Assembly: GCA_044892525.1 (NCBI GenBank)
Contig: CM097885.1
Location: 1,552,001 to 1,616,000 of the forward strand
Length of the DNA stretch: 64,000 nucleotides
Direction of reading: 5' to 3'
DNA from: Schmidtea polychroa
Lineage: Eukaryota
The notes under the pieces are model-generated. The model was not told where the DNA came from. It made no database searches and saw only the letters and a list, made by a program, of their open reading frames with translations. Both the position numbers and the translations under genes were made by a program. How positions within the stretch are numbered: the stretch's first letter is position 1; each line of letters opens with the position of its first letter. This document shows, one piece after another, positions 1 to 64,000 of this stretch.

Positions 1-1690
1 TATATCTGCATTTTATCAGCATTATATCGGCATTATAACAGTATTATATCGGCATTATGTCAGCATTACGACTGCATCATATCTGCATTATATCAGCATT
101 ATATCGGCATTATATCGGCATTATATCAGCATTATATCTGCATTATATCAGCATTATGTCAGCATTATATCTGCATTTTATCAGCATTATATCGGCATTG
201 TATCAGCATTATATCTGCATTATGTCAGCATTATATCTGCATTTTATCAGCATTATATCGGCATTATAACAGTATTATATCGGCATTATGTCAGCATTAC
301 GACTGCATCATATCTGCATTATATCAGCATTATATCGGCATTATATCTGCATTATATCGGCATTATATATGTATTATATCTACGCTATTTCAGCATTATA
401 TCTGCTTTATATCTGCATTATATCAGCATTATATCGGCATTATATATGTATTATATCTACGCTATATCAGCATTATATCTGCATTATGTCAGCATTACAT
501 CTGCATCATATCTGCATTATGTCAGCATTATATCTGCATTATGTCAGCATTACCACTGCATCATATCTGCATTATATCAGCATTATATCGGCATTATATC
601 TGCATTATATCGGCATTATATCAGCATTATATATGTATTATATCTACACTATATCAGCATTATATCTGCATTGTATCAGCATTATATCGGCATTATAACA
701 GTATTATATCGGCATTATGTCAGCATTACATCTGCATCATATCTCCATTATGTCAGCATTACATCTGAATTATATCGGCATTATATCAGCATTATATCTG
801 CATTGTATCAGCATTATATCGGCATTGTATCAGCATTATATCTGCATTATGTCAGCATTATATCGGCATTATATCTGCATTATGTCAGCATTACATCTGC
901 ATCATATATGCATTATGTCAGCATTACATCAGCATTATATCTGCATCATATATGCATTATATCTGCATTATGTCAGCATTACATCTGCATCATATCTGCA
1001 TTATGTCAGCATTACATCTGCATCATATATGCAATATGTCAGCATTACATCAGCATTATATCTGCATCATATATGCATTATATCAGCATTATATCTGCAT
1101 TATGTCAGCATTACATCTGCATCATATCTGCATTATGTCAGCATTATATCTGCATTTTATCAGCTTTATATCGGCATTGTATCAGCATTATATCTGCATT
1201 ATATCGTCATTATATATTATTATATCTACACTATATCAGCATTATATCGGCATTATATTTGCATTATGTCAGCATTATATCTGCATTATATCAGCATTAT
1301 ATCGGCATTGTGTCAGCATTATATCTGCATTATATCTGCTTTATGTCAGCATTACATCTGCATCATATCTGTATTATATCAGCATTATATATGCATTATA
1401 TCCGCATTGTATCAGCATTATATCGGCATTATGTGGGCATTGTATCAGCATTATATCGACATTATATATGTATTATATCTACACTATATCAGCATTATAT
1501 CTGCAATATATTAGCATTACATCAGCATTATATCTGCTTTATGTCAGCATTATACCTGCATTATGTCAGCATTACATCAGCATTATATCTGCATTATGTC
1601 AGCATTACATCAGCATTATATCTGCTTTATGTCAGCATTACATCTGCATTATGTCAGCATTACATCAGCATTATATCAGCATTATAAAAG
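1..1690. repeat. 11-bp minisatellite (TATATC[T/A/G]GCAT and variants), in the intron upstream of the helicase exon
   Basis: Continuous degenerate 11-mers tatatctgcat/tatatcagcat/tatatcggcat/tatgtcagcat; they produce the spurious 'ISALY/HYICI' ORFs. Confidence 0.95.
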
Positions 1691-1718
1691 CATTATATAT
1701 TTCCCCTTTATTTATTAG

Positions 1719-2332
1719 GATACCGGGATAATGAACGAGATCAAAAAGCATAAATTTGTGTCTGTCGAACCCAAGAGCTCCGTTGAAATGGAAAATTGTA
1801 TGGCTCAGTTTTATAAAAAGATCAAAACTGGAGCTCTGTTATTTGCTGTTTATCGAGGGAAGGCCAGTGAAGGTATCGATTTTGCAGATGATGCAGCGCG
1901 CCTGGTGATCACAGTCGGTATTCCATACCCGTCAATCGCAGATCCGAAAGTGTGGTATTCACAGATGGAATCGATAATATATTTCTATCATATTAGATTG
2001 TACTCAAAAGGTCCTACAATGATAAGAAAAATCAGGAACGCAGAGGGGAACAAGAACAGAATTTGTCGGGTCATCAATGGTATAACGTGCAAGCATTCAG
2101 GGCTCTCAATCAGGCGATTGGACGTTGCATCCGGCACCGTTGCGACTGGGGTGCCATGCTAATGGTGGATTCTAGATTCGATGGATGTAATCCCTCCTAT
2201 GGTGATGGGCTTTGCAAGTGGATGAAGCGGCGCAAAGCTCACTACGATATATGGAATGAATTTATCTGGGATTTGGTTAAATTTGTGGAGAGATTGTCAC
2301 CAGTCGAGAAAGAAGGCGGGATCTTAGGTTAA
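1719..2332 (+). CDS. BRIP1: FANCJ/BRIP1-like DEAH Fe-S helicase, last two exons (1719-1949, 1997-2332); 5' part lies outside the window
   Basis: Acceptor AG at 1717-18; 47-bp GT-AG intron 1950-1996 joins the frames. Motifs FAVYRGKASEGIDFADDAARLVITVGIPYP and QWYNVQAFRALNQAIGRCIRHRCDWGAMLMVDSRF are XPD-family helicase C-terminal motifs, closest to the FANCJ pattern (RTEL1 not formally excluded). Confidence 0.85.
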
Positions 2333-2336
2333 TAAA

Positions 2337-2680
2337 TTTGATTGGTTTTTGATACTGTTCTTATTTGATTGGTTTTTGATACTGTTCTTATTTGATTGGC
2401 TTATGATAATGTTATTTGATTGGCTTATGATAATGTTATTTGATTGGCTTATGATACTGTTCTTATTTGATTGGTTTTTGATACTGTTCTTATTTGATTG
2501 GCTTATGATACTGTTCTTATTTGATTGGCTTATGCAACTGTTCTTATTTGATTGGCTTATGATACTGTTCTTGTTTGATTGGCTTATGATACTGTTCTTA
2601 TTTGATTGGCTTATGCAACTGTTCTTATTTGATTGGCTTATGATAATGTTATTTGATTGGCTTATGATACTGTTCTTGTG
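2337..2680. repeat. 27/24-bp tandem repeat (TTTGATTGGCTTATGATACTGTTCTTA)
   Basis: About 13 visible units; source of the 'SQSNKNSII' and 'LFDWLMILF' ORFs. Confidence 0.9.
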
Positions 2681-2699
2681 TAGGTTATTGTGGATCATC

Positions 2700-3900
2700 A
2701 TCTAGAGGTTCTACTAGATATTGTACTCCTTCTAATCTTGGTAGAGATAACTGAGTAAATTTGTAGATGGTGAGGTTCTTACATTAGGAAGTTGAAAATA
2801 CTGGACAACGTTTTAATCTGGGTGATATTATCCCGCACTTTATTTCTGAACCATCGTATTCTGACACTTGACTTCTATCAAATATTTATTTTGAGACTTC
2901 GTAAGGTGGTTGGTAATCTTTAATTGGAGCTCTATTTCGCTGAGAATTCCGTTTTTTTTGTTATTGGTTCTTTTAAGTTCTCTACTTTGTCTACTTGATC
3001 CATTATTTGAACCCCCATTACCTCCTCCCTTTGAATTGTTACCGTCCTGATAACTCGGATTATCCTCCATTTCCATTCTCACAACTTCATGTTTGATTAG
3101 ACCTTTATGCTTAATCTGCTTTATCTCTCCTCTATGGTGCTTGAAAGCTATAAATTCTGCACGCATAGGACACAATCCTAGTAATGGCCCCCACATCCTA
3201 AAGTGGACCCCCAGGCCAGGCCAAACTATATACCGCTTGATGCTCTACAGGAATTAGGATAAAATAGGGTGGACTAAATGATGGCAAGAATGTAACATTA
3301 GGAATTTATTAAAAATGAACTACAGTTTTTAGCTTTACATTTACACATCTCATCACAGGTGTAACTCCTGCCCAAATTGATGGTTTCGTCCAAGTAGATT
3401 TTAGACCGAATGCCCTTTCCGCAATCAATGATAATTGATACGAAAACTTACCGACGTGCTCATTCACATTTTGATTTCGATTATAAAACTGTTGTCTGAA
3501 TAATTTACCTGCATCTCCAAGTAATATTCTAGCTGTGATGGATTCTCTCCATTCTGCTCAATTCTTTGGTGCTGTTGCTGCTGCCATAATATCATTATAT
3601 TTTCTCTTGCTAACCCTTTGAGGTAAATAGGTAATCGCTGCATCATTATATTATCGGGATATACGGATATGCTTTACACGCTTGATAATACTCTGACATG
3701 AACTCTGGAAACTCTCCAGGATCACTGCTAAATGTCTTATCATGCAAATTCACATTTTCCTCGACCATTTGTTGATCTAGTGAGATTTTGTCGGGCTCAC
3801 TAAAATATTAGGTTCTGATCTGGTGGATAGAATCTTCCTAACACAGACTTATATACCTGACTCCAAAGATATATAAATATATGTGCGTGTAAATATATAA
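2700..3900 (-). mobile_element. Degenerate LTR-retrotransposon gag, PBS remnant and U5 end; relative of the element at 59684
   Basis: Minus-strand peptides KTFSSDPGEFPEFMSEYYQ, MQRLPIYLKGLARE and RILLGDAGKLFRQQFYNRNQNVNEHVGKFSYQLSLIAERAFG align with Gag at 61000-61340 (KPFSGNPGEFPEFMSEYFQ, ILRLPLYLKGMARE, RILPGDATRVLRQQFYNRRQNSGEHVGEFSYQIMMLAERAFG). PBS remnant tagtgagcccgac near 3790-3802. Frameshifts are present. Confidence 0.85.
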
Positions 3901-4232
3901 TTAAATAGATATGAATTAACCAAGACTTTTATGTTTTTAAAGATGGACAAAAAATTTTAATGGACAAAATATACAAATTGATAATTTTGTGTTCCAAAAA
4001 ATGCCGCTAAATACTAAAGTAAATAAATCGGTTATTCGAACCATCCTCAGAATAAGGACAAACGCTGGAACTAATGCCTCTCAGCATTATATAAAATAAT
4101 AGATCAAGATGGAGGGTGTTTCCTGCAATTTGCGTGTTAGTTTAGATCAAGAGTGATCTAACGTTTCTAATACTGTCCCCTCTCAAGGTTTAATCCCAAC
4201 GAGAAAGGCAGACAGAAATGATGCTTCTCGTG

Positions 4233-4239
<7 letters not shown>

Positions 4240-4303
<64 letters not shown>
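4240..4303. repeat. (TA)n microsatellite
   Basis: Directly visible. Confidence 0.95.
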
Positions 4304-4311
<8 letters not shown>

Positions 4312-4406
4312 GTATCTTTTATTTATAATAACTATTTTTACTAATTATGGTAATTATTTCTTATCTTAACTTATAGTAATTATTAATTATTTATACCTAT
4401 TATTAT

Positions 4407-5637
4407 TGTTGGGTTATTGGGTTGGTGACAATGTTTATGAATTCAAATTTATACTCTGACTTCAAAGCATGTTTATTAATTCACAAATTAACACTCTTGA
4501 ACACGATAAGCTTTATTAATATTCACAATAAATCGCACAAATTCTAATTACAATCAATTAATCACACAGAGCTTATTGCGACACTACGTGAAGAATAGCC
4601 CTTTCTGTAACCACAATAATCACTAGCTGTCAACCACTCAATTACAAGGTATGTTGATCGATTGTTCTCTTTGCTTTAACCAAAATTTATTTACTCCACT
4701 TCTACTTTATATTCAAATTTACAAAAGATTCTCGTCACTTCTTGTTTCACTCTGTTTAATTCTCTCCTTTAAATTCTAAGTTTAAAATTAAGTTCCTTTG
4801 ATTCTCCTTTTTACTCATTAAATTTAATTCTCCTTTAAACTCTCGTTTTCTTCTCTCGCTATCTCGGTTTTTGTTTCTAATTTTTGTCTGGTTTCTCGGC
4901 CAACAGTTAATCTTTATATAGCCCGTTTCATTTGTGGCACTAGAAACAAATTTTGTTTTTCAATTTCCTCTATATTTCCCGCTATGTCATCCTTATCTCT
5001 GACATATGTCGAGATATGCCCTGTTTTCCCTTTCCATGTTGAGCCGACTTTTCCTGCCATTTCGCTATCTTAAACAGATTGTCAAAATACGGCTTTCCCC
5101 TTATTTGTCTTTCTCTGCAATCTGAAATTCCTCCTTTGTTTGTACTTTTTAATTAAAAATGACCTTTGTTTTAATTTTTTGTTTATTTTCTTTTCTTTGA
5201 TTTATCTCTCTCAGCTTTCTTTTCTGAGTTCTCATAGATCGTCCCGTTTGTCATGAAGATTCTTCCCCCAGGTAATTTACTTATTTATTATGTCATTTAT
5301 CATTTAGGTATTCTCAACATTATTACAATTATGACCCTTGTAACTATATGGCTGTCAAAATTGCTCCCTGAGCGAGCCCCTCCAATCAGTCTATTTTCTC
5401 TCGCAGAAGCCGGTTTTCCTCTGCCTGCTTCTTGTTGACTGCGATTTTATCAGCGTAAAAATAACATGGCTTTATCGGGGTAGTCACGAGGCTAATTGAT
5501 AATCAAATGAAGGTAAAAATGGCTTAAGACAAATGAGGCTCAGATTTCCATCTCAATAACATCAAAAGTAAAAAGAAAACAATGTGGGAAATAGGTGGTT
5601 ATTTTGTGGGGAAAATCCTGGCTCCTGCCGGTCAATA
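4407..5637 (-). mobile_element. Putative solo LTR (~1.23 kb)
   Basis: Termini TGTTG...CAATA (TG...CA with one change), flanked on both sides by TTAT (4403-06, 5638-41). Minus strand has TATA-like CTATATAAAG near 4915 and AATAAA near 4515. Confidence 0.55.
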
Positions 5638-5823
5638 TTATGATTAACCAAAATTATTGTTATTGTTATTAACAAAATTTGTTACTATTATTAATACTAC
5701 AATTATCACTATTAATCTCCCCAAGTCGTTATTGAAAATTGAAATTGAAAAGGATTATCTTGTAGTCGAAAATTTTCCTTTATATTAAATATATTATTCA
5801 CAGCAAAAGACTTAAATTATCTT

Positions 5824-5859
<36 letters not shown>

Positions 5860-5862
<3 letters not shown>

Positions 5863-7060
5863 CAATAAAATGATAATTTAAGCCTTTTGCTGCAAATAAT
5901 GTATTTAATGCAAAGATTTTTGACTATAAGATAGTCCTTGTCAATCTCCTGGAATTTAGCAATCTTCTTCCCGAACATACATTTCCATCTTTCTTTTATT
6001 TCCTTTTTCTTCTCATTGGTTATAAATATAATATAATATAATGATATACTTTCTTTTTCTGAATTTTTAAAAATTTTATTTAAAATTCAAAAAAACAACT
6101 AAAATTTTTAAATTTCTAAAGCTTCTATAATTAGCAGTTAGAAGCCTAACAAAATATTTTAAAACATTTTTAAATCCTATCTTTTGAAAGTATATTTCCT
6201 AAAAGTTTCCATATTATTTTAATTATTGCTTTTCTTAATTTATTATATTTTTTATATATTATCAGATATTCTCAAGGTAAATGACAACAGATCAAATTGA
6301 TAATTTCATTGATTTCTTCTTTAGTGTTGATTTCTGGCCGTCTGTTTATGGTGAGAATTGCTTCTTTGAATCTGATATTTTCTTTCTGGATGTTACCATT
6401 ATCTATGATTTCGATTGAAATACTTTTTCTTTCGTTTGGTGGTTGACATTGTTGGAGATGTCTGTTTATCGAGGATTTTCCACCAGGATCCAGATGTTCT
6501 TTAACTCTTTGGTACAAAGTCCTGAGTGTACTTCCAATGTATTTTTCCTTGCAAAAGACAATGTGTTTTCTAAAGCACATATCTTTCGGTGTTTGGCAGT
6601 TTTTTATTGTGCAATTGTTTTCTCTATTTGTGTTTTTTGCCAGAGCTTTTCTCAATGTCCAAGATTTATGTTCTATCCGAATTGGAAGACCGGTGCGTTC
6701 AAGTTCTTTCTGGATCTTGAAGTTGAGTATGTCACTGATAAATGAGATATTAAGATAGAAATATTTCTTCTTCTTTTGTGTTAATTCCCTAGATCTTATT
6801 GAGATAGAATTCAATCTTTCAATGTCCTCATCTTGGTATCCGTTTCTCTGTAAGATTCTATTGAAATTTGATTGCTGTTTGAAGTTCTCTTTTTCTTCAG
6901 TACATCGATTGGCTATTCTTTTGTTTCGCGTTTTTTTATGACATATACTTTCTGTAATTATGGAAGCGCTGATCTTTGATGCATAAATATTTCTTTGCGA
7001 GCTGGTTTTCTGTATGTTGGAGTATTTGCTTTTATTTTAATTCTTAAATCCAATAAATCC
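5860..7060 (-). mobile_element. Penelope-like retroelement, 5'-truncated: RT C-terminus, GIY-YIG endonuclease and 3' pLTR
   Basis: LLDLRIK...YRKPARKEIFMHQRSALP (RT thumb region), then C-x4-C-x6-C linker and KYIGSTLRTLYQRVKEH...IRFKEAILTINRRPEIN (ORF 6272-6814), a GIY-YIG domain of PLE type; disrupted by stops. Confidence 0.9.
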
Positions 7061-7061
7061 A

Positions 7062-7557
7062 ATAAAATCGAAATCAAAGCCATTTGTAACATCCTGTAAA
7101 ATAATGTCAAGTTCAAAGAAGCAATTTTCATTATAAACAGGCGGTTAAAAATCAACACTAAAAAAGAAATCAATGAAATCATCAATTTAATTTGTTGTCA
7201 TTGACCTTAAGAATAACTGACAATATATAAAAAATATAATAAATTAAAAAAAATAATAATTAAAATAATATAGAAATTTTAGGAAAAGAGGATTTAAAAA
7301 TCAAAATTGACACATTTATTGAAATACTTAAATAGCGTATATAAATAGTTATTGGAGGTTTTATTTTGTAAATATTTTAAAATATTTTATTAAAATGGGC
7401 TTCTAGGGCCCGAATATAGAAGCTTTAAAAATTAAAAAATTTTAGTTGGTGTTATTTTGAATTTTAAATAAAATTTTTAAAAATTCAGAAAAAGAAAGAT
7501 AGAAATGTATGTTCTGGAAGGAGATTGCTAAATTTCAGGAGATTGACAAGGACTAAC
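7062..7557 (+). mobile_element. Inverted copy of the Penelope-like 3' end (EN C-terminus and pLTR)
   Basis: Matches the reverse complement of ~5930-6420 (aatcaacactaaa..gaaatcaatgaaat..tgttgtcatt; gattgctaaatt.caggagattgacaaggacta) and runs into (AAT)n. Confidence 0.85.
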
Positions 7558-7633
<76 letters not shown>

Positions 7634-7859
7634 TAATAATAATAATAATAAATCATAATAATAAATCATAACAAATATTATTATACAAAATGAACACATG
7701 GAGAAGAACATGGTGACCATCCAGCATTTATTTGTCCAACAAATCCAATATTTGCTCATTTGATCATTTCAAAAGATTTCTTGAATGAGAATTCATTTAA
7801 AAAAGATAAAATATTTTGAAGCGTTATATAAAATTTCTATAAAAAATAAAGAGTGAGCT

Positions 7860-15327
<7,468 letters not shown>

Positions 15328-15964
15328 ATTCTAGTTTTACAAACGTTAGCAACAATGCCGCTGCTCAGCATTACCATTAGATATATCACCACCAGTTGAC
15401 CAATAGGAATCCAACTCTTCTCAACTTATCATAATTATTATTATTATCATAATTATTATTGTTCTTATAATAATTATTGATGTGTTGTTATGTGACATAA
15501 TTTGTTATCTCTCTCATCTCATTTGTGCTTGCCAGTAGTCATATTATTATGAATTCATTGTCAAATATTCACTTAGTTATGCAATAATTATATAATTTCA
15601 TATATGACATCTCCTACATAATATTTATTCACATCCACCACCCCAATGATAGGGCTAGGATACGTACCAAATTGTTCATTGGGGGACTGGATACACTTGA
15701 AGGGCTTCAGGACTTATTTTAGGTGGAAATATTTCATTTTATCAATAAAGTATGAGCATCATGACTTACATTATTATTTGTCTGCATTATATTTCTATAA
15801 ATGATTCCGCCATTGACAAATATTTTTTAAAATTTATTATTATAATTATTATTATTAAAGTGATGATTTATTTGTAGCAGCATTTATTATTTAAAACAAT
15901 AAAATGATAATTCAAGCCTTTTGCTGCGAATAATGTATTTAATGAAAAATTGTCCAATATAAGA

Positions 15965-15965
15965 A

Positions 15966-16022
<57 letters not shown>

Positions 16023-16027
16023 CAATA

Positions 16028-16063
<36 letters not shown>

Positions 16064-16104
16064 TATTATTACTATTATTATTATTATTATTATTATTATC
16101 AATA

Positions 16105-16180
<76 letters not shown>

Positions 16181-16207
16181 CAATATCATCATTATTATTA
16201 TTATTAT
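15965..16207. repeat. (ATT)n microsatellite
   Basis: Directly visible. Confidence 0.95.
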
Positions 16208-16514
16208 GACTATTTTAAACAATTAAATGATAATTTAAGCCTTTTGCTGCGAATAATATATTTAATACAAATGAAAAACTAAAATTTAACTTAACATTTA
16301 GCTTAACATTTAATTAATGATGCTGCCAAGAAATCATTCCCTCATACCATAATCATGATCATTACTGGCCTCTATGCTATTTTTGATGTTGTAAATTAAG
16401 TATCGTTTTTGAGATCAACAAATTATTTCTTTAGAGTACTAAACCAACCTTTAGAATCATTATTTGAGCCTTATCGCTGTTGTTTGTTTTTCATTTTTCT
16501 CGGTCGAATCATTT

Positions 16515-16960
16515 AATAATTTATATATGATTAATTGATATATTATTTTAATTTATGTATTTTTAATTTATGTATTAATAATTTATATATTATTAATTTA
16601 TATATTATTAATTTATATATGATTAATTTATATATGATTAATTGATATATTATTTTAATTTATGTATTTTTAATTTATGTATTAATAATTTGTATATTAT
16701 AAATTTATTTATTATTAATTTATATATGATTAATTGATATATTATTAATTTATATATTATTAATTTATATATTATTAATTTATATATTATTTTAATTTAT
16801 TTATTATTAATTTGTATATTATTAATTTATATATTATTAATTTATATATTATTAATTTATATATGATTAATTTATATATTATTAATTTATATATTATTAA
16901 TTTATATATTATTAATTTATATATGATTAATTTATATATTATTAATTTATATATTATTTT
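16515..16960. repeat. 15-bp AT-rich minisatellite (TTAATTTATATATTA)
   Basis: Directly visible; gives the 'IIYKL' ORF. Confidence 0.9.
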
Positions 16961-17287
16961 AATTAAAATTGAAAACATGATATAATTTTGGTTTGAAATA
17001 AAAAATCATTGAAAATAAAGGAAATTGAAAATAGCTTTGAAATAAAAAACTAAACAGAACAAGAAAATAACGGAACAAGAAAATATTGGAAGATATGATG
17101 AAAGATGAGGCTGGTGCGTATTATTATTTTTTAGTTTAATAAAAGTTGTTAAAATTTTATTATTTTGTTGTAACTTTACCTTATAATAAGAACAATCCAC
17201 TTGGCGAATTTATCGCCCTTTTACCCGCTTTTACACATCTTAAAAGGTTTTTATATAAATATTTTCAAATTTTTTATCAGAGGCTTC

Positions 17288-18326
17288 CTTTATCATAGGC
17301 ATCTTGCTCCCTTTATCAGTGGCATCTTGCTCCCTTTATCAGCGGCATCTTGCTCCCTTTATCAGTGGCATCTTGCTCTCTTTATCAGCGGCATCTTGCT
17401 CCCTTTATCAGCGGCATCTTACTCCCTTTATCATAGGCATCTTGCTCCCTTTTTCAGCGGCATCTTGCTCCCCTTATCAGTGGCATCTTGCTCCTTTTAT
17501 CATAGGCATCTTGCTCTCTTTATCAGCGGCATCTTGCTCCCCTTATCAGTGGCATCTTGCTCCCTTTATCAGCGGCATCTTGCTCCTTTTATCATAGGTA
17601 TCTTGCTCCCTTTATCAGTTGCATCTTGCTCCCTTTATCAGCGGCATCTTACTCTCTTTATCAGCGGCATCTTGCTCTCTTTATCAGCGGCATCTTGCTC
17701 CCTTTATCAGTGGCATCTTGCTCCCTTTATCAGTGGCATCTTGCTCCCTTTATCATAGGCATCTTGCTCTCTTTATCAGCGGCATCTTGCTCCCTTTATC
17801 AGCGGCATCTTACTCTCTTTATCAGCGGCATTTTACTCCCTTTATCAGCGGCATCTTGCTCCCTTTATCATAGGCATCTTGCTCCCTTTATTAGCGGCAT
17901 TTTACTCCCTTTATCAGCGGCATCTTGCTCCCTTTATCATAGGCATCTTGCTCCCTTTATCAACGGCATTTTACTCCCTTTATCATATTCACCTTGCTCC
18001 CTTTATCAGCGGCATCTTGCTCCCTTTATCAGCGGCATCTTGCTCCCTTTATCAGCGGCATCTTGCTCCCTTTATCAGCGGCATCTTGCTCCTTTTATCA
18101 TAGGCATCTTGCTCCCTTTATCAGTTGCATCTTGCTCCCTTTATCAGCGGCATCTTGCTCTCTTTATCAGCGGCATTTTGCTCCCTTTATCAGCGGCATC
18201 TTGCTCCCTTTATTAGTGGCATCTTGCTCCCTTTATCAGCGACATCTTGCTCCCTTTATCATAGGCATCTTTCTCCCTTTATCGGCGGCATCTTGCTCCC
18301 TTTATCAGCGGCATCTTGCTCCCTTT
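17288..18326. repeat. 23-bp minisatellite (GGCATCTTGCTCCCTTTATCAGC), ~45 copies
   Basis: Period 23 (17321 to 17344); no unique spacers. Confidence 0.95.
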
Positions 18327-18825
18327 AGCAACTGGAACTGGATAGCTTACTGGATGGCTTAGGATTAAATTGATCGCATATATAAGCGAATGATTCGCCT
18401 GTCCATCAATTCACATATATCTCAACTTGCAATATTTAACAAGGTTAGTTACCATTAAATAAATTTATGCATAAATGCTCACCATTTTGTTTCTATTTTC
18501 GCTTTGATTTGTACTTTTATTTTTGAAAGGTTATTGAACATTTGAATGTTTTGTAACTTTGTTGAACTATCTATTCGCCAGTTCTGACCTGGGGGCACAA
18601 AACGCCATCATTCAGAGTCCCATTTGTCCTGTTACCTCTGAACGTTTATTAAAATTACTTGAAAATAGAAAATAAATTAGGATTACGACAAAAAACTTAT
18701 TAATGATAAACTTTCAAAATATATTTTATGTTTTTATTTTTATCTAACGCCATCTTTGATAGCGCATGTTAATAAATCGCTATTATAGTTATAGGATATA
18801 GTTATACCCATGTCAAATTGTGGTA

Positions 18826-19135
18826 GAGGGAGGGTTAGGAGAGAGGAGGGGAGGGGAGGAAAGGTGTGGAGGGAGGAAGGGCATGAGAGAGGAGGGATTG
18901 AAGGAGGGGAGGAAGGAGGTGAGGAGAGAGGAGGGGAGGGGAAGAAAGGACGGGAGAAAAGGACGGGAGGGGAGGGGAAGAAAGGACGGGAGAAAAGGAC
19001 GGGAGGGCAGGAGAGAGGAGGGGAGGGAGGAAGGGCAGGAAAGGAGGGGAGGAAGGGAGGGAAGGAAAGGAGGGGAGGAATGGAGGGGAGGAATGGAGGG
19101 GAGGGAAGGATATGAGGGAAGGAAGGGAGGGGAAA
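18826..19135 (+). repeat. Polypurine G/A-rich low-complexity tract
   Basis: Almost exclusively G and A with many GGG runs. Confidence 0.85.
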
Positions 19136-19249
19136 GCACAGTAGACATATCTCGATTGATATCATGGAATATAGATAAAATTTCCTAAAACAAATGTCAC
19201 AGATAGAAAAGATAAATAAATGAAATATGTATCAAAACGTCATTTATAA

Positions 19250-19500
19250 ATATATGGGTAATTTTGCATCTGGGGGCTACTGGGTAATTTGATATCTGGG
19301 CGCAATGGGTAATTTTGCATCTGGGGGCCACTGGGTAATTTGATATCTGGGAGCAATGGGCAATTTTGCATCTGGGGGCCAATAAACAATTAGCAATTTG
19401 GGGTTAATAGGCAATTTTTATCTGGAGTCCAATCGGCAATTTTGCGACTGGGGGTCACTGGGCGATTTCGCATTTGGGGCAAGAAGGCAATTTGGAATTT
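19250..19500. repeat. Degenerate tandem repeat (TGGGTAATTTTGCATCTGGGGGC-like)
   Basis: Alternating tgggtaattttgcatctggggg and tgggtaatttgatatctggg units. Confidence 0.7.
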
Positions 19501-19707
19501 GGGACAAAATTACATTATTGCTCTTTTATATTTCAAATTATTTCTTATCAACTTTTATTTTTTGGATATACAGTCAACTGCTTTTATTGCAAACCTTTGA
19601 AGGTTAGGAAATGAGTTTATAGGCCATATGCATTTCCCTAGAGGGAGAGGGCTATCCAATGAGACGGTCCTGATTTTCAATCATTGTCTTTATGAAATTT
19701 CCATTTT

Positions 19708-20135
19708 CTATCAGTAAGAAAGTTAAAGAAATTTAAAAAATAGTTTAAAAAAAAGTTAAAAGATTTTTCGATATTCTGAAGATTTTTGTGATCGAAATAA
19801 TTTCAAATGTTAATTTAGTGTCAACCTAAATTTTCTGGTCATTTGTTTCTATTAGTTTCTTGTATGATGGCCATCTATGGTCGGTGGTGACCTTCACTAT
19901 GACCATCACGGTGAACATCACAATGAGCACATCCAACACGGATCAACTTGCATTAACCATGCTGATATCGAGCTCGCCATTGTTAATAATAATAATAATA
20001 ATGATAAAAATTATTAAATTAATTTATTTGAAACATGCACATAATTAATTATTGATGAAATTCGATTTGTTTTAATAAACTCGATTATGGACAAATTTTG
20101 AATTTTATTAAATTAATTATATTATTTATTATATA
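19708..20135. repeat. Internally deleted copy of the dispersed repeat at 26857-27810
   Basis: Shared blocks tatcagtaagaaagttaaagaaattta; aagatttttcgatattctgaagatttttgtgatcg...gagctcgccattgt; aaaattattaaattaatttatttgaaacatgca...ctcgattatggacaaatttt. Confidence 0.85.
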
Positions 20136-20409
20136 AATACATTAGTAGATGGATTGGGGCTCTCTGGATCACATAAACCTCTCTTCGGTAAAAATTTTTT
20201 TTAAAGTTCAAAGTCAAATTTTAAACAAAGACCATGACTCATCAAGGTCATATTATTATTTTTAAAAAATATTATTAAGTGATATAAAAATTATTATTTT
20301 CAAGGTCAAAATTTTTTTTATTGTTCTTAAATGTGTACAATTGGTGATTCCGCATCCCTATCCTGCTTTGTGGCACAGAAAATATTACGTTGTTATTGTA
20401 TCATTCTAA

Positions 20410-21470
20410 TTATGAACCATGCACAATTTCTGTGCATATTAACTTGACTCCTTTTGTTTTTAAATTATCTTTAGCCCACAACAAACTATAGCACTTGGGT
20501 CTTAAGAAAACCCACTCCTTATATCCTAGACCTTTACTTTTATCTTTAAATTTACCTATCACAAAATCAAGTCTTCTAGAGTATAAGGGATATACTGGGT
20601 CATAGTTGGAAGTGTCTAAAAGATTATCACGAATCATTGCCGGCAAAAGAGCGTCAAGCTTACAGTGCCTAACTTCAAGGAAATGGAGTCAGTGTCGTCA
20701 GAAACGATATTTATCTCACATTTAAATTCATTTTTGTATTTAGCCAATTCTATATACTGTAACTGGTACATCCTCAGTTTATACAAGTCTAGCACAAATT
20801 GGCCAATGTAGCTAGGCCTGTCTAAACATATAGAATCCTTATTTAGATGTGCAGCAATCAAGTCATCATAAATTTTGATAAATTTCTTGAAAGTCGCTTT
20901 GTAGCATATACAATCATCTTTTCAGTTGAATTGTATAGCCTCAAATTTATCCGTTTTTAAGGTTTCTACTGATTTCCCATACAGACTATTATTAAATAGT
21001 TTATACAAATCCCTACACAACTCGCATGTGGAATTGGCTTTAAATTGAGTATTTTTGTGTATATTGTTTTTAAAAATAGGTGTGTGTGAATCTAATTGCT
21101 CTATGTACATTTTTAATTACAGCTCCCAATTCTGTATACAGCTGGAGAAGCCTCCAATGAAGAATATGGTTCTTCTTCGGCCAATGCGTGAGCATCAGCT
21201 TCTCAACTTTCGAATTTGGCGGGCAGATCTTTTCCGGAGCAAGCGGAAAATCATTCAGAAAGTCACGCACACACTGAGGGATATCAATATCTACCTCCAT
21301 AGTATAACCATATTGAAGGTTATCGATATCAGCATTCACACATTCATTCAACACATCATCAAGATTCTCAGACACCCAAACGAAGTCAGCATAAGGCAGA
21401 TTTTGGTTTAAGGCCAAACCAAACAAGTTGTTGATATCTATGTAAAAGAGTTCTGTGTCTTCAGAACTTG
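20410..21470 (-). pseudogene. Protein-primed DNA polymerase B fragment (Polinton/Maverick/adintovirus-type), frameshifted
   Basis: Motifs YIDINNLFG (DxxSLY-like motif A), YTMEVDID...DFPLAPE, YKLFNNSLYGKSVE (motif B), SDDTDSI (YxDTDS-like), DTSNY..., GKFKD, FLRPKCYS, KTKGV across four broken ORFs. Confidence 0.9.
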
Positions 21471-21474
21471 CAAC

Positions 21475-21926
21475 CAGGGACTGATCTACATATGGGCTAA
21501 TTGGGCTATAGCCTTGGGCTCAGATCCGCAAGGTGCCCCAACCTCTCGGACATATATACCTATTATATTCTATACCAAGCACGGCTTATAAGAGAAAAGA
21601 TCGAAACACAAAAAATTAAAAACACAAATTTACTAATATCTATTAAAAATCAACAAAAAATAATATATAACATTAAAACGTGATTAATTTTCATACATTA
21701 AAAATAAACAAAGAAATAAAATGAATAATGAGAGATTAGCGGACTTGATAATTTTATCAGTGGAAAGTGATTTAACGAAGTCATTGAACTATGATGAAGT
21801 TATTAAGGAATATTCCGAGAAAAAGTCAGAAAAATGCGCCAGGCGTGCAAAGGCGTGAAAAAAATCTTTGAAATGTGTAGGGCCCCTTGGTATTTTTAGG
21901 CGCTGGGCACCCAAAAAGCTAGATCA
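21475..21926 (+). mobile_element. Non-autonomous hAT-like element with transposase C-terminal remnant; right TIR truncated
   Basis: Left end CAGGGACTGATCTA; right end TAGATCA is the first 7 nt of its reverse complement. 21721-21858 encodes MNNERLADLIILSVESDLTKSLNYDEVIKEYSEKKSEK, resembling the tail of the hAT dimerisation domain. Confidence 0.7.
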
Positions 21927-23851
21927 CCGGCTGCTTTTGTTATTATCAGGACGCAAAATCCTCCCAAATTATGCACTCATTTGGCAAGATGGTTCCTCAA
22001 GTATTCGCTTTTTGGTTCATAAACGATCTCTAACCCACACATTTTAGAAAGCAAGTGTATGCAGGAGTGGGATTCTTATAGATGTCGCAACAGAAACCTT
22101 GGTGATAGGAGACATAGTAGAGATTAAGTTTGGGGATCGAGTCCCAGCAGATGTGCGAATAATCAAGTCTAGCGGATTTAAGGTATAACAAGTTATTACA
22201 AGGTATTACAATTTCTGTGTACAAATATTTATAGGTAGATAATGCTGCTCTTACTGGCGAGTCAGAACCTCAATCTCGCACTACTGAATGTACGAGTAAT
22301 AATATTCTGGAGACCTCTAACATAGCCTTTTTCTCAACCAATGCAGTCGAAGGTATGTAATATAAATTATCGTTATATTCTTATCACGTCAGGTACATGT
22401 CGATGCGTGGTCATTGACATAGGAGATAATACGATGATGGGGAGAATCGCAAATCTGACAAGTAGCCTCACAATTGGCAAAACTCCAATTGGGAAAGAAA
22501 TTGAACATTTCATTCATATCATCAGTGGAATAGGAGTCTCACTTGGGATAATATTCTTTATAATTGCTTTTTTATTGGGATCATATTGGCTGGATGCAGT
22601 CCTTTTCCTGATAGGTGTTATTGTAGCCAATGTCCCAGAAGGAATGCTCGCCACTGTAACAGTAAGGATTCCTAATTAAATGCTGACATATGAATAGTGT
22701 AAAATGTAATATTTCCCATTTATCACAATAGAATAAACTCTCAATGAACCTATGAAGAAGGGGAGGGGAGGGGAGGGGAGGGGAAAGGGAGGGGGAGTAA
22801 ACATATTGACCTCTGGGTAAACTTTTATTTTAATTCCCTCCAACTGTTATAATGATAAAAGTGCTGCTTGCCTCTGAATAAAAATCTCGTCGAAGCCACT
22901 GTCCATAGTGATCAAAGGTAATCATTGCAAGTGTAAGAGTATCTCACCATAAAACAGTCAGAATTAATGGCTGCGAGTCTCGAGGATAGCCAGTATGGAT
23001 ATTAGATCATGAATATGGCAACATTGAAGCTCTAAATGGTTCTGGAAACGTATTAAAAGAGATAAAGTAGTAATGAAGAAATATGACCCCGTTGTTCAAG
23101 GATTACGTATTTTAGAATTATATGGAGTTGACTGAGACAAGTTATAAATATTTTTATTTATTATATTGATTAAATCTTTAATTAATTAATTAATTAATTA
23201 GTTAATTATTTTATCATTTGATCGCTTACTTCTCATTCAGGTCATGTTGACTCTCACCGCGAAGAAGATGGCTAGAAAGAACTGTTTGGTAAAGAATTTG
23301 GAAGCAGTGGAAACACTAGGATCAACCAGTATAATATGTTCTGACAAAACAGGAACTCTTACCCAGAATGTCATGACTGTGGCCCACACTTGGTACAACA
23401 ACAGGATCTATGATTCCCCAACGTCAGAAAATCAAATAGGTTTCCTTGTTTCATAGGCTTCCCATCATAATACCTTATACAGGGTTAACTAATAAACAGA
23501 ATGATGAATCCTGGGACTTATTATTACGAGTTGCCATTTTGTGCAACCGAGCGGCGTTTAAAGCAGGTGAAGAAGACAAAGTTGTATGGAAACGGGAATG
23601 TTCTGGTGATGCTTCAGAATCTGCTTTGCTAAAGTATGGCGAATTGGCGAAAGGAAAAACAACTGAATATCGGGAAGGAAATCCAAAGGTTATAGAGATC
23701 CCATTCAATTCCACAAACAAATATCAAGTTGAAATCATATATACCTATTGACAGTAAAACTGATATTCATTATTCAGGTATCTATTCACGAGACTAATGA
23801 TGGCGATCCTCGGTATCTACTTGTGATGAAAGGAGCACCAGAGAGAATCCT
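21924..23851 (+). pseudogene. Inverted partial duplicate of the alpha-subunit gene (copy of 14772-12869: part of exon 4 to part of exon 10, introns included)
   Basis: Near-identical reverse complement including introns; a few substitutions (e.g. GSFW to GSYW), an extra ~28-bp intronic segment and one fewer CCCCT unit. Starts and ends mid-exon. Confidence 0.95.
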
Positions 23852-23948
23852 TAAATTATTTTTTTTTAATGAATGAATTTAAATAAATTTCTATATGTTG
23901 AATCTGTTTACTATTTTGAAATCGTGCAACGCCGGGTACCCCAGTTAG
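23852..23948 (+). mobile_element. Helitron-like 3' terminus
   Basis: cgtgcaacgccgggtaccccagTTAG|T resembles the Helitron subterminal hairpin followed by CTAG|T; both parts are degenerate. Confidence 0.55.
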
Positions 23949-24245
23949 TTTATAATAATTATTATGTAAGAATAGTTCACGAACATGATGTAATCATGTT
24001 GAAATATCCTCACATATTTATTAATTAATTGTATTGGAATAAATTAGTTGCTGATTTATACTTTATCATTTACAGGGCCACTGGGCAATTTGGCATTTAG
24101 CATTTATCAAAGCTAGGAGTTTATATTTATTAATTTAAAGCCTGTCTGAAGAAATGATTCCATAAGCGGAGATAAAAGGTTAAGTCATTTCTTAGGATAA
24201 AAATAAAATTATTCCGGTCTTATCAAAGATTATATTTATTTCGAT

Positions 24246-24695
24246 TGCAAGGGTTATGCACAAGTGGTATTTGCAAGGAATATGCACAAGTGGCATATGC
24301 AAGGGGTATGCACAAGTGGTATATGCAAGGGGTATGCACAAGTGGTATATGCAAGGAATATGCACAAGTGGTATATGCAAGGGGTATGCACAATTGGCAT
24401 ATGCAAGGCGTATGCACAAGTGGTATATGCAAGGAATATGCACAAGTGGTATATGCAAGGGGTATGCACAAGTGGCATATGCAAGGGGTATGCACAAGTG
24501 GTATATGCAAGGAATATGCACAAGTGGTATATGCAAGGAATATGCACAAGTGGCATATGCAAGGGGTATGCACAAGTGGTATATGCAAGGGGTATGCACA
24601 AGTGGTATATGCAAGGAATATGCACAAGTGGTATATGCAAGGGGTATGCACAAGTGGTTTATGCAAGGAATATGCACATGTGGCATATGCAAAGG
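24246..24695. repeat. 26-bp minisatellite (TATGCACAAGTGGTATATGCAAGG[GG/AA]), ~17 copies
   Basis: Period 26 (24307 to 24333). Confidence 0.95.
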
Positions 24696-25134
24696 AGTTT
24701 GTGAAAGGGGTATTTTTGTGAAATGTACTAAAACCAAAAGAATTATGAATTAAGTTCGACAATTGTGCTTTTCTTGGCTAGCACTATGAATATTAGAGCT
24801 ATCGGTCTAGAAACCATATTGTTATGACTGGCACTGTATGGTGATTACAATAATAATTATTTGCACCAAGTATTGTAATGGTGCCAAACATCTCTGTGCC
24901 GGGTCCCAACGTCAATTAGAGATGAAGCATGAGTGATGTATAGCGTGATGCTATCTTAGCTTAGATCGACTCAATACACCTTTATTAAATGTGATTCATT
25001 CGTAAATTTTACGCTAGACCTGATCAATTGTTTTGCAATTAAGGACATCGTAAATTATTTATTCATCTTAAATATCTCAATTATAACAAGGCCCCACACG
25101 AATAATAATTTTATATTCTATCATGGACTGTCAA

Positions 25135-26762
<1,628 letters not shown>

Positions 26763-26856
26763 ATAGTAAGCAAATTCAATAAATAATTCCACTGAACAAT
26801 GAAAGAATAAATTATGGCCCTTGATAATAAATTTGCACTAATTCTAACGCGCTTTT

Positions 26857-27638
26857 TATCAGTAAGAAAGTTAAAGAAATTTACCTGGCTTATTGTGGAG
26901 AAATACCATAGCCGAGGGGTCCCCGAGTCATTATGGTAATTTAATAGTAAATAGTTGCCCTTCACCCAAATCTCACCATCAAGCAACCTCTTGTCATCCC
27001 TAAGTAAATTTCAAAGAATTCAGTTTAAGATTTTTCGATATTCTGAAGATTTTTGTGATCGAAATAATTTCAAATGTTAATTTAGTGTCAACCTAAAATT
27101 TCTGGTCATTTGTTACTATTAGTTTCTTGTATGATGGCCATCTATGGTCGGTGGTGACCTTCACTATGACCATCACGATGACCATCACGATGACCATCAC
27201 AATGACCATCACGGTGAACATCACAATGAGCACATCCAACACGGATCAACTTGCATTAACCATGCTGATATCGAGCTCGCCATTGTAATGATGTCATCTT
27301 TATGATTCTCAATTGTCAGCGTGACCATTGCACCAGTAGCACTTGTCATTCTCACAATCTAGATCAAGCTCTTTCAAATGATAACAAAAGCATTGTTTTT
27401 ATGCTGAACTTCTAAACTATTTCTAATGTTATCTCAATTTCTATGGATGCCCGCAACTGAGATTGAAAGGTTGTCTAATCTTTCATTCTCTTGACCCTTG
27501 CTACCCTTTACTCCTATCAGTTTTTATATAAATGGTATTTAGATTTGATTATTTCCAACCGAATGGAGAAATTTATTCTGATTCTGGCCTCAATTTCATA
27601 TTTCAACTCATCTGGCATCTGTAAATATGAAATAATAA

Positions 27639-27704
<66 letters not shown>

Positions 27705-27810
27705 TTATTAAATTAATTTATTTGAAACATGCAAATAAATAACTATTGATGAAATTCGATTTATTTTAATAAACTCGATTATGGACAAATTTTAATTTTT
27801 ATTAAATTAA
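26857..27810. repeat. Dispersed repeat (longer copy of 19708-20135) containing 12-bp GACCATCACGAT units
   Basis: Shared blocks with 19708-20135. Confidence 0.8.
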
Positions 27811-28140
27811 TTATATCAATTTATTATATCAATTTATTATATCAATTATTATATCAATTATTATATCAATTAATTATACCAATTTATTATATCAATTTAT
27901 TATATCAATTTATTATATCAATTTATTATATCAATTAATTATATTAATTTATTATATCAATTTATTATATCAATTTATTATATCAATTTATTATATCAAT
28001 TAATTATATTAATTTATTATATTAATTTATTATATCAATTTATTATATCAATTTATTATATCAATTATTATATCAATTTATTATATCAAAATATTATATC
28101 AATTTATTATATCAATTAATTATATTAATTTATTATATCA
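27810..28140. repeat. 13-bp minisatellite (TTTATTATATCAA)
   Basis: Directly visible; same unit as 36250-37050. Confidence 0.9.
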
Positions 28141-28730
28141 TATAATGGCAAAAATGTGTCTTATCAAGAGGAAATAAAATTTCAGAAAATATTTTTTAGA
28201 CTTTGTGATTGCTTTTTTTTTGCCCTTGCTCAAAACTGTTACAATTTGTTTAATCGGTAAAATCGATAACTAATTTCTGTTTTGGAAAAATGGCTTTTAA
28301 TGTATTCTCTCTGGTTATGTAAAATAACGCTAAAAACGCTAATCACCTTTATTAAAGTTTAAAATGATTTCTGACAATGTCCTTTCACTTTTATTACAAA
28401 TCTGTTCGAAAAGAATTCTTCTCTAAATTTTTCACTTCTCAATAGTCCTGGGATTTTTCTTGAATACCCGAAATATAATTCCACGCTGATTGTTTGGCTT
28501 AATCGTTTTCAAGTAAAAATAATTCTCTCTTGTGTTTGCTAATCATTACTTTTCTACAAGCTGCAACTAGCTCTTGTCCTGACAAAGTTAATCCCTTTGA
28601 TAATAATTTTTAAATTAGCATGAAAATTAAAATTACTATTTTTATTTATTTATTACCACATATATTTATTTGTATTTATTTATTACCATTTATATTATTT
28701 ACACTACTTGGTCAATCCTGAGTTTAATTA

Positions 28731-30772
28731 CACCAAACCCCACTGAGATACGTTCTCTATAGTGGTGGTTTGCGTGTAGAGTGATTGCTCACTCACCAAT
28801 TTACTGATGTTGATGATAAATTGTTGTTTAGCAAAGTTGTCAGTAATTTGTTTTACGTATGTTTTACATCATGAAATTTATTTTAGCCATTTTAGAAATG
28901 GTTTTCAGGTAAGATATTTAATTTTAAGTAAATTTTAACACTTGAATTTTGATCCATATGGATATGAGATCATTATTCAAGTTCTTAAATATTACTTTTA
29001 ATCAACAATATAATTATAAATTATTTTTAATTAATTTTCAGGCTTTTTTTTAGGAATTTTATGTCTTTTATTAAAGTATTTTGGAATTATTTCGAAAAAA
29101 TGTGAGTCCTATATATTTTTAATTATAATTAATTAAATAAATAAATCAATCAATGTATTTTTTTAAAACATTTTGGGAAAAATCGCTGATTAGAATAATT
29201 TTTTTAATTTTTGTAATTTTTTTTCTGAGCTCAATATGAGGGGATTCTTAAAGGAAATCAAATCTGGAGTAAAAAGATTTTGAACCAAATTCATCTGCTC
29301 TTGATATTTTCATTAAAAATATAATTTAAAAAATTTTCAACGATCTTTTTTTTCTAAAAATTGTCTAGAATAGAATTATTATAGAAACGTATCTCATCGT
29401 TACAATTTTACGAATCAAAAGTTTGTATGTGTTTTTTATTATGTGTTGTGCTTGTGTGCATTTTTTAATTTTCCTTCCACTTTTCAGATTTCTATAATAT
29501 ACACCCGTTTCCACAATATAAGAGTTTCTATAATCTAAAAAAAAAATCGATAAAATTATATTATAGCAACACACAAACTTACCTGTGTGCAAAAATTTAA
29601 TGTTCCGAATGTAGAAAGTTTTATTATAGGAATTGAGAAAGTGACAGAAAAATAATTTTACATACAAACACAGGACACATAATATAAAATACACGCAAAT
29701 TTAATATAGCTTTTTTTGTTCCGAAAGTAGAGAGTCATTAACATACTGTTAACATATCATTAATTTAAAATTATTAAAATTCATGGCTGAAAAAAATTTG
29801 GATTTTGAATCTGACAACTCAACTTTGAGTTTTTGAGAAATGGACGACAAAACATCGTAAGATCTATTTATAAAATATTTTTGAAGTTAATATTTCTTTA
29901 GATTTTCAGATATTTCTTTGGAGACATTTCCATTTTGCGAAGGTGAAGATCTGACAATGTAAGAATTTTTTTATTTAATTACAAATAATTAAAATATTTT
30001 ACAGCATATCAGATATTTCTAGTCAAACGCCTTTGTGTGAAGATATTCAACAAGTTCCATCGACATTTTTGGAATTGAAGAAAAAAATTCGAAAATCGTA
30101 AATTTTAATAACTAAAAAAAAAATAATATTTTCAAAGAATTTCAGAAAATGACAAAATCCGTCTCATCAATCCATATGAAAATGGAGAAAATTATAAAGA
30201 TTTTGGAAGATTACTGGGAATCTCCAAAAAATCGATTGGAACCATTATTTCTTAAAAAAATAAATGTTTTTGGTGATTATTTTATTTCTTTTTAGTTAAA
30301 AATATATATAACTTACATTTTATTGAAATAATTCCAAATTCATAACATATCATAAAATACCTAAAAAAGCACCTGAAATTTAATTATCAATATATTATAA
30401 ATATATTATAAATGTTGATTACAAGTAATATTTAAGAGCTTGAATAATGATCTCATAATTATATGAAATCAAAATTCAAGCCTTAAAATATACTTAAATT
30501 TAAAAAACTTACTTCTAAAACCATAAATAAAATTGAATTGAGAATGAAAAAATGAAATAAACATTCTCATAAATGGTGAGTCATCGATAGATGAACACAC
30601 CAACATGTATTATAAAGACTTTTAACATGTGGAAACGGGTGTAAGATGTATCTCATTGAGCTATAAATGAGAACATCAACGTGAAATCAAAGTAAGTATG
30701 TATGTTTCTATAATGTAAGATTATTGATTTTTTTGTTATATTATAGGAAATGCATCTCAGTGGTGTTTGGTG
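28731..30772 (+). mobile_element. TA-flanked DNA transposon with long degenerate inverted repeats and a spliced HTH pseudogene (Tc1/IS630-like)
   Basis: TA|CACCAAACCCCACTGAGATACG vs GCATCTCAGTGGTGTTTGGTG|TA; inner inverted block tatgagatcattattcaagttcttaaatattac (~28963) vs gtaatatttaagagcttgaataatgatctcata (~30425). Internal 4-exon ORF at 29783-30255. Confidence 0.7.
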
Positions 30773-31559
30773 TATCACGCGTCTGTGTGCGTTTGGTTCG
30801 GAATTTGGATTTTTGATGTATGCGCACACAGACGCGAAAAATGTGGTTTTTGTAATTTATGATTTTTAATGTGTTGGATTTATTTTCGATTTTGGACTTA
30901 TGCTGATTGATTTGATTTCGAGATTTGGAATTTAGTTATTTTTTGGATATTATTGAATTTTGGATTTAGAATATATGGATATATTTTGAGTTGTTTAAGT
31001 GGTGAGTTATTTTGAATTATTGAATTTAAAAATAAAAGTTTTGGACATTTGTGATTTTTGAATAGTTCGAAGTTGTTGAAAAGGAAGAATTTTAACGATT
31101 GGAAAAGATCAAAGATTATTGAACATAACAATTTCATTATTTGCTGTTCTTCGAAGAGATTTTTATGACAACAGAAGCTAATGATACTTCCAAAATGCTT
31201 TATGATGTTTCTTATAAGAATGAATCTAATAGAGCTGAACTTTATAATGTGCTATCTGAAAGCAGAATCGAATCGCTAATTCACGATGGCAACGATAGAA
31301 CGGAGTCTGCGATGACAATCAAACACTACTATTTCTATTATTAATCTATTTTTAGTAATTTATATTAGTCTTTAATTTTGAACTATCTACGCACGCCCCA
31401 AACGAGCCCAGGCCCAGACCTAATATTTATATATATCCTAACATATTTATATAAAAACATATTTATAAAAAATAATTTAAAAAATACATAAAGATTTAAT
31501 TAAAAAAAGTACATGTAATTTATATATCACTTATATCTATTTAAATGTAAAACTTAAAA

Positions 31560-31863
31560 CGGCAACCAGCCGGTAAGAAATGGGTCAAATGAAGAATTTA
31601 AATAATCCTATTTTATAAACCTTACAACTTTTATTTGTAACATTGTGGCCAATTTCACCTCCTTGGGGTATCTACTGTAGTAAATCAAGGTGACCCTGAG
31701 AAGGGTTAGGGTACCCTAGGGCTGGTCACCTGGGGTTGAAATATAGTCTATGATCTGTCCCAAGTCAAATGAGAGTCACATGCAAAATTTCAGCACCCTA
31801 GGCCCAACGGTGGGGAATTCTATGGGTAACAAACAAACAAACTTTCATCTTTATCTATTAGAT
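31560..31863 (+). mobile_element. Helitron/Helentron-associated non-autonomous element end
   Basis: catgcaaaatttcag...acaaacaaacaaactttcatctttatctattagat resembles the ends of Lep1/HINE-type elements (pattern recognition only). Confidence 0.45.
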
Positions 31864-32998
31864 TAATAGTTTATTTCTATATAAAGTAATTATTAAATAC
31901 TATTTATAATTTATTTTATTTATTTTCTATAAACTTCCTTATTGTCTTTCTCCTGGCTCCTACTGAACCCCAACATCCTCAAGAATATTACTGATGGTGT
32001 TGGAGCTTGGCAGTGGGCAAGAAGGGAAATACCCAAACAAGGTTTTAAAAGGATTAGAAATGTGAAATGTTTATGACATTGGCCTAAAGTTTCATTAGAT
32101 CAATTTCATGTAAGTCTCCAAATGTTGAGGCACTATTTATAAGGACATTCTTCCTTCTTTATCATCAAAATTTACCATTTTACATGTTTCACATCAAATT
32201 TCTACTTAGCAAAATAATATAAATTCCCAAATAATAACCAATGAGGGGTTTGCATTTTCAAACAATTCCCAAAGCTTGGGATCGAAATGTTTCATATAAA
32301 GAATTCTCCTTATACTTTGTTTCTGCTAAAAAAAGTCAAAAGAAAATCTTACAGATGTAAATGAAGGTGCCAGTAGGAATGGCTTTGGCAATGTGGATAA
32401 AGTTGAATCCCTGATGTAATGATCATTTTCTGATAGAAAGCAAAGGATAAAATGGATGACAATGGGAAAATTGAAAGATTGTTATATATTGTAATCCTTC
32501 TCTTTATGGAGTGACAATTCCTATATGACATTTATATGCTATTAATTGCTCCATGACAGAGCTTTGCATATTCGATAGTGACCTTGCAGGGGTATATATT
32601 ATGATAAAATTATTTAATAACTATGAAATTAATTACAATTTTAATTTAATTTTAATTGATTAACTTTAAAATAAAATGCTAAAAATAAAACTCGTGTCAC
32701 TCGTGTCAATAAATAACAATTCTGACGATGAAAATTCAGTCAACTCTCCTAGAATGCGATTAATTCGTACCGCATTATATGGAAGCCGTGTTATAAGAAA
32801 GATTATAGAAAAGATGCACTTTATGGAGATCGTAGTATGGGAAACATAGAAATAAGACAAATCATAATAACTTACATCGCCTTATATAGTAATCGCGTTA
32901 TAAAATACCGTGTTATAGGACAGTTGACTGTATAGCAAAAATACAAATCCAGCGCACACTTTTACATACATTTCACATGTTTTATAATTAATTATAAC

Positions 32999-33593
32999 CG
33001 CGGTTGCCAGGTGTCCCGATTTCACCGGGATATTCCCGGTATTAAAACTCTATTCCCGATTCCCGAGATGTATCACGAATTAAAATTATTTTTAAGTTGA
33101 GCAGCACTATTTTTAAAATTGAACGTCATCTTAATTGAAATAATAAAACAAACTGCATGTCAATTTATCAATTTGTATGTGTGCTGAGTTTCTGTATGAT
33201 AAAATGTCCCCCTCCCGCCAGCATGATAATAGCTCGATTTAACAATAAATGTCGATTTGCTATAATAAACTTTTTATTATTAATTATATTATAATTCTTA
33301 TTGAGATATTTCTTTGCCGTGTGTTTTAATTCTAATGTGTATTATCGGTTTGTTTTAATTCAGGCTTATTTAAATATTTTAGGTATGTAAATATAATAAA
33401 TATATTCTGTTTTGGTGTTTTTTTTTAATTTAAAAAAAGGAATGTTTAATTAAAATAATTATTTCCTTATAATTCTTGTATTTTTAAATACGCATATTAT
33501 TGATAATAGATTTATTCGTTAAATAAAAAAAGATTATATTTAATTATTTTTTATTAAATCCCGATATGTCATTTAGGGAAACATGCAACCCTG
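32999..33593. mobile_element. hAT-type MITE with 8-bp target-site duplication ATTATAAC
   Basis: Ends CGCGGTTGCCA...TGCAACCCTG; identical ATTATAAC at 32991-98 and 33594-601. Confidence 0.85.
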
Positions 33594-33867
33594 ATTATAA
33601 CTAATTATTATTTATGAGGAAAATATATTTTAAATTTTTATATAAACTTATTACATAAAACTAATTAAAATATTATATTTTTAATTAATATAATTTCTTT
33701 TTTGCAATTTTTTTTTATTTGATTTTTATTAATTTTTTTATTAAGTGTTATAAATTACGTTTGCGGTGTGATGAAATCTTTTATAAATTTTGGTATGAAA
33801 TTTGTTTAAATGCTTCAATTTAAATCAATTTACTGTGAATGGAATTGAAATAAATTTATAATTTATA

Positions 33868-34821
33868 ATGTCATCTGATATGAAGCATGTTGAAGCAACT
33901 GACCAAGAGGTCCATGTGAAAAAGAAGAAAAAGATATTTTTGTCTTCTGACCAGGTCAGAGAATTATTTTATGACAAAAAGGAAGGAACATTTTGTGGAC
34001 GGACTCCGAAGGATTGGGGTAAATTATATGATTTGTTTTAATGTTTCATTGTGCTTGATTCTTAAAGGTTTTCTCTTCATTTTCCTTGTGCTATTTTATG
34101 CGGTTTTAGCGGGATATTTCGCATTGCTCTTTACTATATTCACTAAGGGAATCATGGTGGCCAAAATACCGTTTAGGCAAGGCAGTAATTGCCTGATTGG
34201 GCCAGGGCCAGGTAAATGTTACTATGCGATCGCATACGAGATCTAATCACTTGGTATCAGGGTTCAGCTACCGGCCGTTGATGGACAACAAATCCAATAC
34301 GATATGGGTTTCCAGCAACATTCTCAACGCATCCTTTACATATTATAAACTGCAATTCGACCAATATATCAGCGATTACATCAAAGCTCCAGCAAACAGG
34401 AAAAACTGTATAAATGGCAGCAATTCCGATACGAATAGTCCATGCGCATTTGACCTGAGTGAACTTGGACCGTGTCGGGATGGCCCATCCGCGCTGGCCA
34501 ATGGGACGGGATTGTGCATTTATTGGCACATCAACAATGTAATTTTTCATTTTATTGATATCAGTGACTATCGGCCGTATCAGTGAGGGTATTGGTCTCG
34601 GTTCACTTGATCAGTTGGCCATGACGTCATCACTATATGATTCGATTTCGGAACGCTTTTTCTGATTTGTCGATATCGATTATTGATAAATGGACTAATT
34701 CCGATAAATCTATTGGTTATTGTGCCAACGGTAATCACTGAACCGTGACCAATCACTACTGCGATATATTCACATTGACGCTTTATTATCATTATTATTA
34801 TTATTTTTTTTATTATTATTG

Positions 34822-34863
<42 letters not shown>

Positions 34864-34893
34864 GATTATTGATTATTATTATTATTATTATTG

Positions 34894-34938
<45 letters not shown>

Positions 34939-36074
34939 GATTATTGATTATTATTATTATTATTATTGATTATTATTATTATTATTATTATTGATTATTA
35001 TTATTATTGATTATTATTGATTATTATTATTATTGATTATTATTGATTATTATTATTATAGCTGTACGGTTGGCTGCCAAATATATCCAATCCAAGTGAC
35101 AGTACAGAGGGTCTCATATATTGCACTGGAAGCGTAAGTTCATTTGTATTTATTTATTCTTTATCCTGTCCATCTCGACTGACCTTAAATGTTTGTTTTT
35201 ATTAGTTCTTTTGTTTTTTTAATATCATTTTGTAATGTTGCTTGATTCTGAGCTTGCAGAAGCTCTGATGGTCATCATTGGACGTGATGCATACCATTGT
35301 TACACTTGTGACCTTTTGTTTTAATGTGAGAAGAAAACGGTTGATGCTCATTGGCTGATTGTGACAAGCTCTTAGTTGAACTTTATAATGATTTGAAATG
35401 TTGCTAACCTATTTATATATTTAGAATGCCGCAGATACCACCAAAATCGGAACAATTAAATACTTTCCAACACAAAATGTCAAGGGTATTGACTAGTGAG
35501 TCATTTATGATTTGCCTTTCCTAACTTTTCATTCAGTCAAATCTCCTAATCAGTAGTTGCAAGGGTTCTCCTTGTTATCCTTTCATTATTGCCCAATTGC
35601 CATTAGGACCGAGTTATTCAACGGATGCGAGAGATTCACGGCAGGAGGGGGGGGGGTGTAGGGCAGGATGAAAGCATCAAATACAAATATGAAATTTGAC
35701 TGTGAAATACTAGGGGGAAATGTTATCTGTGGTATTGATTGCAGGGTACTTGCTGAGGGGGTGGCGCAGGAGCTGGGAGGGAGGGAAGGAGGATTATGGG
35801 GGGAGGGGGGCAGATCTCGGAATGCGCCTTGGCACTGCTGAAATCAATAATAGAGAACTATTAAATGAGAATTATTAATATCTAATTTAGTGGCATAATC
35901 CGTAATGCTTATTTCCCATTCCTGAATCAAGATTCATATCTCAGTCCAATCGCAGCGGTATTCCTAACAAATATGACGAGAGAAACGTCCCTGAATCTCG
36001 TATGCAACTTGATCAACGTCATCAATATGGCATCCAACTCAATGACGATAGCCATCAAACTTTCCACTACCTAA
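33868..36074 (+). CDS. X,K-ATPase (Na,K/H,K) beta subunit, 6 exons, ~299 aa
   Basis: Exons 33868-34018, 34068-34211, 34261-34538, 35062-35133, 35425-35495, 35891-36074 (900 nt in frame). FYDKKEGTFCGRTPKDW, single TM with LFYAVLAGYF, PGFSYRP, six Cys placed for the three family disulfides, CIYWHINNLYGWLP, YFPFLNQDSYLSPIAAV. Confidence 0.92.
34783..35060. repeat. (ATT)n/(ATTG) intronic microsatellite
   Basis: Directly visible. Confidence 0.9.
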
Positions 36075-36249
36075 CTTCATATGAAGAACAGAACGAACAT
36101 TTTATATAAATCTATACTTTCATAGGTTAAAGTTATTCTTTGAGACATTCTTCTCAATTAATTTTGATTATTGAGAATAAATTAATTCAACGATTTCGTG
36201 TAAGCAATTTGTTGACTTCCAGGGGCCCACCGGTTCTGTTGTAATATTT

Positions 36250-37050
36250 ATTTATTATATCAATTATTATATCAATTATTATATCAATTTATTATATCAA
36301 TTTATTATATCAATTTATTATATCAATTTATTATATCAATTATTATATCAATTTATTATATCAATTTATTATATCAATTTATTATATCAATTTATTATAT
36401 CAATTTATTGAATTAATTTATTATATCAATTTATTATATTAATTTATTATATCAATTTATTATATCAATTTATTGAATTAATTTATTATATCAATTTATT
36501 ATATCAATTTATTATATTAATTTATTATATCAATTTATTATATCAATTTATTATATCAATTTATTGAATTAATTTATTATATTAATTTATTATATCAATT
36601 TATTATATCAATTTATTGAATTAATTTATTATATCAATTTATTATATCAATTTATTGAATTAATTTATTATATCAATTTATTATATCAATTTATTATATC
36701 AATTTATTATATCAATTTATTGAATTAATTTATTATATCAATTTATTATATCAATTTATTATATCAATTTATTATATCAATTTATTATATCAATTTATTA
36801 TATCAATTTATTATATCAATTTATTATATTAATTTATTATATCAATTTATTATATCAATTTATTGAATTAATTTATTATATCAATTTATTATATCAATTT
36901 ATTATATCAATTTATTATATCAATTTATTATATCAATTTATTATATCAATTTATTATATTAATTTATTATATCAATTTATTATATCAATTTATTGAATTA
37001 ATTTAATATATCAATTTATTATATCAATTTATTATATCAATTTATTATAT
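36250..37050. repeat. 13-bp minisatellite (TTTATTATATCAA)
   Basis: Directly visible, about 60 units. Confidence 0.95.
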
Positions 37051-37696
37051 TACTTATTTATATTAAGATTGTAGAAATTGTATATCAGTGTCGCTTGGTG
37101 TACTAGGCTCACAAGACCTTGGCTTAAGGCGGCACATTTCAAGCGGCAATATGGCATGTTGTTACTTATACAAGGAAGAAAATTTAAGAATTATTTAAAG
37201 TAAATGGATGGTAAATCACGAAAATATATATTCATGGTTTCTATGGTAATGTGCTTCAATGTTTCTAAATTAAATGTAAGTCACTTCATAATGTAGCATA
37301 TTCCTTATATTATGAAACATAGACAAACTTACATTATAGAATTAAATTAAACACGCGAAAAGACTGAATAAGAACATAACAAATAAAAATGTAGCTACAC
37401 TCCACAAAAAATATTTTTAATTTTGTAGGTCAAATCATTTAAACACTTTGAATGCCGTTCGAATCGTATACGATGCACAATACATATGTTTCTCGCATTG
37501 CGGCATTCAGCATATAAATCCATAAATAAATTTGTACATGCTTAAGTTCAAAAATCTCCGAAAATAAAGTTACCAAAATTTCCCAAAATTAAAAATCCAA
37601 AATTGAACAATTCCAAGTCACAGAAAAATTGCAAATTTCTATGAAATAATTTTCCAAGGTAATTTTTAATGCAAATGTCAATGAAATTAATTTTTG

Positions 37697-37744
<48 letters not shown>

Positions 37745-37985
37745 TAATTATTGAACCAACAACCAGTAACTTACAACTAAGTATTTACAATCAGGCAGGC
37801 ACGGCTGGTGGTTTGAAATTGTGGGGGTGCAGCTCGTTTTATGTAGATATATAAAGAGTCATTTTTGAAACCTCGCCACCAAGTGGCCACTTGCATAGGT
37901 AGCCAAACTTATAACTATTGTATGGAAACACTAACAAAAAATTGAAAAATGGAATAAGAACAGAGAAACTGTGCTGTAGACAGTA

Positions 37986-40251
37986 CCGTATTTTCGCGCA
38001 TAACCCGCACACGCGTATACCCTGCACAAATTACAAAATAAGTAAAAACAAAATCGTACGACCCGCACCCTTATATACCCCGCATGTGCAAAGTGAGACT
38101 TGCCGCAAACTACCAGTACATAAGGTTGTTGCTTATCAGACGTCTGTCCCTCGAGACGCAATCGTGCTGCAGTTGTTGTTCCAACAAGCGATACATGGAG
38201 TGCAACACGCGTGTGAAATACGATACGAGCCTACGTCGTATCTGTAGTATGTTGTTTTGACAGAAAGTCGTTGACCTAGTTATCTGGTGATGGCATGAGA
38301 AAGATTTGCTGCAGCAGCTGAGCTGGGCCCTACGATCGGCCTGATTGTGCATCGGCTGGTGCTCGGCCTTATTGTGTAGGCTATTAATTCCTGGGGTAAT
38401 CAGCAGCACGGGTATTCTTGTAGTTTGAACTTCGTAGCGTATAGTGTGCAGCACGTGCAATTAAAGTGTATAAAAAAAGTGTATAAATTCTAATCAGTAC
38501 TCAGTAAAGTCTTTTAAGCCTAAAAATGCCAAAGCGTAATTCATATACAGCCGATTTTAAGCTGCAAGTTTGTGCAGTTGCTGCTACAAAGGGCAATAGA
38601 GCTGCTGGAAGACAGTATGACGTTGATGAAAAGTCAGTTCGCGAATGGCGAAAAGACATTGAAAGTCTACAGCAAATTAATCCCCGCAAAAGAGCTCGTC
38701 GAGGGTGAAAGGTTAGATGGCCATAGCTGGAGACAAACCTCGCAGCATGGGTTCGCTCTCAGCGTGAAAACAACAGGGCAGTGTCAACTGTTGGTATCAA
38801 ACTGAAGGCGAAAATAATGGCTGCTGAAATGAAGATGGATAATTTCACTGGTAGCAACAACTGGGTATTTAAATTCATGACACGTAATCAGCTGTCGGTT
38901 CGTGCACGGACAACTGTTGGCCAGAAACTGCCAGAGAATTGGGAAGTGAAAGTTAACGACTTCCAGGAATTTGTTAGAAAGGATATCGTTGAACAGAATT
39001 TAAATCCTTCTGCTGTCTATAATATGAATGAGGTACCCATGTCTTTTGATATTCCGGCAACTCGCACTGTAGCGGAAAGTGGTTGTAAAACGGTTTCTAT
39101 TACCACAACTGGACATGAACGCACCTGCTTCACGGTTGTCCTGGCGTGCTCAGCTGCCGGTGAGAAGTTGAAACCATTGATTATATTCAAAAGAGTGACA
39201 ATGCCACGTGAGAAACTGCCTCAGGGAGCAATCGTACTGTGCAACAAAAAAGGATGGATGAACACGGACGTGATGAAAGAGTGGACTGAACGATGCTTTC
39301 GTGCTAGACAGGGTGGATTCTTTCTGCCAAAGTCGTTGTTGATTTTTGATGCAATGGCTGCACACAAAGAGCCGTCTGTTCACAAACAGATCAATAAGAC
39401 CGGTGCGCACATTGCTGTCATTCCGGGTGGCTTAACATGTAAGCTTCAGCCACTTGACATCGCTGTTAATCATCCATTCAAGTGTTTTGTCCGCAACGAA
39501 TGGGAGAAATGGATGAGTGAAGGAGAACACACATTCACACCATCAAGAAAGCAGAGACGTGCTACGTACATTGAAGTATGCAAATGGGTTCTGGCAGCGT
39601 GGCAGCAAATCAGCACTGAAACTATTCGCAATGGTTTCAAGAAGGCTGGCCTGCTAACAGTTAGTGAAGCTAATTCAGAGCCAGCAGTAGAGGGCAGCTT
39701 CATTTCGGCCGACAATGTGAACGCTGATACTGACGATGATGATAGTGATGAAGAGTCGATTTATGACCCAACTGCTGTTGCCAACATGCTTCGCTTATTT
39801 GAAGAAGACAGTGAATATGATACGAGTTTCGATGGCTTCACTAACTATAGCGAGGACAGTGACATTAGTGAGACTGGCGATTGATTGCGGCTGTATTGCA
39901 TGCATTGTAGTCTATACGTTTCGACACTACTGGTATCGGAAAATTAGTTTAGTTGCTTACCTACATGTTACATTTGATTACTTGTATATTAAAGATTCTC
40001 TGCCGCATCGGTACTATTTGTTTTCTTGAGGTTTATAATGAGATGTTCATAAAGCTTTCCAGTGTACATTTCACAACCACACAGCGAACTATAGGAGGTA
40101 TAAAGACCCACCGGTATGTCCATAGTTTCCGTTATGCTATGTTTATGAGTAAAATAAATTTTGTAAACCCCGCACCTTTGTATACCCCGCACAGCTGCCA
40201 TTCGTTTGGAAAAACATGTATAACCCGCGGGTTATATGTGCGAAAATACGG
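37986..40251 (+). mobile_element. Full-length pogo-superfamily (DD35D, POGK/Passer-like) DNA transposon with inactivated transposase (38526-39884)
   Basis: TIRs CCGTATTTTCGCGCATAACCCGC / CCGTATTTTCGCACATATAACCCGC, TA duplication within a CAGTACTG site. Brinker-type DNA-binding domain (MPKRNSYTADFKLQV...VREWRK), CENP-B-type HTH, catalytic motifs NM(N)EVP / LIFDAMAAH / LQPLD with 35 residues between the last two Asp. In-frame stops at 38706 and 38724. Confidence 0.93.
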
Positions 40252-41739
40252 TACTGATTTGCTATAAAATTCTGTGCCTGAATATACTTACATATACGAT
40301 ACTATATGCAAATGCATATCTGTATTGCAATACTCAACATATCTAACACAAAGTAAAACTCTTCTCTCCGCTGTGCCGTTTTGAGAGAATCGTATGGATA
40401 TGCGTGTGCATATTTATTCGACAGTGGCACATGATCATTGCAATACTCAATATAGCAAGCGCAAATGCCTTAAAATACGGTGGTGAACCTGTTCTGGTGA
40501 CAGTGACGCTTTGTAATAAGAATTGTTATCTTCTACTCTGCGGCGTGAGCGTGAATATATGAGTTGGTCATGCACATTCCAGAAACATCATAACTCTCCT
40601 TTCTGACATCTGAGTGACATCTGAGCAAAAGTCGAGAGAACAACCAAAAAATGAAAGACAAAATCCTCAGTGAATAAAGGGTTGAGAATTTCTCCCTTTA
40701 TGCCATAACCGGCCAGCCTGTAATTGAATAATAAAACTTTGATTTTTTATGTAATTCAAAATTACATGTTTCGATTTGGGGGGGGGTGCTGCAATTCCCC
40801 AGTGCTTGTGCACGAGCCACGCCAAAATACAACGTTATTGATTGACAATTATTCTGATAAAGGAGTATTTAATCCACAAATGACCATTTTATTATATATC
40901 AAACCATGAATAGTATTTGTACCTTGAATGAGAAATATAGACAAGGTCTTTTTCTATTAATGAATTTTGCTAAGTCCTTTAAGTAATTTATTATATTGTC
41001 TAATTCCTTCAAAATTATTAGAATGTAACGTAGTAATATTCAAAATATTTGTTTTCTATAAAATACAATTAAAATTAAATTATCAATTAAATATTTTACA
41101 CTAATGTTTTTAATTTTAAAATCTCAAATAATAAAAATCTCCATATTAGAATTCTCATCCATTACAACATTAATATTTGTTTGCAAATCACTAAATAATT
41201 CCATAAATTTTATTCAATAAATTTTACACTCAAAAACTTGTATTTCTTATTTTTGTTATTTAAACAAATTTAAAACGAGGCATAAAAAATACAATTTCAT
41301 TTAGAAATAGATTTAAAAAGTCGACATTTAAATTTTAAATTGTAAAATTTATAACGTGTTCATAGTTAAAAGATATATTAAAAGGAATAATTGTAATTTA
41401 ATTATTCCGCCTCCTCACTGCTATATTTTAATTCAACCAATTTTTTTCTTTTTGGTTGGCTCGAAATCGCTACTATCATCGGATTCAAATCCAGCAGCGT
41501 GCTTTTCTTCGCGTCTTATTAAATAGTCTGTAACCAATTTTTGTGTTTTGTTTTTTTTTAATCTTTGTAAATTTCACTGTATTGCGCGCAAAGGGTTTTA
41601 TGACCGCGTAAATGGGTGCCGCGTAATTCAGGGATTAGTGTAATTCATTAATAAAAGAATTAATTTTTATAGTAATTTGTTATTACTAAAATTAGATTTA
41701 TATTGAATTAATATTATTTATTTTATATATAAAGTCAAA

Positions 41740-42565
41740 CGTTAGACTGGCCAAGAGGCAACGCGACGCATTTCCAAGTGAAATTAAAGAGTGCTTAATA
41801 AATATTGAGTTCACCTATAAATATTGAAATATCAGGGGATTAGAAAGAGATTAGAGAGAGAAAGAACCAGAAGTTTATTGAGAATAAGATTGACAACAGT
41901 GATCTAGAAAACTTTGGAAATAAATTGGGCAGATTGAGATTTGAAAAAAGTTATTGCATGAGATTTAAATCAATTCGAAAGATATTAGCATTTTATATAA
42001 GTTAATTTACCTGATTGTTGTATAAGCTTTACCGATTTTCATTCAACAGAAAATTGTTATCAATTTAATATTGATTAAACCGTTTGGAACAGTTGCTTGG
42101 GACTGGTCGTAAATTTAGAGCGGCGGATAGGGACAACAGTTCTATTAGTGAAACTTCTTTGTCGAGTTTTTCTTTTGCAAATTTAATATCTGCGAGAGTA
42201 TATTGATAGGAAATGTTGTTATCAATTCTTGGTAGCAAGTGATCGCGTAAAATTTGGAAATCCCTCATTTTTTAAGTTTCACTTTCGCACGAGGCTGTAG
42301 ATAAATTAGAATCCAGCTGTCGCCATCTTAGAAATACCCGAGGATGGTTGGACAGAACCAATATCTTTACGCTAGAGTTTTTAGCGGCTTTTTTGTGGTA
42401 ATTGTATTTGCCAGTGTTTTGTTATAAACTGTGTAAATCATATTTGTTTTACTTATAATTTAAATACATTTTATTATTGAATTCGAGTTGTTTTCTTTAC
42501 TTAAATTCGCCGTATCTTTTGGAATCAAATAGTGTTAATTGTTTACCAAGCCAATGACCCTAACA
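41740..42565 (+). mobile_element. Possible solo or degenerate LTR
   Basis: Termini CGTTAG...CTAACA, TATA-like CCTATAAATA near 41815, and a taaatacatttt motif shared with the LTR at 59684. No clean target-site duplication. Confidence 0.4.
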
Positions 42566-42606
42566 TAAATGGGGATCGACATCTACATTAATACTGAGTT
42601 GCCGTC

Positions 42607-43800
42607 CATGGGCGTCCGCAAGTTGGGGGGGGGGGCAAAAGGGGGCACTTGCCCCCTGGATTTTCCAAACCATTCTATTATTCTATTCTATTTCTATTTC
42701 TATTAATTTAAACATATTTTAATAGACGCGCTCAAACAATGTTGGAAAACCCAAGACAAAAAAAAATTAATAAGAAAATTTAATTTAAAGAGGCTTCCTG
42801 TTTGTTTATAAAGTAAAACACTGTTTTTATTTATTTCACTCAAATATTGATTTATAAATAAATTGATTAATAATGAAAATAATAAAGGAACTTATCGACA
42901 AATTGTAAAGCTTAATAATTATCAATAAATCTTTTATTTTCTTATTTACTGATTGATTATTTTGAAATTCAAATTATGTATCTTCATTTTCGACTATAGA
43001 TCAATATTTTTTTTCATTTTTTTGCATTTTTTGAAGTGTTTGTCGAACAATATTATTTTACTTGAGAAAATAAAGATGAAAGGTTTGTGAGTTTTGAACA
43101 TGCCGAACAGTTTTTTAAGACCATTATTTCCCAAAATGAGAAATTGGCAGAAGAATTGAACATCTAGTTGCCAATTCCCAGACAATGTAAGAGGCAAACA
43201 CACCGTTCAAATAATGGTGGTTCAACTGTTGAAGAATACTTTCGATGATCTGTCTTTATACCATACTTGGATTCAATCATCTCATCGTGGGAGAGCAGAT
43301 TCAATGACAAAAACAAAATCAATTTTAGTCTATTTTCACTTCACCAAGTGGAAATGTTGAAACTTTCAAAAGATGAATTCAAAACTCACACAGAAAACAT
43401 CATAATGGAGTATCAAATTGAAAACTTTGATGCTGAGGCAAGCACATGGTTTGAGATGTGGTCAAATAAAAAGTCGGATTTTGAAATCATAAGTCACGAT
43501 GGGATGATGGATTTATTACAATTCACAGACCTTTTTCCAGCTATTAAGAAAGCAGTTCTTATTGCTTTAAAATTGCCAGTGCCAACTTGCACGGTTGAAA
43601 GATCATTTAGCACACTGAGAAGAGTCAAAAAGTGGCTAAGGTCAACAATGTGTGAAAATAGACTTTCTAGAATTTGCATGATGAGTGTTCATCGTGACAG
43701 AATCAATGACAATAAATAAAGCGAAAAGTAATGGACAAAGAGATCAACAAATTTGGTCAAGATCACAGACGTTTGAAGTTTCTTTTCAAAAAGTAATATT
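42607..43800 (+). mobile_element. hAT transposon remnant (PRKRIR/THAP12-like transposase C-terminus)
   Basis: Left end CATGGGCGTCCGCAAG followed by a G-rich tract; PRQCKRQTHRSN..VEEYFR*SVFIPYLDSIISSWESRF and LPVPTCTVERSFSTLRRVKKWLRSTMCENRL (hAT dimerisation domain). Confidence 0.85.
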
Positions 43801-44989
43801 TATGAATAAATCTGTAATTTTGTTTTATAATTGAATAAATATTTATGGAAAATATACAACAAAGAACTTTTTTTATGTTTTTTGATTCTGTTAATTCCTA
43901 AAATCACATTAATGTTTCAACGATAAAAATGACTTTAATTGAAATCATCAATATACTATTATTAATCTGATTGTATATAGTAACAATTTTCTTTTCGTAA
44001 ATGAGCATAACAAGAATTTAAATGATAGGGTTAGGGAGTGTATATCGTTGTACTTGCAAAGAAGAACATTAAAATGAGTTAAATTTTTTCTTTTTTTATA
44101 GTGTGATTTATATTTTTCTTATATTACGGAAGGTGAATCTCAATGGAGTTTGGTATATTAAATATTCGGATATATCCATTTATACTATTTTGTTGTATTG
44201 CGTAACTTTCCCCCCCCCCATATGCCTACAAGCAATATAAAATATTGGCTGACATTGTCACATATGGGACTATTTTGTCGGTACAGTTACATTTGCTATT
44301 CAGATGGCTCATGAAATACGCAGAGTCAGGATTTCTAGGCTAAGCACCTTTTGCCTTCCTATGCGACAGACTATATATTCGGGTCATATTAGAAAATTTG
44401 AAGACTTTAAAAAATAAATGCAAAGCGTTTAATATAAATTTCTATAAAGATATTAGTAAGCGAACAGTTTGTCATGCCAACGTTACCGACTCGTTATTAC
44501 CAAACACCTGCAGGGAGGGGGGGGGGGGGTCAGAAGACTAGAATATTTCATTATTCAAATTGTCAAGGAAACTCCAAATTAGAATCAAAACAAATTACAA
44601 CTTTTTATTTATCATTTTGTTTAAATTTCCCGCATGTAAGGGCGAGCGCAATTTGATATAACGAAATGAAATCTCTGGAAAATAATCTCGAAATGAATAC
44701 TAGAAATGCATTTTTACAAATCCAACAGATAGTGAGGACGGCTGCTTCTGCTTTATAATACAATCTGAGGAATCCTGAACAGTGAGAGAGGAAATAAAAT
44801 GTCTTTTATGCGTCAGTGAGTTATCCGCTGAGTGAGTTCGCGTTTCTCTGATGAAATGTTGAGCCAGCTCGTGAGATGTCTTGGAGTCTGAGGCGTTCAA
44901 TTACTAGCTGCTATTAACAAGTGAGCAGAGCACGCCACTCGGCGCACAACAGACAAATCACTGGAAAACTGTCAGCAGGTTCCGCAACT

Positions 44990-46993
<2,004 letters not shown>

Positions 46994-47288
46994 TTCGAAT
47001 CTTGAAAATCTTTTGTGAAAAATTTAATTTCCCTTAAAACAAGTCACTTCGATCTTGAAATCAAGCGCTCAACTGATATGGGAAAAGATTTATTCTTCTT
47101 ATATCTTCCACAGCAACCTGATTGGTCAGAATTGGTTGATGACAGTTTGTAAGCAGTGTACAGATGGCAGAAGCGCACAGCAAAATGTAATTTTGAGTAA
47201 TTTGATTGGTTAATTTCTTTGATGGAAATTCTCCCTTTGTTAGTATACTCGATGAGCCTGATTGCATATACCGAGGCAATTATAATTA

Positions 47289-47369
<81 letters not shown>

Positions 47370-47952
47370 CTTTAGCATCATTACATTGTGCATAATAAAT
47401 ATATATATATATATATATATATGTAAATATAATAAAAAACTAATAGAAAAAAATAATTAGAATATTTAATTAGTTGCGCGTTAAATATCAATCACAAATG
47501 ATGCATTTGTTGCATGAAAATGTGCACCATCTTCACTGAAAGTAGCCTTTCATCTGGTTCTGCTCCAGTGGCTTGCAACTCCTTGGAATGATCTCAATAT
47601 TTGACTCTTTCATTTCCACCGCTGGGAGAAAAAAGAATTTTGGGTCATAAACTAGTTCTGATCTGGGTGGATGGAAACCATTTCGTTGTATCAATAATTT
47701 CTATGGCAGCTTGATTGTAAGTTGTGGAAGCACGTTGTCAAAGCACAGATGCCGCCCGGAATAAACCTTGAATTCGACGCGACCAAGCTTGAAACATTTC
47801 TTTTTTGCGTTTGTGCCGTCCTTTCCAAGACAAATCCTCGCTCCGGTGAATTTGTCATTGTATCAATCTGAGAATCGAAATTCAAAATTGCTACATTTTT
47901 TCTGAAAAAATTCAACTTCTTGAATTGTGGAGTTTAAAGATCGCAATTAATG

Positions 47953-48286
<334 letters not shown>

Positions 48287-49722
48287 AATTGATAATAGGG
48301 CTGGCCGGACCCGGTGGTGATTCAATCGGACTGGCTTAAGCGGCATCTGTGTGATGAGCGGCGAGGACAATGATAATAATGGCAACGACAAGGACAAATG
48401 AGACCAGCAACGGAATATGATGATAATGATAATGATAATGATGATTATAATATAAATATAAATAGTAATAATAATAATAAAAATATTAATTCATACCCAT
48501 AATTATTCACCACTAGCCATAGTCATATCCATACAATGCTGACAACCTCCCTCTCCCCCTCCCCTACCGAAGACAGCTATTCTTCTACAAACAAATGTTG
48601 CAATATCAAGAAATTATTATTATTAATATTATAATAATAATTATAATAATTATTATTATTATTATTATCGTCATTTTATTCCTGTAATTATAATAATTTC
48701 TTATTTCACAAAAGATATAATAATAATAGTCCTAGAACAATACATCTCCAAAAATGCTTCCTCATGGGAGCAGTAATCGTAGTAGAATAGTTGAACAACT
48801 ATCTATATTGTTATTCCTTCATTCACTCTCCATGTCTGCCACGGAATATCGTGATATATTCTTTATGTTTTCTCTGACATTATCACGTTGGTTGCCTGAA
48901 TTCTAGCAATCCTCCAGGTCTCCTTTACGCAGCTTCTCCGCTGCATTATCTCATGACTTCCCATCAACTAATTCTTCATTATCTTTCATCATAAACTCAT
49001 TTGTCCTTTTCATCATTTTTAATTACTTGAAATTACCTCTAAGAATTTCCCGGCAAATAGTTTTCCCAATGAATAATTTCTTGTTATTTTATTTGGGTTT
49101 TATTCATTTGCCATTGGTGGTACATAATCAGTTTCATTTGATGGGTTATGCCTACAATTTATACGGGCATTCCTTTCAATATATACTCTACAATTTATGT
49201 CGCTTTCTATCCACGCTTGAATGACCAAGAAGAGACATATGGTCAATTGAGTTTACACAGTCCTGCTATGCCAATTAAGGTTACGGGGGATCCTTGATTA
49301 GCATTTGACATGTAACGTATCCAATATTAAATGCTCAATATAATAAACGAAGGTATCAAATAGCTCAGGAAAATAAATAGGAAAATATAAATATGTCAAA
49401 AGATAAGAAATACTATTAGGAAGGTACATTGGAAATGCCCTTACATTTCCACTTTGATATATATTAATTTATCTGGCCGTTACCCATATAATATTATTAT
49501 AATAAATGAAATAAATATGGCAATGATTTAATTATTAAAAAGCGACATATATTGGATTGACTTGCTGCCATCTCTGTATTTGATTTCTTGATATGCACAA
49601 TAATAGCTGTAGGTGCAATATTGGCATGTCTCATTTCAATATTTTATTAGATATTTCTTATATCTATTGGGAACGTGTGATATGTGAAAGTTTGTTGATA
49701 AGATTATTGCATTTATATATTA

Positions 49723-49743
49723 TTGTTGTTGTCGTTGTTGTCG

Positions 49744-49790
<47 letters not shown>

Positions 49791-49811
49791 GGGTTTGTTG
49801 TTGTTGTTGTT
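49723..49811. repeat. (GTT)n microsatellite
   Basis: Directly visible. Confidence 0.9.
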
Positions 49812-50104
49812 TTCAACTGTATTGAATGGTTAATTTATTAAGATAATTAAATTTATCTTTATTTTTTTTAATTTTATTGATTGATTGCTAAAATTAAAAT
49901 ACGTATTAATAAAAAATCATTTGAAAAAATTTATAAATAAATTTTCGAAAAATAGTTAACTTAAAAAATAATTAGTTACTTAAATTGAGTTTGAAAATTT
50001 TTTACTTTTGCGATTTGTTTATTATTAATCGATAATATCTATTTGATGATGACAGGAAAACTTTTGAAATATATCGTAAAACTTTTGTTTGACTGACACT
50101 TTCT

Positions 50105-50342
<238 letters not shown>

Positions 50343-51483
50343 TAAATGATTAAATAATAATAATATTGAGATTTGTGAGTACGTTTGGGTTGCAACCAGA
50401 AAGGATGAATCCGATAATTAAGTTGGCTCTAAGAAGAGTGGAGAAATCCGTAGATATTTGTATGGAAGATAGGCCGCCCATGAAGCGTTGCAAAAGATCG
50501 CCATGTGTGAAATTGCAATTATCGTCGAACTGACGAGGCGAGCGAGCACCTTATCAGATCAAAAGGTCGTTTTGAAAAAACTTCCGCCCCTACTAAAGAA
50601 TCAATTTCTCAATATCCCTTCTTCTTACATGACTACTTCCGTTACTCGACACTAAATTAGATGAAATAAACAATAAAAGAGATTTTGAATCAGAGTCGTC
50701 TTTGAGATCTGCAATTTATTGAGGGAACGAACGGGAGAGCTCAGCATAACTGGGTGATGCTGGCTACTGCTGACATTGGGGATGTAAGACACAGCACTTA
50801 ACTTACTATGAAACAGCCTTTGAGACTTTCATTAGAACTGCAGCTTCAATCGCTACTGCTTTTATGCAGACACAATGGATGAGGCAGCGCGGGCCGGACT
50901 GAGGGCTCGGTTAATTGTTTCTTTGATTATTTAATTCATGTTCTCAAGTCAGCAATTATGTGTTTTGCATTTCCCTAATGAATGAAACTCGTGGTCATCG
51001 CCGCTGATAGAAATTTCCATCGCAGATTCTCTATGGCATTTATCACAGAGATGAGGATGTTCGTTTGTGGACATGCCTCGGTGCTACGGACAATGAGTCT
51101 CGTGTATCAGATGTATCAGAATTCTCTAACCCCTCCTGGCCGTCCATGACCATCTCGGCAAGAAACTTCTGTCCATTATTTCCCAACAAAGAAATCAATC
51201 TTGTGTCCCTAGCAAATGTAACAACCTGCTCAATGCCTATTATTAAGGGAAAAAGAATTTTTTTTCATGTAACAAAATCGAGATTCCCTTATTATAGAAT
51301 TGAGCTTCTTGGTTGAATTTGCATGGGAGAGATATTGCACAAAGGGTAGCGTTATTTCGATATTATTAACAATTATATTTTATATTTTATTATTTATAGG
51401 ACCTATATCTACCAGTGGATGCCAATAAGTGATTTTAATTTAATTAATTAATTATATTAATATATAATGATGACTATTATTAT

Positions 51484-52020
<537 letters not shown>

Positions 52021-54563
52021 GATATTTCAATTTAAGAATCATTTTGTTAGTGCGCAAGATGGATACTGGCAGCAATTAGAGAGCGACCCTAACTTTCTCA
52101 TTAAGTATTTATGGAATGAGATTGTGCCAACAAATTTCTATGAGGAAATCTAATTAACTAGCCGTTACTTGTACTAATTTACCATATCATCCTCATCATC
52201 ACCGCCACGGTCACTACCACCCTCCCCGCCACCCTCACCGTCATCCTCACCGTCATCCTCACCGTCATCCTCATCACCAGAGTCCTCATCACAACACCAG
52301 CACAATTATATATCTCCCGAAATAGCGCAACTGGCAGAAACAAGAAGTTCTACTCCCTCCTCACCAATAAAGAAAGGAAAATGAGCCGGTACCTACATCT
52401 GCGTAATAAGCTAATTACCCTAATGGTCTGTTAAATATTGATGAGGTAGATAGAACGAATACCAGAATGAAAAGTTAAGACTGGGCAAGGCAATGTCTTA
52501 TGGGAAATACAACTAAAACGGTGTCTTAATATCCTATTCACAATATTGTCATTGCATCGGGCATAAGAAATAGATAAAGATGGAATGAACAAATGAGGAA
52601 TTTCATAGAGCAGCCAGCAAGTTTTCTCTATTGAATCGCGGTTTATTAAATGGGGCATCTCATATATTTCCGTTGATCGCTTCAATCTAATGCTGTCAGT
52701 TTTTCCCATTTCCATTGTCCATGAGAACAAGCCCAAGCATTTGATGCTGGATTTTGTAGATGAAACTTTGGCTCAATGGGAATGATTTGCATGTTTGTTG
52801 AAATGTTTTCACCCCTTCCTCCTGCCCTCCCCGTGCCCTCCCCCTGCCCCTGTCAATTTATTGCTCTGAGGTTCATGTTGAGTAACTGGGAATCCACTGA
52901 TTCATTTGGCTTACTTCCTCAATCTGGCCATTCTTATAAGCTCATATTTGGGTTCCAGTGATTAATACTGTAATTTTGTGCGGCAATGGATGACTATTTC
53001 ATTATTATTTCCTAAATGTTATCAAATGTTTTCAATATAATTAAGGAAAATATTGGTGAAGACTGGCAGACATTGACCTATGGGCAACATGCTTAGCGAT
53101 GTGATTGCTTTGGCTATACTAATGATCCAAGTACCTCCATAATCTGTACATATATCCACCTAGTTATTTATATTCCTCCAAGATTTTTGTTTCAAATGAG
53201 TCTTCGTTCTTTCATTTGAATGAGAGTTGGCCATCACAGTACTCCTCCTTTCTACGGATTTTTATTAAGGAATTTCATGAGTTTGAGCAAATATTGTAAA
53301 AGTTGTAGCAACTGAATAGGAACGAAACAAAGATAAGATGCCAACAAGGTAAAGAGAAAGGATTTATACTGTGGTCTAATCCTATTGTAATAAGGCAGAA
53401 TAGAGATAAAAATAATGCTATATTATATGTGTAACAGCAAATGGATTATTGAAATAAATAATAAACAATGATCTAATCTGAGGACATTCAATAATAATCA
53501 ATCGGACATGCAAGCATTCATATGCATGAATTATATTGGTAACATAATATGATATGTATAGGGGGAGGGGGAGGGGGAGGGGATGGGGAGGGCGCTCAGG
53601 CAATCACATATCATAATGCAATTACAATATAGCTATTTTATTTATTATATTTTTATCGCCACATATATAAATGTCATAAATGTTTTTTTGTTTAAATAGG
53701 TGATAAAATATGAGTAATATATGTTTTTATTCGCCATTGATGAGCCTTTACCCTTAGAATTTCACTTAGCTTCATGTCAAATATCTTATCAATGCTTATT
53801 TCTGATCATTTCCATAGAAAAAATAAACATTCATCTGTAAAAGGAAATGAGGAAAAAATAAAAATGTTTATTATTAAAATCGGCTGTGGATTATTTGTCA
53901 TGGAGTTGCAAGATTCAGGCCTAGGAAGATGGAAATCCCGAACCGGCTACAATGAGGGATTCACTGGTAGAAATGTTTCAGAAATCACTTCAATAAATAT
54001 CCCAATGACTCCTAAAACTAGAATGGAAATGGTTAGAAATACAATTAGCAACTCGGTTAGATAAGGTCAAAGATCGGTTTGAATATATTTCAAGGAAGAA
54101 CTACTTTTACAAAAAAACTAAGTTTAAAGATGTGATACGCTAAGTTTGTTAATAGAGATTCATCTTCAGTTTTTACTTTATATTCAGGAGATTAGGGAAA
54201 GTAAACACCAAGTAAACAATGATAATAGAGGGATAATAGACCCTAAAAAAAATTAAACCGAATTGAAAATAAAATAAAATACTAGCAAGATGTATAACAC
54301 GAAAACTTACTCAAATATAACCGTAAGACATAAAACAACAAAACTAAATTCGATTAAATACTTTATAGCAATTGTTAGTTCTTATAATTTCCTAACTTTA
54401 ATGAAGATTCTTACCATCTGAGAATAATATTGTTAATTTATCTCGGTGTTATTAAAATTATCTTTCGACTTTACGCTTCTTACCATTTTAGAATAAGATT
54501 TTTTATTAAAATTTGACTGATTCAATTTGATGGAGTTATTGTTAATTCGTTTTATTATATATA

Positions 54564-57500
54564 CTCTGAGTTTATCCGACAAGATATTTTCTCCCTCTAT
54601 GGGTACTGTTCACAATTGGTACTGCTCGTAACGGTACTGGTCGTAAAGGTACTGGTGTGTTTTAATGATTTTATTTAGGCAAATTTTTGGTTATTATTTA
54701 GCATTAAATTCATTGGTAATTTTTAGAGTTAGCGGGATTTTACTAACATTATTTCTATACAATTGAAATAATTATTTCTATTATTTGAAAGAATATTTAA
54801 AAATTTAAGGTTTTAGTGTTAATTCTAAGACAAATTTAATTAATTTCTTGATAATTTGCTATATTTTATTGACTTGTTTTTAAATTTTAAATAAAAATTA
54901 TTTTTAATGACAGTTAGGTTAATAATTAGAGTTTTTACAATAATCAAGTGATTATTATTTAATTTTTATGATGACTTTGTAATAATTTTTTCATATATTT
55001 TCTACGAATATTGATGAACTTTTAAATATTGAAAATCGAAAGTTGAAACCAGCTAATTTTATCATGATGATATATTTGAAATCTACTTGAAAATTATTGT
55101 AAAATATACTGAAATTTGTGATTTTGAAAGATATAATTGCTATATAATTGGCTGAATCGATGAAGAATTATGATCAATATTTCATCTCTAGTTAGGTATT
55201 TGATGGTAAGATTTTAATTAGATTTCTAGAAATTAAATCGGTTGAATAAAGGGTACAATCTATTGAAGGAATATTGTTATCGGATGGATAAATCGTTCAA
55301 TGATATTTTGCTAAATTACCTTTGTTAAATATTATTTTAAATGACTGAAAAAGAGAAAATTAACCAATATTCTTAAATTATTCACGCAAAATATCCCTGT
55401 TTTGGTAAAAGTTACTCAAAAATCCCTATTTAAAAATGTTAACCATATATTTCTCACAAAGATATATTACACGCAATGGTCATCTCATTAAATTAGAAAA
55501 GAATTGTAACCCTATATTTCTAACTAATAAGCACCTTAATTGGTTAAATGATAACCAAATGATCATGTTTCTATTATGATTCCTTTTTGACTCGAACAAA
55601 GACAGAAATTTACTCCAAATGATAAAGACTTTCTACCAAAATTATCAATGAATATATGTTGTTATTAATGATTATGCATTTCTCACTAAATTACCTAAGA
55701 ATGTTTAACTAATATACATATGCCTTAATTAATATACCCTTGCGACATGTTGAATGTGACCAGTACCCTTACGACAAATACACATAGGGGGGCAGAATAT
55801 TTTGTCGGATAAATTCAGACTATATATATAAAAACTTACAATATGCTATGGTTTTTATTGATTAATTTGTTGTATATTGCATTGATACATCAAAATGTTA
55901 GATAATATTTATAAATTAACTAAAAAATACACAAAAATACTATATTACCTACGAATTCTGTTATGTTTCTAGTTAAATAATTGGTTTATGTATCAACTAT
56001 ATAAAAATTGTTATGAATCCAAGAATATTTTAATTAAATGGTACGACCAAAAACATGGATTTCTAACTAAATAGGTTAATTTATCTATTTTACTTAAGAA
56101 ATTCCTATATTTAAAATAACCTTTCACTAAATTGCCTAAATATTTGCTATATGGTATTGTTAAACAAAATAATAATGAAAATAAAATAATAATATTATGT
56201 CAGGGTATGAAAAAATAATATAATTGTATGACTAATAAATTTGCAATACAAGTGCATAATTAACAAAGACTTTGCAATAAATGGGCATGATTAACAAAGA
56301 CATTAGAAATATTATCTTTGCATTATGTCGAAGATGATTATGGCAGTAATATCAGAGGAGAATGAATTGACAGAGAAAAGCATCATTATAAATATTTCAT
56401 GAATTGTAAATTTCCATATATATAAATAGCACTATTTCAAAAATTAATACAAATATTAAAACAAAATGAATATGTTTTAATCAAAAAGTATTACAATAAA
56501 ACAATAAATTTATAAAAACATTTATTTACGAAACAATAATAACCAATACTACTGCAACTTATAATGGCAGCTTTAAAATATTGGTTAGAGTTTCTTCTGC
56601 TTTTCCAACATCTTCATGGTTTTTGCGAAGATCTTTTTTTCCATTTTGATGAACTCATGGGTATATTTCATTCTGAATAATCTAAAATAATATCATATAT
56701 TATAAATACCAAACCATTCCATTCATCATATCACCAACATTTGGTAGTTGCGCCCAATATATTTAATTACCAAGATGATTTCATATTATTCAATGTTTGA
56801 AAATTTTCTACATTATAGTACCGTCATTATGGATGGTAATAATTCATTTGACTTTGATATTGTATTGATTTGTATTGAGAACTTACATGTATATAGTATG
56901 ATATTCATTAATCAGTATTAAACAGGCTTGACGATTGCGAACATTCTTCTCGTGACACTTAGAACAAACAATTACGTGACCACACGGTAAATACAAAACC
57001 GAAACTTGATTTTCTTTACAAATTGAACAAGTTAAATACCTTTTCTTAACATCGTTCAGTTTTTCCGTTAGCTTATTTTCAATCAAGTCGGCTTTTGCTA
57101 TCCATTCATAAATCAATCTACTATATCCCGGTTTCAACCTTAAATACATGCAACTCCAAAAGTATTCATTCAGTGAATCGTTGTTTACCACTGTTTTCTC
57201 TAAATACATTAAATAACTAGATAACTTCAAAATGCATTTATCATAATTAAATAAATCAATCAAATATTCAATAGAGGAATGTTTGAAAATTTTTAAAATA
57301 TTTATGATTTGCTTATCAGTGTAAGTTAAATTATTTATAAAATCTTCAACTGTGTTGTTGAAAAATTTCAATGAACGCTTATCTTCGGAATAGGTTGGAC
57401 TTAATTTTTCCTTATTTCTAGTAGGATTTCCTTGCTATAAATGACATATATATAAAATATTGACAAAATAATAAAGTTACCAAATGTGTTTTGTGATTTA

Positions 57501-57811
57501 CACATTCATATTCATACTTGTAGAAATCATCAGTAATAAATAAATTTCTTAATAACTAAATTACTTTTGTTTTTTACATTTATAACGATTGAGATAGCCA
57601 ATCAAATTAGTGTTTTCAAAATGTAGAAATTGTAACCATGGTTGAACCTTCAAATGTCTAAGTAATATCATATTGTATAACAATAAGCATGACTAGTACC
57701 CTTGCAACCTGTTGAGTGTGTACAGTACCCATAGGGGGACAAAATATTTTGTCCGATAAACTCAGAGTATATAGATTAATACTAATAATAATAATAAAGT
57801 AATAATAATGT

Positions 57812-57894
<83 letters not shown>

Positions 57895-58227
57895 GAAATT
57901 TGAAAATAATTTTGAAAATGATATAAATAATAATAAGAATTTTGAAGAAAATAATCATGAAAATATTGAAAATCGTGAAAATTATGAAAATGTTAAAAAT
58001 CATGAAAATATAGAAAATCATGAAAATATAGAAAATCATGAAAATGTTCCTGAAAATGATGAAAATGTTGAAAATGATGAAAACGTTAAAAATTATGGAA
58101 ATGTTCCTGAAAATAATCATCAAATATTGAAAATCGTAAATTGGTGCAGAAATTAAGTTTTATGAATATTTAAGCAAATAATGATAATGAAACTTCTAAA
58201 ATAAAATAATAATTAGAATTTTGCAAA

Positions 58228-58258
<31 letters not shown>

Positions 58259-58828
58259 AATAATATTGATAAAAACTTTGAAAATAATTTTTTGAAAATA
58301 ATACTTTGAAAAATATTTGATGAAAAGTTCCTGAAATAATCATGAAAATGTTGAAAATCGTGAAAATATTGAAAATGTAGAAAATTATTAAAATATTCAT
58401 GCAAATGATGAAAATGTTGAAAATCATGAAATTGACGTAGAAATTAAATTTTATGAATATTTAAGTAAATAATAATAATGAAACTTCTAAAATAAAATAA
58501 TAGTTAGAATTTTACAAATAATAATAAAAATAATAATAATAATAAATAATAATAATAATAATTATGCAAAGCATGTGCAATAATTATGTCTTTGTTAAAT
58601 AAGTCAACTTTAGCGTCAAAATAAGTTTTAAAATATATTTAAATTTTAAAATACCGCAACGTAATAAATTTTTGTCCTGCCCCTTCATTGCTTTAAGTTG
58701 GTCGGAATTTAATAATAATTATATTATACCCTTTGAGACATGTTGAATGTGAGTAGTACTCTTTGACCATTACCCAAATGAGCAATACCCATAGGGGGGA
58801 CAGAATATTTTGTCGGATAGACTAGGAG
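54564..58828. mobile_element. TA-flanked TIR element cluster: one left end and three right ends (55820, 57767, 58828)
   Basis: Left TA|CTCTGAGTTTATCCGACAAGATATTTTCTCCCTCTATGGGTACTG; best right end CAGTACCCATAGGGGGACAAAATATTTTGTCCGATAAACTCAGAG|TA; two more variant right ends. No transposase seen. Confidence 0.75.
56883..57435 (-). pseudogene. Protein with C-terminal IAP-type RING finger inside the TIR element; probably decayed
   Basis: CSIC-x11-CGH-x3-CSKC-x7-RQAC (seventh ligand is Arg, CGT, instead of Cys). The frame extends upstream of the listed TTG to an AG acceptor near 57436, with a possible upstream exon ending near 57482. Confidence 0.6.
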
Positions 58829-59066
58829 TATATATGATAATAATATTCCCCGCGCGCATAATACTTTGAACTTGAAAATACTTTTAAAACTTTAATAAGA
58901 TGAAGAACTTTCAAAATAACTGTAAAAATGTTAGTTTAAAACAATAATAATAGTAAAGAAATATTGAAAAATATTGAAAATTATTAAAATATTCATGCAA
59001 ATGATAAAAATGTTGAAAATCATTAAATTGCCAAAGAATTTAAGTTTCATGAATAATTGCTAATAA

Positions 59067-59149
<83 letters not shown>

Positions 59150-59609
59150 TTTTTAATAATAATTACATGAAAATAATTACATGAAAATAATATAACTTTA
59201 AAAATACCTTTTAAAATAATGATAAGAAAAAAAAAAGAACTTTGAAAAACTCTTTGGAAATAATTCTTTGAAAATATTACTTTGAAAAATATTTGATGAA
59301 AATGTTCCTGAAATAATTATGAAAATGTTGAAAATGTAGAAAATTATTAAAATAATCATGCAAATGATGAAAATGTTGAAAATCATGTAATTAACGTAGA
59401 AATTAAGTTTTATGAATATTTAAGTAATTAATAATAATGAAACTTCTAAAATAATAATTAGAACTTTGCAAATAATAATAAAAATAATAATAATAATTCT
59501 TTGAAAATAATTCTTTGATGAAAATGTTCCTGAAATAATCATAAAAATGTTGAAAATCATGAAAATGTTCCTGAAAATGATGAAATTGACGAGTATTAAG
59601 AATATTTGC

Positions 59610-59610
<1 letters not shown>
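57900..59610. repeat. Degenerate AT-rich repeat built of 9-mers (GAAAATGTT/GAAAATCAT) in blocks of a few hundred bp separated by (AAT)n
   Basis: Recurring gaaaatgttcctgaaataatcat...gaaattaagttttatgaatatttaag blocks. Confidence 0.75.
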
Positions 59611-59683
<73 letters not shown>

Positions 59684-59685
<2 letters not shown>

Positions 59686-60760
59686 TTAGGGATAGGCCTT
59701 GGGGCCTGGAGTGTAAAATAAATAAAGAATTACTATATTTAGAAACAGTATAAATAAAAATTACTGAAAATAGAAGATAGGTTTTACTAATTACTATTAA
59801 TAGATTTAGGTAATATATAGGAATATTTGATAATACTATTACTATATATAGTAATTATAAAATTACTATTAATAAAATAAATAATTAAAATGTGATATAA
59901 ATACTGGTTCAAAACAAGAACCAGGGACGATAAAAACATAGACAATAAAATTGACGATAATTTGCGGACGGGAAAACTGACAAGAAAGTTCGAAAAGGAA
60001 TTGAAACAATAATTTAGAAAATTATTATCATTTTGAAAACGAAAACGTGATTAAAGAATCACTGTGTCAATTATTAAGTTTAGAAGTTCAACATTTGTCT
60101 ACAACAATAAAACGTGATTAAAGAATCACGGTGTTCATCAATCAACCAGACGATAACTCAACTCAAATTTCAGATCGTTTTACAAATTAGAAAGTGACTA
60201 TAAATTGTCAAACGGAACAAACTAGAATCAGAGAGAATAATTTTGGAGAGAAAATTGGAACAGATTCGTGAAACAATAGAAAGGAGCTATTAATCTAGAA
60301 GGTAAAAGAAGTTCTGTACTTGAGTTGTGTAAGGATAAATTATTATCCTTGTGAAGTGAGATAATTAAAATAAAGCGAACACAAAGCACAGACAGCGGCT
60401 TTCGTGTTACCTGGTAGCCCCAAAATCAGCCCTCTTACTTTACCGTCATCTTTTCAATTTATTTAGCGATCGTTGTGCTACACAGGAGCCATCGATTTCT
60501 TGCAGGCTGTGGTAAACAGTAAGGATTAATAAATCCGTTTTCTTGTATTCTTTGCACATATATTATAAATATCTGTTGTAAATTATTAAATACATTTTTA
60601 TAAAAGAGAAAGGCGTTTGTTGTTAATTCAGTGATTTAAAAACTCATATACGCAACCACATTAAATAACTTATTTATATTTATTTTTATTTATTTATCTT
60701 AATTAAGTTATTGGAGTCATTTGTGTTAAGATCTGTAGTCCCCGTTTTTCGATCTTAACA
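59684..60760 (+). mobile_element. 5' LTR (1077 bp) of an LTR retrotransposon (Ty3/gypsy-like by Gag), inserted in (AAT)n
   Basis: Starts TGTTA at the end of an (AAT)n run and ends TAACA; followed after 3 nt by a PBS and then a gag ORF. Confidence 0.88.
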
Positions 60761-60763
60761 TTT

Positions 60764-60781
60764 TGGTGAGCCCGACGTGAT
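60764..60781 (+). promoter_or_regulatory. Primer-binding site complementary to the tRNA-Trp 3' end
   Basis: TGGTGAGCCCGACGTGAT matches the tRNA-Trp PBS TGGTGACCCCGACGTGAT at 17 of 18 positions. Confidence 0.88.
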
Positions 60782-60898
60782 AGCAATTTTCGGGGGAATA
60801 AGAATTTTATTTATAAAAGGCAAACATCTTTTTGAATCATTGAGTTAAGAAATAGAAGGGTAATAAATTTAAGACCAGGTAATAGAAACCAGCAAATA

Positions 60899-63800
60899 AT
60901 GGCAGAGATAAATAATTTACAAAATCTAAATGAGAATAATTTACAAAATAATAATGTGCCAGTAGCTCAACCACCAGCGGTAGATTTTATGAGATACCCA
61001 ACAATTCCGATTAAACCATTTAGTGGAAACCCAGGGGAGTTTCCAGAATTTATGTCCGAATATTTTCAGTTAGCCAGAGCATTAGGATTCCCGGAACCGG
61101 TAATGATTTTGAGATTACCTTTATATTTAAAAGGGATGGCACGGGAAATATATAACGATGTTATAATAGCCGAGCATCCAGTTGAATGGAATGTATTACG
61201 ATTAGCATTACAAAATAGAATATTACCGGGGGATGCAACTAGAGTGCTAAGACAACAGTTTTATAACAGGCGACAAAATTCGGGTGAGCATGTTGGGGAA
61301 TTTTCATATCAAATAATGATGTTGGCAGAGAGAGCATTTGGTAATAGGGCAGCCTGGAATGATGCAACTAGAGCATTAGTAAAAGATCAGTTTTGGTCTG
61401 GGTTATCGTCAGCAATGAGAAATGCACTCAGTTTACACATAGGAGATAATTTAGAGGAATTAACTCGTAAAGCGTGTTTAATTGAGAGTAGCATTGAGAA
61501 GTCAAACAATTTTGCAATTAGTAGCAACAAGTCAGACATTGAGTGTTTTAATTGTCATAAAAAGGGACATATGTCAAAAGATTGTAAAAGTAGGAATAAT
61601 TCTCCAGGGGACAAATTGTGTACCAAGTGTGGGAGAAATAATCATGTGGCATCAAACTGTAGAATTTCGGACCTAAATTGTGAGAAATGCAAGCGCAAGG
61701 GACATGTAGCGTCAGTTTGTAAAGCTAGTTTTGGGGGAAATAATTCAAATAATAATAATAATAGAAATAGAAGCCCCGATAGGAATTTTCGTGGTAATAA
61801 TAATACTAATAATAACTTTCAGAGTAGAAATAATAATTTTAATAATAATATTAAAAGGGATGAAGTAAATTCGGGGGGTAAAATTAAATGTCATAAGTGT
61901 GGGAAATTTGGTCATATTATGCGTTCATGTCCACAAAATCAGTTATCTAATAACAATGGTAGTGGCAACAATGGTAATAATCGATCAAAACAGACAACGT
62001 TTGCAGTAAATTCAGACCACAAATTAACGTATTTGCAGCAGCTTGAATTAGAAATTCAAGAAGAAAGAAACAGGTTAGCAAGGCTAACAACAAATGAAAC
62101 TGATGGGTACGATGAAAATGAAGGTGTTTATATGACGTCAGCCAGAAAAAGGCGAAATAAAAATAATTATGTAGAACTTGAAGTGTTGATGCTTCAAGAA
62201 AGTCCACAGGAGGACAACGAGGAAAAGACTGTGGTCATAGAACCAGAGGTCTGTGAGGGTTTACAGGTTTCACCCAGGAAAAATCTAGTGGCTGTGGCCA
62301 TGGAGCCAGAAGCCAACAGAGAAATAGAAGGTTTACCGGTTTCACCAGTTAAAAATCGTAAGGCTTTGGACATGGATCCAGTAGCTAAGGAAATTGTTCC
62401 AACAGGAGTTTTGGAAAAAAAATGGGCTTCGGTCAGTGAACCGGAAGTTCTTATAGCCACATCATCCATGCGAGGTGAGTGTGGTAGTGAACCAATAAAG
62501 GTTCGAGAAACATCGAAAGAGGAAAGAAATCCCATCGATGACTGTAGAAAAATACTATTACGCAAGAGCGTATGGCAAAGAGAAATGAGACAGAAATTGG
62601 AAAATATTCGTTTAAACCCCGTTAATGAGAATGAGGTTGACAAAGTAATAGATATCATATCAGAGTTAGACAGAAATGAGGAATATTATCCAGAACTGAG
62701 AGAAATTCTGAGAAATATTGGCCTAAATTGGAAACAAAGAGAGAATCTGGAGGATTCTACAATTTTTGTATCTTTCCCAAAAGGTTGTTTTCGTAGATAT
62801 ACAATTAAGCCAAGTGAAAAGGTAGAAGCATTGGCAAAGAGAGTTTCTGTGGTAAAACCTCAACAGAGATGCAAACTATATTTACTGGGAGAAAGATTAT
62901 TAGAGGGAGAAACCTTGTTAGATTGTGGTATACTACCAGGGAAAAATATGGTTATAAAAGCAAAGTTTCACAAGGAAACTGTTACAGTAGTGGACTTGGA
63001 TAATGTCCTTACTATAAGCGAGATTGAAATTGATCAATTAAATCAAATATCAGCCGTACCACATAGATTGGGAATTGAACTGATGAAAAACCCAAGAGAT
63101 GGGGAAGCCATTAAGATGATAATGGATTGGATACTGGAGTTGCGAATCCCAGTAGATACTCTTAGAGAGATAATGCCATTGGTGGTGCCTTTAGTAAAAG
63201 AGACATCACAATTCCAGACACAAGCAAAGATGCTGTTGATTAAAAATGGACATGCTATTAGACATTTGGAAGGTAGACAAGGTCCAGTGATGTTAGATAT
63301 CAGGATACCCAGGAGAGGACACCTGATACAACAATTCTCATGTTATCATAGGGTAAAGAAACTGAGAAAAAGGATATCAGAAATATTAAAAGAGTCATTC
63401 CTCATAATGATACATGGTTGTCAGGTGGATGACGACGAATTTCTAGTAGATGTTGGATGTTTTCCCAATGAGGAAACAGTTGTATTAATATTACTGGTAG
63501 AGTTTCCAGAGGATGAATGGGCAACTTTGAGATTGCCAGATAATGCAGAAATGGAGGATGAAACAGTACATCCTGAGCAAAAACAAGTAGACGGGAATAC
63601 TCATCAGGAACCCGTAACCACAGTAGATTTAGATGAAGAGATAGATAAATATCTCAAGGAACTTGATAACACTGAAGACGAGTTGGTCGAAATATTTCCT
63701 ACAGAGGAAGATAATGAAGTACAATTAAATCGAGATGAAACAAACATCGGAGCTAGTACATCGCGACAAGTCGAGCCACCAAGAGAAAGAGTGAGCCCGA

Positions 63801-64000
63801 AATTAGTCGAGAATAAAAAGAAAAGGGAGAGAAGGGGTAGACCGAGGAAAAGTCAAATGAACCCACCTCCAAGAGAACTTCTAAAACCAGTTACAATACA
63901 AAATGTAACTAAGCAGGCTCTAGCAGGGATAGCTAGCCAAATCGATAAAAGCGTTGGAGACGCTAGTGACAAAACGGAAACATGGAAAAGACTGAATCAA
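60899..64000 (+). CDS. gag: Extended Gag(-Pol) ORF, open to the window end (at least 1034 codons): capsid, 4 CCHC knuckles, 2 ubiquitin-like domains, AT-hook
   Basis: Hand translation from ATG 60899 shows no stop before 64000. Capsid motifs PFSGNP..F, LPLYLKGMA, FYNRRQNSGEHVGEF, VKDQFWSGL; knuckles CFNCHKKGHMSKDC, CTKCGRNNHVASNC, CEKCKRKGHVASVC, CHKCGKFGHIMRSC; RRGRPRK at 63830-63850. Confidence 0.92.
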   Translation, partial: MAEINNLQNLNENNLQNNNVPVAQPPAVDFMRYPTIPIKPFSGNPGEFPEFMSEYFQLARALGFPEPVMILRLPLYLKGMAREIYNDVIIAEHPVEWNVLRLALQNRILPGDATRVLRQQFYNRRQNSGEHVGEFSYQIMMLAERAFGNRAAWNDATRALVKDQFWSGLSSAMRNALSLHIGDNLEELTRKACLIESSIEKSNNFAISSNKSDIECFNCHKKGHMSKDCKSRNNSPGDKLCTKCGRNNHVASNCRISDLNCEKCKRKGHVASVCKASFGGNNSNNNNNRNRSPDRNFRGNNNTNNNFQSRNNNFNNNIKRDEVNSGGKIKCHKCGKFGHIMRSCPQNQLSNNNGSGNNGNNRSKQTTFAVNSDHKLTYLQQLELEIQEERNRLARLTTNETDGYDENEGVYMTSARKRRNKNNYVELEVLMLQESPQEDNEEKTVVIEPEVCEGLQVSPRKNLVAVAMEPEANREIEGLPVSPVKNRKALDMDPVAKEIVPTGVLEKKWASVSEPEVLIATSSMRGECGSEPIKVRETSKEERNPIDDCRKILLRKSVWQREMRQKLENIRLNPVNENEVDKVIDIISELDRNEEYYPELREILRNIGLNWKQRENLEDSTIFVSFPKGCFRRYTIKPSEKVEALAKRVSVVKPQQRCKLYLLGERLLEGETLLDCGILPGKNMVIKAKFHKETVTVVDLDNVLTISEIEIDQLNQISAVPHRLGIELMKNPRDGEAIKMIMDWILELRIPVDTLREIMPLVVPLVKETSQFQTQAKMLLIKNGHAIRHLEGRQGPVMLDIRIPRRGHLIQQFSCYHRVKKLRKRISEILKESFLIMIHGCQVDDDEFLVDVGCFPNEETVVLILLVEFPEDEWATLRLPDNAEMEDETVHPEQKQVDGNTHQEPVTTVDLDEEIDKYLKELDNTEDELVEIFPTEEDNEVQLNRDETNIGASTSRQVEPPRERVSPKLVENKKKRERRGRPRKSQMNPPPRELLKPVTIQNVTKQALAGIASQIDKSVGDASDKTETWKRLNQ

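Follow-up and report, generated by a model that had tools for sequence, protein, structure and literature searches.

What does the Gag reading frame of an LTR retroelement encode when it stays open far beyond the last zinc knuckle, and what could ubiquitin-like segments within it do for the element? The question is raised by a locus of Schmidtea polychroa (assembly GCA_044892525.1, contig CM097885.1). The window, i.e. the whole stretch of DNA analysed, is 64,000 nucleotides long (positions 1,552,001 to 1,616,000 of the forward strand), and the element that enters it at its right end was followed past its border. To our knowledge, ubiquitin-fold domains in Gag are known from very few retroviruses or LTR elements.

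Architecture and copies of the element

The host element is 15.3 kb long and is bounded by identical 5' and 3' LTRs with the termini TGTTAG...TAACA; the flanks, read by eye, would allow for a target duplication of 4 bp (ATAA) within an (AAT)n run. A single long ORF, ORF1, encodes in order Gag with four CCHC knuckles, two modules each made of a helical and a ubiquitin-like (Ubl) domain, an acidic linker, an AT-hook, a Bcl-2-like domain, a membrane segment, a fusion glycoprotein, and PR-RT-RH-IN. The features are as follows, those past the window being given in window-equivalent positions.

59684..60760, + strand: 5' LTR, 1077 bp, TG...CA ends, 100% identical to the 3' LTR over 1077 bp
60899..64000, + strand: ORF1, first 1033 codons of a 3495-aa ORF with its stop at window-equivalent 71386
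60899..61528, + strand (aa 1-210): Gag capsid-like region, 34-57% identical to the same region in other fetched loci
61538..61936, + strand (aa 214-346): nucleocapsid with four CCHC zinc knuckles, Pfam zf-CCHC E 5.3e-13 in four stretches
62531..62731, + strand: helical domain 1, three predicted helices (aa 545-572, 577-590 and 594-611)
62753..62977, + strand (aa 619-693): Ubl1, predicted ubiquitin-fold domain, no C-terminal Gly-Gly
62978..63265, + strand: beta-hairpin that extends Ubl1, then helical domain 2 with five predicted helices between aa 711 and 789
63281..63508, + strand (aa 795-870): Ubl2, predicted ubiquitin-fold domain, no Gly-Gly, motif G.Q(V/L)DDDE(Y/F)L.D.G conserved
63509..63814, + strand (aa 871-972): acidic linker with a VDLD motif at aa 909-912 (63623-63634)
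63833..63850, + strand (aa 979-984): AT-hook-like RGRPRK, found by regular expression
63896..64000, + strand: start of the Bcl-2-like helical domain, extending past the window to about aa 1165, with a hydrophobic segment and the glycoprotein next
73907-74983 (window-equivalent): 3' LTR, 1077 bp, 100% identical to the 5' LTR

An earlier note on this DNA had described a long open frame after the fourth knuckle that carries no protease D[S/T]G motif. This is correct: the knuckle lies at aa 329-346, no D[ST]G occurs between aa 347 and 1033, and the frame is open to the end of the window. The implied lack of protease and pol did not survive extension past the window, which located PR-RT-RH-IN in the same 3495-aa ORF as well as the 3' LTR. 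The first D[ST]G of ORF1 is a DSG at aa 2001, beyond the window, and Pfam reports RVP, RVT_1, RT_RNaseH, Integrase_H2C2 and rve, in that order, after zf-CCHC. Between Gag and PR, in the same frame, lies a mononegavirus-type glycoprotein (PF24664, Monjiviricetes fusion; E 2.1e-82, about aa 1170-1815). Paired TG..CA LTRs, a CCHC Gag and the order PR-RT-RH-IN, as found by Pfam and LTR alignment, place the element with the Ty3/Gypsy type (Metaviridae). The sequence evidence supports well a young, retrovirus-like endogenous retrovirus of this type with a single Gag-Env-Pol polyprotein. The Pfam Retrotrans_gag cut-off (24.1 bits) is passed by ORFs of four other loci (L042, L043, L045 and L046; 31.0-34.0 bits), and the capsid-like region gives dN/dS values of 0.00-0.13 between copies. 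No MATH, BIR, ankyrin or dUTPase domain was matched by Pfam at E<=0.1 in the downstream part or E<=10 in the window part, nor was a UBA domain reported in ORF1. The idea, formed by eye, that ORF2 (775 aa, 3' of ORF1) is an exonuclease was dropped, Pfam finding no family in it.

The element is repeated in the genome. Full-length open ORF1 is present in 10 of the 49 matches listed, with 98-100% identity over aa 1-1033. Of 29 fetched copies, 27 have Ubl1 and 28 have Ubl2 intact and in frame. Both modules are kept in 7/7 further loci fetched from the genome, six of which keep the whole layout, and in all eight loci examined the modules follow the nucleocapsid directly and in frame; the loci are not all independent, with two near-identical pairs among them (L040/L047 and L042/L044). 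In the five long ORFs that were scanned with Pfam (L040-L043 and L045), Gag, the glycoprotein and PR-RT-RH-IN are confirmed. The glycoprotein, PR, RT, RH and IN of L044 and L047 were seen by BLAST only, and L046 has just a 1323-aa open frame with Gag and the modules. The RT is 49-51% identical to that of the window element in six of these further loci (about 50% in five of the six with the whole layout) and 72% in L041. Identity of module 2 between loci is 22-28% (50% in L041) versus 72-87% for IN, and such fast divergence beside a conserved integrase is in keeping with an accessory part that faces the host. Between copies, dN/dS is 0.09-0.55 for Ubl1, 0.05-0.32 for Ubl2 and 0.21-0.76 for the unstructured linker; it is below 1 in all ten copy pairs, which are not independent and hold 1-10 changes of either kind per domain per pair. 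The sequence comparison thus shows purifying selection on the Ubl domains between copies. One contig from a presumed-RNA sequencing run covers 62720-63511 with 19 differences and informs on neither expression nor splicing.

Ubiquitin-fold domains and their neighbours

The central proposal of the earlier note was a Gag fused in frame to two ubiquitin-like domains. Both of its peptides (62759-62968 and 63287-63496) are present in the translation of 60899-63997, at aa 621-690 and 797-866, and profile matches and a predicted fold agree with the proposal. Ubl1 alone matches Pfam ubiquitin with E 7e-4 and 19.7 bits (curated cut-off 25.4), and Pfam Rad60-SLD (PF11976) with 11.9 bits and E 0.21 (cut-off 23.8). 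Against PDB sequences it gives 101 matches at E<=10, of which the best 60 are all of ubiquitin/NEDD8 type; mono-ubiquitin chains score E 0.06-1, the lower E-values coming from multi-ubiquitin chains. Ubl2 alone has no ubiquitin-family match in Pfam. It is the best-conserved stretch among relatives, and as a profile with nine of them it finds 19 PDB matches, all Ubl proteins (ISG15, E 0.009). When the Ubl segments of seven loci, 14 in all, are combined into one profile, it finds 379 PDB sequences at E<=1, with ISG15 at 8e-7 and mono-ubiquitin at 2e-4 to 1e-3. Five of the 14 segments match PF00240 at E<=0.1, and the relative P0019 exceeds the Pfam cut-offs for both ubiquitin (33.9 bits vs 25.4) and Rad60-SLD (25.3 vs 23.8). 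In a protein atlas, 9/10 of the best family-bearing matches share a family or clan, mostly of ubiquitin type, at scores (0.82-0.86) under the 0.9 lead level. A homologue search among proteins of near length returned none of 2633 candidates at E<=0.001. The module might, as the earlier note supposed, have been captured from a host gene; among 1.84 billion representative proteins searched, however, none from a host gene stood nearer to it than ubiquitin itself.

The predicted structure points the same way. The AF2 model of aa 535-884 has a mean pLDDT of 87, and both Ubls show the order beta-beta-alpha-beta-beta-(3-10)-beta of a beta-grasp fold. Modelled Ubl2 superposes on SUMO1, ISG15 and ubiquitin with Z 11.5-12.3 and rmsd 1.4-2.2 A over 70-78 residues, the scores of SUMO1 (Z 12.0-12.3) and ubiquitin being tied. 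Ubl1 superposes on ubiquitin and Hub1 with Z 9.2-9.3 and rmsd 1.7-1.9 A over 72-74 residues, and is 22% identical to ubiquitin in the structural alignment. When the whole model was searched against 48,161 chains, the best 50 matches were all Ubl folds. In a viral structure library, the top matches were the ubiquitin insertions of pestivirus (BVDV) and the viral ubiquitins of baculoviruses and giant viruses.

The earlier note had seen no di-Gly at the end of either domain, and Gly-Gly is found at the end of the fold in 0/14 Ubl segments from the seven loci; the chain goes on in frame. Without it the domains would be neither released by host deubiquitinases nor conjugated to other proteins, and a cleavable linker of the pestivirus or ribosomal-fusion type is ruled out. 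Sequence and model together support well the reading of both segments as integral, non-conjugatable ubiquitin-fold domains.

Each Ubl is preceded by helices. Helical domain 1 has three in the model (residues 11-38, 43-56 and 60-77; block pLDDT 80-91). The hairpin that extends Ubl1 (strands 149-164 and 171-176) leads into the helices of helical domain 2 (177-255), and this block has a pLDDT of 85-93 in context. Folded alone, helical domain 2 drops to 58.7; confidence in context only suggests composite, tightly packed modules. Its family profile gives 10 weak, unrelated sequence matches in the PDB. These include no BAG domain, and a BAG1-like reading, in which a Ubl and a BAG bundle stand beside a Bcl-2-like domain, was rejected; these searches assign neither helical domain to a family. 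The duplication of the module suspected earlier is visible by profiles only: profile-profile alignment of module 1 with module 2 by hhalign gives a probability of 97.7% and E 1.7e-12 over 117 columns, with helical domain 1 aligned to part of helical domain 2, and direct BLASTP of the two finds no significant match (E 48). An old tandem duplication, from which the two homologous modules derive, is well supported by this sequence evidence. The relatives P0009, P0015 and P0018 apparently have a single module.

Downstream of Ubl2, a V-D-(L/I/M)-(D/T/S) motif recurs in L041, P0006, P0009, P0015, P0018 and P0020, as judged by eye, the regular expression having caught only some of them. RGRPRK presumably is an AT-hook, its likeness to the known consensus suggesting DNA binding; RGRPRK, RGRPPD or GRPKK also occurs in L041, P0009, P0015, P0018 and P0021. 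L040 and L042-L047 have neither the acidic motif nor the AT-hook but keep both Ubl modules. The VDLD-bearing acidic segment (aa 893-935) was modelled in complex with Ubl2; the run, made without controls or a custom alignment, scored 0.00, which speaks neither for nor against an interaction. The Bcl-2-like domain (about aa 1040-1165) matches Pfam Bcl-2 with E 0.0095 on aa 967-1170. Its family profile gives 114 PDB matches at E<=10, and the best 60 include 59 of Bfl-1, Bcl-xL or Bcl-2 at about E 1e-3. W(I/V)..(N/K)GGW, which we take to be a BH2 motif, is carried by five of the six other fetched loci that were aligned.

Possible roles of the modules

The earlier note had supposed that the domains might engage or decoy the ubiquitin/SUMO or proteasome machinery of the host. 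The reading preferred here, and still a tentative one, is that the Ubls form a docking unit that cannot be cleaved off, within a cassette of host-interface domains. An accessory product tethered to the membrane would expose them on its cytosolic side as permanent docking sites for proteins. There the Ubls, along with the Bcl-2-like neighbour, may bind host readers of ubiquitin-fold domains, such as proteostasis factors, E2/E3 enzymes or cell-death regulators, and such binding could let the cell that produces the element survive and stay permissive. Surface conservation is seen not at the Ile44 patch but in an acidic loop, which corresponds to ubiquitin residues 51-60, and in helix 1, which is basic. 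In the Ubl alignment there is no conservation at the sites of ubiquitin Leu8, Ile44 and Val70; that of Ile44 holds Tyr or Met and varies among loci. The partner is therefore probably not a classical UIM, UBA or UEV reader, and the lack of conservation at the three sites argues against the best-known ubiquitin readers, the proteasome receptors included. In its account of the planarian Burro elements, PMC6431247 suggests that the additional domains of these elements interfere with apoptosis and ubiquitination in the host.

The same surface can be read otherwise. The modules could serve the Gag precursor as spacers in its structure or as sites of self-association, with no part played by host ubiquitin machinery. 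The acidic loop might then pair with the basic helix of another module, or with the basic nucleocapsid or AT-hook, and so organise assembly or link Gag to the membrane-anchored part. Both the general idea and this pairing are judged rather unlikely, even though several observations fit them: the canonical reader patch is not conserved while the acidic DDDE(Y/F) loop and the basic helix 1 (KVKKLRK type) are, with complementary charges; helical domain 2 is predicted with confidence only next to its neighbours; and the modules stand right after the nucleocapsid in 8/8 loci. However, the adjoining Bcl-2-like domain and AT-hook resemble host-interface rather than lattice functions. Related Ty3/Gypsy Gag proteins assemble without such modules, which also counts against a purely structural part.

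A built-in budding signal is improbable. The Ubls would replace the ubiquitination of Gag and recruit ubiquitin-binding ESCRT parts, so that no peptide late domain is needed. The element encodes a fusion glycoprotein, which makes enveloped particles plausible. A check of residues 1-1200 in nine ORFs found no conserved P(T/S)AP, PPxY or YPxL. Only isolated late-domain-like motifs occur, YPEL at aa 597 of the window element, in a predicted helix, and YPAL at aa 13 of L041. However, ESCRT ubiquitin readers bind through the Ile44 patch, and in the Ubls this position is Tyr or Met and differs among loci. Moreover, the Ubls do not lie at the end of Gag but are followed by about 300 more residues that are presumably cytosolic. 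Ubiquitin fused directly to foamy-virus Gag can promote Tsg101- and ALIX-dependent budding, according to the abstract of PMC2958808. It is quite improbable that, in an invertebrate retrovirus with no peptide late domain, the modules naturally take the place of Gag ubiquitination as a hard-wired part and recruit the membrane-scission (ESCRT) machinery directly; if true, it would be a natural counterpart to the laboratory fusion of ubiquitin and Gag that drives budding.

Equally low in probability is a SUMO-like system, in which Rad60/NIP45-like Ubls, the acidic VDL(D/T/S) motif and the AT-hook would hold either the accessory protein or the pre-integration complex at chromatin or at nuclear bodies that depend on SUMO. 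VVDLT or VVDLS in P0009 and P0018, and TVDLD in the window element, lie just upstream of the conserved RGRPRK and resemble known SIMs. The Rad60-SLD score of P0019 and the place of SUMO1 among the tied top structural matches of Ubl2 agree with this reading, as does the name Ubi2/SUMO-like (PF11976) given to the Burro motif in the description of that element in PMC6431247. Against it, the sequence profiles rank ubiquitin, ISG15 and NEDD8 first, with no SUMO among the best 60 of the 379 PDB matches to the 14-segment profile, and L040 and L042-L047, which lack motif and AT-hook, have both Ubl modules nonetheless. Furthermore, the membrane segment downstream means that nuclear localisation would need proteolytic release.

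That the modules are a decaying, now functionless remnant of captured host ubiquitin sequence, as weak ubiquitin similarity and scores of the window's own domains under the Pfam cut-off might suggest, is hardly credible given a confidently predicted fold, dN/dS below 1 in every pair, domains intact in nearly all of the 29 copies, and retention in frame in 8/8 loci, most with an RT only 49-51% identical to that of the window element.

Should the modules prove to dock host factors of proteostasis, budding or cell death, this would be a new route of host manipulation by retroelements. The modules are kept in all eight loci examined, several of them deeply diverged, within a clade of thousands of candidate copies, and adjoin a viral-type Bcl-2 and a captured RNA-virus glycoprotein. 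The boundaries of aa 535-884 define an expressible fragment for work on structure and partners.

Comparison with known systems

Integral UBLs of the Rad23, Dsk2/ubiquilin, BAG1 and Ddi1 type share the beta-grasp fold and the non-conjugated state with the window Ubls, but their proteasome-binding hydrophobic patch is not conserved here. In Ddi1 the UBL and a helical domain directly precede a retropepsin, and a UBA domain closes the chain, whereas the protease of the window element begins about 1100 residues downstream of Ubl2, past the glycoprotein; with no UBA reported by Pfam in addition, a Ddi1-like arrangement is ruled out by the layout. ISG15, FAT10 and OASL have the fold and the tandem arrangement in common with the window Ubls, but ISG15 and FAT10, with their terminal Gly-Gly, are conjugated. 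The ubiquitins of pestivirus (BVDV), baculoviruses and giant viruses are, like the window Ubls, ubiquitin-fold units in viral genomes or polyproteins. They are near-exact host copies, however, whereas the window Ubls are at most 22% identical to ubiquitin. Host ubiquitin hydrolases cut the BVDV insertions after Gly-Gly, and cleavage of this type is impossible for the window Ubls, which lack it.

LTR retroelements with an acquired class III-type glycoprotein, some of them in gag-env-pol order, are known. GAG-ENV-POL "errantiviruses" occur in Nematoda, Bryozoa and Platyhelminthes (PMC13524379); the main text of that paper does not contain the word ubiquitin, and describes the flatworm env as HSV/gB-type and in separate ORFs, in contrast to PF24664 in the same frame as gag and pol in the window element. 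Elements with chuvirus glycoproteins, e.g. Anakin, are a further case (PMC7642597, PMC12440569).

A layout of this kind has been noted briefly for Burro, giant elements found in planarians. The literature searched on Ubl domains in LTR-retroelement Gag yielded nothing relevant except PMC6431247 (Arkhipova and Yushenova 2019), and because of its Burro section the earlier belief that no family with such an architecture had been described has to be withdrawn in part. According to this section, which cites Grohme 2018 and Jurka 2007 for the Burro/GYPSM1 giant Gypsy-like LTR retrotransposons, env shares one frame with gag on its 5' side and pol on its 3' side; it is preceded by a BCL2-like motif and, before that, by a "Ubi2/SUMO-like (PF11976)" motif. 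A giant Burro copy was sought in the S. polychroa genome: BIR matches lie in 392-aa high-copy ORFs, the dUTPase search gave one short frame only, and no open frame above 3361 aa was seen among 68 scored of 2581 glycoprotein candidates. Compared by description, Burro and the window element both have one huge ORF that starts with Gag and CCHC knuckles and continues with a Ubl-like motif, a BCL2-like motif, an env similar to mononegavirus fusion glycoproteins, and PR-RT-RH-IN. Burro exceeds 30 kb with a 4873-aa ORF, against 15.3 kb and 3495 aa here, and has MATH, BIR, ankyrin and dUTPase-like motifs, which Pfam does not find in the window element. The basic architecture being already published, the gain is in detail, not in kind. 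The Burro section gives one PF11976 motif and is silent on a tandem arrangement, on helical partner domains and on the fold. The window element is a compact, 15-kb, domain-resolved and, by its layout, probable relative of the giant Burro elements, which are themselves hard to study.

Layout of the polyprotein and the element

The window holds the first part of a long open reading frame in which two ubiquitin-like domains follow the Gag portion:

60899-64000, plus strand: first part of the long ORF, from translation
62759-62968: first ubiquitin-like domain (Ubl1), aa 621-690 of the ORF
63287-63496: second ubiquitin-like domain (Ubl2), aa 797-866 of the ORF

The peptides quoted for the two domains in the earlier note, and their coordinates, were read correctly. 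Pfam finds four CCHC knuckles, the last one ending at aa 346, and, as had been stated for the window, the frame then stays open with no D[ST]G motif across aa 347-1033. The full ORF extends beyond the window to 3495 aa. Each Ubl forms a module with the helical domain before it; the two modules are followed by an acidic linker, an RGRPRK AT-hook-like motif, a Bcl-2-like helical domain, and then a hydrophobic segment and a Monjiviricetes-type fusion glycoprotein (PF24664, E 2.1e-82). Pol is encoded downstream of the glycoprotein in the same ORF, beyond the window, as RVP, RVT_1, RNase H and integrase (Pfam). The Bcl-2-like domain matches Pfam Bcl-2 at E 0.0095; 59 of the 60 best PDB matches to its family profile are Bfl-1, Bcl-xL or Bcl-2, and of the six other loci in its alignment five have W(I/V)..(N/K)GGW.

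The 330-aa tail after the integrase has two hydrophobic segments and no Pfam family. Within the ORF, aa 3170-3495 (L012:6400-7383, in the stretch beyond the window) comprise a hydrophobic segment, a ~250-aa domain and a C-terminal membrane anchor, and may be a second membrane protein; identity is just 30% in L041, the nearest related locus. The whole element is 15.3 kb long, with LTRs of 1077 bp each that are 100% identical and have TG..CA ends, and its insertion site is an (AAT)n microsatellite. Between the polyprotein end and the 3' LTR lies another open frame, up to 775 aa long (71332-73656 in coordinates extended past the window; L012:7332-9656); it shares 55 bases with the end of ORF1 in another frame, and no Pfam family was found in it. 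A tandem-repeat array directly adjoining the 3' LTR (74975-76105, extended coordinates) is 78-93% similar to an array at window 51424-52020.

Ubiquitin likeness, fold and duplication

In Pfam, Ubl1 by itself matches ubiquitin at E 7e-4, but its 19.7 bits fall short of the curated cut-off, 25.4; Ubl2 by itself gives no match to the ubiquitin family. Searched against PDB sequences, Ubl1 gave 101 matches at E<=10, the best 60 all of ubiquitin/NEDD8 type, with low E-values because these are summed over polyubiquitin repeats; single ubiquitin chains gave just E 0.06-1. Among 1.84 billion representative proteins, 14 matched aa 371-1170 at E<=0.001. The majority are Gag-linked or fragmentary gene models, most share Ubl2 and the helices before it, and one is a polyubiquitin-like protein matched through Ubl1. 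A second protein search added four relatives, including P0019, which has Gag knuckles and two modules and whose scores for ubiquitin (33.9 bits) and Rad60-SLD (25.3 bits) exceed the cut-offs set by Pfam. The profile built from Ubl2 plus nine relatives matched 19 PDB sequences, all Ubl proteins. The 14 Ubl segments of seven loci in the same genome, combined in one profile, matched 379 PDB sequences at E<=1 (ISG15 8e-7; mono-ubiquitin 2e-4 to 1e-3); scanned singly, 5 of the 14 match PF00240 at E<=0.1. In sequence the family is far from ubiquitin, yet profiles connect the two significantly.

An AlphaFold2 model of aa 535-884, built from a 15-sequence alignment (mean pLDDT 87, pTM 0.65), has the ubiquitin strand-helix order in both segments and helices before each. 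With this predicted structure, the top Foldseek matches are linear poly-ubiquitin, ISG15, FAT10 and the OASL tandem Ubl (E 1e-8 to 1e-5). By VIA-align, SUMO1, ISG15 and ubiquitin are tied as matches to the Ubl2 model (Z 11.5-12.3, rmsd 1.4-2.2 A, 70-78 residues); the Ubl1 model, in a search independent of Foldseek, matches ubiquitin and Hub1 (Z 9.2-9.3, rmsd 1.7-1.9 A, 72-74 residues). In these predicted structures, both segments are ubiquitin-like in fold.

The two module halves show no similarity by BLASTP; profile-profile comparison aligns 117 columns, spanning part of the helical domain plus the Ubl, with a probability of 97.7% (E 1.7e-12). The repeated unit is helical domain plus Ubl, in two copies.

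Copies, related lineages and other mobile elements

At least 49 genome matches to the first 1033 aa were found, with a full open frame in 10 of these. Of 29 other copies, 27 have Ubl1, and 28 have Ubl2, with neither gap nor stop. Over ten non-independent pairs, dN/dS ranges from 0.09 to 0.55 in Ubl1 and from 0.05 to 0.32 in Ubl2, each domain showing just 1-10 changes of either kind per pair; in the same pairs the capsid-like part has 0.00-0.13 and the unstructured linker 0.21-0.76. Against six copies (L014, L017, L018, L020, L032, L033), synonymous divergence is 1.1-1.3 in aa 867-1033 (window 63499-63997) and 0.1-0.3 in the rest; dN/dS in aa 867-1033 stays near 0.1. This pattern suggests that the copies are mosaics produced by recombination between diverged lineages.

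Searching the genome with two relatives as queries uncovered further lineages. Eight additional loci were taken and seven scanned with module profiles, L040 and L047, and L042 and L044, being near-duplicates. In all seven, two modules lie after the nucleocapsid and before the glycoprotein. According to Pfam, a single frame encodes Gag, PF24664 and PR-RT-RH-IN in each of the five long ORFs scanned; L044 and L047 have the same parts by BLAST only, and L046 has a 1323-aa frame alone, with Gag and modules. These loci are 49-51% identical to the window element in RT, 72-75% in IN, 34-35% in the capsid-like region and 22-28% in module 2, L041 being a closer exception (RT 72%, module 2 50%). For the glycoprotein family, a first look at the genome gave 2581 candidates. 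Two public gene models are probably annotation chimeras over inserted element copies: in P0005 (791 aa) an ion-channel gene is fused to the Bcl-2-like and glycoprotein parts of this element family, and in P0013 (437 aa) a Tam41-type gene is fused to its AT-hook region.

Two other multi-copy ORFs carry ubiquitin units:

L054, G000:C1:9662500-9669500, ORF 1047-4508, minus strand: 1153 aa
L055, G000:C1:15637500-15645500, ORF 2174-6361, plus strand: 1395 aa

They contain one or two near-canonical ubiquitin units (PF00240, E 8e-23 and 2e-53) with intact ...LRLCGG or ...LRLRGG ends, directly followed by a DUF1759 domain, the BEL/Pao-type Gag. The same stop-to-stop frame also has, farther upstream, pieces that resemble EAP30/Vps36, a proteasome subunit or a dual-specificity phosphatase. 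These ORFs appear to represent another ubiquitin-Gag fusion of this genome, independent of the first and probably cleavable. BIR domains (PF00653, ~61-65 bits) occur in very high-copy ORFs of ~392 aa (e.g. G000 C1:193600677-193600880); all 150 scored matches look alike, and therefore another mobile element probably carries this inhibitor-of-apoptosis-type domain.

Possible roles and comparison with Burro

None of the 14 Ubl segments ends in Gly-Gly, which excludes deubiquitinase cleavage and conjugation and bears out the earlier view of integral, non-conjugatable domains. Residues at the places of Leu8, Ile44 and Val70 in ubiquitin vary; the surface that is conserved consists of DDDE(Y/F)L.D.G (equivalent to ubiquitin residues 51-60) and, in Ubl2, a basic helix 1. 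Among nine ORFs checked, no conserved late-domain motif was found. The Bcl-2-like domain and AT-hook, in the same stretch as the modules, look like host-interface functions, and the membrane segment comes after this stretch. On the preferred, tentative reading the modules are a fixed docking unit: they would dock host factors from a cytosol-facing accessory product, and the Bcl-2-like domain would act together with them. A putative scaffold for self-association or assembly is rather unlikely. In foamy virus, ubiquitin fused to Gag can drive budding (PMC2958808); that the modules likewise provide a ubiquitin signal of their own for budding through ESCRT is improbable. A putative SUMO-like/SIM chromatin tether is improbable too, and a neutral remnant highly so.

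The architecture has a precedent in print. In the giant planarian Gypsy-like element Burro/GYPSM1, ORF1 (4873 aa) begins with Gag and CCHC knuckles, and env, in frame between gag and pol, matches mononegavirus fusion glycoproteins (Arkhipova and Yushenova 2019, PMC6431247). The order Ubl, BCL2, env, PR is common to both elements. The earlier interpretation is partly supported: the domains are real, integral and duplicated. Pol is present beyond the window, and the architecture has been described before. A full-text literature search found no other reports of Ubl domains in LTR-retroelement Gag. A survey from 2026 on Gypsy elements with env gives the GAG-ENV-POL order in flatworms, and its main text contains the word "ubiquitin" 0 times (PMC13524379). 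Section 7 of PMC6431247, on Burro, says nothing of a tandem arrangement, of a helical partner, of the fold or of conservation across smaller families. Set beside Burro as described in print, the window element is half the size and, by Pfam, without Burro's other accessory motifs; it may be counted as a new, compact representative of the Burro-type kind.
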